Source of the DNA: Amphiscolops sp. MND2022
Lineage: Eukaryota
DNA length: 64,000 nucleotides
Direction of reading: 5' to 3'
Assembly: GCA_964187785.1 (NCBI GenBank)
Contig: OZ076409.1
Location: 43,092,001 to 43,156,000 of the forward strand
Part shown: positions 1-64,000 of the stretch, piece after piece
How positions within the stretch are numbered: position 1 is the first letter of the stretch
Layout: every line of letters starts with the position of its first letter
The notes under the pieces: generated by a model
Seen by the model: the letters and a program-made list of their open reading frames with translations, nothing else
Told to the model about the DNA's origin: nothing
Databases searched by the model: none
Position numbers and translations under genes: made by a program

Positions 1-723
1 CATTGGCTAATGTTTCTGATCCATGCAACCAAAAAATTTTTGATCGGATTTCCAATTTTCAGTTGCAATCAATTCGGGCTATCGTTTTTATTTCGAAATT
101 GAATTGAAGTTTTCAGTTTGATATGAGTTATCGCTAACCTGGTCTAATGTCAAAACACGATTCCAAGAAGTTTTCGATGCGACATGTTCATGCCGTTTCC
201 AATTATGGAATTTACTGGAACCATATGGTTCAATTGAATCATTAATGCATGTACGGAACCTTCCCCATGGATCGGAATCAGGGTACTCATTGTTATCATA
301 AAAAAGGTTTTCATTTTTTTGTCGGAAGCAAGTCTAGGTGACTTCACAATGCGGAAAAATCCTTTGTAGAGATCCTCAATGTTGAAGAGAGATCCTCAAC
401 TGATTAAGGGACACAGGGGGAAACGATCGAATAAATGCAAAAATTTTCTGCTGCTTTTTCCTCCATTAACAACCGTTATCAGTAATGCTGATATGCCAAT
501 ATTGCTCTTTGTCATTCATTTTCAAGGCACAGCAATCGATCGGTCACAAAAGTCATAACCGTCGCTTTTTCTTTCGCTTTGATTCACTCTTTACTCCGAC
601 GCGCATAAAATGGATTAATTCGTGCGTCATGGGATTTTTCAAAAAACGGAGTTAATTTATCCAACTCTTCCATGACGCAGAACCTAAAAAGCAGTCACGC
701 TACTAATTTGATAAGGAAAACGT

Positions 724-1581
724 CCCAGTGACACGAATCTTGGCACGCTTGCCAAGATGCATGGGTATGCTTGCCAAGATCTTGGCAAGATCTTGCCAAG
801 ATCTTACCAAGGCTACCATGATCATGCAAGATCATGGCAAGGCTGACCATGCGTCTTACCAAGCGTACCAAGATTTTCCATGTATCTTACCAAGCTTTTC
901 CATGTGTCTTGCCAAGCATACCAAGATTTTTCTATCCATCTTGCCAATCCAACCAGGATTTTTTCATGCATTTTGCAAAGCATTCCAAGATTCAGTAATT
1001 AGAACCCGTTACCTCAATAGATCAGGTAATAGCATGATTTGCATAATTTTAAACAAATCATCGCTAGAAAAGTTGGTTTTCACACCGATATCGCAAACCC
1101 GCAAGTTGCAATAACTTGATTCGGAGTTTGCTTGGTATGATAAGTCATGTTAGTAGTAACAATGCCGTGCTCTCAAGTAACAAAACTCGGTCAATAGGTG
1201 CAGCGAATTATTGAGCAAATTTTGGATAATTTTCAATTAAAAACTATTTTCAATCAATAAATATTATGTCCAAAGTTATTACAATGGCTAATTCAAAAAT
1301 TGCAGACGACAAAGAATTTTTGCGAAAAGAATAAATTATGCACAATTAATACCAGCTTACATGTCTTACCATGGTTATCTTGTCAAGATCTTGCCATGAT
1401 CTTGCCATGATCTTGGCAAGCATTTCCACATGGAACGCTTGTCAAGATCTTGCCAAGATCTTGCCAAGATCTTACCAAGCGTAGCATGCATCATGTTTTT
1501 CCATGCGTCTTGGTAAGCCTACCATGCGTTTCCATGTTTTTCCAAGATCTTGGCAAGGCTACCAAGATTCGTGTCACTGGG
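724..1581. mobile_element. Non-autonomous TIR element, CACTA/EnSpm (CMC)-like
   Basis: 20-bp TIRs CCCAGTGACACGAATCTTGG / CCAAGATTCGTGTCACTGGG; 2-bp TSD 'GT' (722-723, 1582-1583); subterminal arrays of CTTGCCAAGAT/CTTGGCAAG in both arms. The ORFs at 728-1114 and 1450-1749 are by-products of these repeats. Confidence 0.75.
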
Positions 1582-1730
1582 GTTGGTTACGTCGTCTTTC
1601 GTGTTTGGGAAACGAGAATGTCTTTCGAACAAAAGTCTCAAGAAACACTTGAATTTCTGTTTGTCTTTTTGAAATATCCGCGAAATTACGTAAGCATTAT
1701 AATTATCATGGTTAAGATTTCCATATTAAT

Positions 1731-2242
1731 TGTAAGGCTCAGTCAATAGAGATTGAGGTACTCATGACATGGGTATTTGCCCGGGACAGTCGCCCATGGC
1801 CATGAACCCATTTGCCTCCTTCGGGTAAAAACTTTCCCGTCAGAGGAGGATTCCACTTCGTGTGGAATGCTCACTGGTCTGATCCAGAATGTAATTGTTA
1901 TCAGTAGCGTGAATTAGGCGTTTTCCTCGAAACTGCCGCTTAGATAGCCTTTAAAAAGTGACGGTGGTGGCGAAGGTGAATTTCTTTGTCGCAGGACACA
2001 AAAAAAGCTCACGAGCTAATTCAACAAGTTAATCGGTAATTTACGACACAATTAACAGCATGCCAACAATTAGCGGGGAGCAAAAGCTCGTGTGCTTGTT
2101 TAAGCGAACTGACTCATTTCAGGTAATTACAACCGAAAGTAGCAATTGTAAAGACACGGACGCGATCAGCGGCAACTGATTGAAAACGGCAAAATATAGT
2201 CCCTTGAACGAATTTTTCAGACATCCATGGGTGATCGTTACA
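1731..2242. mobile_element. Probable solo LTR (~510 bp), same family as 41787-46437
   Basis: Starts TGTAA and ends TTACA. Alignable by eye over most of its length to 41787-42221 plus ~46333-46437 (shared blocks GCCTCCTTCGGGTA, CAGAGGAGGATTCC, AGCTCACGAGCTAATTCA, TAGTCCCTTGAACGAATTTTTCA). No matching TSD found. Confidence 0.55.
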
Positions 2243-2795
2243 GATACATTAATAAAAAATGAGTAAACTGCAATAAAATATTTTTTCTTCAGTAAAAATG
2301 TGACTGACCCTGTTCCGTAAGACTTGTTATTGTTCCACACTAAATATTGTGTTTTCAACAACACTTAGTATTCAACTGAGTTTCGAACAACAATGTATGG
2401 TTAAGAGTCGCCTAATAGCCGGTTGTACCTTCTGCTTCATAAACTTGTGACTCTTTTTAATGGAATTATTTTATATAAATTACATTCCAGACTGACACTA
2501 GGGAATTTTCTGATTACGGACTGATCATTCCATAAGTTTACGATTCCAAACTGACTGCCGAAGATCATAGAAGAAACTTGGCATGATTTGAAATGTGTAA
2601 TATTTGTCCAGACTATGATCAGACTAGCCGGAAACGGGAGTAGATAAATTGTTCATTTTTATTCATTTGCATTTGTTGTATTTTGTTTTGGTTACCCAAG
2701 TTGAAAATGTTTGAATCTTTCACATGATTTTGTGAGGCTGCAAAGCACATTGAGAATGATTTTGGGAGTTTCACAGACAATCATTAATGCTAAAT

Positions 2796-2857
2796 TTTCC
2801 CCTGACGCTGATTTTTTTATCAGGATATCCTGATAAAAAAATCAGCGTCAGGGGAAA
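2796..2857. repeat. Perfect 62-bp palindrome with no spacer
   Basis: TTTCCCCTGACGCTGATTTTTTTATCAGGAT|ATCCTGATAAAAAAATCAGCGTCAGGGGAAA, centred at 2826/2827. Confidence 0.95.
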
Positions 2858-4787
2858 TGTCTATACAATTTGGCGGGGTTTGCGAGCATCATTAAGAAAG
2901 CTCGAGACCAAACTCTCGCCAGATTTTGCTAGAGTTTGCGGGTAATATCTCACGTTTTGTATGCGAATACAAACACTTGTTCTATGTGTGCCAGTTAGGC
3001 AATGAAAATCGTATAACTCCGTGAAATGAACGTAAAAAAGTTAGAAATGCTAGAAAAAAAACTAAAAAAAACTGAAAAATCACTAGTTTTATCACTATTA
3101 CTTCTTCTGGAAAAGCAGAAAAAAATTTTCATTCAGTTTAGTTATACGTAATCATTGGGTTTTGAAATCGCTGGAAACAGCGATCTAATGGGAGAAATTA
3201 AAACAAAAGCATCTCATTATCATGTCCTTCACCTTTGTTACAACTAGTACCTAAACACAGTACCTGTTCTTTTGGGATTTTCTTTTTTTTTCAAATCAGA
3301 AGTAATTCATATTCAAATGATGAGACAACTTTGACAGTCATTTTCCCTGCAAATTGTATTCATCAATCAAACAACATATCAGCTATGGCATGCACTTATA
3401 AAAACGCATCAATACAAATAATCCCAGAAGCCTTCCTGGATTGGATTGTCTGAGTTTTCCAAGAATTTTTCAGAAAATGGAAAAAAGCCATTGTCATCTG
3501 CCGAAGAATGCTGACATGCTGACAAAAAAATGGCTGTCTTAAGACATTGTTTGATATGGCTATTCCTGTAGAGCTGCTATAAGTTATTTAACTTGAGGCA
3601 AAAAAGGCTTTTGCACACAACCGAGGGACCATATTTGTTGCCAAAGGATATTACTGCTTGGCAAAAAGTTGCTGGCTGAAAAAAAGCTTTCTAATTTTTT
3701 CCACTTCATTTTTTAACAATAAATTTGTCGATTGGGAGCACTGCCGAAAGAATTGAGTGGAAAAATATTGAACCAAAATTTTGCGGAAATTGACAAAAAT
3801 AAACAATTAAGCATTTCTAGCCACTTTAGGAGCATTTTTTCCCGCCAGTAAAGGCGAAAGGTGAAAATAGGCTCCGCTCAAAAGATTCTAAGAAAAGTGA
3901 TCTATTTACAAAAATCGCTTCTTTGAAAATTTCCGGCATTTTGATCTCGGAAAAAACTCTGACAAAAAATGCGCTCATTGAAATTCGAGTGATTAAAGCA
4001 ATAATAAAGAAGAGAGCTGTAAGAGTTGAATTGTGTTTTCAATCATTTCGTTTCGTATTCGATGTTTTTATGTATTTGTAATACAATTACTAGTAAACCC
4101 GATTATCCAAAGGGCATGTTAGAGGAATGCTTTGAATTCATATTCTTTTACCAATTAATCACTTCAGACGCGTTTCGGACAAACTATAGAGCATCACCGG
4201 CGGAACGGCTGTATATAACGCCTTAAGCATGAGCAACAAATAGTTGCCGCATTCCTCAAGCATAGCTTTGATAGTCTGTCAAAGAAGTTCTCCTTCAACG
4301 CCTCCGAACCAAATTGTACACTTCCGAAAAAGGTCGAGTATGTCATGTCATATATTATCAGATGAGGCATTAGCTGTTTTACCTAGTCATACGAAACCTC
4401 GAAACTTGAAAAGCAGGACGCGCTTTTTTATTTGTTCATAATTTTGTGATTGAGATGTCAAATCGTTCAACTGACTTTTGTTTCCTTTTTCAAGTTCGTT
4501 TCATTCCGTTCTCGAGGCTTTAAAGCAGCCATAAAAAGCAGTCATAAGAAGCAGCAAGCTTTTCTCTTCAGTTCTATCGGTTTTATATTGAGATTTTAGT
4601 TAGTCTACTCGTCGACTCTTAAAGTAGAACAACTTCACTAGATAGCAACTTTCGGGCATAAACAAAATTTCAGCTAACATTTTGTAAAACGGTACATGTG
4701 GAACAGTTTGATTTCCAATGGCTTCGATTATTTGTTGACAAGGTTTCAAAGTTGCTGCCGTTTTTAGAATCTTGATAGATGCAACTA

Positions 4788-4975
4788 CAGTCGAACTTCA
4801 CTTTCATGTACCCTCATTGAAAGGTAAAACTCGTTATTGTTAATCATTTTGAATCAATTTGAAGCTCCGTTTTCCCAAGTTCTATATGTAACCGTCCTCC
4901 TATATAACGTAAACTTCGAATTAACGTTTTCTTCTCTTTCTTCCCGTAATGGTATACAATATAGAAGTTCAACTG
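4788..4975. mobile_element. Tc1/mariner (pogo/Tigger-like) MITE, 188 bp
   Basis: TIRs CAGTCGAACTTC / GAAGTTCAACTG (11/12 match), flanked by TA on both sides. Confidence 0.75.
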
Positions 4976-6549
4976 TAATTAAAAATCAGGAAATCCAGTG
5001 CGTTCGGTTGTAAGTTCCAATCGAACAGACAGCTATTTAATTTTTAAAATAATCTTCCAATTCGAAAGGCTTGTCTGAAATATTTACAAAATGGTGGATT
5101 GAAGTAATGACATCTTGCTCACAAACATTAACAATTATCGGTTTTTTGTAGGTGAGCTAGTGATCATCGATGACACTAGTGATTTTTGTATCGAAATTAG
5201 GGATGTAGACTAATGTAGACAAAAGAGGTGTTTGCATTGGTGTAGTAGAGAGCATGACGTAGTGGTTAGGGCATTCGCCATGTACTGAGGCGGTATCAGT
5301 TTCGAATATCTCAACTCAACATTTCTGGGCCTTGCACAAGCCTTCATCCTTATCTTAGTGGTATCATCAATGACCAAAACAACGCATCGGCGGAGAAAAG
5401 CAACGGAAAACAGCCAGACGTTTGTGACATTGACCAAGGAACTTTCGAACCACAGCTTCAAAATGACGATAGCTTGACCGCTTGGCTGCAAATATGGTGC
5501 CATAGCTTGCTATGAGCAGATAGAGTCCGAAAGGGCAGCAAATTAGAAAAGCAGAACAGCTTACTCGGTGTTCACTCCGCAGAGTTGAGGAAAACGTTAC
5601 TTTTCGTCTATAATTTTGTGGTCTTTGGAACCTAATTTTGCGATTCTGCTCAGTTTGATGGATTGTCGTTCACATTAAGAAACTTTGTTCAAGAAAACAT
5701 TTATATAAGGTTTTCTTTTTTTTCTGAGTTCATTTCTATATATTGATACATGCTATTCTACTATATAATATACGTGTGGTTTCGTTCTGTTTGCATAACA
5801 ATTAGCGTTTATCTACTCAGTTCTCAAACATTGTGCATTGACACCAATAACAATAAAGATACGGACTTGAGAGGCCGACGAAGCGCTTTGAACAACCAAG
5901 TGAGTATGAGCCATTTTTTTCAGAAATGAACAGCGAAGGCACCACCCGAAACACATTTTAAACATCCAGCCGTTCCTTCTCATGAATTAAAATCCTAAAT
6001 GTTGTATTTTGGAGACGGTATTGAATCAGAATTTCTTCCTGAATTTACGAATTGGCCGATCTCACGAAAGTGAAGACAGATACGTTATAGCATTTTCTTA
6101 TCCCGATTTCAAGTCGCTGCATCATGAATAAAACGAAACTTTGTGATGTACTGTGTGATTCTTCTCCACCATAACTTCTCCTCTTGTATCCCACGTTTTT
6201 CGAAGGTTAGGAATGTAATTTTTTGATGGGTTTCTCAGTTTTAGAGTTTGCTCTTTCGGAGATTTTTCCTCTTGAAGAGCTTGTGCTCTCCGATGATTTT
6301 TGATTCTTCATGCTGTTTACTGCGCCATGTTTGTCTTAAAAATAAGATATGAAAAGAATGTAGTGCTGAAAGTTCTATTCTGTATTGTAGCGATAATAAA
6401 GGTTAAGTGAATAGGTCAGCACGTATGTTTAGATAAGAGTACTATAGACTGGTACTAAAATTGTCAGTGCTACTATTTATAGCACACATGAAATTAAGTA
6501 CACGAAATGACGTGATGTCACAATTATAGTGTCATTTTGTCGTGTTTTT

Positions 6550-7041
6550 ATTCGGCGCTTCACGAAGTGAAACGCGACTACACTAGTGACTATTTTTTTT
6601 CAAACCACACGAACTGACCAAAATATTTCTACAAAGTTCTACGAAATTTAAGGTGTCAAATTGGACCATAAAGTCAATTGGAGCTGAACCATAAAGGTTG
6701 TTCTTTATTCAGCGTAACATTCAATAACGGGCGAAACCAAAGGGTTCACTTTTTCAGTTTTTTTTGCATTGTTAGCCTATTTTTGAAAAAAAATCCCCAA
6801 AGGGTTCCCTTTTTTGGAAATTTTTAAATATCTCCTAAGGGTCCCCATTTCAAATTTTTTGATGTTTTGCGACAGAATGGATGTTGAAAAATCCCAAAAG
6901 GTCCTCCCTCTTAACACGCCAAGTTCGGTCTTATTTTGAGTTTTTTCGGGTACTATGGAAAATAATATTTGACGGTTTGAAGTATATTTGGTATTTTTGA
7001 GCCTTAGGTGGGGGCGTCGACTTATGCCGTTCCTACTTATT
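6550..7041 (+). mobile_element. Diverged copy of the abundant Helentron/HINE-like repeat family
   Basis: 5' TTTTATTCGGCGCTTCACGAAGTGAAACGCGACTA, internal AAAGGGTCCC units and 3' TTTTGAGCCTTAG...GCGTCGACTT...CCGTTCC match the copy at 53987-54837. Partial copies also occur near 8600-8766, 10725-10955, 14927-15102, 17340-17580 (reverse), 20570-21262, 41350-41435, 50886-51215 and 52600-52760. Confidence 0.6.
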
Positions 7042-10000
7042 AACTGTTGTTAACCTGCTTATTTGAACTTCAAGCCATATGTGGGTTCATTTTCGGCACT
7101 GTGTTCCCGGCAATTTTTCAATTCATAAAAGTGTTTTTCTGACTTTTTCGGTGAAGAAAAAGCACTTTTAACAATGATTTTTTGGTACAGAGAGACCTTC
7201 AAGTCCAAAGAGATTCCCTTCTAATTTTTTACACTACGATTCAGAAATATTCAAAAACAGTTTCTTGAAGCTTTGCTGTGCTTGAACATTTTGAGCATAA
7301 GTCGGGAGCACTGACCAGATATCAAAACCCTTTCTTTTCAAAAACTATGTAAATTGACATGCTAGTGATTCAAATGTAGCTCAAATTTCAATCAAAGCGT
7401 TAAAACGTTACCGGCAAATACAGATGGGTCATATCGTGATCAAGCGCTCGTATCTTTGCTTCAAATCAATCATTCATTTCTTTGCTAGTGAAATTTATTT
7501 ATATTAGCGTAGGCTGCTTCACTTTGAAGTCTTTCTGAGACAATTTTATTGACCATTGGAAAATGTTCTATGAAAACACGGCCATTAAGAGATTCATAAT
7601 CGGTTACCTAGACTCTGAAGCTCTGTCTGGTGCGACGATTTTCTTTGAAATTGAATTGATTTGAAAATTACTTGACTAAGAACAATAAAAAAAGAATTTG
7701 GGATGACTGGGATCTTTATTTTTGATAGCAATTGTTGCCTGAACTTTCAGCTTGGAAAAAAAAAACATTGGCAACAATTTTAATTCTATCGTTCTAAAGG
7801 CTTAAAAAATGCCATTGCAACAAGTACAACGCTTACATGTAATTTTCAGGATAAATTTACTTTCCTATGAATTGATGGAAAATCAACAACACATGGAAAC
7901 TGTACAAATCTGACTGACTTCAACACCAGAGGGTTATTTTGCCGATCAACAAAACAAAAGAGACTGACATTGTGGTTACCCGTGGTACCGTACCCCCATG
8001 CCCGTAGTCAATTTTTGCAAGAGGAAGAGCCACGGCTTGAATAAAAACATACCCTGTCGCTGAATTTCGACTTGAATGTTTATTTTCTTTCTTCGCCTTC
8101 AATGCTTACTTGAAAAAACGAGCATTTTTCCAGCGCTCAAATCAAATGCTTCAAATTGATTGTAAACCAAAAACCAAAACGAACGGCAAGTGTCTCTGGT
8201 AGAAAAAACTGCGCTTTCCCATCAAGAAGGGCAACCCAAAAACATAAACAAACTATGAGATCATTTTCGAATCATGTAATCACGTGCTTGTTTCGATGAT
8301 ATTTTAAAATGTAAAACTACATTCATGCGCCCAAAGTACATGTAGAGAATTCTTGATCATAAGTTTTGCCAACAGTGTAAAACATGATGCAACATGAAGC
8401 GAGTGGTTAGGAAATATACCATATACGGATTCATTACGTATATGTAAAGTACCTGTTTTTGAACATTTTATACAGCATGTCGTTTTTCGACACGTCACAG
8501 CACATACTGCGATGCACAAAAATCAAAGTGAAAGTTATGTATTTTTTTCTCTGTTTAGAAGTAGAAATGAAGTCGCATCAGGGTTCTGTCACCGTAATGA
8601 CCAAAAAGTCCCCGCTTTTTGAAGCGATATTTCAATTTCACTGTGGGATTTTTTCGGAACTTTAAGTTTTTCATTATTTTCTGAAAATAACCTTGAGCAT
8701 ATTTAAATGACTTTGTGTTCGTTGCATCTTAAGCATGGTGCCGACTTGGGTTGTTCCCGGCTTGTTTCCTCTATTTCAGGGAGTTTTTAATTAGGAATAT
8801 ACAAATTAATGTTTACAGACTTGGCATTGACGTATTCTTATACACACGATACACACGTTTTTTCAAGAAATCGATATAAACTTGTTTTACAGTATTTCTC
8901 GGTATCTTTACGATTTTTCAGCCCAATGCGATTTGTCTAATTGTAATCTCTAGAAAAATTTGATCCTTAAATTTCGAAAAAATAGAACTAGCTCTAATTT
9001 GTCTTTTTTCATTCAAAATTTTCTCCTTAATTTTTTCTGAACTTTTGAATTCTTTTTGACACTTATCTGGTTTTCCAGCTCATGTCAAGAGATTTATTCA
9101 AGTGAAAAAATTCAAAATAGTAAAAAGTAATTGAAAAACGGCAACTGCTTGATATTTCGAAGAACGACATCCAAAGCCCTAATCCTTTGAAATCGCATTT
9201 ATTATTGGTTTGTTTCAACCATTAGTCAATTACATCATACAAATGACCCCAGTCAATCACAGACTAATCCCATGATATTGTTCAAAAATTCAAATCAAGA
9301 GCTTCCCTGAGTATCGAATTTTTGATCAATCAGTTCGTAAACATTTCATTTTTCATGGGAAAGTGCTATAAAAACTGAAGACTTCGAAGAAAGGCATTAG
9401 GATTAACGTAATTCAACACGGAAGTGTAAGTTTCAACATTGCGTGACAATTTTCAGGAAAAATTATAATCTATAATCCACCCAAAGAAATGCGATAGTTC
9501 CGTGTTACCGGCGTCTCTTTGTCTTGCTTCCTATCAAAAACGAATAAATATCTCAGAGAAAATGTCTCTAGTAGCTATTATCACTACATTCCAACACCCG
9601 TTGAGGAGCCGATTTGAATACAGTTTCATCGTTGACCTGTCATTGCAATCGAAGTTCCTGAAAACTAATGGAAAACCCATTTAAATAAATGGAAAATATA
9701 ATGACTCTTGCAGATTTGTAGTTTTAGCTACTCAACATCAAAAATGGCCAACACTACAAAGCGGCAAAACTTGCCGATCATAAGGCGTGATATTGACAAA
9801 GAAACTAGGCCGGAAAACTTCTTGCGTGTACGATCCAATGTTTTCATAAAGAATAACATACAATCATTAGCAGCAAATTTGCACACAAAATTCAAATTAT
9901 TTTCAAAATTTTAGAATTTACACAACGTTTGAACAAAGTTGTTATATTTAGGGGATGAAAACACTCTGCTTGTGAGACTTGAAAATCTCATGGGGAAAGT

Positions 10001-11957
10001 TCACGACAATAACATGGCGGGGGAAAACAAGAAAACAATGTCGGTGAAAACTTCTAGAATTTGTGTTCAATGAAGTCAACTTCCAGTCAATTATATAAAT
10101 TAATCGCGCCCAATTTTCATCTTCTAACTAATGTTCTGTGTCAGCTCGAGTTTTATCAAAACTCTGAACGTTCCCGTATTTCAATAGCAAAAGCGCTGAT
10201 TTTCTCAAAAACCGACCGAGTTTCAAGAAGAACGAATATAAAACCAATCTCAAACCTCATTGGACAACAAAATAAGCAATTGCTACACGAACTGCTACCG
10301 AAACCCCGTTACTGCATTTTGATAATCACTTGGCTACCGCGCAACTGGCCGACAACTCCACCGGCCGACTGTGCAGGTTGCCGACCGAATCGAATATGAT
10401 TCGATATTAGTAAAAATATTCTCAATTTTATTATCCAAGCATAACTTGAATGGAATCAAAGGTCAAACGTACATCCAAAATTTGTTTGTGACACGTTTAC
10501 TGTTTCTAATTCAAGAAGGCACAAGAAATGAAATGATTCTGAAAATCTGCTTCATTTCCTAATTTCTATAAAAACCTAATTTCATATTCTGCCCACTTTT
10601 TGAGCAGTTTGTTCATGCTACCAGTGATTTTGATGCGCGCTTCCCAAGCAGACTGCCGTCGGTTCGATGCCTGCTGATGACTAAATTACTTTGTTTGGGA
10701 ACGCTTGACGTTTTAAATGGCCCACTTTGGGTTTTTCGGCACTGAGCAACTTTTTTTGCCTGGAATTCTTTTTAATTCATCAAAGAGTCCTCCTTCGGTT
10801 TGTCTCGTTTTCCAAAAATGTTTTTCAAGAGTAAAGGGGCCCATCTCTGTGAAAGTTATGAAAATTCCCCCAAAAGCCACCCTAATAATTTCTATGAGGA
10901 TTTGCGCTTTTTGAGCTTTAAGCGAGGCCTTGACTTTAGACATTCCCGTATTGTTTCTCTTTTGTTCTAGTAGCAATGCTTATTGTCTCATTATTGGATG
11001 CTCTCACTAGAAGTTATTAGGTCCACTAGTCTTTTCAAAAGTTCGGGTTGTTTTTAGAGTTTTGCCTGGCATTTAAAGAATGGCTAGAGCAGATTGTCCT
11101 AAAAAGAGATTTTTACGTAGACACTCTAAGTAGAATTTTTATTCGGAATTTTTTCGCGTTCAAAGAAATTTTTTCAACCTGCTATAGCCTAATTTTTTTA
11201 ACCTTTATATCAAAGCAGCTATAAAAAAATTTCACCGGTCGACTGCATAGTGGCTGGTTTGAGTAGTTTGTTGGTTGTTTTTTTTGTTACTGGTCTACTG
11301 GTATAGTGGCTGGTATGGGGTTCCCTACTTTCGTTGCAGATCACGGGTGTGTGTCTTCTCCCCCCAACATGATAAACATGATGATACACATGGCACTTGA
11401 TTGATGACGAAGATCCATGATATCTGATAGAGGAAAAAAATTCAACCTGTTAAGCGGCCAAGTTTGGGCAATCCTCTCATACAAGATTTTTAAAGCACTT
11501 TCAACTAAGTTTTCCATCAAATTCACGGAAATTTGGGCCATTGTTGAAAATCTATTAACACTTAGGTGGCATAAGTACATTGCAGATTGACATTTGACCT
11601 CATTTGAGCTTTTCCAAGTCGTGTTCCTTGTCATCTTATTGCAAACGCGGTGAATTGTTCATGGAAAACTTTGATTAGCTGCGATAAGATTTGCTCCAAA
11701 GGCCCAAAATTTCTGGCAATTTTTGAAAGATCTACTCTATATAATGAGGTCATTCGTTGATGAGCACAAGTAGCAAATTGATGACGACGTCAGTAATGAC
11801 AATTTCACACCCTGAGGATACTTCTGTTCAAATAATGAATTCGTAATTCAAAATGGAATACTCTCAGAGAAAAAAGACTTCATATCTCACTGGCATATGT
11901 TCTCTTTTCAATGATCATACAAATGATTAGAGTACATGCTATGAAAAACGTAATAAT

Positions 11958-12743
11958 GGTTTAGTATCATTTCACCCCACGTTCATTTCACCCCATATCA
12001 TTTCACCTTATGTCATTTCACCCCACATTCATTTCACCCCAGGTTCATTTCACCCCACGTTCATTTCACCCCAAATTCATTTCACCCACGTTCATTTCAC
12101 CCCACATTTAAATTATCAAATGCGTCTCAGACTAATTATTAAAGCCACCCAATTTCAATCGTAGCGCTAATAGAAAAACGTCTTAGTTCTAATTACCCCA
12201 CATTAGATAAGCAAACGATGCTTGCTATGTGAACCACAAAATTGCAACCGAAAAGTTTCACTTATCGGAATTGTAATACTTCTAAACAAGGAGCTCAGAA
12301 AAATTATTTTTTCTGTCAATCAAAATCTACAATTATGGATGCTGCGAATCTTCAGCAAAAAATTTCTCATTCCGTTTTCCTACGGCAAAAAAATGCCTAC
12401 AGGCCAGAAACCTCAAAGCTAACTCAAAAACATCAAAGGCATCAAAGTTTAATTGTTGATTGGCTAATTAACATGAGACGCCTTTGTATAATTACAATAT
12501 GGTGTGAAATGAAAATGGGGTGAAATGAACGTGGGGTGAAATGATTATGGGGTGAAATGAATGTGGGGTGAAATGAATGTGGGGTGAAATGAATGTGGGG
12601 TGAAATGAATGTGGGGTGAAATGAATGTGGGGTGAAATGAATGTGGGGTGAAATGAACGTGGGGTGAAATGAATGTGGGGAGAATTGAAATGGGGTGAAA
12701 TGATACGGGGTGAAATGATTTTGGAGTGAAATGAACGCACACC
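11958..12743. mobile_element. Foldback-type element with inverted arrays of a 16-bp tandem repeat
   Basis: Left arm ~11966-12107 is (CATTCATTTCACCCCA)n; right arm ~12500-12740 is its reverse complement. Termini are GGT...ACC. The 8-bp direct repeat CGTAATAA at 11949-11956 and 12743-12750 is a probable TSD (boundary +/-1). Confidence 0.75.
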
Positions 12744-13642
12744 GTAATAAGATACCAATTCAAAGAAATAAATATAATATGGGCACGAAAATGCCGAAAC
12801 TGTTCAAGTCATATTTGTATCGGAAGAGCAAAAAGGCCACAATTTTGTACATTTCTTTAAGCATTCTTTCTTTGTATATTCTGAGCAGAAAATTGGAAAG
12901 AAAAAGTGTTTTTCATATTCTTATAATCATTACTGTTTATACATTTAGACTGAGCAGGTTAAAAAGCAGGTTAATAAAAGCAGGTTTATGGTGCAAGTCA
13001 GTCGGATGTTTTAAATTCACGTGAGTCATCGTGCTGAGACTCCGTGTAACTTTATGCATGTCGATGCATGGTTTACGAGAGCGTCATGCATTGCCATATA
13101 GATTTTCGGCATGGGATTGCATGAGTCCTGCGGTGACAGTAGTAAGCTAGAATCAATAAAACGCTTCAAAAAAAAACAAAACAAATGATTTTCTTGATAG
13201 CACCCAATTACCCGATTCATCAATTGGTAGACCATTCATATCTGTTATGAAATTGGTTCAATAAGCGTTGTTGACATCCAAAGATTACATGTTCATTACT
13301 AGTAGCGAGTCAGTCGAACTGAAAAGGTAACTCATGGAAAATTGATGATGCTTTAGGTGCACGATTCCCTGGAGGATTCTCATCAGAGGTTATGTGGTAA
13401 AAAATACTAAACAAGCTGGAAACGACCCAAGTCGAAGATGGGAAAAAATTTCAAGATGTCTCCTGTTGTTTTTTGATTTTTAACAATTTTGCATCGAAGA
13501 CACGGGCATATGAGTTCACGAAAAAGATGTTTGTTTTGATGTTTTTCTTCTGACAGCATCATACTACTTTTAGTAATACATTGGTGAAATGTGTTTGTGA
13601 CGTCCAGCAAAAGGAGTACATATTAGAGCTGTGATATTAACT

Positions 13643-14630
13643 AGGTTGCCTGGACAGGAAACCAAAGTCTAACTACAAGCCTAGACATCAGTTTTTTGCC
13701 CAAAAGTGGTCTCCTAGGGAATTTTTCTTGCGTCAAGGAGACTCCTCTATTTAGAGCTCTGAGGCGACGTGCTGCGGTACTGCTAAAGTCTGAACCCGTC
13801 CCACAAGCCTACAAAAACAACTCTTAAGGTTCCTGCGACTTCCTACATGCTTCCGAGGTCCAAAAACAACAGTTCGTCAAAATGCATTTTATTATCGGAA
13901 TAAGATCTAAAATAGGAACATAGCAGGTCAAACGTCATCATACCTCGGAAAATCTGCACTGACAATATGGGATAATTACAAATAGAGCACCGATGACCGA
14001 AATTCAGCGAATTAGGTATATTGGTCATAGTCGGTTTGAGAGTTGCCAGTCTTCTTTCAGGTTTTTCTGCATTCTTCTCACGGAATTCTTCTTTCTTTTC
14101 TTTGACACGTTTTCTTTGACGCTTTCCTTTGACACACTGTTACAGGTAACTTCTGAACTGTTTTCCGGGTCTTTTCTTCCATTCGTCGTTTTCTCAGTCG
14201 AGGGTGGCGAGGTGTGTGTTTTCTTCCTTCAGCGCTTCTTGACTGATTTTCAGGTACCTGCCAGGTCGAGCATGTTTACACTTCGGTTTTTCAAAAATTC
14301 GAACAGTTCCACCAAGCTGGTGGATGTTACATCACGTCACACAGAGCTTCAGCGTCTAAGTAACCGACTATGGATCTCTAAATGGCCATGTTTCCAAAGA
14401 ACAATTTCCAATCGCCTTTGCATAGGTCGCCTGGACAGGAGACCATTGTCTAACTACAAGCCTAGACATCAGTTTGTTGCCCAAAAGTGGTCTCCTATGG
14501 GTTTTTTCTATCGTCAAGTTAGAGCTCCGAGGGGACGTATTGGCTCACTCAAAGTCCAGAAACGTCTCAGAATGTAAAAACGGTTCCTAGCATTCCTGAG
14601 ACTTCTTACATACTACCGAGGTCCAAAAAT
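13643..14630. repeat. Diverged ~220-bp direct repeat pair (~13643-13870 and ~14423-14630)
   Basis: Shared blocks GCCTGGACAGGA, GTCTAACTACAAGCCTAGACATCAGTTT, TTGCCCAAAAGTGGTCTCCTA and CCGAGGTCCAAAAA. Confidence 0.8.
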
Positions 14631-17600
14631 AGCAATTAGTTGGAATGCAATTTGTTGGGTAAGAACGCTGACGAAATGGGTTCTAACAGATCATACATCT
14701 TCAATAACCTGGAAGTTCGTATAAATATACTGAAATATGTCGAGACCCGTAATGTCCACTTTTTTGTTCATTTGTTCAACAAATTGAACTACGGAGGTTC
14801 AAAACATCAAACCCTTCGCAACCTCATAACCTCGTCCAAAACAAAAAGGAACAAAAGCAACGTCCAGGACCTCGAAAATATGCTAAGGATCCCCTCTGGC
14901 TATCTTGGTGTTTTTGACCAAGAGTTTTTTCGGCACTATGCAACTTTTTCGAAAATTTTTGCACCAAAGGGTTCCCCATCATTTGTTCTGATATTTTGCA
15001 ACAAACTGGAGTTTCAAAAAGCCCAAAGGGTCCCCCGTTTACAATTTTAAAAACTTTGCACTTTTTGAGCCTTAGATATAACGACGACTTTTCCCTGCTT
15101 GTTATTTTCTGCGGTACTTAGAAATTTTGGTAAGTTTCTAGCAGGTGTTGTTTGTCACCAAACTGGTGGCGTTACAGTTAATAAAAAAACCCCGTAGGCT
15201 GGTAAACGTTTTTCTGAGGCAAATTAGTCCTTTTGCAGGTGGTTTAAAGTTTTTTCTCCAGGGCATCAGTTTTAAAGTTCATCTAGCTATGTCCATGCAT
15301 GGGTCATGTATGGCCATGCATGGAATCTGTGAAAGTATCTTGCCCATGCATGAGACGGGATGGGATGTCAGCAGGTGCATTGCCTGTTAATGGGCTTGAA
15401 AGGTGTAACTACAAAGATGATGGATGAAATGACCTTCACGATATAAATAAAGAATTGAGTCTTTGCCAGATCTGATGAATTGTCACGATAATACTCAATT
15501 TCATCAAATAAAGCTTCAGTCGGAAAATCGTTAAGTCGCTACTTGAAGCACTTGCGCAGATTTCCCCAAAGGTTTTATAAGGATATGGTTTGGAAGAAAT
15601 TCAATAAAAGCAGAAGTAATGGCGACTTTTTGCTAATTTGATGCTGTCAAAGTTTCAGACTGAGGGGCGTGAATTTTGCAAGATATTGAATTTTCATCAA
15701 GATAGTTGTCAGCAAAAATTGCGTTGGAAATTGATTCGGAAATTAAACAACGTTTTCCTGAGAGTAGTTGCACCAAAGATGTCGCCGTGAAATGTGAGAC
15801 ATTGTGTTGAAATTCTACCTGCAAAGGTTGGAGAAGTCTTGAACGTACATCATTTTTTGACACCAACGGATTTTTTGGATTTCGACATAGACAATACCGT
15901 AGCAACTGCTTCCATCATCGGCTCCAAAAAAATAGAATCCACATTGATAAGGCTTCAATTAAATGGCTGAGAATGACTAAGGAATCCAATTTGACCAACA
16001 ACATTTTGAAACGAACTTTTTGACCCGTTCAATAGGAAGAATTCTCAAATTCAATTTTATTTTCAATTTAACATTTTACATTTTAACAGACAATTCTCAT
16101 CACGCTAGATCCTTTTAATCTTGAATATCGGTCTGCGACATAGCATAAAATTCTTCTATTTAGTTCATTTCCGTTCGAGAATACACAAAATTTTAACAAG
16201 TTTGCTGGTTATTTCAATCGTAAAATTCTTTGCGAAATTGAATCAAGCTTACCGAACCATTCTAAAACCCTCTGACTATAATTGATCAAGCAAAATTCAT
16301 TTTATGTGAAAGCGACAATAATTTTCTGGCTTATAATGGTCTTATTTTGATATATAATACAGGGAAGTAACCATACAATGCTTTTGCATGGTTGAAAAAA
16401 CGGGAAAGGACATTTTTTCATGACAGTTGTTTTGTTAGTTTGTTCGAACATAAAATGTTGTTGATGTATGCATCATTTAACATCTGAATGCGTCTTTGCT
16501 CGGGAAAAATCATGAGATCAGATATCAATCACTTGGCTCTCGGGAAACATTGACTATATTATGTCTGCCACTCGAGGTATCATGTTCTCTACGTCATGAA
16601 GTGGCGTCGAGCAAACATTTTTTTTTGTATTCAAAGTCAACTGCAAAAATAAGGAAAAAATTGACATTCGAGATTTCATTTTAAAAATGGACTGCTAATG
16701 TTTGTCACTACGTCATGAAATCAAAGTTCTGTTCATATTTACAATTGTTTTTATGGAAAGTTGTGAATTTTTTATACAAAAGACCAAAATCTTACAAAGT
16801 TTCGCTCTAATTCTTTTTTTTCAGCGTTGCTATTGCCTTTTGTCCTTCTAATACACTGTCTGGTTTTTGAAAAAGATGCAGACGAAAATTTTTAGGAGCC
16901 GCAGTGGCACTACAATTCGTATGTTGTGCTAATATGACTTTGGAAAAAACTCAGACGATTTCCAGCCTCAATTGATTGACAATAAACATCGGAATGTTTT
17001 AGAGCATCGGACGTTTCTACTGATCTGAAAATTAGTTCAAGGACTTACAGATACAGAATTCCAAAAAAGTCATCCCAAAATCCAATATTGTTTGAGAATA
17101 ACATTTAGGAACTTCTGGTATTCCCTCTACCTTTGCGAGAAATAAAACTTTTTAGTTTAACTCGAATTCCCATACTCCTGTTTTTCCGGTGCCATCACAT
17201 GGCAGATAAACTCCCTTTAACCTCTTGGTCAAGTTGAAAGCACTTTCTAGCTTTCCATCAGCATCTAGTAGCAATTAGTAGAAACATGTGGAAAAATTTC
17301 AAAACTAAAACAGGAAATTTGTTGCAACAGAAAAAGAACAAACCGGGAACGGCTCAAGTCGGCGCCCGCTAATGGTTCAAAAAAATAAACTTTTTTATAT
17401 ATGCAAAAGTACATTTTTGTTAAAAGTTCATCATTTTTATAGTGCCAAATTATACCTCAAGGGATACGCATAAGACACGAAAATCACTTTTTGCACAACT
17501 GACGACAACAAAACCTCTCAAAAAAGAAAAATTGAGGAAAAAGTTTTTTTGAAGTCTCCGGTAAGTCTCATAGTGCCGAAAAAAAAACCTACGTCCTTCT

Positions 17601-18794
17601 GCTTCGCTGACCTCAAAAAATCCTGATTAACCTCTATGTCTAGTGGCAGTGGAAGTTACGAATTTAGACTAAAAATAAAAAACCTAGAATTTCAAGGGGA
17701 TTGCATGAAAAAAAATTATAGCAACGTTCACCGCTGGATTTAAAATAGAAATTACTTGTTGCCGACACGCTGTTACCGACAAGATATTTTTGTTCCCACA
17801 GCTTTTTTCGCCATTTCTTGCACAGCACGCTGAATTCCAAATTTATAGTGTAACTGAAGTGTAAGGAGTAAGATCCACATTTTCCCTAAAGTCAAAAGCG
17901 TCTCCTGAGACCTTGTTTATAAATTTCGCATTTGACTCTTTCCAATTTTTACTAACACCTAGGTTATCTATGGACGTCCTTGTCCCAGTGCCGTTGGGCA
18001 CCAAAGGTATGCTCCCATTTATGTTTTGTATTTCTGGGATCACCCTATCATTAACTGAAATGAGCCTATTAATTTTTGTTTGCATCAGGCTCATCCATTT
18101 CGTGAGATTACCTAAATATTTCAATAGACTGCAAGTCCGCCATGCCTGACATGGCCCTTTCTATTATCAATGTTTCTATTCTCATTTTCTTGAGACGAAT
18201 TTTCTCTGCTTGGTAAGGACTCCGAGTCCTGGTCTCTTCTGGTCCATTTATAACACTTTCTAGACAAAGTTTACTTTTCTCAACAAAGTTTACATTTCGG
18301 TCTCCTAGCATTGTATCCATGTCAAAATAACCGGACAGGATATCCATTTTTCTAGGATCTCCTTGCTTTAGCTTTTTGTCTCCTAGTAGAAGGCATGAAA
18401 GAGTACAGGAGGTAAATTCAAATATTCCTGTATTGTTACTGTAAACGTGCTTGTACTTATTAGAGATTCACGACGATAACAATAACGGTATCAAGGTTTT
18501 GAATGACTTGAGTGTCAATGCCGGGCTTATATACCTGATAGGGGATGACACTCAAAAGAGAAGTTTTCTTTAAACTCATCAAACTAACAATAGCAGCAAA
18601 GCTGAAAATGGTAACATGATTTCTAAAAACAGAACACTATCGTCTATTGTAGCATCATCTGTATGCAAATGTAACTATTAGGATGTACATGTTATTACAC
18701 GCACTATTTTAAAAAGATCGGCCGGAAAAGAGCCCGACTGGGAGCTGTTGCGCAATGCTGATACAGATTAAAGCTCTTTCTCCTTGCGCGTTTA

Positions 18795-19552
18795 CAGTAG
18801 CGTTCTAAAATATCGCAACTCCAATGCTTAAAATTGCAAATTTCAAATCCAAATTTCTTGAAAACTGTCACAAATACGAAAAAGTGTCAGCTAGGAAAGT
18901 TTCTTAGAATATTATCTAGTTTACAAAAATGTTTGTTTGAAATTTCTGCGACAAAAATTACAAAAGTTAGAAATTGGAAATTTCGACAAAATTTAATCAA
19001 ATTTGTACTTTTTCTGGATTTTCACAAAGTTGAAAATATGTTTTTGAAAAAATTTCAGTCCATCATTTGTCCCTAAATCTCCTGAGGATGCTGATATAAT
19101 TTGATCGATAAACTTTTTCGATTTCAAATAAAAATCATCAATTTTCTAAATACAATTCTTATAGCCTATCTTAATACATGTACTTCAGTGCTCATAGACA
19201 CAAAATATAGTGTATTTTATCTGATTCGAAAAAAATTCTTGATCAAAACAATTCAGTAGGTTCGGGAGATTATAGGAAGTTTCCCAATGAAAAAAATCCA
19301 AAAAACAATTATTCTAAGTTCCTCATTTTTCGAAAAAACTCAAATTTCAATTAAAATTTACCAAAATTTGCAATTTCTAACTTTTCTGGTAACGGTCGTA
19401 GAATTTTCAAACAAACATTTTTGTAAACTAGATAAAATTCTAAGAAACTTTCCAAACTGGCAAAACTTTGTATTCGTGACAGTTTATGAGATATTTGGTT
19501 TTGAATTTTGCCATTTTATGCTATGAGGTTGCGATATTTTAGAACGCTACTG
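18795..19552. mobile_element. Tc1/mariner-type MITE, 758 bp, with long imperfect TIRs
   Basis: CAGTAGCGTTCTAAAATATCGCAAC ... GTTGCGATATTTTAGAACGCTACTG; TA TSD at 18793-18794 and 19553-19554; inverted similarity continues ~230 bp inward. Confidence 0.9.
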
Positions 19553-21384
19553 TACTTAAACAAGGCTCCTCTGACAGTAGTGGCATAAATGTATTTACAG
19601 GTTGCTTCTTCAATAAATATAATAGGCTGAATAACTGCATCATTTTGCAAAATAATTGGACACAAGGTCCGACTAGGCCGCATTGCCTCACTCAGCCATT
19701 TATTGATTACTAGTATATAGCGTCAATATGATGAGTGAGTATACACTTGTGAACGCTAAGTTGTGATTGGATGATATGTCGTTGCCGGCCACGTTAGCTA
19801 TACTGAACAGTCAGATATTCGAACGCTTTTCACTTCTGCTTGTTAGTAAAGCTTTGCTGGCAAATAAATAACCAACAAAATCATGTAAATGAAGTTTACT
19901 TATCCAAAAATAAGTTTTAAAAACGTTTTAGGCATGTCAGTTTGTACTACAAGAGTAGTCCCAAGTAGGGCAGTTTCCCTAAAACGGTCAATCGTATAGA
20001 GGTTGCCATCGCAGTCGGCAGACTGCGACATGAATTTTCAGGTAACTTGGAAGAAGTCAAGTCGAAAATAGCTTGGGATATTGATAGCTGGAAATTTTAG
20101 GTCAAAGCTTTTTAAGATCATAATGAAGGTTCTTCGTAACCAATCGAAATGGTAATGTAATTTTAATCAAGGCGAGCTTTGGATGCTATTCTGAGGGCAT
20201 CGCTTCATCACTCTCTATCTTAAATTAGTAGTCAAGTACTCTCAGGTAGTTTGATTTCACTCAAACCAGCAAACAACCCCCTCTTTGTTTTTAACTATCA
20301 ACAACTATCATTCAAGGAAGTAGAGAATTTGGAAGCAGAGTTGTTTTTTGTCGGCGCTCTTGAAGAAAAGTTCCCGAATCTTACGGTCGGTAGTTTTTTC
20401 TACGTGTGAGGTCCACTGTTTTGTTCATTTGTTCAACATGTTGAACTGCGAGTGATCAAAACATACTCGAAACATTAGAACCTCGTCCGAAACAAAAACA
20501 ATACCGACTTCCAGAACCTCGAAAACATATTAAAAATCTCCCCTTGGCTGTATTGGTGTTTTTTACTTCAATTGTTTTCTGCACAATGAGACTTTTTTCA
20601 AAAATTTTTGGATTGTACCGAAGCGTCTCAATTTTTAAAATTCTTTGCAACAGAACGGATGTTAAGTGATTCAAAGGATTCCCCGTTTTCCATTTCACGG
20701 CACTGTGACACTGTTTAAAAATTTCATTTTTGATTTTTTTTTCGAAAAATATTCAATGTCTCCAAGTTGTCTCCCTTCACTTTTTTCGATATTTTACAAC
20801 AAACTGGATTTCCAAAAAGCCCAAAGGATCTCCCCTTCTACAATTTTCGGCATGGGGAGATTTTTGAAATTAGATATTTTTCGTTTTTAAATTTGGTTTT
20901 CCCTGTGAACAAACACGCTCCTTCTAAATTTGTGAATGAATTCTCATGACCGCTGTTTTTTCGGCACTATGCGATTTTTTTTTCAATTGGTTTCCATCGA
21001 AGCCCTCTCGACTTTTACTAAAATCGAAAAGTGTTGCGGGCATAGAGGACTCCTTAAGGTTTTCAGCACTATGCGACACTTTCTGAACGTTGGGTTTCCG
21101 GTTGGGTGGAAAGTGGTTTCCGAGTCTTATCGAGCATGAAAGGCACCCTCTCTCGAAATTGTTTTCTGAGCTTTTCATAAAAACGTCCTTCCTGGCATGT
21201 TTTAAAAACTTTGCGCTTTTTGAGCCTTAGATATAGCGCCGACTTAAGACGCTATCGTTCCCCAATTATTGTATCATCAGTTTTGATACCCATGTTCAGT
21301 TTGCGAACAAAAACAAAACGCGGTCAATCGAGAAAGAAAAATATTCTTCTTGTAAACTTTACATTAGCGTCAGGTTTTATTCAC

Positions 21385-24300
21385 TGTAAGATTTTTAGTT
21401 TTCCAGTAGCTTTAACTATTTGTTGAGAATAGCTCCACTACAACTCAATTAAACCCGTAGGTACCATGCACGAGACAAGGACTGGCTGAGTATCTACATA
21501 AATTTTTATTAACTCCGAAGAAGAGACGAATCAACTTAATCGAAGGCGGTGGGGGTAAGTGTGACAAGGAAATCACGATCTTTACAACTTTGCTATTTTT
21601 CCCTCTTTCAGGGGTTTGTCTCGCTACTCTTGGACTGTTTGAAATTATCTTTTCGCTGATGAAAAGAAGCAGGTTGAACTTTAATTACTATACATCAAAT
21701 AAATAAGTCGAGTAATAGACACAAATACAATTTCACATCCACGAATAATAGAATGAATAATATGATAACATCGATAATAGCGGAGAATATTACTGAGTAT
21801 ATTAGCAGGCATATTAGGAGGCATATAACACAAGAGAACAGTAAACAAGAATTTCAGCAAGGTTAAGTTTTTTTTGTATCCGTAAGGATGGGGGTGATAT
21901 CGAAGATATCGGAAGAATCAACTCGCCGCAAAATCTCTATCGGTCTTGGAGTGAAAACAACAATCCGTGTATTATCAGCCCACTTAGGCTCAACCGTGTA
22001 TTCTCAGCCCACTTAGGCTCAACCGTGTATTATCAGCCCACTTAGGCTTAAACCGTGTATTGTCAGCCCACTCAGGCTCTTTTACATGTAATACGATAGA
22101 CCAGCAGTCCACCCTACTCCCGGGTCGAAATCCGTACTAGCGAAAAGCGGGGTAGCAACAAATCAGGCAACTTCAGGTTGTTAGGCTGAAGGCACGGGCT
22201 AACCGGCCAGACGAAGTAAATCTGCAATTTCGATAGTCCGGCGTCTGATGCGGGATGCTATCGGACGCAAAGCAGCAAACCGTTCTCTAGATTTCAACTC
22301 ACTTTGTGTGTCGCTAAAATGGCGCACACTTCGGCCTAAGTTACTTTTTCGGCAGTTTAGTCATATCATTATTCATAGTTTATCATCTTTCCTTTTTCGG
22401 GTTCTGACTAAGTGTTGAGCAATACAGTTTTTTCCTACTTCGGTACTGAAAGTTCATTAGAAGTACATTTTCTCAGCACGAGTCGGTCCTAGTTCCACCT
22501 CCTTGTCAATCATGACTGATGGTTTTACTTCGTTTTCAATAGAATTTAAGGGGTGGTGCTACTGACTCAGTGTTTCCCACTTTTGTAAGCACGACTTGAA
22601 CTTCGGCTTACTGATTGACATTTGCACCTTTTGCCAGGTCTCTTTTTCTCACGAGGTTCCTGACAACTCGCTCCAGCTAAATCTGGCTGAAGGAAATAAT
22701 TTTCTACAATTTACAATGACCTAAAAGGCGATTTTAATTCATATCTTGAAAAGTCGATTTTCGTGTTACCACTTTTAAGGGCAAAAACTAAATATTCCGA
22801 TCACGGGGGGCAAAAACCAAGTACCCCATTTGAAAGTATAATTCAAGGGCTACAAAAGTTTACTCCATAGTTTTCTTTCTATTTCAACTCCTTCATAGTG
22901 AAAAACGCCTTTAAAATTTGGTAGTCAAAAATCATCCATCGGTTTTCACGCAAATCTCAACTTTGGAGTGCTAGTACTCAGTCAATTTGAAAGATACAGG
23001 CTGGGGGCTTATATACATCGTTAGCCCAAGCCATTAGGAGTATTTTGCATTTTAGATGAGGTCTCTATCTTTTCTCAACAAAATTTGATAGTACTTTTTC
23101 TGAAAGTAGTCATTTTCCCGATTTTTATGTCTGGACTTTCAACTTTGGAGGCCAATATCTCGAAACCAGGTCATTTTTCGGAAAAACGCTTCTGCTAAAC
23201 GCTGTGCGCCTGGGTCTTGTGCGTCTACCCTGAAAGTTTCAGTTCGATATCGCCCAAAACGTGCGGCGGGGGGGGGTTTCGCATTTTGGTAGGTCGACAT
23301 CCCTATCGGCAGAAAGAAATCACAACTTTAAATTCTTGGGGGTTCTTCGCTAGCGCGCCGCAGCACTCTATTTATTATTCTATTCACTCCTCCACTTCAA
23401 TTCTCAAGTACGCTGTGAAGGGGGCGGCTATTGTGCGCTTACTCGTTGAGTACTAAGCGATAACATGTGAAAAACGGCTTTTTAGGCCATTTTAGGGCTG
23501 TTTTTAACGTTTGCTGGCTCAGTTCTCAAAAACTACTGAATATTATTTATTTTCCAATTAACACAAGTTAGGGCATCCATTTATCTTTAATTTAAGCCAT
23601 ATCCGAACATTTTTTGACAACTGTAGCGATCACACGAAATTTTTAAAGGAAACTCAATTTTGGAAAATCGTCAAAATTTTATATGCACTTATTTTCAAAG
23701 CTTCCCCCCGATATGTTCCCGGGGTCGCACAACGCTCATATTCTCAACTTAAGCTCTCCTGTGGATGGGCTTTCGAATGTTGAAAACCGTTTGTTGCTAT
23801 CTTTTTTCATCTTCGAGAAATCGGGTTTTGATTTTTAATTTCTATTAAGAGGGGGGATTAATTCAAAGTGTGCGGCGGCCGTTTTCTTATTAGCTACGCG
23901 TACAGCCACTCACAGCGGGTTCTAATTTTCATTCCTTTCGCTTTCTGACACGCTTAGGTGAGTTGCATTCTATGCTGTTCACGCACACGGCGGAGTTTTC
24001 ACTCTTGCTTACCCTCAAACACATGTATTAACATAACAATTTGACTAAATTTCTATTCACAGTATTTTATGACTTCTAATGCTTTTTCTGTGGAAATTCG
24101 TTACTGAAAAGTTCCTAAATGTTTACTCAACACGTAGTCAGGTCAGAAAGGAACATTTTGGTGGTTTAATTTTTCTTATATTCGCAATAGGTATTGAGAA
24201 ATTCAATGTTAAAGTTTCGTTCCGAATAGAATTTTGTTACATAGGTCTGAGTGGTGGCGGCCGTCTCACTGCATTAATACGTTGCGCGGTCGCTTCATTG

Positions 24301-24493
24301 TAGCTAAGAATAGTTATTTTGGTTGTCAACGGGACTAAAGACAATATTATTGACATTAAACAATAGTGTGAGGTACTTGAGGTACTTATTGTAATCTTTA
24401 CTTTTATACGATATCACCCCGTAAAATCTACCTTGCTGATGAACTAAAATTTAATAAACACCAAATCATGAGCGAAAAGTCAAAAATCCTACA
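21385..24493 (-). repeat. 3' LTR (3109 bp)
   Basis: TGTAAGATTT...AATCCTACA on the plus strand; direct repeat of 32338-35324; adjoins the PPT; has 119 bp (23341-23459) absent from the other LTR. Confidence 0.97.
21965..22079. repeat. 4 x 29-bp tandem repeat inside the LTR (second copy at 32918-33032)
   Basis: Unit CCGTGTATTATCAGCCCACTTAGGCTCAA starting at 21965, 21994, 22023 and 22053, with no unique spacers. Confidence 0.92.
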
Positions 24494-24502
24494 TTCCCCC
24501 CC
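24494..24502 (-). promoter_or_regulatory. Polypurine tract (PPT)
   Basis: Minus-strand GGGGGGGAA immediately 5' of the TGTAGG start of the 3' LTR. Confidence 0.85.
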
Positions 24503-24882
24503 ACTTGGAATACTACTCTCCTGAGTAGTTGGTTTATTCAAATTTTATTCCTTTAGTAGGGGCGTTCTGATTCGTTAATTCTGGTCCAGCCAGGTTGTAA
24601 TGTAGCCTTGTTTCATCAACTTAATCTCTTTTATTTTGTAAACAAGTGCTTGAAATACAATGATATTAATATTAAAATCACTTTACACTCTTTTAACAAT
24701 CCTCTTAATTAAATACAAATCTATTATACCACTTAAATCACATTAATTTCATCAAAATTTTCCATTCTCTCACACAATTTGTATCCCTTTTCTATCCATT
24801 ATAAGATTTTGGGAGTGAAGTGTGGTCAATTTTGAAACAATCTCTTTTCTGTTATAACTAAATTCTTTACTGACTGGATTTC

Positions 24883-25452
24883 TTAGTTCATTCTCCTAAG
24901 TTTTAATATTTCAATATTTAATTCAATTTTCTGTCCAAGCAAGGAAAATATAGTTTTCGAGCTTTTCTTTGGGGCAAATAAATACAGGGGGGGTTTAATG
25001 GTTACGGATTTAATCTGGATACAATTATTCATTGTGAAAAGATTCGTCTCACGTGTAGGATTCCGTACTAGCGCTGGCAAGCTTTCTTCACACAAAATAT
25101 CCTTCGGATCATCTCGGGACATCTTGTCATCTCGTTGGTAGGGAGAGTGTGGAACTTCGTCGACGGCAATGCTGCTGAGGTCGAGGCACACATCTTTGTC
25201 CAAAGTTCGCACAATTGTTGGTTGTTCTTTCAATCGACATATATAACATCCCACACAATATTAACACACCCCAAAATTGTGATACTTCATTGAAGAGGAA
25301 TACTTTTCACTTTTCTGAATAGCAGTCGAAGAGAAGTAGACTACTTCGCTGAGTTTACCTGAGACAGGTTGCAGAGTCAATACAACGGAATAAACGTGCA
25401 ATCTCCCTTCGCAAGTCATTCGTGGCAAGAACTCTGTGTGACCGGTACTCAA
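24883..25452 (-). pseudogene. Possible degraded accessory ORF between pol and the 3' LTR
   Basis: ORFs 25261-25452 and 24883-25254 are in the same frame, split by one TAA (25261-25263). Read-through gives ~190 codons with C*YCVGCYIC (CxxCxxCxxC-like). Confidence 0.35.
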
Positions 25453-26037
25453 ATATCGCCATGAAGGGGAGATAATCTCTCTTCGGGATCTTCTTCAGTT
25501 AACGTACCGAGACTTGGTTAGCGATATTGTTTTGACATGTCATTTCTGCGATTTCGTAGTTACGAAAGGTCATTCGCGCGAACCTAGGCGGACAATCCTC
25601 ATCGCTGGTTCCAAACGAGTTCTTACTTTTCACGCCGGTACCCGATTACGTCAACACAAATACTACATTTACATAATCTTCCGACTATACTAGCGAGTCC
25701 AATGATTTAATCACGGGAAAAAAATTCCGGACAACACAACACATAGACATATAGAGGTTAAATACGGTTTTTTTGTAAGTCAATCGAATTGATTGTAGGG
25801 ACAATGACTACAATTTTCCAATTCTGGCGACTGAGGCAATTAGGTTAAGGCAAAACTAAATGAAGGAGAGCCGGTAGCGACACGGATGACATTACTTTTC
25901 GAACTCATCACCTCATGATTGACGGTCCGAGCTTACAAGTAATTCGATTAGTCATGCTCGCGAACGGCTAATCGAATGATGAGCTTCACTACTTCGGATG
26001 ACTCAACTCACCTGACCATCACCCGAAGACATTAATG

Positions 26038-26510
26038 TTATTTTGGCTTTACCACGTACTCGTCTATGCCGAAGCGCACTGGCGGTCGACGATTCCGTGT
26101 CGTTTCTATCATCAGCGAATCTGAACGTTCGCTTTTGTTGTCCTCATCTGAAGAAGGCGGGGTATTTCTACTCTCGTTTATTTCTGCATAAACAGGAAAT
26201 GATGATTCCTTTGACGGTTCGGGGACATCTATATACAAGGGATGATTAATCAGAGAAAACTCTTCGTCGTTTTCGGCGCTTATCACGCGGGGAACGTCAT
26301 GAAATGACACGTGCGGCCGGTTTTTTTGGCTTGGATTTCCGCCGAAGTAGGGCGGAACACATGATACGGTCTATTTTCGGTTTCTTGATCGGATGAATCG
26401 GATTCATCTGCGACTTCTTCATAACTCGGAAGCGTTTTTGTCGCCACTCGTTCGGATCGTTTCGGGAGGGATTCGCCAAGATACGGTTTAAGACGATTAA
26501 AATGGATATT
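26038..26510 (-). pseudogene. Disrupted C-terminal tail of Pol/integrase
   Basis: The frame continues past the TAA at 26511-26513 as NIHFNRLKPY, which normally follows the GPY/F motif. After a 1-nt shift at the A7 run (plus-strand T7, 26321-26327) it joins ORF 26038-26310, which ends RNRRPPVRFG as Gypsy integrase tails commonly do. Confidence 0.75.
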
Positions 26511-29500
26511 TTACCACTTTTCCGGGCAACCTGGCTTGCAAATCTGATAGTTCACTTCACTGGTCTGACTCAATACTTCGTATGGGCCGTGCCAAGGGAG
26601 ATGGAACTTTCGGGATTTCGCTTTGTGTGGCTCGAATAACCACACTCGGTCTCCTGTTTTAAAACTTTTTCCATGGACCTTTTTCTGATAATAATCCTTC
26701 TGACGACGTTGTTCTTTCCCCATAGTCAGTTGCGCATGACTATGTACTTCGAATAGTTTATCACTCAACTCGGCTCCTACCTCGCCTAATTCTAAACGGG
26801 GGTCGCCAGGAGGTTTCGGATAGAATAAATCGATCGGATATTGTGCTTCTCTCCCGTACAACATCGAAAACGGGGTCGTACCGAGGGTCTTATGTACGGT
26901 GGTATTGTACACAAAATTGACGTGGGGTAAGTAGAGATCCCATTCTTGTGGTTTTTCGGCACAATACTTAGAGATAGTATCGGCAATGACTCTATTGAAT
27001 CTTTCTACTGGACCATTTCCTTGGGGATGATACGGAGAAGTCCTAGTTTTATCGATCATGAAAACTTGGCAAATATCTTTCATTACTTCGCTGTTGAAGT
27101 TAGTTCCTTGATCCGTATGTAAAGTATCGGGAGCCCCAAATTTCAAAATCCACTCTTCGACTAAAGTCGTGGCCACCGTCTTAGCCGTCATGTCTTTCAA
27201 AGGAACGGCAACCGCATACTTTGTATACAAATCCGATATGACTAAAATGTATCGCGCCTGTGACTTTTTCGCTAGCGTTACGGGTCCCAAGATATCTGCT
27301 GCAACAATACGAAACGGCGCCTTTGCTTCAATTGTTTGCAAATGAGCTTTTCGACTTTTTCCCGCCGTTGATCTAGCCGCGCAACGCGTGCATTTTGCAA
27401 TGTACTTTTCTACACTTGACCTGAGACCAGGCCACCAAAATCTCTGTTTAATCCTTGATAACGTTTTCTCGGCTGCAAAATGACCTCCACTAAGAGGGGA
27501 GTCATGTAACTGATATAACACTTCGGCTCTCATAGTCGAAGGAACTACTGCCTGCCATATTTCACGTTCACGATTGCTAGGTTTCCATTTTCGATAAAGG
27601 ACTCGATTGGCCAGCGCTAGCTGATCCCAATTACTCCAAAGTTCTAACGCCTCTGGACAACTCCATCCTAATGCTACTTCTCTGGGGATGGGGTTGGGCC
27701 CTAAATCTTCCAATGTACCATCTATCCGAATTCCACGTCTAACCATTTCACGGAATAGTAATCCCGTACTACGATCCATTCTCTGACCATACGCTAGGTC
27801 GCTATATGATCTAGTCCATGAGATATGCCCCCCCACTTGCTCTGATACTAACATTTCTTCAGGGGTAACGACGGAACAGGCGGAATCTACACTTGATGAA
27901 CGCGGGGTACCTCGTCTTGCCGAAGTCGAAGGGTACAATTGCTCTTGGTCTCTCGGTGTATACACGGAGATCGTAAAATACGAATCTTGAAACACAACCT
28001 CTAGACAAATAGCTACATTCACCCACTCCAATTCGTCATCGACGCAACCTATTCTAGGCATTGCAAGTTTGGAAATTCCATGGGAACTAGCATGTTCTTT
28101 CACTCTCAATAGACTTTCTTTTAATACATCGTATTTGGCAACTTCTCCTTTACAATGCTTGGTGATCAATATGTACACATAACGTCCTTTTTCAACATCT
28201 TGGTACACTAGAAAACCTCCAACACGATTTACCGACTCTGCGAGAGGTGGTAAATGGGAATACTTTTTTACGAACGATTTCATGGGAGCAGTGGCTACTC
28301 TCATGTCGGCAGATACACACAAAACTAAGGAATCGAGGGATTCGAAAAAATCCCCTTCTCGATAACGGACTACCTCTCTAGGTGGGTGAGAAATTTGCAT
28401 TTTCAAATGCCGAGCTACATCCTCTGAGTTTTCCATTTTCTCACGAGCTTTGGTTCGGGCGGCTCGAAGATCGCGTTCGGCTTCAAACAAAGCACTATCA
28501 AATTCGGTGAACTCGGGAATCGGTCCTCTTAACGCATCTTCTTCGCCGGGGAGCCATTGGGGTACGTCATTCGGTCGTCGACTAAGGCCGTCCGCATTAC
28601 AATGTTTATCACCTGGACGATGTACTATTTGATAGTCATACTCCTGAAGTTTCTGAACCATTCGAAAGGTCATTCCATCCGCATTTTGCCTAAACAGCCA
28701 TTGAAGACTTGCATGATCTGTGCGAATAATACATTTGGATCCGTAAATGTACGGTCTGAACCACTGGACGGCTTGAACTACACCGAGCCCTTCTCTTTTG
28801 GTTGTTGCATAATTCACCTCCGTTTTAGTTAGAACTCGCGACTCAAAGGCAATTGGATACTCTATCCCATCGATCACTTGCGACAAAACTGCGCCGAGCG
28901 CCGTATCACTAGCATCGGTATCGATAATGAACGGAAGTTCAAAATTTGGAAATGCCAAAATTGGAGCTTCTAACAATCTTTTCTTCAGCGTTCGGAACGC
29001 TTTGTCATGTTCTTCGGTCCATGTGAATTTTAATCCTTTGCTCGTCAACAAATAAAGTGGCCTAGCCACTTCCGCGAAGTTTTGGACAAACTTCCGATAA
29101 TAGTTGCAGAAGGCAACAAATGAGCGAACTCCGGTGACGTCGGTCGGAGGCTCCCATTCACGTACTGCCGATAACTTTTTCGGATCTGGTTGGATCCCTT
29201 CCTTGTTAATCACATGGCCTAGATAGTGGACCTCGGTGCGGAATAAGTTGCATTTCTTCGGTTTAAGACGTAAACCGGCTTTGCGCAAAACTATAAACAC
29301 CTTTTCTAAATGCTCCAAATGTTCTTCTGGAGTTTTGCTAAACGTTAGCACATCATCTAGGAATATGAGCACATGTTTATATAGATCTTCTTTGAAAATG
29401 TCGTTCATGTTCCGTTGGAAAGTTGGCGGGGCGTTCGTTAAGCCAAAAGGCATTTTTAAGCACTCATATAATCCTCCATCCGGAGTACAAAACGCCGTTT

Positions 29501-30863
29501 TGTGCCGGTCTTCGGCCGCGACTGGAATCTGCCAATAGCCACTTGCTAAATCGAGAGACGAGAAGACTCCCGCCCCTTGCAGTGCATCAATCGTTTGACC
29601 GATCCGGGGCAACGGATACGCGTCCTTTACGGTAAGGTCGTTCAACTTTCGATAATCTATACACATTCGGTTTGAGCCATCTTTCTTAGGTACCATTACT
29701 ATGGGACTGCTGAAAGGACTTTTACTCGGTACGATCACTCCTTTCTTGAGCATCTCGCGAATTTCTTCACGAACGGCTTCTAATTTATGCGGAGCAATTT
29801 TGTAGGACGACATTTTGAACGGTTTCGCATCGCCTATGTCTATGCGGTGTTCTACTCCTACAGCGGTTCCTAACGGGTCTGAAGGCAGTGAAAACACATC
29901 TCTGTAATCACGAATCAAATCTCGCAATTTTTCCTTTATTTCGGCGTTCTCGAGTCCAGGGGTGGCTAAATTTAAAATTTCGTCAACTTGCTGTTCGAGT
30001 TTTTCGTTTATTTCGGAGGCCGCTGATACTGTGTCAGGACCGGGTACCGTTTCGCAAACAAATGCGTCATCTTCCGGCGGGGGAACATGACCGCTTAGGA
30101 CTTGCATGGGTACTTTGATGATGAAACCATCATCTTTGGGGATCGTTAGTTTCTGTTCGACTAAGTCAGTCGAGCATTGATTTTCCATCATGAACTTTAA
30201 GCCAATCATGATCTCAGGGTAGAGATCTTCTACAACCACGAATTCATCGGAAGCAACGCACGTTCCGATTTTAACTTCAGCTTTTACGATACCTTTGGTA
30301 GGCATCTCGTTGGCTATTGGGCCTGTTAAACGACTGGGATTGGGGGCTATTGGGTTACCAATAGTCTTAGCCAATTCCAAACTCATCAAACTTCTACTCG
30401 CACCAGTGTCTATCATGGCCCAACACCGTAGGCTTTCTACTTCATAGGGGATTAAAAGCGTGGCCCCTGGAATGTATTGACTATGGGTCAGTTTTCTCGA
30501 TTTTACCTCATCAGACCGGGCCTGATTTGGAAATTCTGACTCTTTCTTGGACAAAATTTTCACAGAGCCAGGCTCAGCTTGTTCATCCTCAAAAAGATTT
30601 TGTATTGGGGGACTATTTACAACAAGGGTATGGGATTCTTTTGGGAAAAAACCTCCCGGGCCAAACTCATCACACATTTGTTTCCAAAATTCGGGGTCGA
30701 TCCGCCTACTGCGATTGCGCTGTCGCAAACGGCTATCGTTACTCCTAGACCTAGAACGAACACGCTGACTTGTTTGCGGAAAATTTGTAGCAGCTGGGGA
30801 AGGGATGGAATCCCAAGCGCGAGTAGAGCCTGCTACTGCATACTCGGCTGTCGGTAGTTTAAA
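26511..30863 (-). CDS. pol: Gypsy Pol polyprotein: aspartic protease, RT, RNase H, macrodomain, integrase (entered by -1 frameshift; premature stop)
   Basis: Protease AMIDTGAS; RT RMCIDYRKLN, LDLASGYWQI, MPFGLTNAP, IFLDD; RNase H TDAS, NYATTKRE, TDH, NADGLSR; integrase HHCC (LHDS..GGH..CTRC), D-D-E (ADILGP, TDQG, VERFN) and GPY. The frame is open upstream of the annotated start (30728) as far as the slippery site. Confidence 0.96.
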   Translation of the reverse strand, partial: FKLPTAEYAVAGSTRAWDSIPSPAATNFPQTSQRVRSRSRSNDSRLRQRNRSRRIDPEFWKQMCDEFGPGGFFPKESHTLVVNSPPIQNLFEDEQAEPGSVKILSKKESEFPNQARSDEVKSRKLTHSQYIPGATLLIPYEVESLRCWAMIDTGASRSLMSLELAKTIGNPIAPNPSRLTGPIANEMPTKGIVKAEVKIGTCVASDEFVVVEDLYPEIMIGLKFMMENQCSTDLVEQKLTIPKDDGFIIKVPMQVLSGHVPPPEDDAFVCETVPGPDTVSAASEINEKLEQQVDEILNLATPGLENAEIKEKLRDLIRDYRDVFSLPSDPLGTAVGVEHRIDIGDAKPFKMSSYKIAPHKLEAVREEIREMLKKGVIVPSKSPFSSPIVMVPKKDGSNRMCIDYRKLNDLTVKDAYPLPRIGQTIDALQGAGVFSSLDLASGYWQIPVAAEDRHKTAFCTPDGGLYECLKMPFGLTNAPPTFQRNMNDIFKEDLYKHVLIFLDDVLTFSKTPEEHLEHLEKVFIVLRKAGLRLKPKKCNLFRTEVHYLGHVINKEGIQPDPKKLSAVREWEPPTDVTGVRSFVAFCNYYRKFVQNFAEVARPLYLLTSKGLKFTWTEEHDKAFRTLKKRLLEAPILAFPNFELPFIIDTDASDTALGAVLSQVIDGIEYPIAFESRVLTKTEVNYATTKREGLGVVQAVQWFRPYIYGSKCIIRTDHASLQWLFRQNADGMTFRMVQKLQEYDYQIVHRPGDKHCNADGLSRRPNDVPQWLPGEEDALRGPIPEFTEFDSALFEAERDLRAARTKAREKMENSEDVARHLKMQISHPPREVVRYREGDFFESLDSLVLCVSADMRVATAPMKSFVKKYSHLPPLAESVNRVGGFLVYQDVEKGRYVYILITKHCKGEVAKYDVLKESLLRVKEHASSHGISKLAMPRIGCVDDELEWVNVAICLEVVFQDSYFTISVYTPRDQEQLYPSTSARRGTPRSSSVDSACSVVTPEEMLVSEQVGGHISWTRSYSDLAYGQRMDRSTGLLFREMVRRGIRIDGTLEDLGPNPIPREVALGWSCPEALELWSNWDQLALANRVLYRKWKPSNREREIWQAVVPSTMRAEVLYQLHDSPLSGGHFAAEKTLSRIKQRFWWPGLRSSVEKYIAKCTRCAARSTAGKSRKAHLQTIEAKAPFRIVAADILGPVTLAKKSQARYILVISDLYTKYAVAVPLKDMTAKTVATTLVEEWILKFGAPDTLHTDQGTNFNSEVMKDICQVFMIDKTRTSPYHPQGNGPVERFNRVIADTISKYCAEKPQEWDLYLPHVNFVYNTTVHKTLGTTPFSMLYGREAQYPIDLFYPKPPGDPRLELGEVGAELSDKLFEVHSHAQLTMGKEQRRQKDYYQKKVHGKSFKTGDRVWLFEPHKAKSRKFHLPWHGPYEVLSQTSEVNYQICKPGCPEKW
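27957..28376 (-). other. TARG1/OARD1 (Poa1p/DarG-like) macrodomain embedded in Pol
   Basis: EVVRYREGDFF..DSLVLCVSADMR...GRYVYILITK...Y..LKESL...KEH....GISKLAMPRIGCVDDELEWVNV...LEVVFQD....ISVYT is colinear with the OARD1 motifs as I recall them: [54 protein letters not shown], ITVYT. Confidence 0.9.
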
Positions 30864-32226
30864 GAATTAGACTGCGGAAGACTTGGACATTGCTTAGCGT
30901 AGTGACCTATCGCCTTACAATTAAAACATTCCGCTTCTTCGGGGGGAGGGTGCGAAACATTTAGCTGACCCGACGATCCTGCCCTATTTAGAGGCGCACG
31001 ATAATTAGGATTGAGAGGGGCTTGAAAACGGGGAGCTTGCCAACTCTGAGGCTGCCCACCAACCGGCCTTTGCGAACTTCCTAACGCTCCTACGATCGCA
31101 GATGACATGTCTTTTATACCCTGCATTAGGATTTCGTTTTGTCTGGTCATCATTTCGACTTGTTTCGAGGAACTTTGTTCTAAGTTTTTCGTTATTTGAT
31201 CGGTTTGCTTGGATATTTGCTGACAGATGGAATTTTCAAATCGATCAAAGCGACTTGCCACATTGGTTAAAGATGTTTGAAGGGCGGCAAATTTTTCTTC
31301 GATTTGGTTGTTACTCGAATAGCCAGCTCTCACTAGATCGGGATCCTCATATTCGTCATACGAATAGCGCAATTTATCAAGTTTCCGCTCTCTTTTTGAT
31401 TCATGAGTCTTGTGGATTATTTCGAGTTCCTGTGCTCGTTGCAAAGTTTCCCCGAAATCACGGTCACGCTCGTCTTCATACAAACTAAGTTGTATTCGCG
31501 AATCAAACAGCCCTTCAATAAATTGATCTCTCATATCGCGTTCTCTTTCCCGGAGCGATTTTTCAGGAAAGGCTATATCAGCGAGTTGACGTACTCTTCT
31601 CGAGTAGTCTCTTAGGTCTTCATTTTCCCACTGTTTAACTGCTTTAAATTCCGACCGCGTAGCTCGCTGGCTGCGATATTGCTGCATTTTGGGTTTCAAA
31701 ATTTCAAGGAGTTCATCAAAACGTGGGGGGTAAGAACCGGGTTCTTTTTCAATATATCTTTTGGGGACAGTTTCAAATTCTTCAATAGCCCAAGATGTTA
31801 AACAAGTAGGTATTGCAGCAATTTTTTGACTATCATTCCACCCATTGGCTTTGGCAACTGCTTTGAAGTGTTTTACCCAGCTTTCCCAGCGGTTGTAATC
31901 TTTGCCGGGGAACTTTTCTGGTTTTATTGGCGATTTTTCGTACAGGGGTTTTTGTCTTTTTCTAAATTCATTTTCAAGGACCATGGAGTCGTCCGAATCT
32001 AAGTCTGCTTCAATTTTGAATCTTTTTATTTTTTTTCCATTTCTTTCAATCGCCGATAAGCATCTCGTTTACACTCCTTTTCCGTGTCGGCCAATCCTAC
32101 GAAGGAAAATTTAGTGGACTTACTGAGGAGTGGTTTACTACCACCTGTGGCGGGAGTGTGGGTGCCGTTGGAATCTTCTTGGGTGACGGGGGAGATCTGC
32201 TGATCGTTGTCGTCGTCTCCAGACAT
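30833..32226 (-). CDS. gag: Gypsy Gag (capsid-like region, coiled coil, CCHC zinc knuckle); N-terminus split by a 1-nt shift in an A8 run
   Basis: PEKFPG..WESWVKHF..VAKANGW, KQ..E.L.DY..R, DQFIEGL and CFNCKAIGHYAKQC. ORF 32026-32226 joins 30833-31984 in frame if one A is added at plus-strand T8 32029-32036. Confidence 0.9.
30857..30863 (-). promoter_or_regulatory. -1 programmed ribosomal frameshift heptamer U_UUA_AAC (gag-pol)
   Basis: In the gag frame it reads TCT TTA AAC. The -1 frame has a TAA just upstream (TAA TTC TTT AAA) and is then open (KLPTAEYAVAG...SRLRQRNR) into pol. Confidence 0.85.
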
Positions 32227-32318
32227 CGTTGAAAGGGTTCAGCAACTCAAAAGGGGTGAAAGGAAGATAAGGGAGAGAAGTAAGCAAAGAAAGAGGAACT
32301 AACAAAGACGCAAAGAAA

Positions 32319-32336
32319 GCCCACCCAGGAGCGCCA
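32319..32336 (-). promoter_or_regulatory. Primer-binding site, probably tRNA-Asn(GUU)
   Basis: Minus-strand TGGCGCTCCTGGGTGGGC, 1 nt after the 5' LTR. Its complement GCCCACCCAGGAGCG-CCA resembles eukaryotic tRNA-Asn 3' ends as I recall them (..GAGCCCACCCAGGGACG-CCA type). Confidence 0.8.
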
Positions 32337-32337
32337 A

Positions 32338-35324
32338 TGTAAGATTTTTAGTTTTCCAGTAGCTTTAACTATTTGTTGAGAATAGCTCCACTACAACTCA
32401 ATTAAACCCGTAGGTACCATGCACGAGACAAGGACTGGCTGAGTATCTACATAAATTTTTATTAACTCCGAAGAAGAGACGAATCAACTTAATCGAAGGC
32501 GGTGGGGGTAAGTGTGACAAGGAAATCACGATCTTTACAACTTTGCTATTTTTCCCTCTTTCAGGGGTTTGTCTCGCTACTCTTGGACTGTTTGAAATTA
32601 TCTTTTCGCTGATGAAAAGAAGCAGGTTGAACTTTAATTACTATACATCAAATAAATAAGTCGAGTAATAGACACAAATACAATTTCACATCCACGAATA
32701 ATAGAATGAATAATATGATAACATCGATAATAGCGGAGAATATTACTGAGTATATTAGCAGGCATATGAGGAGGCATATAACACAAGAGAACAGTAAACA
32801 AGAATTTCAGCAAGGTTAAGTTTTTTTTGTATCCGTAAGGATGGGGGTGATATCGAAGATATCGGAAGAATCAACTCGCCGCAAAATCTCTATCGGTCTT
32901 GGAGTGAAAACAACAATCCGTGTATTATCAGCCCACTTAGGCTCAACCGTGTATTCTCAGCCCACTTAGGCTCAACCGTGTATTATCAGCCCACTTAGGC
33001 TTAAACCGTGTATTGTCAGCCCACTCAGGCTCTTTTACATGTAATACGATAGACCAGCAGTCTACCCTACTCCCGGGTCGAAATCCGTACTAGCGAAAAG
33101 CGGGGTAGCAACAAATCAGGCAACTTCAGGTTGTTAGGCTGAAGGCACGGGCTAACCGGCCAGACGAAGTAAATCTGCAATTTCGATAGTCCGGCGTCTG
33201 ATGCGGGATGCTATCGGACGCAAAGCAGCAAACCGTTCTCTAGATTTCAACTCACTTTGTGTGTCGCTAAAAGGGCGCACACTTCGGCCTAAGTTACTTT
33301 TTCGGCAGTTTAGTCATATCATTATTCATAGTTTATCATCTTTCCTTTTTCGGGTTCTGACTAAGTGTTGAGCAATACAGTTTTTTCCTACTTCGGTACT
33401 GAAAGTTCATTAGAAGTACATTTTCTCAGCACGAGTCGGTCCTAGTTCCACCTCCTTGTCAATCATGACTGATGGTTTTACTTCGTTTTCAATAGAATTT
33501 AAGGGGTGGTGCTACTGACTCAGTGTTTCCCACTTTTGTAAGCACGACTTGAACTTCGGCTTACTGATTGACATTTGCACCTTTTGCCAGGTCTCTTTTT
33601 CTCACGAGGTTCCTGACAACTCTCTCCAGCTAAATCTGGCTGAAGGAAATAATTTTCTACAATTTACAATGACCTAAAAGGCGATTTTAATTCATATCTT
33701 AAAAAGTCGATTTTCGTGTTACCACTTTTAAGGGCAAAAACTAAATATTCCGATCACGGGGGGCAAAAACCAAGTACCTCATTTGAAAGTACAATTCAAG
33801 GGCTACAAAAGTTTACTCCATAGTTTTCTTTCTATTTCAACTCCTTCATAGTGAAAAACGCCTTTAAAGTTTGGTAGTCAAAAATCATCCATCGGTTTTC
33901 ACGCAAATCTCAACTTTGGAGTGCTAGTACTCAGTCAATTTGAAAGATACAGGCTGGGGGCTTATATACATCGTTAGCCCAAGCCATTAGGAGTATTTTG
34001 AACTTTAGATGAGGTCTCTATCTTTTCTCAACAAAATTTGATAGTACTTTTTCTGAAAGTAGTCATTTTCCCGATTTTTATGTCTGGACTTTCAACTTTG
34101 GAGGCCAATATCTCGAAACCAGGTCATTTTTCGGAAAAACGCTTCTGCTAAACGCTGTGCGCCTGGGTCTTGTGCGTCTACCCTGAAAGTTTCAGTTCGA
34201 TATCGCCCAAAACGTGCGGCGGGGGGGTTCGCATTTTGGTAGGTCGACATCCCTATCGGCAGAAAGAAATCACAACTTTAAATTCTTGGGATAACATGTG
34301 AAAAACGGCTTTTTAGGCCATTTTAGGGCTGTTTTTAACGTTTGCTGGCTCAGTTCTCAAAAACTACTGAATATTATTTATTTTCCAATTAACACAAGTT
34401 AGGGCATCCATTTATCTTTAATTTAAGCCATATCCGAACATTTTTTGACAACTGTAGCGATCACACGAAATTTTTAAAGGAAACTCAATTTTGGAAAATC
34501 GTCAAAATTTTATATGCACTTATTTTCAAAGCTTCCCCCCGATATGTTCCCGGGGTCGCACAACGCTCATATTCTCAACTTAAGCTCTCCTGTGGATGGG
34601 CTTTCGAATGTTGAAAACCGTTTGTTGCTATCTTTTTTCATCTTCGAGAAATCGGGTTTTGATTTTTAATTTCTATTAAGAGGGGGGATTAATTCAAAGT
34701 GTGCGGCGGCCGTTTTCTTATTAGCTACGCGTACAGCCACTCACAGCGCGTTCTAATTTTCATTCCTTTCGCTTTCTGACACGCTTAGGTGAGTTGCATT
34801 CTATGCTGTTCACGCACACGGCGGAGTTTTCACTCTTGCTTACCCTCAAACACATGTATTAACATAGCAATTTGACTAAATTTCTATTCACAGTATTTTA
34901 TGACTTCTAATGCTTTTTCTGTGGAAATTCGTTACTGAAAAGTTCCTAAATGTTTACTCAACACGTAGTCAGGTCAGAAAGGAACATTTTGGTGGTTTAA
35001 TTTTTCTTATATTCGCAATAGGTATTGAGAAATTCAATGTTAAAGTTTCGTTCCGAATAGAATTTTGTTACATAGGTCTGAGTGGTGGCGGCCGTCTCAC
35101 TGCATTAATACGTTGCGCGGTCGCTTCATTGTAGCTAAGAATAGTTATTTTGGTTGTCAACGGGACTAAAGACAATATTATTGACATTAAACAATAGTGT
35201 GAGGTACTTTAGGTACTTATTGTAATCTTTACTTTTATACAATATCACCCCGTAAAATCTACCTTGCTGATGAACTAAAATTTAATAAACACCAAATCAT
35301 GAGCGAAAAGCCAAAAATCCTACA
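32338..35324 (-). repeat. 5' LTR (2987 bp)
   Basis: Direct repeat of 21385-24493, with about 15 substitutions counted by eye plus 3 nt of homopolymer difference and a 119-bp indel; adjoins the PBS. Confidence 0.97.
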
Positions 35325-38300
35325 TTCACTATCAATTGTAAAAAAATCTCGCAAAATTTTGCAGCTTTTGTGAACAAAACTTCAATTTTATATGTGCAGA
35401 TGCTACTACTTGAATTTCCCTAACTAATTACGATGCAAAAAATTGTTGAACTATCAAAGAATGTTTAGGGAAATACAATCATCGTAGAAGTGATATTGGT
35501 TTTTATCTGGCATCGGTAAATTGATATAACATGGTATTGTAGTTTTTGGAGTTTTCCAGACTTTTCGGAATCCTACAATCGTGGGTTGCATCAAATTATT
35601 CATATCGTTACTGAAAAATCAGAAAGAAGAACAGCAAGCAGGACTTTTAATATGGTTTATGGCGTTCCTTAGAAAAACCTTCCAATGGTAAGAAAAATTC
35701 ATCAAAAAGTGTTTGAATGCTGATAACAAGCATCTGTTTTCGCTTTACTTCGAAAAATATAGTTATTGTACTAGTAAAAAATTCCTTTTTGAGAATTTCA
35801 AATGATAAATCTTTTATATTGGTCTCTAGTTTTGAATTTATCCCTAATTGGTTTTCTTGAGCGGGTACTTGATGCGTTTGATAATTATTTTCCCGTCCTG
35901 ATTCAAATGTTATTTGCATTTGTTTGCACATGTTGTTCCCCTTCCCAATCAAATTAGCTTTTTTCTTGAACTCAAGAAACAGGTTACAAAGCTTTTCAAG
36001 CGTTTTTGAAAAGGAAACAACTAATTACGCGAACTACTGTCATCATGCTCGGCCCACAGGTTTTTAAATGAATCCTTGATCGTTCAGAGTTTTCTGGTCA
36101 TTAATTCCCGCCCACATTTCATTACTGGAAAACCAAATTCATTTAGCAAAACGGAGTGTTTCCTGAGCTGTTTCTAGCAATGACGACCAAACAGAAGGCA
36201 AGCTAATGAAATTTGGGAATGATGGGGTTGTTGAACTTTTTTCAACGAAAAATGGAATCTACAAAAACTAAAAAATTAAATACACTTTTGAAAACACTGT
36301 GAAAAGTACTTGAAAAGTTTGTTTCAGCCATTAGGGGTGTAAAAAAGTGAAATGTCGTGGCAAAAATTTCAGTCCAATCCTGAAAAGCTATTTTCTTAAC
36401 TTGCAAGAAGTCAAAAGAACAACCGAACTGACACTCCAGGACATTCCAGCGATGGCCACCTGTGGAAACAAATTTAGTTTGGATCTCACTAGAAAGCTTT
36501 CTTATCGATGGACCATCACTTGAAAAATTTCCAATTAAAAACATAGTTTGGATTTTAAAATTATGTATTTTGTTGGAATCCACAGAACAATGACACTGGA
36601 TATTAATAATTATGGTCTTTGGCACTGCCATTCGTAAGCAGTGCTGCAGAACAGACAAATCAGTCGAAATGGACAAAAGAAAACACAGTTATGGCAAAAT
36701 CAAGTAATGCTACGATTTTGAATTGAAACGTTGAAAACTTCTTTTGATGGGCTCCTGGATTGCAAGCTTGACTGCTTTTTCAACTGTACATTGTACGAAA
36801 TTCATAAACTATTCATAGAGTTTTGTACTATGCACAATGGCCAAAATTCAAATGCATTATACACGGATATCCTTGGACTAGGTCCAGCTAATTAGTTTGA
36901 CAAATCGAAAAGTATTTCAAAAAAACGGATCTAGGAACAGCTTGTATCATGCGTTTGAATGCTCTCCGGGAGCATCTGTTTTGGTAACTTTTCTCGTTTT
37001 GAATGGAAGCAAATACGGGTGTTTGACGCCTGCGTGGTGTTTGAAGAAGTCGTAGGAGCAGCGTCCCCTTGCCTGATCCTCTAGCAGTTCTGCTCTAATG
37101 GTTTCTCGTTTAGTGTCTTCAAAGTTTCCATCACATTTTGACGTAATTCAAAACTTTCTTCATTCTCGCGTTGAGTCACAGGGGTAATGGGAGGCTAAGG
37201 AGATCTAGTTTGTCCTTGTTCATTTGTAAATTTTATTTGTGTCTTTCATTCTATAGTTTATTTTACTTTACAATAGATTTGATTTTGAATTTATATTATT
37301 CAGAACGTTAGTTGTCCCGTTTCTGAGCCTTGCAGGAGAGAGACTACTCATACGATGAGAAAACGATGAATTTTGTAGGATAAGAGTTGAATTGCAGAAA
37401 ATGAAAATCGGTTATAAGATTATTCAGTCAAAGAGAGTTAGATACGGAGATAGAATAATCTGCAAGGTACAAGTCGGTCTAATGGTAGTTAGTCGGTTGC
37501 TCCTCGTTGGTAGGTGGCAAGACGTTTTTTTACTACCGAGAACTCATTGGTTTACCAACGAAATGCTCATTAGAATTTGGTCACGTGACCGGGTACCATC
37601 GATTACGTCGAGGGGCTGCGAAGTACGAGTTGCGGGCTAAAGTAAATTTAAATAAATTTGGACTCATACGTAACGAGTTTGAAGCACGTTGGGTAATTAA
37701 CACCTTTGAGTCATTGTAAGGTGGTTGAATTCATCAAGGCACATAGAAACGATGAAATTTGAATGTTCAGAAGTCAAATTGTGCTAATTCAAAAGGACGG
37801 ATGTAAAAACTATTCTTTCACTGTAATAAGGTAGTGTTTGAATGGTGGAAATGAAAGTCATCAGTCAAACATCGTTTTTTACTGTTCATGTATGTCGTGC
37901 GTCACCTCTATGATACTAGAGGCGAAAACGATGTATGAACTCCTTTTTGTGAGGATGACAGAGTTGATGATGTGAAAACGAATATTTATAGTAAAAGGGG
38001 GTTTCAAAATGAAAAAGTTCATCGTTTTATCATGGGTATTGTATGACTAGGAAATCGATGCATGGAGAATGAAGGATTTTCATTGTTCTTTCATCGTCGA
38101 GAGAGAAATGAAAATGTTCAACATGGGCGATGTAGAAACGATGGAAATTCGCATCTTATTTACATCGTCAGCATTTCAACACAGCAATTGCAAATGACTT
38201 TACAACAATTGATATATAAACGATGAGGAATATTTATTGCTTTTACAGCGTTATATAAAAGCGTCATCATATGAGTTCCAAGGTTATCGGATGCGTTCTT

Positions 38301-38343
38301 ACAAAAATTTCCGTTGACATATATCCACATTTTTTCGCAACAG

Positions 38344-38539
38344 ATGTTTGCAATGCATCTTCTCGATGGTGGTCTGCTGAAGTCCTTTTATTTCGAATGG
38401 GTCAAATTGATTTCATGGTGTTTGCTTGATGTCTCAGTAACTTGAGAAGAGAGAGAGTTTTGCTATACAATACAGTTTGGATAGTTTTTGAGGATCGGTC
38501 TTTCTCAGTTGCCTTACGTCAACAGAACTAGCATTTTGC
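38344..38539 (+). CDS. Two candidate small upstream GPCR exons (38344-38417, 38509-38539; ECL1 to TM3)
   Basis: CAG acceptors at both. Phase-compatible joining gives MFAMHLLDGGLLKSFYFEWVKLIS-C-CLTSTELAFC, leading into TITINRY. The donors are weak. Confidence 0.35.
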
Positions 38540-38657
38540 GTGATAATTAGGCTTTACATTCTCAATTTCATAAAACTTTTCGTTTTTTACTTGATAGCAA
38601 TTAACAAGGTTAGTATATTTTCCCCACAAAGTTTCAACATGATTTGCTTCGTTTCAG

Positions 38658-38794
38658 ACCATAACTATCAATCGTTACATCGCAGTGGAACGCCCCTTCG
38701 ACTACAAAATATGGTGCACACGTTTCCGAACTGGACTCATTGTGCTCGGAGCGGGAGTCATGGGTCTGCTCACCACGGTACCCGAAGTTGCTCT
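38658..38794 (+). CDS. Exon of a rhodopsin-family (class A) GPCR: end of TM3, ICL2, TM4
   Basis: Acceptor TTTCAG|, then TITINRYIAVERPFDYKIWCTRFRTGLIVLGAGVMGLLTTVPEVA (DRY-equivalent NRY, IAVxxP, CT..R, hydrophobic helix ending in P); donor |GTGCGT, phase 2. Confidence 0.8.
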
Positions 38795-39231
38795 GTGCGT
38801 GGGTGACGCCGGGTCAGAAATTGGAAATACTTTAGTCATTCAAAGTGTTACATCATTGATGAAAAATCGTTCAGTAATGTACTAAAAAAAGCATTTCTTT
38901 ACCACTCACTAACTTTCAGTAACATCTGAAAATGTTTTCTCAAACGTTAACTGCTTGAATGTTTTTTTTTCATCAAAACTGCTACCGCTTCATTTTATCA
39001 AAACGTTTTATCAAAACTCGAATGCCACCATCCATAATTTCAGTTCTCATCCCAGGAATTCATTTCGATTGTTTGTAATCTATATTTTCCAACACAGTTT
39101 ATCAAAGTTACATAGATTAACTTGGAAGCAAAATTCTTAAAATGTCATTGAATTTTTGGTACATCATACATCATTTCACTAAACATATTTTTCTATCGGG
39201 ATTAAGCTTTGAAACTTTGATTTAAACATTT

Positions 39232-39633
39232 ACTGACGTTTAGGAAGAATGTGCAAGAAAACTATGACGTATCGATTTTTCCAATTTGAAACCAATAATG
39301 TCATATTCGATTTCGGGATACCAACTAATGACAAAATGATGAAACTGAAAGAACAAAGCGTTCTCCGCAATAAATTACAACTGGAACATTTAAACTGATT
39401 AAAAACTACGGGGATCCAAAAAGATCTTTCCAACTCGACATTGAAGCTTCGGCCTGGGAAACAAAATTTTCCGTAATTAATTTAACATGATGGAAATATT
39501 GGATGAAAACATTGTTACATCCGGATACATACAAGATTAGAAGATCTTGTACAATCGAATATCACATTATTGGTTTCAAATTGGAAAAATCGATACGTCA
39601 TAGCTTTCTTGCACATTCTTCCTAAACGTCAGT
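39232..39633. repeat. ~81-bp inverted repeat pair around a ~240-bp spacer (MITE-like)
   Basis: 39232-39312 ACTGACGTTTAGGAAGAATGTGCAAGAAA... is the near-perfect reverse complement of 39553-39633. No TSD seen. Confidence 0.8.
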
Positions 39634-40431
39634 CACAAGAAGCGCAGCGGCACTGTGATACTTTTCGTATACTTTTAAAACGGAAAGTTTCCACGTTAAA
39701 ACCCCTCAGGGTTAAAAACGACTTTTTTCTTAACTGAAAATATCACAAAAACCCAAATTTGTCAGAATTTTCCTGAATTTTTTTGTTCGGAAAAAGTCGC
39801 ACATTGCCGAAATTACCCAAAGATGTGACTTCAGACTCAAAAAACGCGGTCCATAATCTAAAAACCGAGGCAGTGAACCTCTAGTGAAAAAATTAAATTT
39901 CATTAAAAATATCGCCGAGCCAGAAAACCGGTGATACTCTCCACAAACAGTTAGAAAACCCTCATCAGTCTCACACCAAAAAATAACTAGGAAAATTAAA
40001 TCGCCTTCCAAACATTGTTACCCTCAATAAGCTTTTTCAATTGCTTAGTGCGTTGGTATAGAGTCAGTCGAGTGTTTAATTGAAGTTTCTCACGCTTAAC
40101 GCGAGTTCTAGAAAAAATCAAGCTGACAACCATTCAAAGCTAATTGATTCAAATGACAACCAACTTTTGTTTAATTCGATTATTGGTTTTATCTATTCTT
40201 TTTTGATTATGTTGTTTTTCTTTCCAATTGAATTAACTTTCTTTTCCTTCCATCATTTGTAAAATCATGAACGATGTAAGTAAAAGAGGTATACAATTTT
40301 AAGTTATAAATTATAATCTCAAACATTTCGTAAAACTCGTAAATGGTCTGTTGGTCTGTACGTCAATGAGCAATCCGTTTTTTTTGGGATGAAAGCAATG
40401 TCAACTCAAGCATTTTCCAATTTCTGTATAG

Positions 40432-40672
40432 CTTCACTTCGGGATGGGAGGACGTGTATGTTGTATATTGGTACTGTGCCCGATCAGGCCTCACCATCAT
40501 ATGCTGCTGTGCGTCTGCGCTGCTGTTCAGAAGTATTTCCAAACAGTTCAGCAAGTCGACATGGCTGAGCACATTGCTTCCATTCAAGTATCAGCGAAGT
40601 GTGCTATGTAGATTCAACAACGCCAAGGCTCAACACAACGGAGAGGGCACTTCCCCCTCCGTTTCTATCGTG
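40432..40672 (+). CDS. Probable next GPCR exon: TM5 and start of ICL3
   Basis: Acceptor TTTCTGTATAG| in phase 2, matching the previous donor; FTSGWEDVYVVYWYCARSGLTIICCCASALLFRSISKQF...; GC-richer than its flanks; donor GTTGGT (40673) or GTAACA (40677). Confidence 0.6.
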
Positions 40673-43600
40673 GTTGGTAACAAACAAACATCAATTTTGA
40701 ATACAATAGAGTAGAATAGTTTCTTCCTTCTGAAAGCTATTAATTGTCCTCTTCTGAGAAAATTCTATAAAATTGTTCTTAAACGGCACATTCAAAGAAA
40801 TCTACCAGAAACGGACAAAAGAAGAGTTTTCAGCTCATCAAGCTTTTGCCTTTGAGAACCAATTTTACATAAAAATTCTGTTTTTTCATTGATCAACAGA
40901 TTTTAATGAACTGTGGATTCAGAAAAAGTGTTCGAACAGTGCTTTGTTCTCGGCTATGAAGACTTCCCTTATGTTTATTGTAAATTTTGTTGACGTTTTC
41001 CGCAATGAGTTATTCCATTCGGAATTAAGTTCAGCGACTGTAGCGAAATGTAGGCTTTTCTGAGGACGTTTGCTAAATTTGACTGTTTCAGCACAAGCAT
41101 GTTGTAAGTAGACGGTATTTTTGTTTTCTCCTATTGTAGTTTTGACCAACCAAACTTAAATCAAGTTATGACCTCGGTGCTTTGAATTGTTTACTTATTA
41201 CAGTGGCATTTTTTGTCAGATGACAATCTCACACTTTCGCAATCTTCGGCCGCCACACTCCCGCGGCCGTAGTTACCCAGCGCTCTATATTCGCCGTTTT
41301 GACATTATATCCGAAGTGAATTACTTTTTAGTAAGGAGAGGCGCAGGTTCGATAAAAGCGCTTTCAATTGTCCCAGCAAGCTATATCTGAACTTTGCGAT
41401 TTTTGAACCTGAAGCTCACGATGTTCCCGTCTTGTTTATAAGTAACTTTGATCAGGACATGCCGAACTTCACAGGTGTGAAATAGTGTGAAGTATTTGTA
41501 ATGTAGTCCGTACGTATCGTTGCCGTGTAATGTCATTAATACCTTAAAATATGAGGCTGTGGCTGTGAAGTATACCTTTTTGCTCAGTTGAAAATCTGCT
41601 GCCGTTTTACAAAAACATTCGGAAGAAAAAATGAGCCTGAACGGCCGGGGTCGGCGCCCCGCTCAAGCAACAAAAATGTATCCGCAGGACGTGGTTTCAG
41701 TATTTGTTGAAAAAAGATTTTTCGAAAATTCCAAAAAAACTTTTAGTACTGAAAAGCTGACTCTAAAAGTTTTACATTAGACGTAATGTAACGGCAAGCT
41801 CTCACCATTGCCGCAAGAGAGCGATAGAGATGAAGGAGCAAATGGCATGGGTAATTGCTTAGGACAGGCGCCCATGACCATGAGCCCATTTTGCCTCCTT
41901 CGGGTAGAAGTAGTCCCGCCAGAGGAGGATTCCGCCTCGTGTGGAGTGCTCGTCGACCTTTTGCAGTCCTAAATTGCCATCGGTAGTGTGAATTACGCCC
42001 TTTCTTTCGAAACTGCCACTTCGATAGTCTTTAAAAATGAATGTGGTGACAAAGATAAATTTCTACATCATAGGTCACGGTGAAAAAGTAGCTCACGAGC
42101 TAATTCATCAAGATAATTGGTACTTTATTGGACAATTAGCATGGCAAGGCAATAATTAGAGGTGCCCCCAGCACGGATGCTTGCTTAAGCGATTTCAAGT
42201 AATTGCAACAATTGGTAGCAACATGGTAATGAAAGCGCCGATAGAAACAGGAGTCCGTGTATTTAACAGATTTGAGTCTCTTCTTCTTCTTTTTAGCTTT
42301 CACCACCCACTCTGGGGGTACGCTCTCCTCTCGGTTGGCCTCGGCAAGTGTTCCTATGTCGAGCCAGGTTCGTGGCGGAAATGGGTATGGTGCAATCGAG
42401 ACATTCCGTGTATTTGGCTTTATATTTCCTTGCTGGGGCAAAGTTACGGGGGATTCTGTTGGTTGGCATCTTTTTCTGTGTCTCGCGAAGTTTTTCCGTG
42501 ACAGTGACTTGTTGCATGATGTACATGTTCTGTGTGTCTCCGATGAATGTTCCCCGTTACATGACTTCTGGTGGTTTGTCCGTGTGTTTTCCGTCTTGAA
42601 AATTCTGGTGCAGCTTGGGCAGGGAGAGAGGACAGGTTCTTTCTTGTTATGTATTCTTTTCGTGTGGATACCCAATCCAGCGGCGGTTCGGCACGTTTTC
42701 GCGTTGTGAGCATGTGAGGGACTGCTCAGATTTGGGGAAATTTCTGGTTTCAATTGTTTCGTAGTCTCGGGGTTTATTTGCTCTTTGTTGCTCCCATCTT
42801 TCAATGTGGGTCATTCTACTATGAATTGTTTTCCTTCACGTTTTTCTATCTTTCGTGTATTTCCCTAGGTCTGAAGGGTTTAGTCCAGCTTCTTTGACAA
42901 GTCTTCTCCAATACTGGGGAGTTGTTCTCGTTTTGGTTCTCTCTTTAGGGATTGTTTCTAACGCAGGTGACCATCCGAGGACAGCCGCTTTGACAGGTCT
43001 CGAGCTATCCATTCTGAGAACGTGACCTATCCGTTGTAAGCTTCTTTTTTTTATTTTACTTTGAAGCGTCTTGATGTTGAGCTGATTACGGATGTGCTGC
43101 ATGTTCATGTGTGTTTTCTCCATCGTGATCAGGGGAGGTTCTTTCTTGTTGCTCCACACATACCGGTATCTTCTGTCTATCCACTGTTGCATTTTGTTCG
43201 ATTTCGCTTTTGTACCAGGGGCGGACTGCGGAATCGAACAAAAGACCGGTCTCGCGCAAGTATGGCTTGTTGTCTCTTGAACAAACGGCTTTTTACCAAC
43301 TGGGGTCTTACCTTGGACCATAGGAAGGCTGCTCTCTTTATCCTGTTGGCTACATCTACCTCAGGGTCTACCCAACTGCCCAACATCCGTATCTCCTTGG
43401 ATTCCTCATCTCCGAAAATGAGTTTTTCCTCCTTTTTTTCGTTGTTTTTTTCCTCAAATTCTTGCATCGTTTCCTTGATCGCTTGACATCCCTGTTCCAT
43501 TTCCTCGGCCGTACCCAGAACGGTTGTGTCATCGGCGAAAAGGGAGATGGAGAAATGTGTTCTTTTGGCCTCTGAGTTGAATTTTCCTGTTTGTTCACTG

Positions 43601-45922
43601 GACGGGATTTTGTCGTTATCCATCCAGTTCCATGCTATTCCCCTTGATTTACCCGAAGACACTGCTCTTTCGTTGCGTTTCCTTTCCGCTGCTTGGATTA
43701 CTGCCTGATGGAACACATTAAACAGGACGGGTGAGGTCGGACAACCTTCCCGTAAACCTCGCTGGGGTATCCAATGGTCGCTGTCGCCTTCCTTTCCTTT
43801 CACCACGTATGCCGTTGTTTCATGAAGGTCCATCAAGCAGTTTAGGAAAGTGCCTTTCATTCCATGTCTTCTAAGAATTTCCCATAATGCTGGTTTTGAT
43901 ACCCGTGGGTATGCTTTCTCCATATCCAGGAGACGTCCTACCGGGTCACTGGGGAGGTGTGTTGGCATCTCAAGCGCTGTTCTCCTCCTCTTGATGAAAC
44001 TCATGTCTTCTTGGACCCTGATAAATATTTGTGTTGCGTCTGCTGTTGATCTGCCGGGGCGGAAGCCACTCTGGTTGTCATCCAGAATTCCGTTTTCCTC
44101 AGTCCATTCTCGAAGTCGCTTCGCGAGAATTCTGGCCAGAATTCTGCTTATCATCGGCAGTAGGCATACGCCTCTGTAGTTCCCAGTGTTCTCTCTGTCG
44201 CCTTTTTTGAACAGCGGGACGATTTGTCCAATTTTCACTGACGCGTTCCACTTGTCCGCTCGTTGTTCGAATAGAGACTGGGTAAGTTCTACGACGTTCC
44301 ATTTGATCTCAGAGCAGGCTTCTTTGATGTATCGAACTCTGACTTTATCTCTACCCGGGGCCGAATCCTTCATTTCATTAATGGCATCCAGGATTTCTTT
44401 TTCACTGGGGAGCATGTTAAGGAGTTCATTACTTTAGAGCCTGTTCGTGTCATTACTTTTATCCTCGATGGTGGAAACAGCCTGCATGATGGCACTGGGG
44501 TGATTTTCATACCGCCTAGACGAGATGTTTTCGAAATGCTCTTTGAACTGCTGGGTGGTGAGTTTGGTTCCAGCTAGAGGTTTGCTCGATCTTGTGCCAA
44601 GGGTGTGTAAGAGACTGTACATGCTCCCAAAATCTCCCCTCTCAGCTGCCTCCTGACACTCCACCAGCCGTTCGTCCCACCATTGTTGTTCTAGATTTCG
44701 GAGTTGTTTCTTCATATTTTTTCTCGCGAGGGAAAGTTTCTTCTGAAAGATTTTTTGTGTGATCTTGTTCTTCTTTTCTTTCGCTTCATTGCGTGCCTTC
44801 ACCCATCTGTTAATATCCAGTATGAGATTCTCCAGAACCCCTTCATTCCCTTTTATCCACGGGTTCTCTACTCGTTTTGTCTGCATTCCGCACGTTGTTC
44901 TTGCGGCCTGAACTAGGATTGACGATATTTGATCCCAATCGCGCTCTATGCCGATCTCGTCATCCTTTATCAGTTCTGCCGTCTTTTCTCGAACTTTCTG
45001 CTGTTTGTCCTCTTGACGAAGAGCTTCCCACTTTATATTGGGGGGAAGTTTTACTGCTACTCTCCATTTGCGCATTTTCGTCCCCAGGTACAAGCAGACC
45101 GGTTTGTGGTCAGAGTAGGACAGTTCATCCACGGTCCTCATTTGTTTTGGCGTGTCTGTGTCTCTGTGACGCTCTCATGATGAAACCGTCCAACTCGTAC
45201 CATCTCTTGGAGCTTTTATTGAACCATGTTCTTCTTTTGGCGTGGTTGGAGAAGGAGTTGACCCACTCGAGGCTTTGTTCTTGACACCAGCCAAGGAGAT
45301 CTCGGCCCTGCTCATTTGTGCGTGTTTCGAGGCCGTACTTTCCGCTGACTCCATCCCTTTCCGACGCTTTGCCTACGTGAGCGTTGTGATCTCCGCCCAA
45401 TATCATTAGGCAGTCAGAGGGGATTTTTATAAGGAGGTCTTCAACATCTTTACGGTACACATCGATTGCGTCTTCCCCATGCGTTTTCAAGGGTTGGTAC
45501 ACGGATATGATACACATTTTGTCAATCTGGACGAGGAGCGCTCTCTCTCTCTCTCTAAATTCCATGTTCTGGTTCCCTCGTATCCATTGGTCTAGAGCTG
45601 AGCCCCAGAGAACGATTCCGGTTTTGAGGGAATGGATTATCGCTACCGTCTTTTCTCCTTTGCCCATCCATATGACTCCCTGTTTGTCTGATCTTGTTTC
45701 AGGGATTATAGTGATCTCCCATCCATTTTTCTGGATGAATTCGATTGTTCGTTTTATCCTAGCGCGGTTTTTCTCCCTCATGGAGATTCCTTGGAGGTTC
45801 CATGTTACCACTTTTATCTCTCTATCCGGGGGTAACTTTCTCCGTTCCCTGCGCTTTGTTTGCCTCCTTATGTTTCTCAATTTTTTGTTTTCTTCTGATC
45901 TTTTTGTTTTCCCCCTTCTGGT

Positions 45923-45949
45923 TGGTCCCGGATTTGGGTGCACCGTTTC
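45923..45949 (-). other. Degenerate 2A-like motif (ETVHPNPGP) ahead of the APE domain
   Basis: NPGP is in frame directly upstream of a basic stretch and the APE domain; it deviates from D(V/I)ExNPGP at the D and E positions. Confidence 0.5.
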
Positions 45950-46134
45950 CAGCTTCCTGGCTATTATCGCGCCTGTGTGGCGGGCACTTGCCGAAACGGG
46001 TCCAAGAGGACCCTCGCCCTCAAGTTTGTTGAAGAGGTGCTTTGGTTGGCTAGATCATTGCCACTCTGTTGGCTTCCGGGAGGTGACTTCACGGATCCTT
46101 ACGGCTCCTTGGAAGTTCCTTTTCCGGGGCCCCT

Positions 46135-46209
46135 GTGTGTTCTTTGACGCACAAGACACGCTGTGCGCGGCCCACTTGCGCCACGTAGGAGGCGACACAC
46201 TCCGCAAGC
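46135..46209 (-). ncRNA. HDV-like self-cleaving ribozyme candidate in the LINE 5' UTR
   Basis: Minus strand GCTTGC-GGA-GTGTGTC-GCC-TCCTACGT-GGC-GCAAGT-GG-GCC-GCGCACAG-CGTGTC-TTGTGCGT-CAAA-GAACACAC. This gives P1 (6 bp, G1.U wobble), P2, P3, L3 starting UCC, P1.1 GG, a P4 hairpin and J4/2 with a catalytic-position C (plus-strand G46146). Confidence 0.8.
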
Positions 46210-46475
46210 TGTGTCGGAGTGAGACTGCGTCTGAGTCTGTCGCAATTAGCTTTCGTTTCGTCCTCGTTCTATTGGTCTCGATATCACACTAATCCGTTCT
46301 GGACCTCTTTGATTCTGCTGGCAGGTCTTTTTCAAAGTCACAGAGTCGGTCAGTGGAATATGACCAAATTCGCCGAAATTTAGTCCCTTGAACGAATTTT
46401 TCACAGTTTCAGACGTCGATGCTAGTTGATCGTTACATCAATAACGTTATACAAGAAACGAAAACGGTATATCCG

Positions 46476-49400
46476 AAGTTCGAAAACGTTTTATCCGCAT
46501 TTAAGTATGTGTAAAAATCTCGAGTGAGGACCTCTTTGTCACATTGAAAATTCTCCAAGAAACGTTGTGTTTACGTTAAATACGGGTTGTGTTATTACCG
46601 AATGGGACTCCTTAGCATTTATTAAAGCTTGGAAAAAATTCTCCAAGAAACCTTATATCCGGTATATGTTACAGCTTACAAGACTTAGAAAATCTGTCAC
46701 TTAGTCGGCGTTCAAAGAAGCCACTACTATAGTCATCTTCTTCTACGAAAGCGCCGACTGAAAAGAAATACAATCTGGCTAGAAAGCGTTTTCCGTCGTT
46801 GGAAACAAACAAACAAATAAGCCCCAAGTTTCGTTTCACTGAAACATTTATTACATTGGCGTGAAAAAGACAACACTTTTGAGTAACGTATTTTTAGTCG
46901 GCGCATTTTCCTTTAAGGAAAAAAGCCCGACTATTACAGTGGCTAGTTTTTTTTTCTTTTTTTTTTCGTCAGACCACAGAGCTCATCGCGTATGTACCAC
47001 TTTTTACAGAAACTGATAAGTTCACTCAGGTTAGTTCGACCAATGCAGACTTACTGCAAAGGGTCCCCCCTTTCGTTTTTTACCTTTTTTACGTAACCTA
47101 CAAAACCGGAAGACTCCAAAGGGTCCCCCCTTTCAATTTTTTTTCGGCACCGTGCGAATTTTTTTTCGAAAATTTTTATTTTTTCAAAAGAGTCCCCCCT
47201 TCGGATTTTTTGATATTTTGCAACAAAAAGTATGTTAATGAATCCCAAAGGGTCCCCCCTTTTCATTTTTCGGCACTATGCGACGTTTTCGAAGTTTTTT
47301 CAAAAAAATTTTTCAAAAAAAAATTTTCAAAAAAATTTTCAAAATTTTTTTGTTTCCAGTCGAGTCGGGAAAAGTGATTTTCCAGTCATATCGAGCATGC
47401 AAGGCACTTTGGGTGTCTCGAAAGTGTTTTCAAAGCTTTTCATGAATACATCCTGGGCATATTTAGAAAACTCTGAGCTTTTTGAGCCTTAGATATAGCG
47501 CCGACTTTAGACGTTCCCGTCTTGTTGGTTCTTGAAAATGCCAGCGCCCAAGTTTAATCATATACCTGTTCCAGATTAAGATACTGAGGTTATTAAAAGC
47601 TTAGAGCGGCTACATCGTTGACATTATAAAATTCGTCTTTGTAAATCATATTTGGCCAATCAATCCTTTTCCAAAACCAAAGATTTAGTGCAAATTTGAG
47701 GGAAGTTCAAGTAAACCATGCTTGAACGTTATGACAGTTTGCCGGGTCTAATAGAAATTCAACTTTGAACCATTGTTGTTTATATGAACAAATTTACTGC
47801 ATAGACAAGTTATTTTTCTTATATGTTCATGTATTTTCTACTGTTTATTGTCAGTTTTTTTTCGACATTTTTCTTGATTGATTAAAACAGTTGATAGTGT
47901 TCTAGTCGTCAATTAACTGTTAAGTAATAAAGTCAGAGGTCATGTGAACAGAGTCAAACAAGATATGAAGAAATCAAAGTTTGGAAAAAGTAGTTTGTGA
48001 AAGTTTGATGTTCGAGTTGTTAATGAGTCATTGTCATAGAATATTCCTTTGTCAATCTCTGTTTACCAGTTTTTGAAATTGGGCTTACTAAGATATGTTT
48101 ATTATATTTTTACCTTCATAACTCAAGAGTGTCAGCCCCATACTCTAACCAAATTTTACTATCTGAAAGTTTTTAAATTCAGAACAATGCTGATCATGAA
48201 CTTCATAGTGAAGAAATGGAAAGTTCATAAGTGTTCGAAGACAAAGAACTAGTTAAGCCCATGGAAAATGGACTCAATGATTATTCATGGTTTTCATCAA
48301 AAATCATATCCCTAAATTACAAAAATCACAACTTTTGTAAAATTCTTACAAGAGTTTTTGTAAGATCTTGTAAGAAAATGCATTTTTAGAATCTAAAGCT
48401 TGCAAAATTCTTGCAAGATTTGCATTTTTCTCCTCAGAATGGTACAAAAAATGCATAAATCTGACAATTTTTTGCATTTCCTGCCTCAAAAAATTTAACG
48501 GCAGCAAAAGAAAACGATCTATACGCCAAAAATGATACAACTGTCCATATTAGAGCATTTAGGTCTTTAACTATCGGAATGCTTAAAAAGTTCGAAAACG
48601 TTTTATCCGCATTTAAGTATGTGTAAAAATCCCGAGTGGGGACCTCTTTGTCACATTGAAAATTCTCCAAGAAACGTTATGTTTACGTTAAATACGGGTT
48701 GTGTTATTGTCGAAGGTACTCCTTAGCATTTATTAAAGCTTGGAAAAATTCTCCAAGAATCCTTATTTCCGGTATATGTTACAGCTTACAAGACTTAGAA
48801 AATCTGTCACTTAGTCGGCGTTCAAAGAAGCCACTACTATAGTCGTCTTCTTCTACGAAAGCGCCGACTGAAAAGAAATACAATCTGGCTAGAAAGCGTT
48901 TTCCGTCGTTGGAAACAAACAAACAAATAAGCCCCAAGTTTCGTTTCACTGAAACATTTATTACATTGGCGTGAAAATAACAACACTTTTGAGTAACGTA
49001 TTTTTGGTTCTTGAAAATGCCAGCGCCCAAGTTTAATCATATACCTGTTCCAGATTAAGATACTGAGGTTATTAAAAGCTTAGAGCGGCTACATCGTTGA
49101 CATTATAAAATTTGTCTTTGTAAATCATATTTGGCCAATCAATCCTTTTCCAAAACCAAAGATTTAGTGCAAATTTGAAGGAAGTTCAAGTAAACCATGC
49201 TTGAACGTTATGAAAGTTTGCCGGGTCTAATAGAAATTCAACTTTGAACCATTGTTGTTTATATGAACAAATTTACTGCTTAGGCAAGTTATTTTTCTTA
49301 TATCTTCATGTATTTTCTACTGTTTATTGTCAGTTTTTTTTCGACATTTTCTTGATTGAATAAAACGGCTGATGGTGTTCTATTCGTCAATTAACTGTTA

Positions 49401-50068
49401 AGTAATAAAGTCATATCCCATGTGAACAGAGTCAAACAAGATATGAAGAAATCAAAGTTTGGAAAAAGTAGTTTGTGAACGTTTGATGTTCGAGTTGTGA
49501 ATGAGTCATTATCATAGATTGTTTCTTTGTCAATCTCTGTTTACCAGTTTTTGGAATTGGGCTTACTAAGATATGTTTATATTATTTTTACCTTCCTAAG
49601 TCAAGAGTGCCAGCCCCATACTCTAACCAAATTTTACTATCTGAATGTTTTTAAGTTCAGAACAATGAACAATGCTGATCATGATCTTCATAGTGAAGAA
49701 ATGGAAAGTTCTTAAGTGTTCGAAGACAAAGAACTAGTTAAGACCATGGAAAATGGACTCAATGATTATTCATGGTTTTCATCAAAAGTCATATCTCTAA
49801 AATTCAAAAATTACAACTTTTGTAAAACTCTTACAAGAATGTTTGTAAGATCTTGTGAGAAAATGCATTTTTAGAATCTAACACTTGCAAAATTCTTGCA
49901 AGATTTGCATTTTTCTGCTCAGAATGTTGCAAAAAATGCATAAATCTGACAATTTTTTGCATTTCCTGCCTCAAAAAAATTGAACTGCACCAAAAGAAAA
50001 TGATCTATACGCTAAAAATGATACAACTGTCCATGTTAGAGCATCTAGGTCTTTAACTATCGGAATGC
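46476..50068. repeat. Tandem duplication of a ~1481-bp unit (A 46476-48587 including a 631-bp insertion; B 48588-50068)
   Basis: Both units begin AAGTTCGAAAACGTTTTATCCGCATTTAAG and end CTTTAACTATCGGAATGC; they are colinear apart from the insertion. Confidence 0.93.
46896..47526 (+). mobile_element. Helentron/HINE (DINE-1)-like non-autonomous element with boundaries defined by an empty site
   Basis: Present in duplicate A and absent in B (empty site GTA-TTTTT-GGTTC at 48998-49010). Begins AGTCGGCGC, has the inverted GCGCCGACT ~25 nt before its end and ends CTTGTT; inserted in a T-run. Confidence 0.75.
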
Positions 50069-50822
50069 CTTATTTGCATCATGAGCATTGTTTGATGATA
50101 TTGTTGTAAAGCTTTTGCTTACAACATTACAGCCCTGCGTTGTGTCATTGCCTCTGAGAGTGCAATGTCCTGCATTCTCAGCAGTCTCCTGACTAGTTGA
50201 AATGGGCTGGGGAAGAAATGAAACTGATGGTTAACGTTTGCTTGAATTTTCAGGGTTTTTATAGTTTTCAATATGACATTGCACAGGTGGTTTTGTAGTA
50301 ATTTTGCTGATTTTCTCCATCACAGCAGCTGTCTGCAGGTTTGCGTTAAAACTGTTAGAAAGCCCTTGAAATTTATTTTTATTTCGTACTATGTTCATTT
50401 TCCTATCATCATTAGCTGAAGAGTTCTCGGGACTTTTGTCCGGAGTTTCATAGCTATATACGTTATAGTAATTTTTGCGGTGAAATTGCATGTAAGTTCT
50501 TCTTGCTCAAAATTAACAATTTGGACCCTTTTGCTGGGATCCTGGGACAGTTTGTGCATTGTAAACGGCAACTGTGGCTGTTGTTGCTGGAAGTTTGATA
50601 ATTTTTGAAGTTTTGGTCGAAATAACACATCACATTTTTTGTAAGAATTTCTTACGAAAAAAATGCATTTTTTTCAAAAATGTTATCAGAATCTTGTAAG
50701 AAATGTTCGACATTGTAACAAATTTGGAAAATTTGCAATTCTTGTACAAACTTGTAAAATTTTTGTAAGAAATGCAAAGTTGACAAGAATTTTGCAAGAT
50801 TTGTGATTCTTGTAACTTAGGG
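49795..50822. mobile_element. CACTA/EnSpm-like non-autonomous element (left arm duplicated at 48310-48582)
   Basis: CCCTAAATTACAAAAATCAC (intact at 48310, mutated to CTCT at 49795) versus GTGATTCTTGTAACTTAGGG (ends 50822); 'AT' on both flanks; subterminal TTCTTGCAAG/TTCTTACAAG arrays. Confidence 0.65.
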
Positions 50823-51282
50823 ATGAGAAGTTGTAACTATAACCGAGGAAGAATTGCATTTTCCTTGACCGAGATATACGTTTGTAGTCGGCGCTTTTCT
50901 TAAGAAAAGAATCGACTATATTTCATGGCTTTTCGTCAGTGCTTTTTTTTCGATACATCTGAAGCGACAAAATAGTTCTACCAAAAGTTCTACAAAATTT
51001 TAAGGCACCAAATTGTACCTGTTGGCCCAGGAAACTGAACCAAAAAGGTTTTTTTTCCGCGTAACATACAATACCAGGCGAGTCTAAAGGGTCTCCCTCT
51101 CAGTTTTTTCGGCATTGTGAAACTTTTTTTCGAAAAAATTTTTTCCATAAAGGGTACCCCCCTCATTTGTTCGGAGTTTTGCGACAGAATGGATGTTGAA
51201 AAATCACAAAGTGCCAAGGAGAAAATCTAATTAGTTCTACTTAACTGTCGTGTATTTCTAGTTCAAACATTTTCTATCACAG

Positions 51283-51494
51283 GTACCAAAAAACGAGGTT
51301 GAAATGAAGGAGAAGAAAAAAGGAGAAGCCAATGACTCAAAAGAGGGCACAAACAAAAAGAGGGCAATTGAGATCATTGCGGTCAAGGGACAGCGGAAAG
51401 CAGATGCAAAAGACGAATCTTGCGTTGACAACGTTGCTGAGGTCCATCCTAATATTTCCGATGATAAATGCAATCATGCTTACTCTAGAGAGAG
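51283..51494 (+). CDS. Candidate coding exon (charged, low complexity; possibly GPCR ICL3)
   Basis: Acceptor TTTCTATCACAG|, donor AG|GTTAGT, open frame VPKNEVEMKEKKKGEANDS...YSRER; phase 0 is compatible with the 40673 donor. Confidence 0.45.
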
Positions 51495-53560
51495 GTTAGT
51501 TCGTTTGTTTACTTTCAAAAAAATTTACAATTTACTGAATTCTCAAAACCAAAGATTGGTTACCAAGATCACTGAAAAGTTTGATAAAATAAGAGTAAAA
51601 GTAGATAATTCTAATTTCAGGAGGTATTTTATAGAAACTTCTAAAAATTCACACAAATTTGCGCGGAAATTTTAAAAAGAATTTTACATCAGCAAAACTC
51701 AGAGGCAGCAAGTAGAGCAGTAAAATGAGTCGAACAATTATATAATTGACTGATAATTGACTATTTTTCATTCGTTAACGTTTATTTTACTCTGACCAAT
51801 TGCAAACTTTGGACGATGTTTCTTATTTGCCCGTTTGATCGAACACGTTGATTGAATTTATTCCTTCGGCCAAGTGGGATTAGCCCCTCTGAACATATTG
51901 TCTATGTTCGGCTTCAACGCCTTACTATTTACAAGATCTTTAATCAACCTGCATTCTGAGAACATCGAAAGTCCAGATAAAATTTTATTTCAAACCTGCC
52001 AATGATCCCAGGGAAATTTTCAGCTCGAAAAGATTGCAGCGTCTTGTATGTGTTCTAGGCTCTGCAGAAATTCACGTGTTAACTATTGAATACTTTCCAA
52101 ATCAAATTTCAGCGTTTCACCGAAAATAAAAGCGTGAAATAGCTCAATTTTTGTTAATAAGATTATGTCGACATCAAAATTCCAAAACAATGCCAAACAA
52201 TGCTGACGTAATGGTTCATGTCCCTTACTCCCCTGGCCCCGCGGCCCCTTGTGGAGGAAGAAACGTGTTCCTCGCATTCAAACAGACCTGCTGCCACTTG
52301 ATCATTGTGCGATATATTTGCTTCCACAAGGTCTCTTTCCTTGTTCCACTTCGATTAGCAGGACATCCGTAGCGGCCACAGGGCACAGAGGAGGAGGTCC
52401 ACTGGACTTAACAAAATACATAAATACCTATAGTAGAACAAATGAATTCGATCAAGAATAAATCGAATATTGAGAAAATTTAGACATCTTGTTTCCTACT
52501 TCTTTGGTTTTTTGTATATTTGAAAGAGAAAAATCTTTTTATCTTCCGATGTTTTTCCTTGATTTATTCTTCAGTCTTCAGATGTCTCTGGTGAGAGCAA
52601 AAGCAGAAAGGTGTTTTTGAACTCAAAGGGCCCCTTTTAGATTTTTTGGTAGTGTGAAATTGAGAATTCATTCAAAAGATAATCTTTGACTCTATGAAGT
52701 AGTTTTGGCGTTTTTGAGCCTTAAGCGAGGAGTCGACTTACGCAGTTCCAGGCTTGTTTACTACGATAGATAAGTACGCGAGTAGCCGGGAAAAAAGTTG
52801 GAAAATTACAGCTTCCTTCAGCGGGATGGCTGTGCAGAGTCGAATTATGTAGGGTCGAAAAATTTGCAAAATTATCTAGGATCAAGTTGTGACCCTCCAG
52901 CTAGATGTGTCAGAAAAGCCCGAATTCACAGAAGGGCATTTCATCAAAATGGTGGAAGAAGATATTATTTATGTTTATCAACGCTATATAGCAAGATACA
53001 CTTACAAAGCTGAAACTCAGCGCCACGATCCTGTTCACCGAAGTTGTCACGCAATGGCCTGCCATCCATGATTCATGCCTCGCCATGACATGGGCATTGT
53101 ATGGAAATCCATGAAAATGTCCTGCATCTGGGCTGGAGGCTCTAAAAAACTAACATCTCAAAAAATAGGAAAATTGAAAAAAATCAGCTTAAGTTTCTGC
53201 CAAGGAAAACGCTATGTTAATTTGACATTGCCATATATGGTACTGAAAAACTATACAGTGAATGCAGGGGCGTTGAATGCTGAACTTATTTTGAATTGGT
53301 GCATGGAATTGACCGAAGAGAAGGGTCATAAATAAATAAGTTTAAATGAGAGAAGGGTCACTCATAAATTTAAACAAGCCGGGACCGGCCCAATTGCCGC
53401 CATATCTAAGGCTCAAAAATAGCAAAAGGACTTCAAAGTGTCAAAGTATTCTCTTCTACAGTAGCTGAAAAACCCAAAAAGGTGAGCCGGGGTCCATTGT
53501 TGCACAACATTAAAAAATTGAAGGGAAACCTTTTAATGAAATTTTTTTCGGCACAACAGT

Positions 53561-53940
53561 AAGCCGCGGATGGTTATTGACTACTCTGAGACCATTAACA
53601 GATGCACTGAACTGAACGCGTATCCCTTTCCTGACATGGAGGAACTCCTAGCAGGCGCAGCTCAAGATCGTTTCTTTTCGAAGATCGACTTGAAATCTGC
53701 CTATCATCAGATTCCGCTTGCTGAGGAAGACCGACCATTCACCGCATTTGAAGCGAATGGTGTCCTATATCAATTCACGAGACTTGCATTCGGCATGACA
53801 AATGCGGTGTGTTTTTCAGCGCGAAAATGATGAACTCATCATTAAGGAGAATCTTTAGAAAACTAGAGCATACTTGGATGATGTTACAAAATCCGGATCG
53901 ACAAAAGAATATGATCGTAACTTGGAGGCGTTCCTACTTA
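53561..53940 (+). pseudogene. Ty3/Gypsy reverse transcriptase fragment (different family from the full-length element)
   Basis: KPRMVIDYSETIN..AYPFP..FSKIDLKSAYHQI..FTAF..YQFTRLAFGMTNA, then after a frameshift and stop, AYLDDV (~53868-53885). Confidence 0.88.
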
Positions 53941-53986
53941 TGGTTCATATGTATGGTTTCATAAAAGGGGACCCTTTTGCATTTTT

Positions 53987-54837
53987 AGTCGGCGCTTCAT
54001 GAAGTGAAACGCGACTATTATAGTGACTCTTTTTTTTCTATCCACACGAACTGACCAAAATAGTTCTACAAAAGTTCTAAAAAATATTATTGCATCAAAA
54101 TGCACTATTTGGTCTAGCGAACTGAACCAAAAAGGTTTTTCCTGTTTTTCCGCGTAACATACCATACCCGGCGAGACCAAAGGGTCCCCCCTTTCAGTTT
54201 TTTTGGCATTGTGAGACTTTTTTTCCGAAAAAAAATTTTTCCCCAAAGGGTCCCCCCTTCATTTTTTTGCTGTTTTGCGACAGAATGGATGTTGGAAAAT
54301 CCCAAAGGGTCCCCCCTTCATTTTTTTGCTGTTTTGCGACAGAATGGATGTTGGAAAATCCCAAAGGGTCCCCCCTTTCATTTTTTTCGGCACTGCGAGA
54401 CTTTTTTTTCGAAAAAAAAATTTTCCCCAAAGGATCCCCCCTGCATTTTTTTGATGTTTTGCGACAGAATGGATGTTAAAAAATCCCAAAGGGTCCCCCC
54501 TTTCAGTTTTTTTTCGGCATTGAGATTTTTTCCCGAAAATGAAAATTTTTGTTTTCTTCAATTTTTTCATGTTTTGCGATAGAATAGATGTTGAAAAACC
54601 TCAAAGGGTCCACCCTTTCAGTTTTTCGGCATTGTGAGACTTTAGCGCGCCAGGGGCTCGCGCTAGCGAGCCCCGGCGCGCCACTCGGTCCATTTGTTTG
54701 AGTATGTAATTTTTTCGAAAAATTTTTTTCAAAAAATTTCGATTTTCGAGTACTGTAAAAGTACTTGACACTTGGAAGTCTTTTTGCTATTTTTGAGCCT
54801 TGGATATGGCGCCGACTTGGGCCGGTCCCGGCTTGTT
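53987..54837 (+). mobile_element. Intact HINE-like element with an internal ~57-bp tandem repeat
   Basis: TTTTT-AGTCGGCGC ... GCGCCGACTTGGGCCGGTCCCGGCTTGTT; internal units CCCAAAGGGTCCCCCCTTCATTTTTTTGCTGTTTTGCGACAGAATGGATGTTGGAAAAT. Confidence 0.72.
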
Positions 54838-55273
54838 TAACATCCATTGTCGCAAAACATCAAACAAATGAAGGTGGACCCTTCGATGAAAACAAATTCC
54901 GAAAAAAGTCTCACAATGCCAAAAAACTGAAAGGGGGACCCTTTGGGATTTTTCAACATCCATTCTGTCGCAAAACATCAAACAATTGAAAGGGGACCTT
55001 TTGGGGAAAAACTCTTATTTCGAAAAAAAGTCTCACAATCCCAAAAAAACTGAAAGTAGGACCATTTAGTCTCCCGGCATTGTATGTTACGCGGAAAAAG
55101 AGGAAAAACCTTTTTGGTTCAGTTCGCTACGCTAAATGATTCAATTTGGGACCATAAAATTTCGTAGAACTTTCAAGAACTATTTTGGTCAGTTCGTATG
55201 GATTGAAAAAAGAGTCACAATAATAGTCGCGTTTCACTTCATGAAGCGCCGACTAAAAAAATGAATCCTAGAC

Positions 55274-55963
55274 ACTCAAACATGAATGAATATCGAAATA
55301 CCGATATGACGAAAAAAAACAGTTCAAGTGAGTTGAATAAAAAATTGCAAAAATACAAAAATTTCTCCAAAATTGATCTGAAAAGACGGGTTTTTCCGCA
55401 ATTCCATCGAAAACCTTCCCTAAAACCACCAAAAGCTCATCTAATGCTAACTAAAATCTTACCTATTCGCGGCTTCAATATACGCGGTGCCGAAAAGCGT
55501 CCTTAATGCTACCCTGGCCATTAAGATAACCCTAAGAAACAAGAGATAGAACAAGAGACAAAAACTGAAACAGTAGGAGAAAATTTACGACTTTGAACGA
55601 AATTTTCAACATGGTTCATCATGGATGAATCATGGGTCAAAATCATGGATGATGATCCATGGGTCCATGCCCTGTCATGGGTCATCCAAGATTTTCCAAG
55701 AAAGTAGAAGTAATGCGTCAAAAAATTCATGCTCATGGATGATTTTTCATGAACTCAAACATGAATGAATATCGAAATACCGATATGACGAAAAAAACAG
55801 TTCAAACGAGTTGAATAAAAAATTGCAAAAATACAAAAATTTCTCCAAAATTGATCTGAAAAGACGGGTTTTTCCGCAATTCCATCGAAAACCTTCCCTA
55901 AAACCACCAAAAGCTCATCTAATGCTAACTAAAATCTTACCTATTCGCGGCTTCAATATACGC
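55274..55963. repeat. ~211-bp near-identical direct repeats (55274-55485, 55753-55963)
   Basis: Both run ACTCAAACATGAATGAATATCG...GGCTTCAATATACGC; the spacer has a CATGG-rich array. Confidence 0.9.
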
Positions 55964-57265
55964 CGCGATGACAGACAACCTGGGCACGCAACTTCATTTT
56001 ATCGCATGAATCTCTGAAATGAGCTCTTCATCGCCAGTTTTTCAGTAAAATAACTCTAATTACCCCGTAAATAAATCTGAAATGTAGTTCGATTTTACTC
56101 ATTAGCAAGCTTACATCTAGATATATTTATTGTTTGCAAGTAACAAGATAGGTGGTTCTTTGGTTGCCATCGTACCTTGAAGGAAAAGGATGATAATTAG
56201 AAATGTGCCTGCAGTTGTTGACTGCAAACCCTACAGTGGTTGCGCTCTAGCAAATACACAAAAAAGTTCTAATTCTTGAATGTCAAATACTGAGGAAAAT
56301 TGTGATTACTAGTTTCTTCTTATCACCAAGAATTTGAGCATTTAGTTACATTACGATTTTGAATTGACTACATTTCAATTGAAAAAATATTAGGTCTCAA
56401 CTGATGCATCTAAAAAAGAATTCTAAAAATATCGCTCTATTCTGAAGCAAATCAGTCTTTTAGAGACTCAGTAACATCTCAGCATCTGTAAAATTCCATA
56501 TTAATTTAAAATAGTATATTTATCACTTCTACATTTTCATCACTTTTACGAATTCGACAACTTTTTGAATACATTGCCACAAGTAAATCTTCCATATCAA
56601 GCAGATTTCTGAATTTTTCAAAAAGTGCAAAAAGGTAAGTTCCTCTGGAAGCATGCACAATTTAAGCTCTTTTTTGAAAGTGAACAGGCCTTTTCTCTTA
56701 GCGCAAATTCTGGATTCTTTCAGTAGAACTTACTGTTTTAGCATTTTAAAAAAAGTTTTCGAGAACACTAATCAGTGACCATGTCTTTTCCAATAACTCC
56801 CCTGAAGGTAGTCCGGAAGCTATACTTCTCAGAAACTGCTGTGAGTGCTAGCTATTGAAGGAATACTAAGGGAAGGGTTCGCCGTGGGTATCCTTTTGAA
56901 GGAACCAAAGGCCAAGTGAATGCAGCTAAGCAAATTCACATATATGAACCATTTTTCGCATGTGCAATAACTAACCAAATCTATAGAATCAGATTTTTTC
57001 TCATTGCCCTCATTAATGAAAATTGTTCTTCAGAGAAGATATTCTAGAAACTAAAAAACACAATTCGGTGCTTCAGGTATAATTTATTTGTGCAATGCTG
57101 TAATTAACCCACTTTCTTCAACGAGTTATTGCAAAGTTCTCCTTAGAGGCCTGAGCAACCTTAACACGGAATGATTACCCAGTTTGTTCCCTTATTTTGA
57201 GAATCAACCATGGCCCACCACATAGGAAGGTGGCGGGTGCAAGGAATGCTTGGTGGCATGACAAT

Positions 57266-58580
57266 CGGCCGATTACCAGAAAACTCAACACAAGAAAACT
57301 CAAAACACGAAAACTCAACATACTTTAAGCTTTTGAATACATGTATAATATATAATAATCGTAAACGCTCATAATTTATGCATTTGACACAATTTTTCTA
57401 AAAATATTTGAGTTTGCATCTAAAGGTTTCCTATCGTTTTGTTTTATGGTTAGGGCCACTGTAAACAACGTTTTAACTTGAAAAACAGTTTGATATAGGA
57501 AAACAAAATTTCAAAAAAAAGTTTTCGAAAAAAAGTTGATAAACATTCTATTTTTAACCGAGAAATAACCGGGGAGAAATTCTCGCAGGTTTTGATGAAT
57601 GTTTCATTTAATTTGGTAAATCTTTTGGTTGTTTTGTTAGGCAGAAGAGCAAAAAATGCGGTGGATCAATATCTCCAAACAACTCAACTGTGAATTGTCT
57701 AGAGCTCATATGTAACAGATCGTACTGTTGCAAATGTACCGTCCAAATGAAAAATCATTCGGTGTTCGCCAGTTTCAGTCCCATAATCAAAAATCGACAT
57801 ACTTTCTAGGTGATCTCCGTACTCACAGGAAATAAAATTATCCGGGACTGTGACAGATTAGCTCGTAAAAACGGCAAATTCGCTCTTTTCTTTTTGTAAA
57901 CCGTCATTTTCAAATGATCTGGAGCTTGCATTTCAGATATTGTTTCATCTTGTAAATCCATCGAAAAATTCTCCATTCTTTGACCAGGAATTCACTTGGC
58001 ATTGATTTGTCATTTTCTTTGATTTTTGAGTAGGTTATGTGAGAGCTTGTTTCATCAGAATCGCATGAATGGTTGTGGGTGGATTCTGATTTAAGCAAAA
58101 TCTCACCTTTCGGATGAACTGTTGCAGAGCATTTCTTTTAAAGTCTTCCTTACATCGCTGAACTTGCTTCTCGGTTGAGGCTCGATGCAAATTATAAAGG
58201 TAACCAAGTCTGATATCAATTCTTTTGTTGCGATGCCTTTTAGAAAATTCGACTATATCCATTGAAAGTTAAAATGTGTTGTTAAGCGTGTATTGTGATG
58301 TGAAATAAAAAATTCTATATGTGTTTGAAATTAGTCGCAATTATAATAAACGGCCTAATATACGGCCTAATAAAAATATACGGCCGAAGATTTGTTCGAA
58401 ATGAGTCGTAATTGTTCCTAAGTGAAACAGAAAATACACGGATTTAACAAATAGTTAATTTTCGGAGAGTAAACTCAATTGAGGTTTTAACTGAAATTGA
58501 CTAATTGTGTTGAGTTTTCTGGGTTGAGTTTTGTTGTGTTTGGTTTTCATGTGTTAAGTTTTTCGTTCCCCATTTGGCCG
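57266..58580. mobile_element. TIR element with 2-bp TSD and subterminal repeats (CACTA/EnSpm-like)
   Basis: CGGCC...GGCCG termini with 'AT' on both flanks; left (GAAAACTCAAC)n at ~57280-57320 mirrored by (GTTGAGTTTT)n at ~58500-58560. Confidence 0.6.
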
Positions 58581-58643
58581 ATACGTGTTCCTGGAGTTCC
58601 GAGTTCCATTGTGATTCTTGGTTTTCCTAATACTCGAGTTGAT

Positions 58644-58698
58644 CCTCCTCCTCCTCCTCCTCCTCCTCCTCCTCCTCCTTCTCCTCCTCCTCCTCCTC
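58644..58698. repeat. (CCT)n microsatellite
   Basis: About 18 CCT units with one interruption. Confidence 0.95.
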
Positions 58699-61600
58699 TT
58701 GTTCTCATGTTCTCAAGCATCGTCTTTTGAGTCATAATAATGCGGTCGAATGCAATCATGCGTTTCAAAATTTCTGACAATTACTGAGAACGACTGATGC
58801 ATATACTGTTTCATTCCGAAGATCTGCGAACAATCAAGCAGCACAGGGCATACTAGGGTACCAAAGAAGTACAAGATAGCACGTGATGCATCAGAGTACA
58901 ACTTTCGCGTCTGACAAAATGTATTTTTTCGAAAATATTGTAAATTGTGATAGTATGCGTCTTAAGGTGTTGAATTTTAAAGATGTATCTTGGTACAAGA
59001 TTTTCCGAAAAACCTAACTGTACAGCCTATTTTTTCTAAAATTTTAGAATCATTTCGAAATCAAAACGTATCAGGGTCTTCGGTAATGTCAGGGGTCAAT
59101 GAACATGTCGCGATCACTTTGTTTTCAAGTTTCCCAAGTAAGTACCTTATACAATCACAGATAGTCAAATAGCACGCAGAATACGACGCTACTTTGAAAC
59201 TTATAATGTGACTGAAGTTTATTTGGATCAAAATCGCGGTAAAACTGATGAGGTCTCACCTGCTTTCAAATTTAGAACGGCTTCTTAATGAAACCTGCAG
59301 AACATCGCGGCTCAGAATTACCACCAAATTGAGGACGCATCTTATAGGCAGCTTGATGATTTTAAAATTGAACAGTGAAGTTTTGATGCATGGAAGTCTC
59401 CTTGAGAATTTTATAAACTCATGAAAAACTAGCTTGGTAACTTGGAAAAAGTTCGAGCAGTTTCAACGAGGGTATCCAGTGGCTAAAGGAAACCATGGCG
59501 CTGAAAAGCGTTCTTAATACTACCCGAGTCATTAAGGTAACCTTTTGAAGCTACTGATGAGTTTGTTTTAAAAACGCATTTTAAAAGCATGCAACTGAAT
59601 AAGAGAACAAGCAAAATTAACGAGTTCCGAGTAACTGCATAATTCACGTTTTCCGAGTAACTGCATTTATGGTAGTCGAGTACCTTTTTAAGAATTTTCG
59701 AGGATTTTCCACCAGTGCCCTCCAGTGATTTACCGGTGTTCACATTTTGGAAACGGAAATTCTACCTCAAACGTGTCTCCGTCGATGGCTACTGGTCGTC
59801 CGCAGTTGGCGTCCCGGTACGGGTTTGAGTTTTTTGAGCTTCAAGTGGGCGTCACCCATTTATACCAAAATAGTAAGGGTTAACCTAGAGAATTCAACCG
59901 GCAGAAACTTAGTTTCGTGCGAGTTTTATCTGTTGAGATATTTAAATTTTTTGTTTGACCCAAAACTGAATTGAATGACCACAAAATGACCAATTGAAAT
60001 TTATTTCGGCAACTTTCATGCATTTTTGAACAATTTTCGAAGAATTTCGCGGGTTAGAGTGTTCAAAAGGCGGAACAACAAAAAACTGGCAATGCAATAC
60101 AATATTTTATAGAAAGTATTGCAGTTTAGAAAACAAAAAAGTCAAAAAAACCAAATGATTCAAAGATTCATGCAAATTTTCTGGAAAAATTTCGCAGTTC
60201 AAAACAATGAAGTCGTTCAACAAGGAATAGGTCCGTTGTCAATAGGTCCTTTGTCAAGTAGGCTTTTTTCGAGAAATATATGCAGTTGTTTGAAGGTCAT
60301 ACACCCGAATTCACCCTCAAAACTGACACAAAAATCCAAAAAGTTTCATGAACTTTTTAAAAATATTTTGTAACGTTTGCAAGGACTTCGTGGATTAGAA
60401 TCATTAAACCAATGATACGCAACGTCTTTACTCGTTGTATTTAGACATTGTTTGAAGAGATATAAGCAATTTTGCTGAGATGATTGCCTCAAGATGATAC
60501 CAAAACAATTGAAAAAAAGCAAAAAAAAACATTTTCTATTCTTATCGCAAATGTAAATTTTCAACTTTTTTCTAGAAGAATTTTTCAATTCTTCCATAAG
60601 GAACGAATGCGTTGTCTAATGTCCGATTGTGAAAAGATATTTCAGCTTTTGGTTCCCGAATTGCTTCAAATTGGAACCGGAAATAGTAAAAAAATCCAAA
60701 AAAATCCATTTTTTTAAACAATGTATGCAATTTTGTAAGCTATCGATATTTTGTCGAACTAGACCTTCGAAACCGTTCAACAACGAGTGACTTCGTTGTC
60801 CAGTAGGCTATTTAAATAAAGATAGGCAGTTTTTTGCTAGTAAAGTGCCTGAAGGTTACCTCAAAGTAGTCGAAAAAATCAAAAACTTTCCGATTTTCAA
60901 CGTTTTTATAGATTTATTGTGACATGTTCGTGAACGTTTCGTCGTTTCGAATGTTTAACAAGTGTAACCATGGAACAACTAGCTACACGCTATCACGCTA
61001 TGCTTTTTGAAAAGCAAAACTTTCCGTCTTATGAAAGAACGACACCTCAGAACCTAGAATATAATTTGTGTCATTTCAATTGCCACTTTTTAAAATTTTC
61101 TGATACATTCCGTAGATTAAAAGTTGAAAGTGTTCAACGACAAATAAGATATACATTACGGTTTTCTGTGATAACTACAGGTTGTGTTGAAAAATTGCCT
61201 CAAGTTCAACCTTAAAAAAATTTTTAGCAATGCAGTCCCAATTTTGTTCAATATGAGGTAATTCAATATATACTTTTTCAATTTTTAAATTAGTACTATT
61301 AATGATAATGTTCATTATATGTAAGATTTGAAATTTCCTCAAATTGTACAAACCATTTAACGTTTGTGAGAAAATTCCTTTATAACTTGAATAAAGTTAT
61401 TTTCAACGATAGGAGGAATATATAAAGTTGGAAAACTGAAAAAAAGGTTACTCTATGTTCTTTTTATGTAGGAAAAGTTCCTCGAAATGACGAAACAGTT
61501 TTTGCAGACGTACCCCACTTTCGGACAGCTTGGTAGCTTGAATTAGAAAAGCCACCAGGATCAGCATTGGAAAAATACGCTGTACTGCTTTATGGAACAA

Positions 61601-64000
61601 TACGTACAGTATGCTATACAATAAGCAGTATGCTTTTCAAAAAAATTGAGGGTAAAGTTCTATTACTATGAAACAATATCGAAAAATGTAAAACTTCCAT
61701 GTTTTCGACATCTTTCGCCAAATTCTAATCAAGTTTTCATCGATTTGTTGAGAATGAAAGTTTGAAAATTTCGGAAGTTCACAAATCGCAAATTCTGGAA
61801 TGTAACTTGTTTTCACGAAATCACAGAAAGTCAAAAAAGTGAATTCTTTGGCAGCTTAGTGTAAGCGTTTTGTTTGGTAGAAAGAATGTATTTACTGCAA
61901 TGATGCATGATTTGAATTGAAAAATGACAAAACTTTCACCTTTCAGTTTCACCCTAAATTTGTACAATTTTTGGACGTTTTTGTGGCAGTTTGATTGAGC
62001 ATTTCTGAAAACAATAACGTCTAGTTACTCAGTATGTTTTTTTCAGTTGAATTTTTGGAATGAAATTGTTGGTTTAAAAAGCAAAAAATAAGAAGACAAC
62101 AACCGGCAGATACATTTTTGGAGACATAGAGAGATATTTACAGCTTCTATTCCATCATCAATTGACCTGATGGCTGCAACCATGGTACTGTAGCTTCTTC
62201 TGGGTAAATGGTATCGAGAAATGTACCGTTTTTCAATGTCAAAACCGGGCCAGTCGCAGACCTGGCGTTTTTCGGTATTTGACTTTTTCTTCTTTTTTCA
62301 CAACTTCAGACTGTATTTAGCATTGGGATTTCATTTTTTGAAAAACTTACGTGGATACTGGTATTCACAGTTCAACAACAAAACATTTGCGAACAGATTT
62401 TTCTTTTGAGTTGACAGCAGTGATCTTATTGTGTGATCTTATAAGTTTTTCTTACTGTTTTTACTTCAGACTAGTTCCGAAAATAAGTACAAAGAAAATC
62501 AGCCGAATCAATATTGAAAAAGCTTAATGACAACTACTCAAAAATCATCCAACATCAATAGTTCACAGTATAAACCTTTTGTTGCTTATACGCTTATCAT
62601 ATCTTTTTTTACCTTGTTTGGAATTCTCATTAGCTTCAAGACACGCGGTGCCTATAAATGTCCCCAAATGATCCCGGATCATTAAAGCTCATCATTAAAG
62701 AATATGTTGTTTTTACCCTATCAGGCGTGATTTTTTGTTTCATGTTCCACTTCGTTTCTAGTTTGTCTCAAGACAAATAGTGGGAAAAAGTGTTGAAAAA
62801 ATGCTTATTGCTTCTTGCACCGCGCTGATGACTCTATACATACCCCAAATGAAAAATTGATTACAATTTCAGCTTTGTTCAATTTCCCTGGAAATAATCC
62901 ATGTGAAATCAAGGACCTCCACAGCAGGGAAACTATAATTAAATTAAGGTTTACAAAATACTATCAAACAGAAATTTCACAAGATCTGTTGTTTCTCCAA
63001 AAACACATTTTCACTGATATAAGGCATTGCTTGAATAAGACTCTACTGTTAATTATAGACACTACAAAAAACTGTATAACATTTATTTGGGCCTTCCTAA
63101 TATGAGACACTCCTCCTAACTTTACTGTGCATCTGCAAGCTAAATCGCTACAATCACATTTATGTGAGTGTAGGCCCTCTGCTTCCGCAGACATGTCTCA
63201 AAGCGTGTGAATTTAGCAAATCAGCACTGATTTTGCGGAAACCACGCAACGAAAATGGCGGTTTTTGGAATTCGAGGGGTTGTAATATTGGCCGGTTTCA
63301 TTTTTGGGAAACTGGGACCAAGAATATGCCATCAATATGCCGAGAAATTCGTGTCTGGGATTCCACAAAAAGCATTTTAGCCTATCATATACCTGTAAAT
63401 TTAAACGCGTCAGTTTTCGCTCACATTTAATTAGCCGCATTTAAATTTAATGAGCCAAAAAGAAAACATAAATTCAATAACCACAAACAAGTCCCAACTA
63501 ATGTCACACTTTCCGAAAAATTGTCCGCTTTTCTTTCTTTCATCTTTATATAGGTGGTGTGTTTCTTTCAATTCTTCTCTACACTGTACTATAGTAGAAT
63601 ATAATTATGCTATAGTGAAATACAATAGGGATACACTACAATTTTACCACTCGGAATAAATTTGAATATATGTATATATATTTTGAAACAATTAGAGTGG
63701 AAATAGAGAGATTTTGAGTCCACTTTGAGTCGACTTGCGAAGCTTCTTAACCGAGGAAAAGATTTCACTTAGGTAATAACAGAAATGACTCCCAAAATGG
63801 TATCATTACAGCGTTCCATTTTCTGTTTAAACTTTAGTTTCAACGGGAATAATTTTGAAAAGCTTATTGAATTACTTGGAATAGAAATGAAAGATTTTGG
63901 GGGGCATGTGTTCTTTCCATCCCCCCTTTCCAACTTTACTGCCCCCCCCCCCAGGTACACCTTGTTGCTGATTCCCCATCGACCACCCCCAACACGAAAG

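Follow-up and report, generated by a model that had tools for sequence, protein, structure and literature searches.

HDV-like ribozymes at retrotransposon 5' ends were reportedly described by Webb in 2009 and by Ruminski in 2011. Such ribozymes have been assigned to the 5' ends of RTE, R4, R2, and L1Tc retrotransposons (PMC3774820), and ribozyme-aided initiation on uncapped RNA has been proposed for R2 and L1Tc (PMC6765202). The L1Tc/ingi elements of trypanosomes combine a single ORF and a 5' HDV-like ribozyme of ~75 nt with a 2A-like peptide before the APE endonuclease, C-terminal zinc fingers, a target duplication of ~12-13 bp, an upstream target consensus, and internally deleted derivatives (PMC5814959, PMC6765202, PMC3708506). 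R2 also carries a 5' HDV-like ribozyme and inserts into one rDNA site using an RLE nuclease, which is positioned by a DNA-binding module upstream of the nick; its RUM upstream motif is read by an N-terminal zinc finger/Myb region (PMC13586686). Regarding dispersed APE-type LINEs, site choice has been described as operating via the nuclease and tail pairing, and the retargeting of LINE-1 by fused DNA-binding domains is stated to have failed (PMC13708176).

The element in the present study lies in a 64,000-nt stretch of the genome of Amphiscolops sp. MND2022 (contig OZ076409.1; hereafter the window), in which a LINE copy of ~3.9 kb with a single ORF interrupted by frameshifts and stops occupies 42280..46209 on the minus strand. 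Fragments of this ORF, both on the same strand, correspond to an APE endonuclease (45125..46054; Exo_endo_phos_2, E 3e-4, under the curated cut-off) and a reverse transcriptase (43177..44433; RVT_1, E 2e-21), and the copy ends in a (GAA)n tail (42280..42294, minus strand). The L1Tc/ingi features listed above all recur in this element. In contrast to the trypanosome elements, it has a (GAA)n tail instead of poly(A), no RNase H hit, a reverse transcriptase that by eye resembles the RTE group, four fingers (one C2H2 and three C2HC), and a target consensus made of repeated GAN triplets at 20-30 bp from the nick, the nick position being free of any consensus. It shares with R2 the 5' ribozyme and, by our reading, an upstream DNA-binding module that positions the nuclease, whereas it is APE-type, its fingers are C-terminal instead of N-terminal, and its sites are dispersed and degenerate.

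The combination of APE and reverse transcriptase, a repeat tail, target duplications, and 5'-truncated copies is that of an APE-type LINE, and the single ORF, the short tandem-repeat tail, and the lack of RNase H are RTE traits. RNase H, a domain that follows the reverse transcriptase in the Ingi/L1Tc clade, was not detected by Pfam at E<=1 in an intact 1291-aa protein. The first-pass annotation had called the element RTE-like; this designation holds only loosely, in that the reverse transcriptase motifs are, by eye, common to the RTE and RTETP entries of the RTclass1 file (PMC3708506), and by motif inspection the clade looks RTE-group. The first-pass annotation did not mention the 2A-like motif, the four fingers, or the target repeat upstream.

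We consider it likely, with a probability of roughly 0.8, that the 5' end of this LINE is an HDV-like ribozyme that likely frees the element RNA, and that its family inserts ~20 bp downstream of a GAN repeat which the fingers of the element probably recognise. HDV-like ribozymes have been described at the 5' ends of LINEs before; what is new is the target motif, which outweighs the ribozyme in importance; the ribozyme alone is one more of a known class, with naturally covarying variants that Rfam misses.

Ribozyme fold and its variants

The first-pass annotation proposed a nested double pseudoknot at 46135..46209 in which every element can be paired, and all of these pairings were found on the minus strand from 46209 to 46135, with G46209 as G1 and the cut predicted 5' of it. 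P1 (6 bp, the G1.U pair included) joins 46209-46204 with 46174-46179, P2 (7 bp, A46141 bulged) joins 46200-46194 with 46135-46142, P3 (3 bp) joins 46193-46191 with 46180-46182, and P4 (8 bp including two G.U pairs) joins 46168-46161 with 46147-46154. The 8-nt L3 spans 46190-46183, P1.1 consists of C46189-G46172 and C46188-G46173, and J4/2 CAAA (46143..46146) contains the predicted catalytic cytosine, C46146. A P1 of 6 bp had been noted as departing from the usual 7; it falls within the published range, which is "typically 6 or 7 bp" for R2 ribozymes (PMC3774820) and a "6- or 7-bp P1" for most HDV-like ribozymes (PMC4908430).

Two computational searches had been suggested along with the fold, and their outcomes diverged. 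An HDV descriptor that allowed a 6- or 7-bp P1 and one P2 bulge returned 46135..46209 as its single match on both strands of the 64 kb, a result biased toward this fold because the descriptor was written after the fold had been seen. Block-wise dinucleotide shuffles (n=200) yielded 0.075 cores per window with a P2 of at least 5 bp, 0.005 with a P2 of at least 7 bp, and 0 compact cores. The Rfam covariance models (4227 families, E<=5) gave no HDV-type match in positions 40000-52000 of the window; because these models appear to be lineage-specific, a match to them is presumably not defining for the HDV-like class. ViennaRNA, which cannot fold pseudoknots, placed its nested minimum (-25.8) in a different structure; each nested half of the ribozyme model (-19.8 and -20.7) lies ~5 kcal higher.

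The fold had been made to depend on covariation among copies, and this was present in P1, P2, and P3 between families. In an unfitted MAFFT alignment of ten ribozymes (eight from the own genome and two metagenomic), 92.3% of cells were paired and two-sided changes occurred in 8 of 26 pairs, counts that represent non-independent events because the copies are related; the observed covariation was reached in 0/500 shuffles, and slid-structure controls paired at 27-51%. P1.1 was paired in 100% of the cells of this alignment and P4 in 82% only, and five of the seven P2 pairs showed two-sided change. The P2 pair beside P3 flipped between C-G and G-C with the bulged A kept. L205, L211, L189, and L238 were omitted from alignment A3 because MAFFT had placed L205 and L211 wrongly and displaced family E. 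Eleven ribozymes were also parsed by hand, a procedure that favours the expected structure; four of them were metagenomic, from contigs obtained via protein homology. P3 was complete (3/3) in all 11 of these, P1 in 10, and G1 stood opposite U or C in 11/11. The catalytic C and the remainder of J4/2 (C64-A65-A66-A67) were invariant in 13/13 aligned ribozymes. Compensatory changes in P1, P2, and P3 were observed across sister families and metagenomic relatives and, together with the element boundary described below, lend support to the fold as well as to the cut site and the catalytic C predicted from it.

The nested double pseudoknot, G1 at the 5' junction, a P1 of 6-7 bp, P1.1, and a catalytic C followed by purine-A are features shared with the known RTE/R4/R2/L1Tc ribozymes. 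Differences from known LINE ribozymes are the 8-nt L3, in which two variable bases follow the P1.1 pyrimidines, a bulge or purine mismatch that is conserved at the second pair of P2, and the failure of Rfam models to match. The extra base of the 8-nt L3, located between the P1.1 Cs and CG, is conserved, as is the P2 bulge adjoining P3. L3 measures 8 nt in families A-C, 7 nt in families D and E, and 7-11 nt in metagenomic ribozymes; P1 of family E is 7 bp long and contains an A.A mismatch, and in the L258 family a U-A pair replaces one P1.1 C-G pair (read by eye). Distant relatives, in which L3 differs, were missed by the strict descriptor and were parsed by eye, and a relaxed parsing script found no complete ribozyme in L255, L256, L257, L259, L260, or L264.

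The window ribozyme differs from most family-A copies in the P4 loop only, and the window copy, judged from its sequence, is no longer functional as a LINE but retains an intact ribozyme fold. By every structural test, 46135..46209 is a member of the HDV-like class, with Mg2+-dependent self-cleavage predicted 5' of G1, and the fold very probably has a ribozyme role.

Insertion junctions and the upstream GAN repeat

The ribozyme query gave 31 matches from several families in the 1.07-Gb own genome, and a core-pattern search of the same genome gave 29, with 0 in the reversed control. Homology among the own-genome copies begins at G1. G1-C2 is the starting dinucleotide at 23 of 28 ribozyme-bearing loci, and the remaining five have altered first bases. 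A duplication was accepted for 19 full-length copies. In 12 of these it ended at position -1 or +1 relative to G1, being flush with G1 in nine and reaching one base into the element in three. Flush copies lacked an extra cap-type G between the duplication and the element. The most common duplication length was 13 bp (8/19 full-length copies). Two probable segmental duplicates (L069 and L127) were dropped before these counts, a tail filter rejected 7 of 36 candidate duplications, including that of L069, and L191, L186, L194, L195, L188, and further old copies had no usable junction. A duplication of 30-45 bp beginning at the GAN motif was considered and rejected, the actual length being ~13 bp. 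One RNA run (share 0.07, contigs only) contained no contigs over the ribozyme.

Some copies are incomplete in other ways. L065 (G000:C611:6121-6344) comprises the first ~223 nt only, with the ribozyme kept, the tail absent, and a 14-bp duplication, and priming apparently began within the RNA. Six copies (L066, L068, L073, L081, L082, and L083) have internal deletions and retain the ribozyme and the 3' end, most of them with duplications; they are SIDE/NARTc-like non-autonomous derivatives.

The flanks of ribozyme-bearing copies showed no consensus at the junction or nick, and G/A peaks at -43/-42, -40/-39, -37/-36, and -34/-33. The motif was scored over eight positions as GAnGAnGAnGA, a pattern chosen on the first 29 loci. 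Across 30 loci, matches at -33 totalled 150, whereas the highest best-offset value in 1000 shuffles was 107; 18 loci scored at least 6/8 and 12 scored lower. The rotation of flanks with their repeats kept reached the observed value in 0/5000 trials (28 loci). Ten held-out loci, of which five were metagenomic and five belonged to families D, E, and L258, reached 61/80 at -33 versus 25 when shuffled (0/2000). Anchored on the duplication, the motif ends ~20 bp upstream of the left edge, which we take as the first nick, and its score in full-length copies was 128 versus 77. The window copy conforms to this pattern: a GAN repeat matching at 7/8 positions (46258..46268, minus strand) ends 20 nt upstream of the left edge of its duplication. 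Among nine 5'-truncated copies, the motif reached at least 7/8 in six and was absent in three (total 55 versus 38, 0/1000). Since it also occurs in 5'-truncated copies at a fixed distance from the duplication, the motif belongs to target choice and not to the ribozyme.

Near-identical flanks were found in different copies, partly of different families (L126/L149; L063/L064; L133/L146/L154/L160), which suggests that multi-copy host repeats were hit more than once at one and the same site. L198, L210, L211, L259, and L190 adjoin long (GAT)n microsatellites; such arrays agree with the GAN motif and are candidates for preferred targets. In a seawater RNA library, a single contig (run X1 against L076, loose end before 1667; depth ~7) links a 5'-truncated family-B copy with a flank that has a GAN repeat ~19 nt upstream. 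L179 (G000:C7:59447200-59452600) is a 5'-truncated family-A copy with a duplication of ~70 bp, and the GAN motif is not evident near its 5' junction. The literature searched, which was largely open-access, contained no account of fingers reading GAN targets in an APE LINE, and subscription papers or Repbase may already describe this clade or its ribozyme.

Zinc fingers and rival explanations

The C-terminal four-finger array (one C2H2 and three C2HC) is split by a frameshift in the window copy (42293..42810, minus strand). Protein relatives at E<=0.001 numbered 310, including proteins from Symsagittifera roscoffensis and Branchiostoma belcheri; the best 120 of them were 47-55% identical over the reverse transcriptase region, bar one near-identical entry, and 91 of these 120 had four fingers. 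Within these 91, finger 3 has Asn at +3 in 80 and Arg at +6 in 81, finger 4 has Asn at +3 in all and Arg at +6 in 88, and fingers 1 and 2 are without the pair. The finger region of the ~90 proteins that keep Asn+3/Arg+6 is 35-49% identical to the query. In the general zinc-finger code, a helix with Asn+3/Arg+6 specifies GAN triplets. Engineered helices for GAA, GAC, GAG, and GAT are listed with N+3/R+6 in all cases (PMC5260015). AlphaFold predicted beta-beta-alpha fingers with a mean pLDDT of 87.5. Foldseek returned no match for the array at E<=0.001, its top rows being C2H2 arrays at E>0.001, nearly all of them DNA-bound, and the ESM Atlas returned only unnamed or C2H2/RVT clusters. The linkers between fingers are long (medians of 10, 12, and 23 aa) compared with the canonical short linker, three of the four fingers are C2HC, and the GAN code is present in two of four fingers, whereas the motif spans nearly four triplets. 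We give targeting by reading through the C-terminal fingers close to an even chance of being correct.

In the mechanism that we propose, the ribozyme would release the element RNA from read-through transcripts by cleaving immediately 5' of G46209, with C46146 as the probable catalytic base by analogy with known HDV-like ribozymes. The cut would leave a 5'-OH RNA, the folded end of which may be protective and may also aid the start of translation, the putative family-A start codon being in the P4 loop. The C-terminal fingers would then bind the upstream GAN triplets and place the APE nick ~20 bp away, the (GAA)n tail would prime through microhomology of 1-3 nt, and a second nick would produce the duplication of ~13 bp.

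It is possible, if less probable, that the ribozyme is real and that the motif is read by the APE, the reverse transcriptase, or another protein surface, leaving the fingers as RNA binders or chaperones as in L1Tc. The upstream consensus of L1Tc/NARTc has been ascribed to the endonuclease, and the similar C2H2 fingers of L1Tc are described as binding nucleic acids without sequence preference (PMC5814959); moreover, family D, with three fingers, keeps the motif in part (6/8 in L251; 7-8/8 in L252, in a shifted register). Such a reading does not sit well with the retention of Asn+3/Arg+6 in two fingers over ~90 diverged proteins, in exact agreement with the GAN code, or with a motif that lies 20-30 bp from a nick which itself has no consensus. 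The motif may alternatively arise from base pairing between the (GAA)n RNA tail and the target, or from a broad preference for GA-rich or acidic-codon DNA, given that the tail and motif have a GA-N period in common and that many flanks are GAN-rich over longer stretches. We regard this as unlikely: the third bases are not A-biased (A in 27/87 at -41, -38, and -35, with C commonest at -35), the signal is abolished by flank rotation with repeats kept (0/5000), and the nick lies between the motif and the primer strand.

As is well established, internal promoters likewise yield uniform 5' ends. The sharp 5' end may alternatively mark the start site of an internal Pol II promoter at G1, the fold then being vestigial or non-cutting, or both functions may coexist, as described for Pr77 of L1Tc, which is a promoter and ribozyme at once (PMC5814959). 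Compensatory P1/P2/P3 pairs, an invariant catalytic C, and a G1 facing U or C are not expected of a DNA promoter, and the flush copies are without an extra G between the duplication and the element, all of which makes a promoter in place of a cutting ribozyme quite improbable. Chance pairing finds some support in the absence of an Rfam match and in a nested MFE unlike the model; set against a shuffle rate of at most 0.075 per window, the coincidence of the fold with the first base of the element, and covariation, it is very remote for the window fold, and at the family level it is excluded by the shuffles and covariation.

If, as we prefer, the fingers of the element read the GAN repeat, this would be a natural zinc-finger-guided retrotransposon with a potentially re-aimable choice of landing site, which would be unusual, and native-finger targeting could serve RNA-only gene insertion. 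The element is compact with a single ORF, four intact copies are present in the genome (family B, open frames of 1289-1293 aa), and its native fingers apparently act as a ruler to the nick, which would make modular APE-type targeting directly testable. A broader proposal falls a little short of even odds, namely that the 310 proteins represent an apparently unnamed and widespread APE-LINE clade that combines the ribozyme, a 2A-like motif, and a GAN-reading finger array with a nick fixed ~20 bp away, and that would be retargetable by helix swaps.

Putative start codon, 2A-like motif, and surroundings of the window copy

The P4-loop codon (46157..46159, minus strand) is GUG in the window copy and AUG in most sister copies. 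In family A, the P4-loop AUG (nt 51) is the only in-frame AUG before the 2A-like motif, and the frame is open from this position in four of the seven copies tested; the window copy, one of the seven, has a stop at nt 153. The 2A-like HPNPGP motif (45923..45940, minus strand) precedes the endonuclease, and xxNPGP, mostly as HPNPGP, stands before the APE in 65 of 78 relatives with an N-terminus. The window family has the non-canonical form ETVHPNPGP, and family D and some relatives have the canonical GD(I/V)ExNPGP. In family D (L251-L253; P0002, P0012, and P0018), which has three C-terminal fingers only, the canonical 2A is followed by a Cys/His cluster, presumably resembling a PHD finger, and then by the APE. 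The clades named in the 2A surveys are Rex1, L2, L2A, Crack, CR1, and Ingi, with RTE absent from among them (PMC3708506, PMC3894237). A Pfam RIP row (E 0.037) was dismissed as chance.

The window copy is flanked by a 7-bp target duplication (left 46232..46238, right 42273-42279, minus strand), and 22 extra bases separate the left duplication from G1 (46210..46231, minus strand). These bases can be read as segments of 6-7 nt from the ribozyme and the 3' junction, pieced together in inverted orientation, and may have arisen by templated repair. The idea that this 22-nt leader is a special block of the window ribozyme was not supported by ViennaRNA because the leaders of other copies pair about equally (8.5 pairs in the window copy versus 0.1-7.6 in the others). 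The LINE splits an older repeat of ~700 bp (46237-46437 and 41784-42279, span 41784..46437, minus strand), the two halves of which are joined at loci L017-L028 and L030. This repeat is unclassified, its copies are 78-89% identical, and a query containing it yielded 211 first-look candidates.
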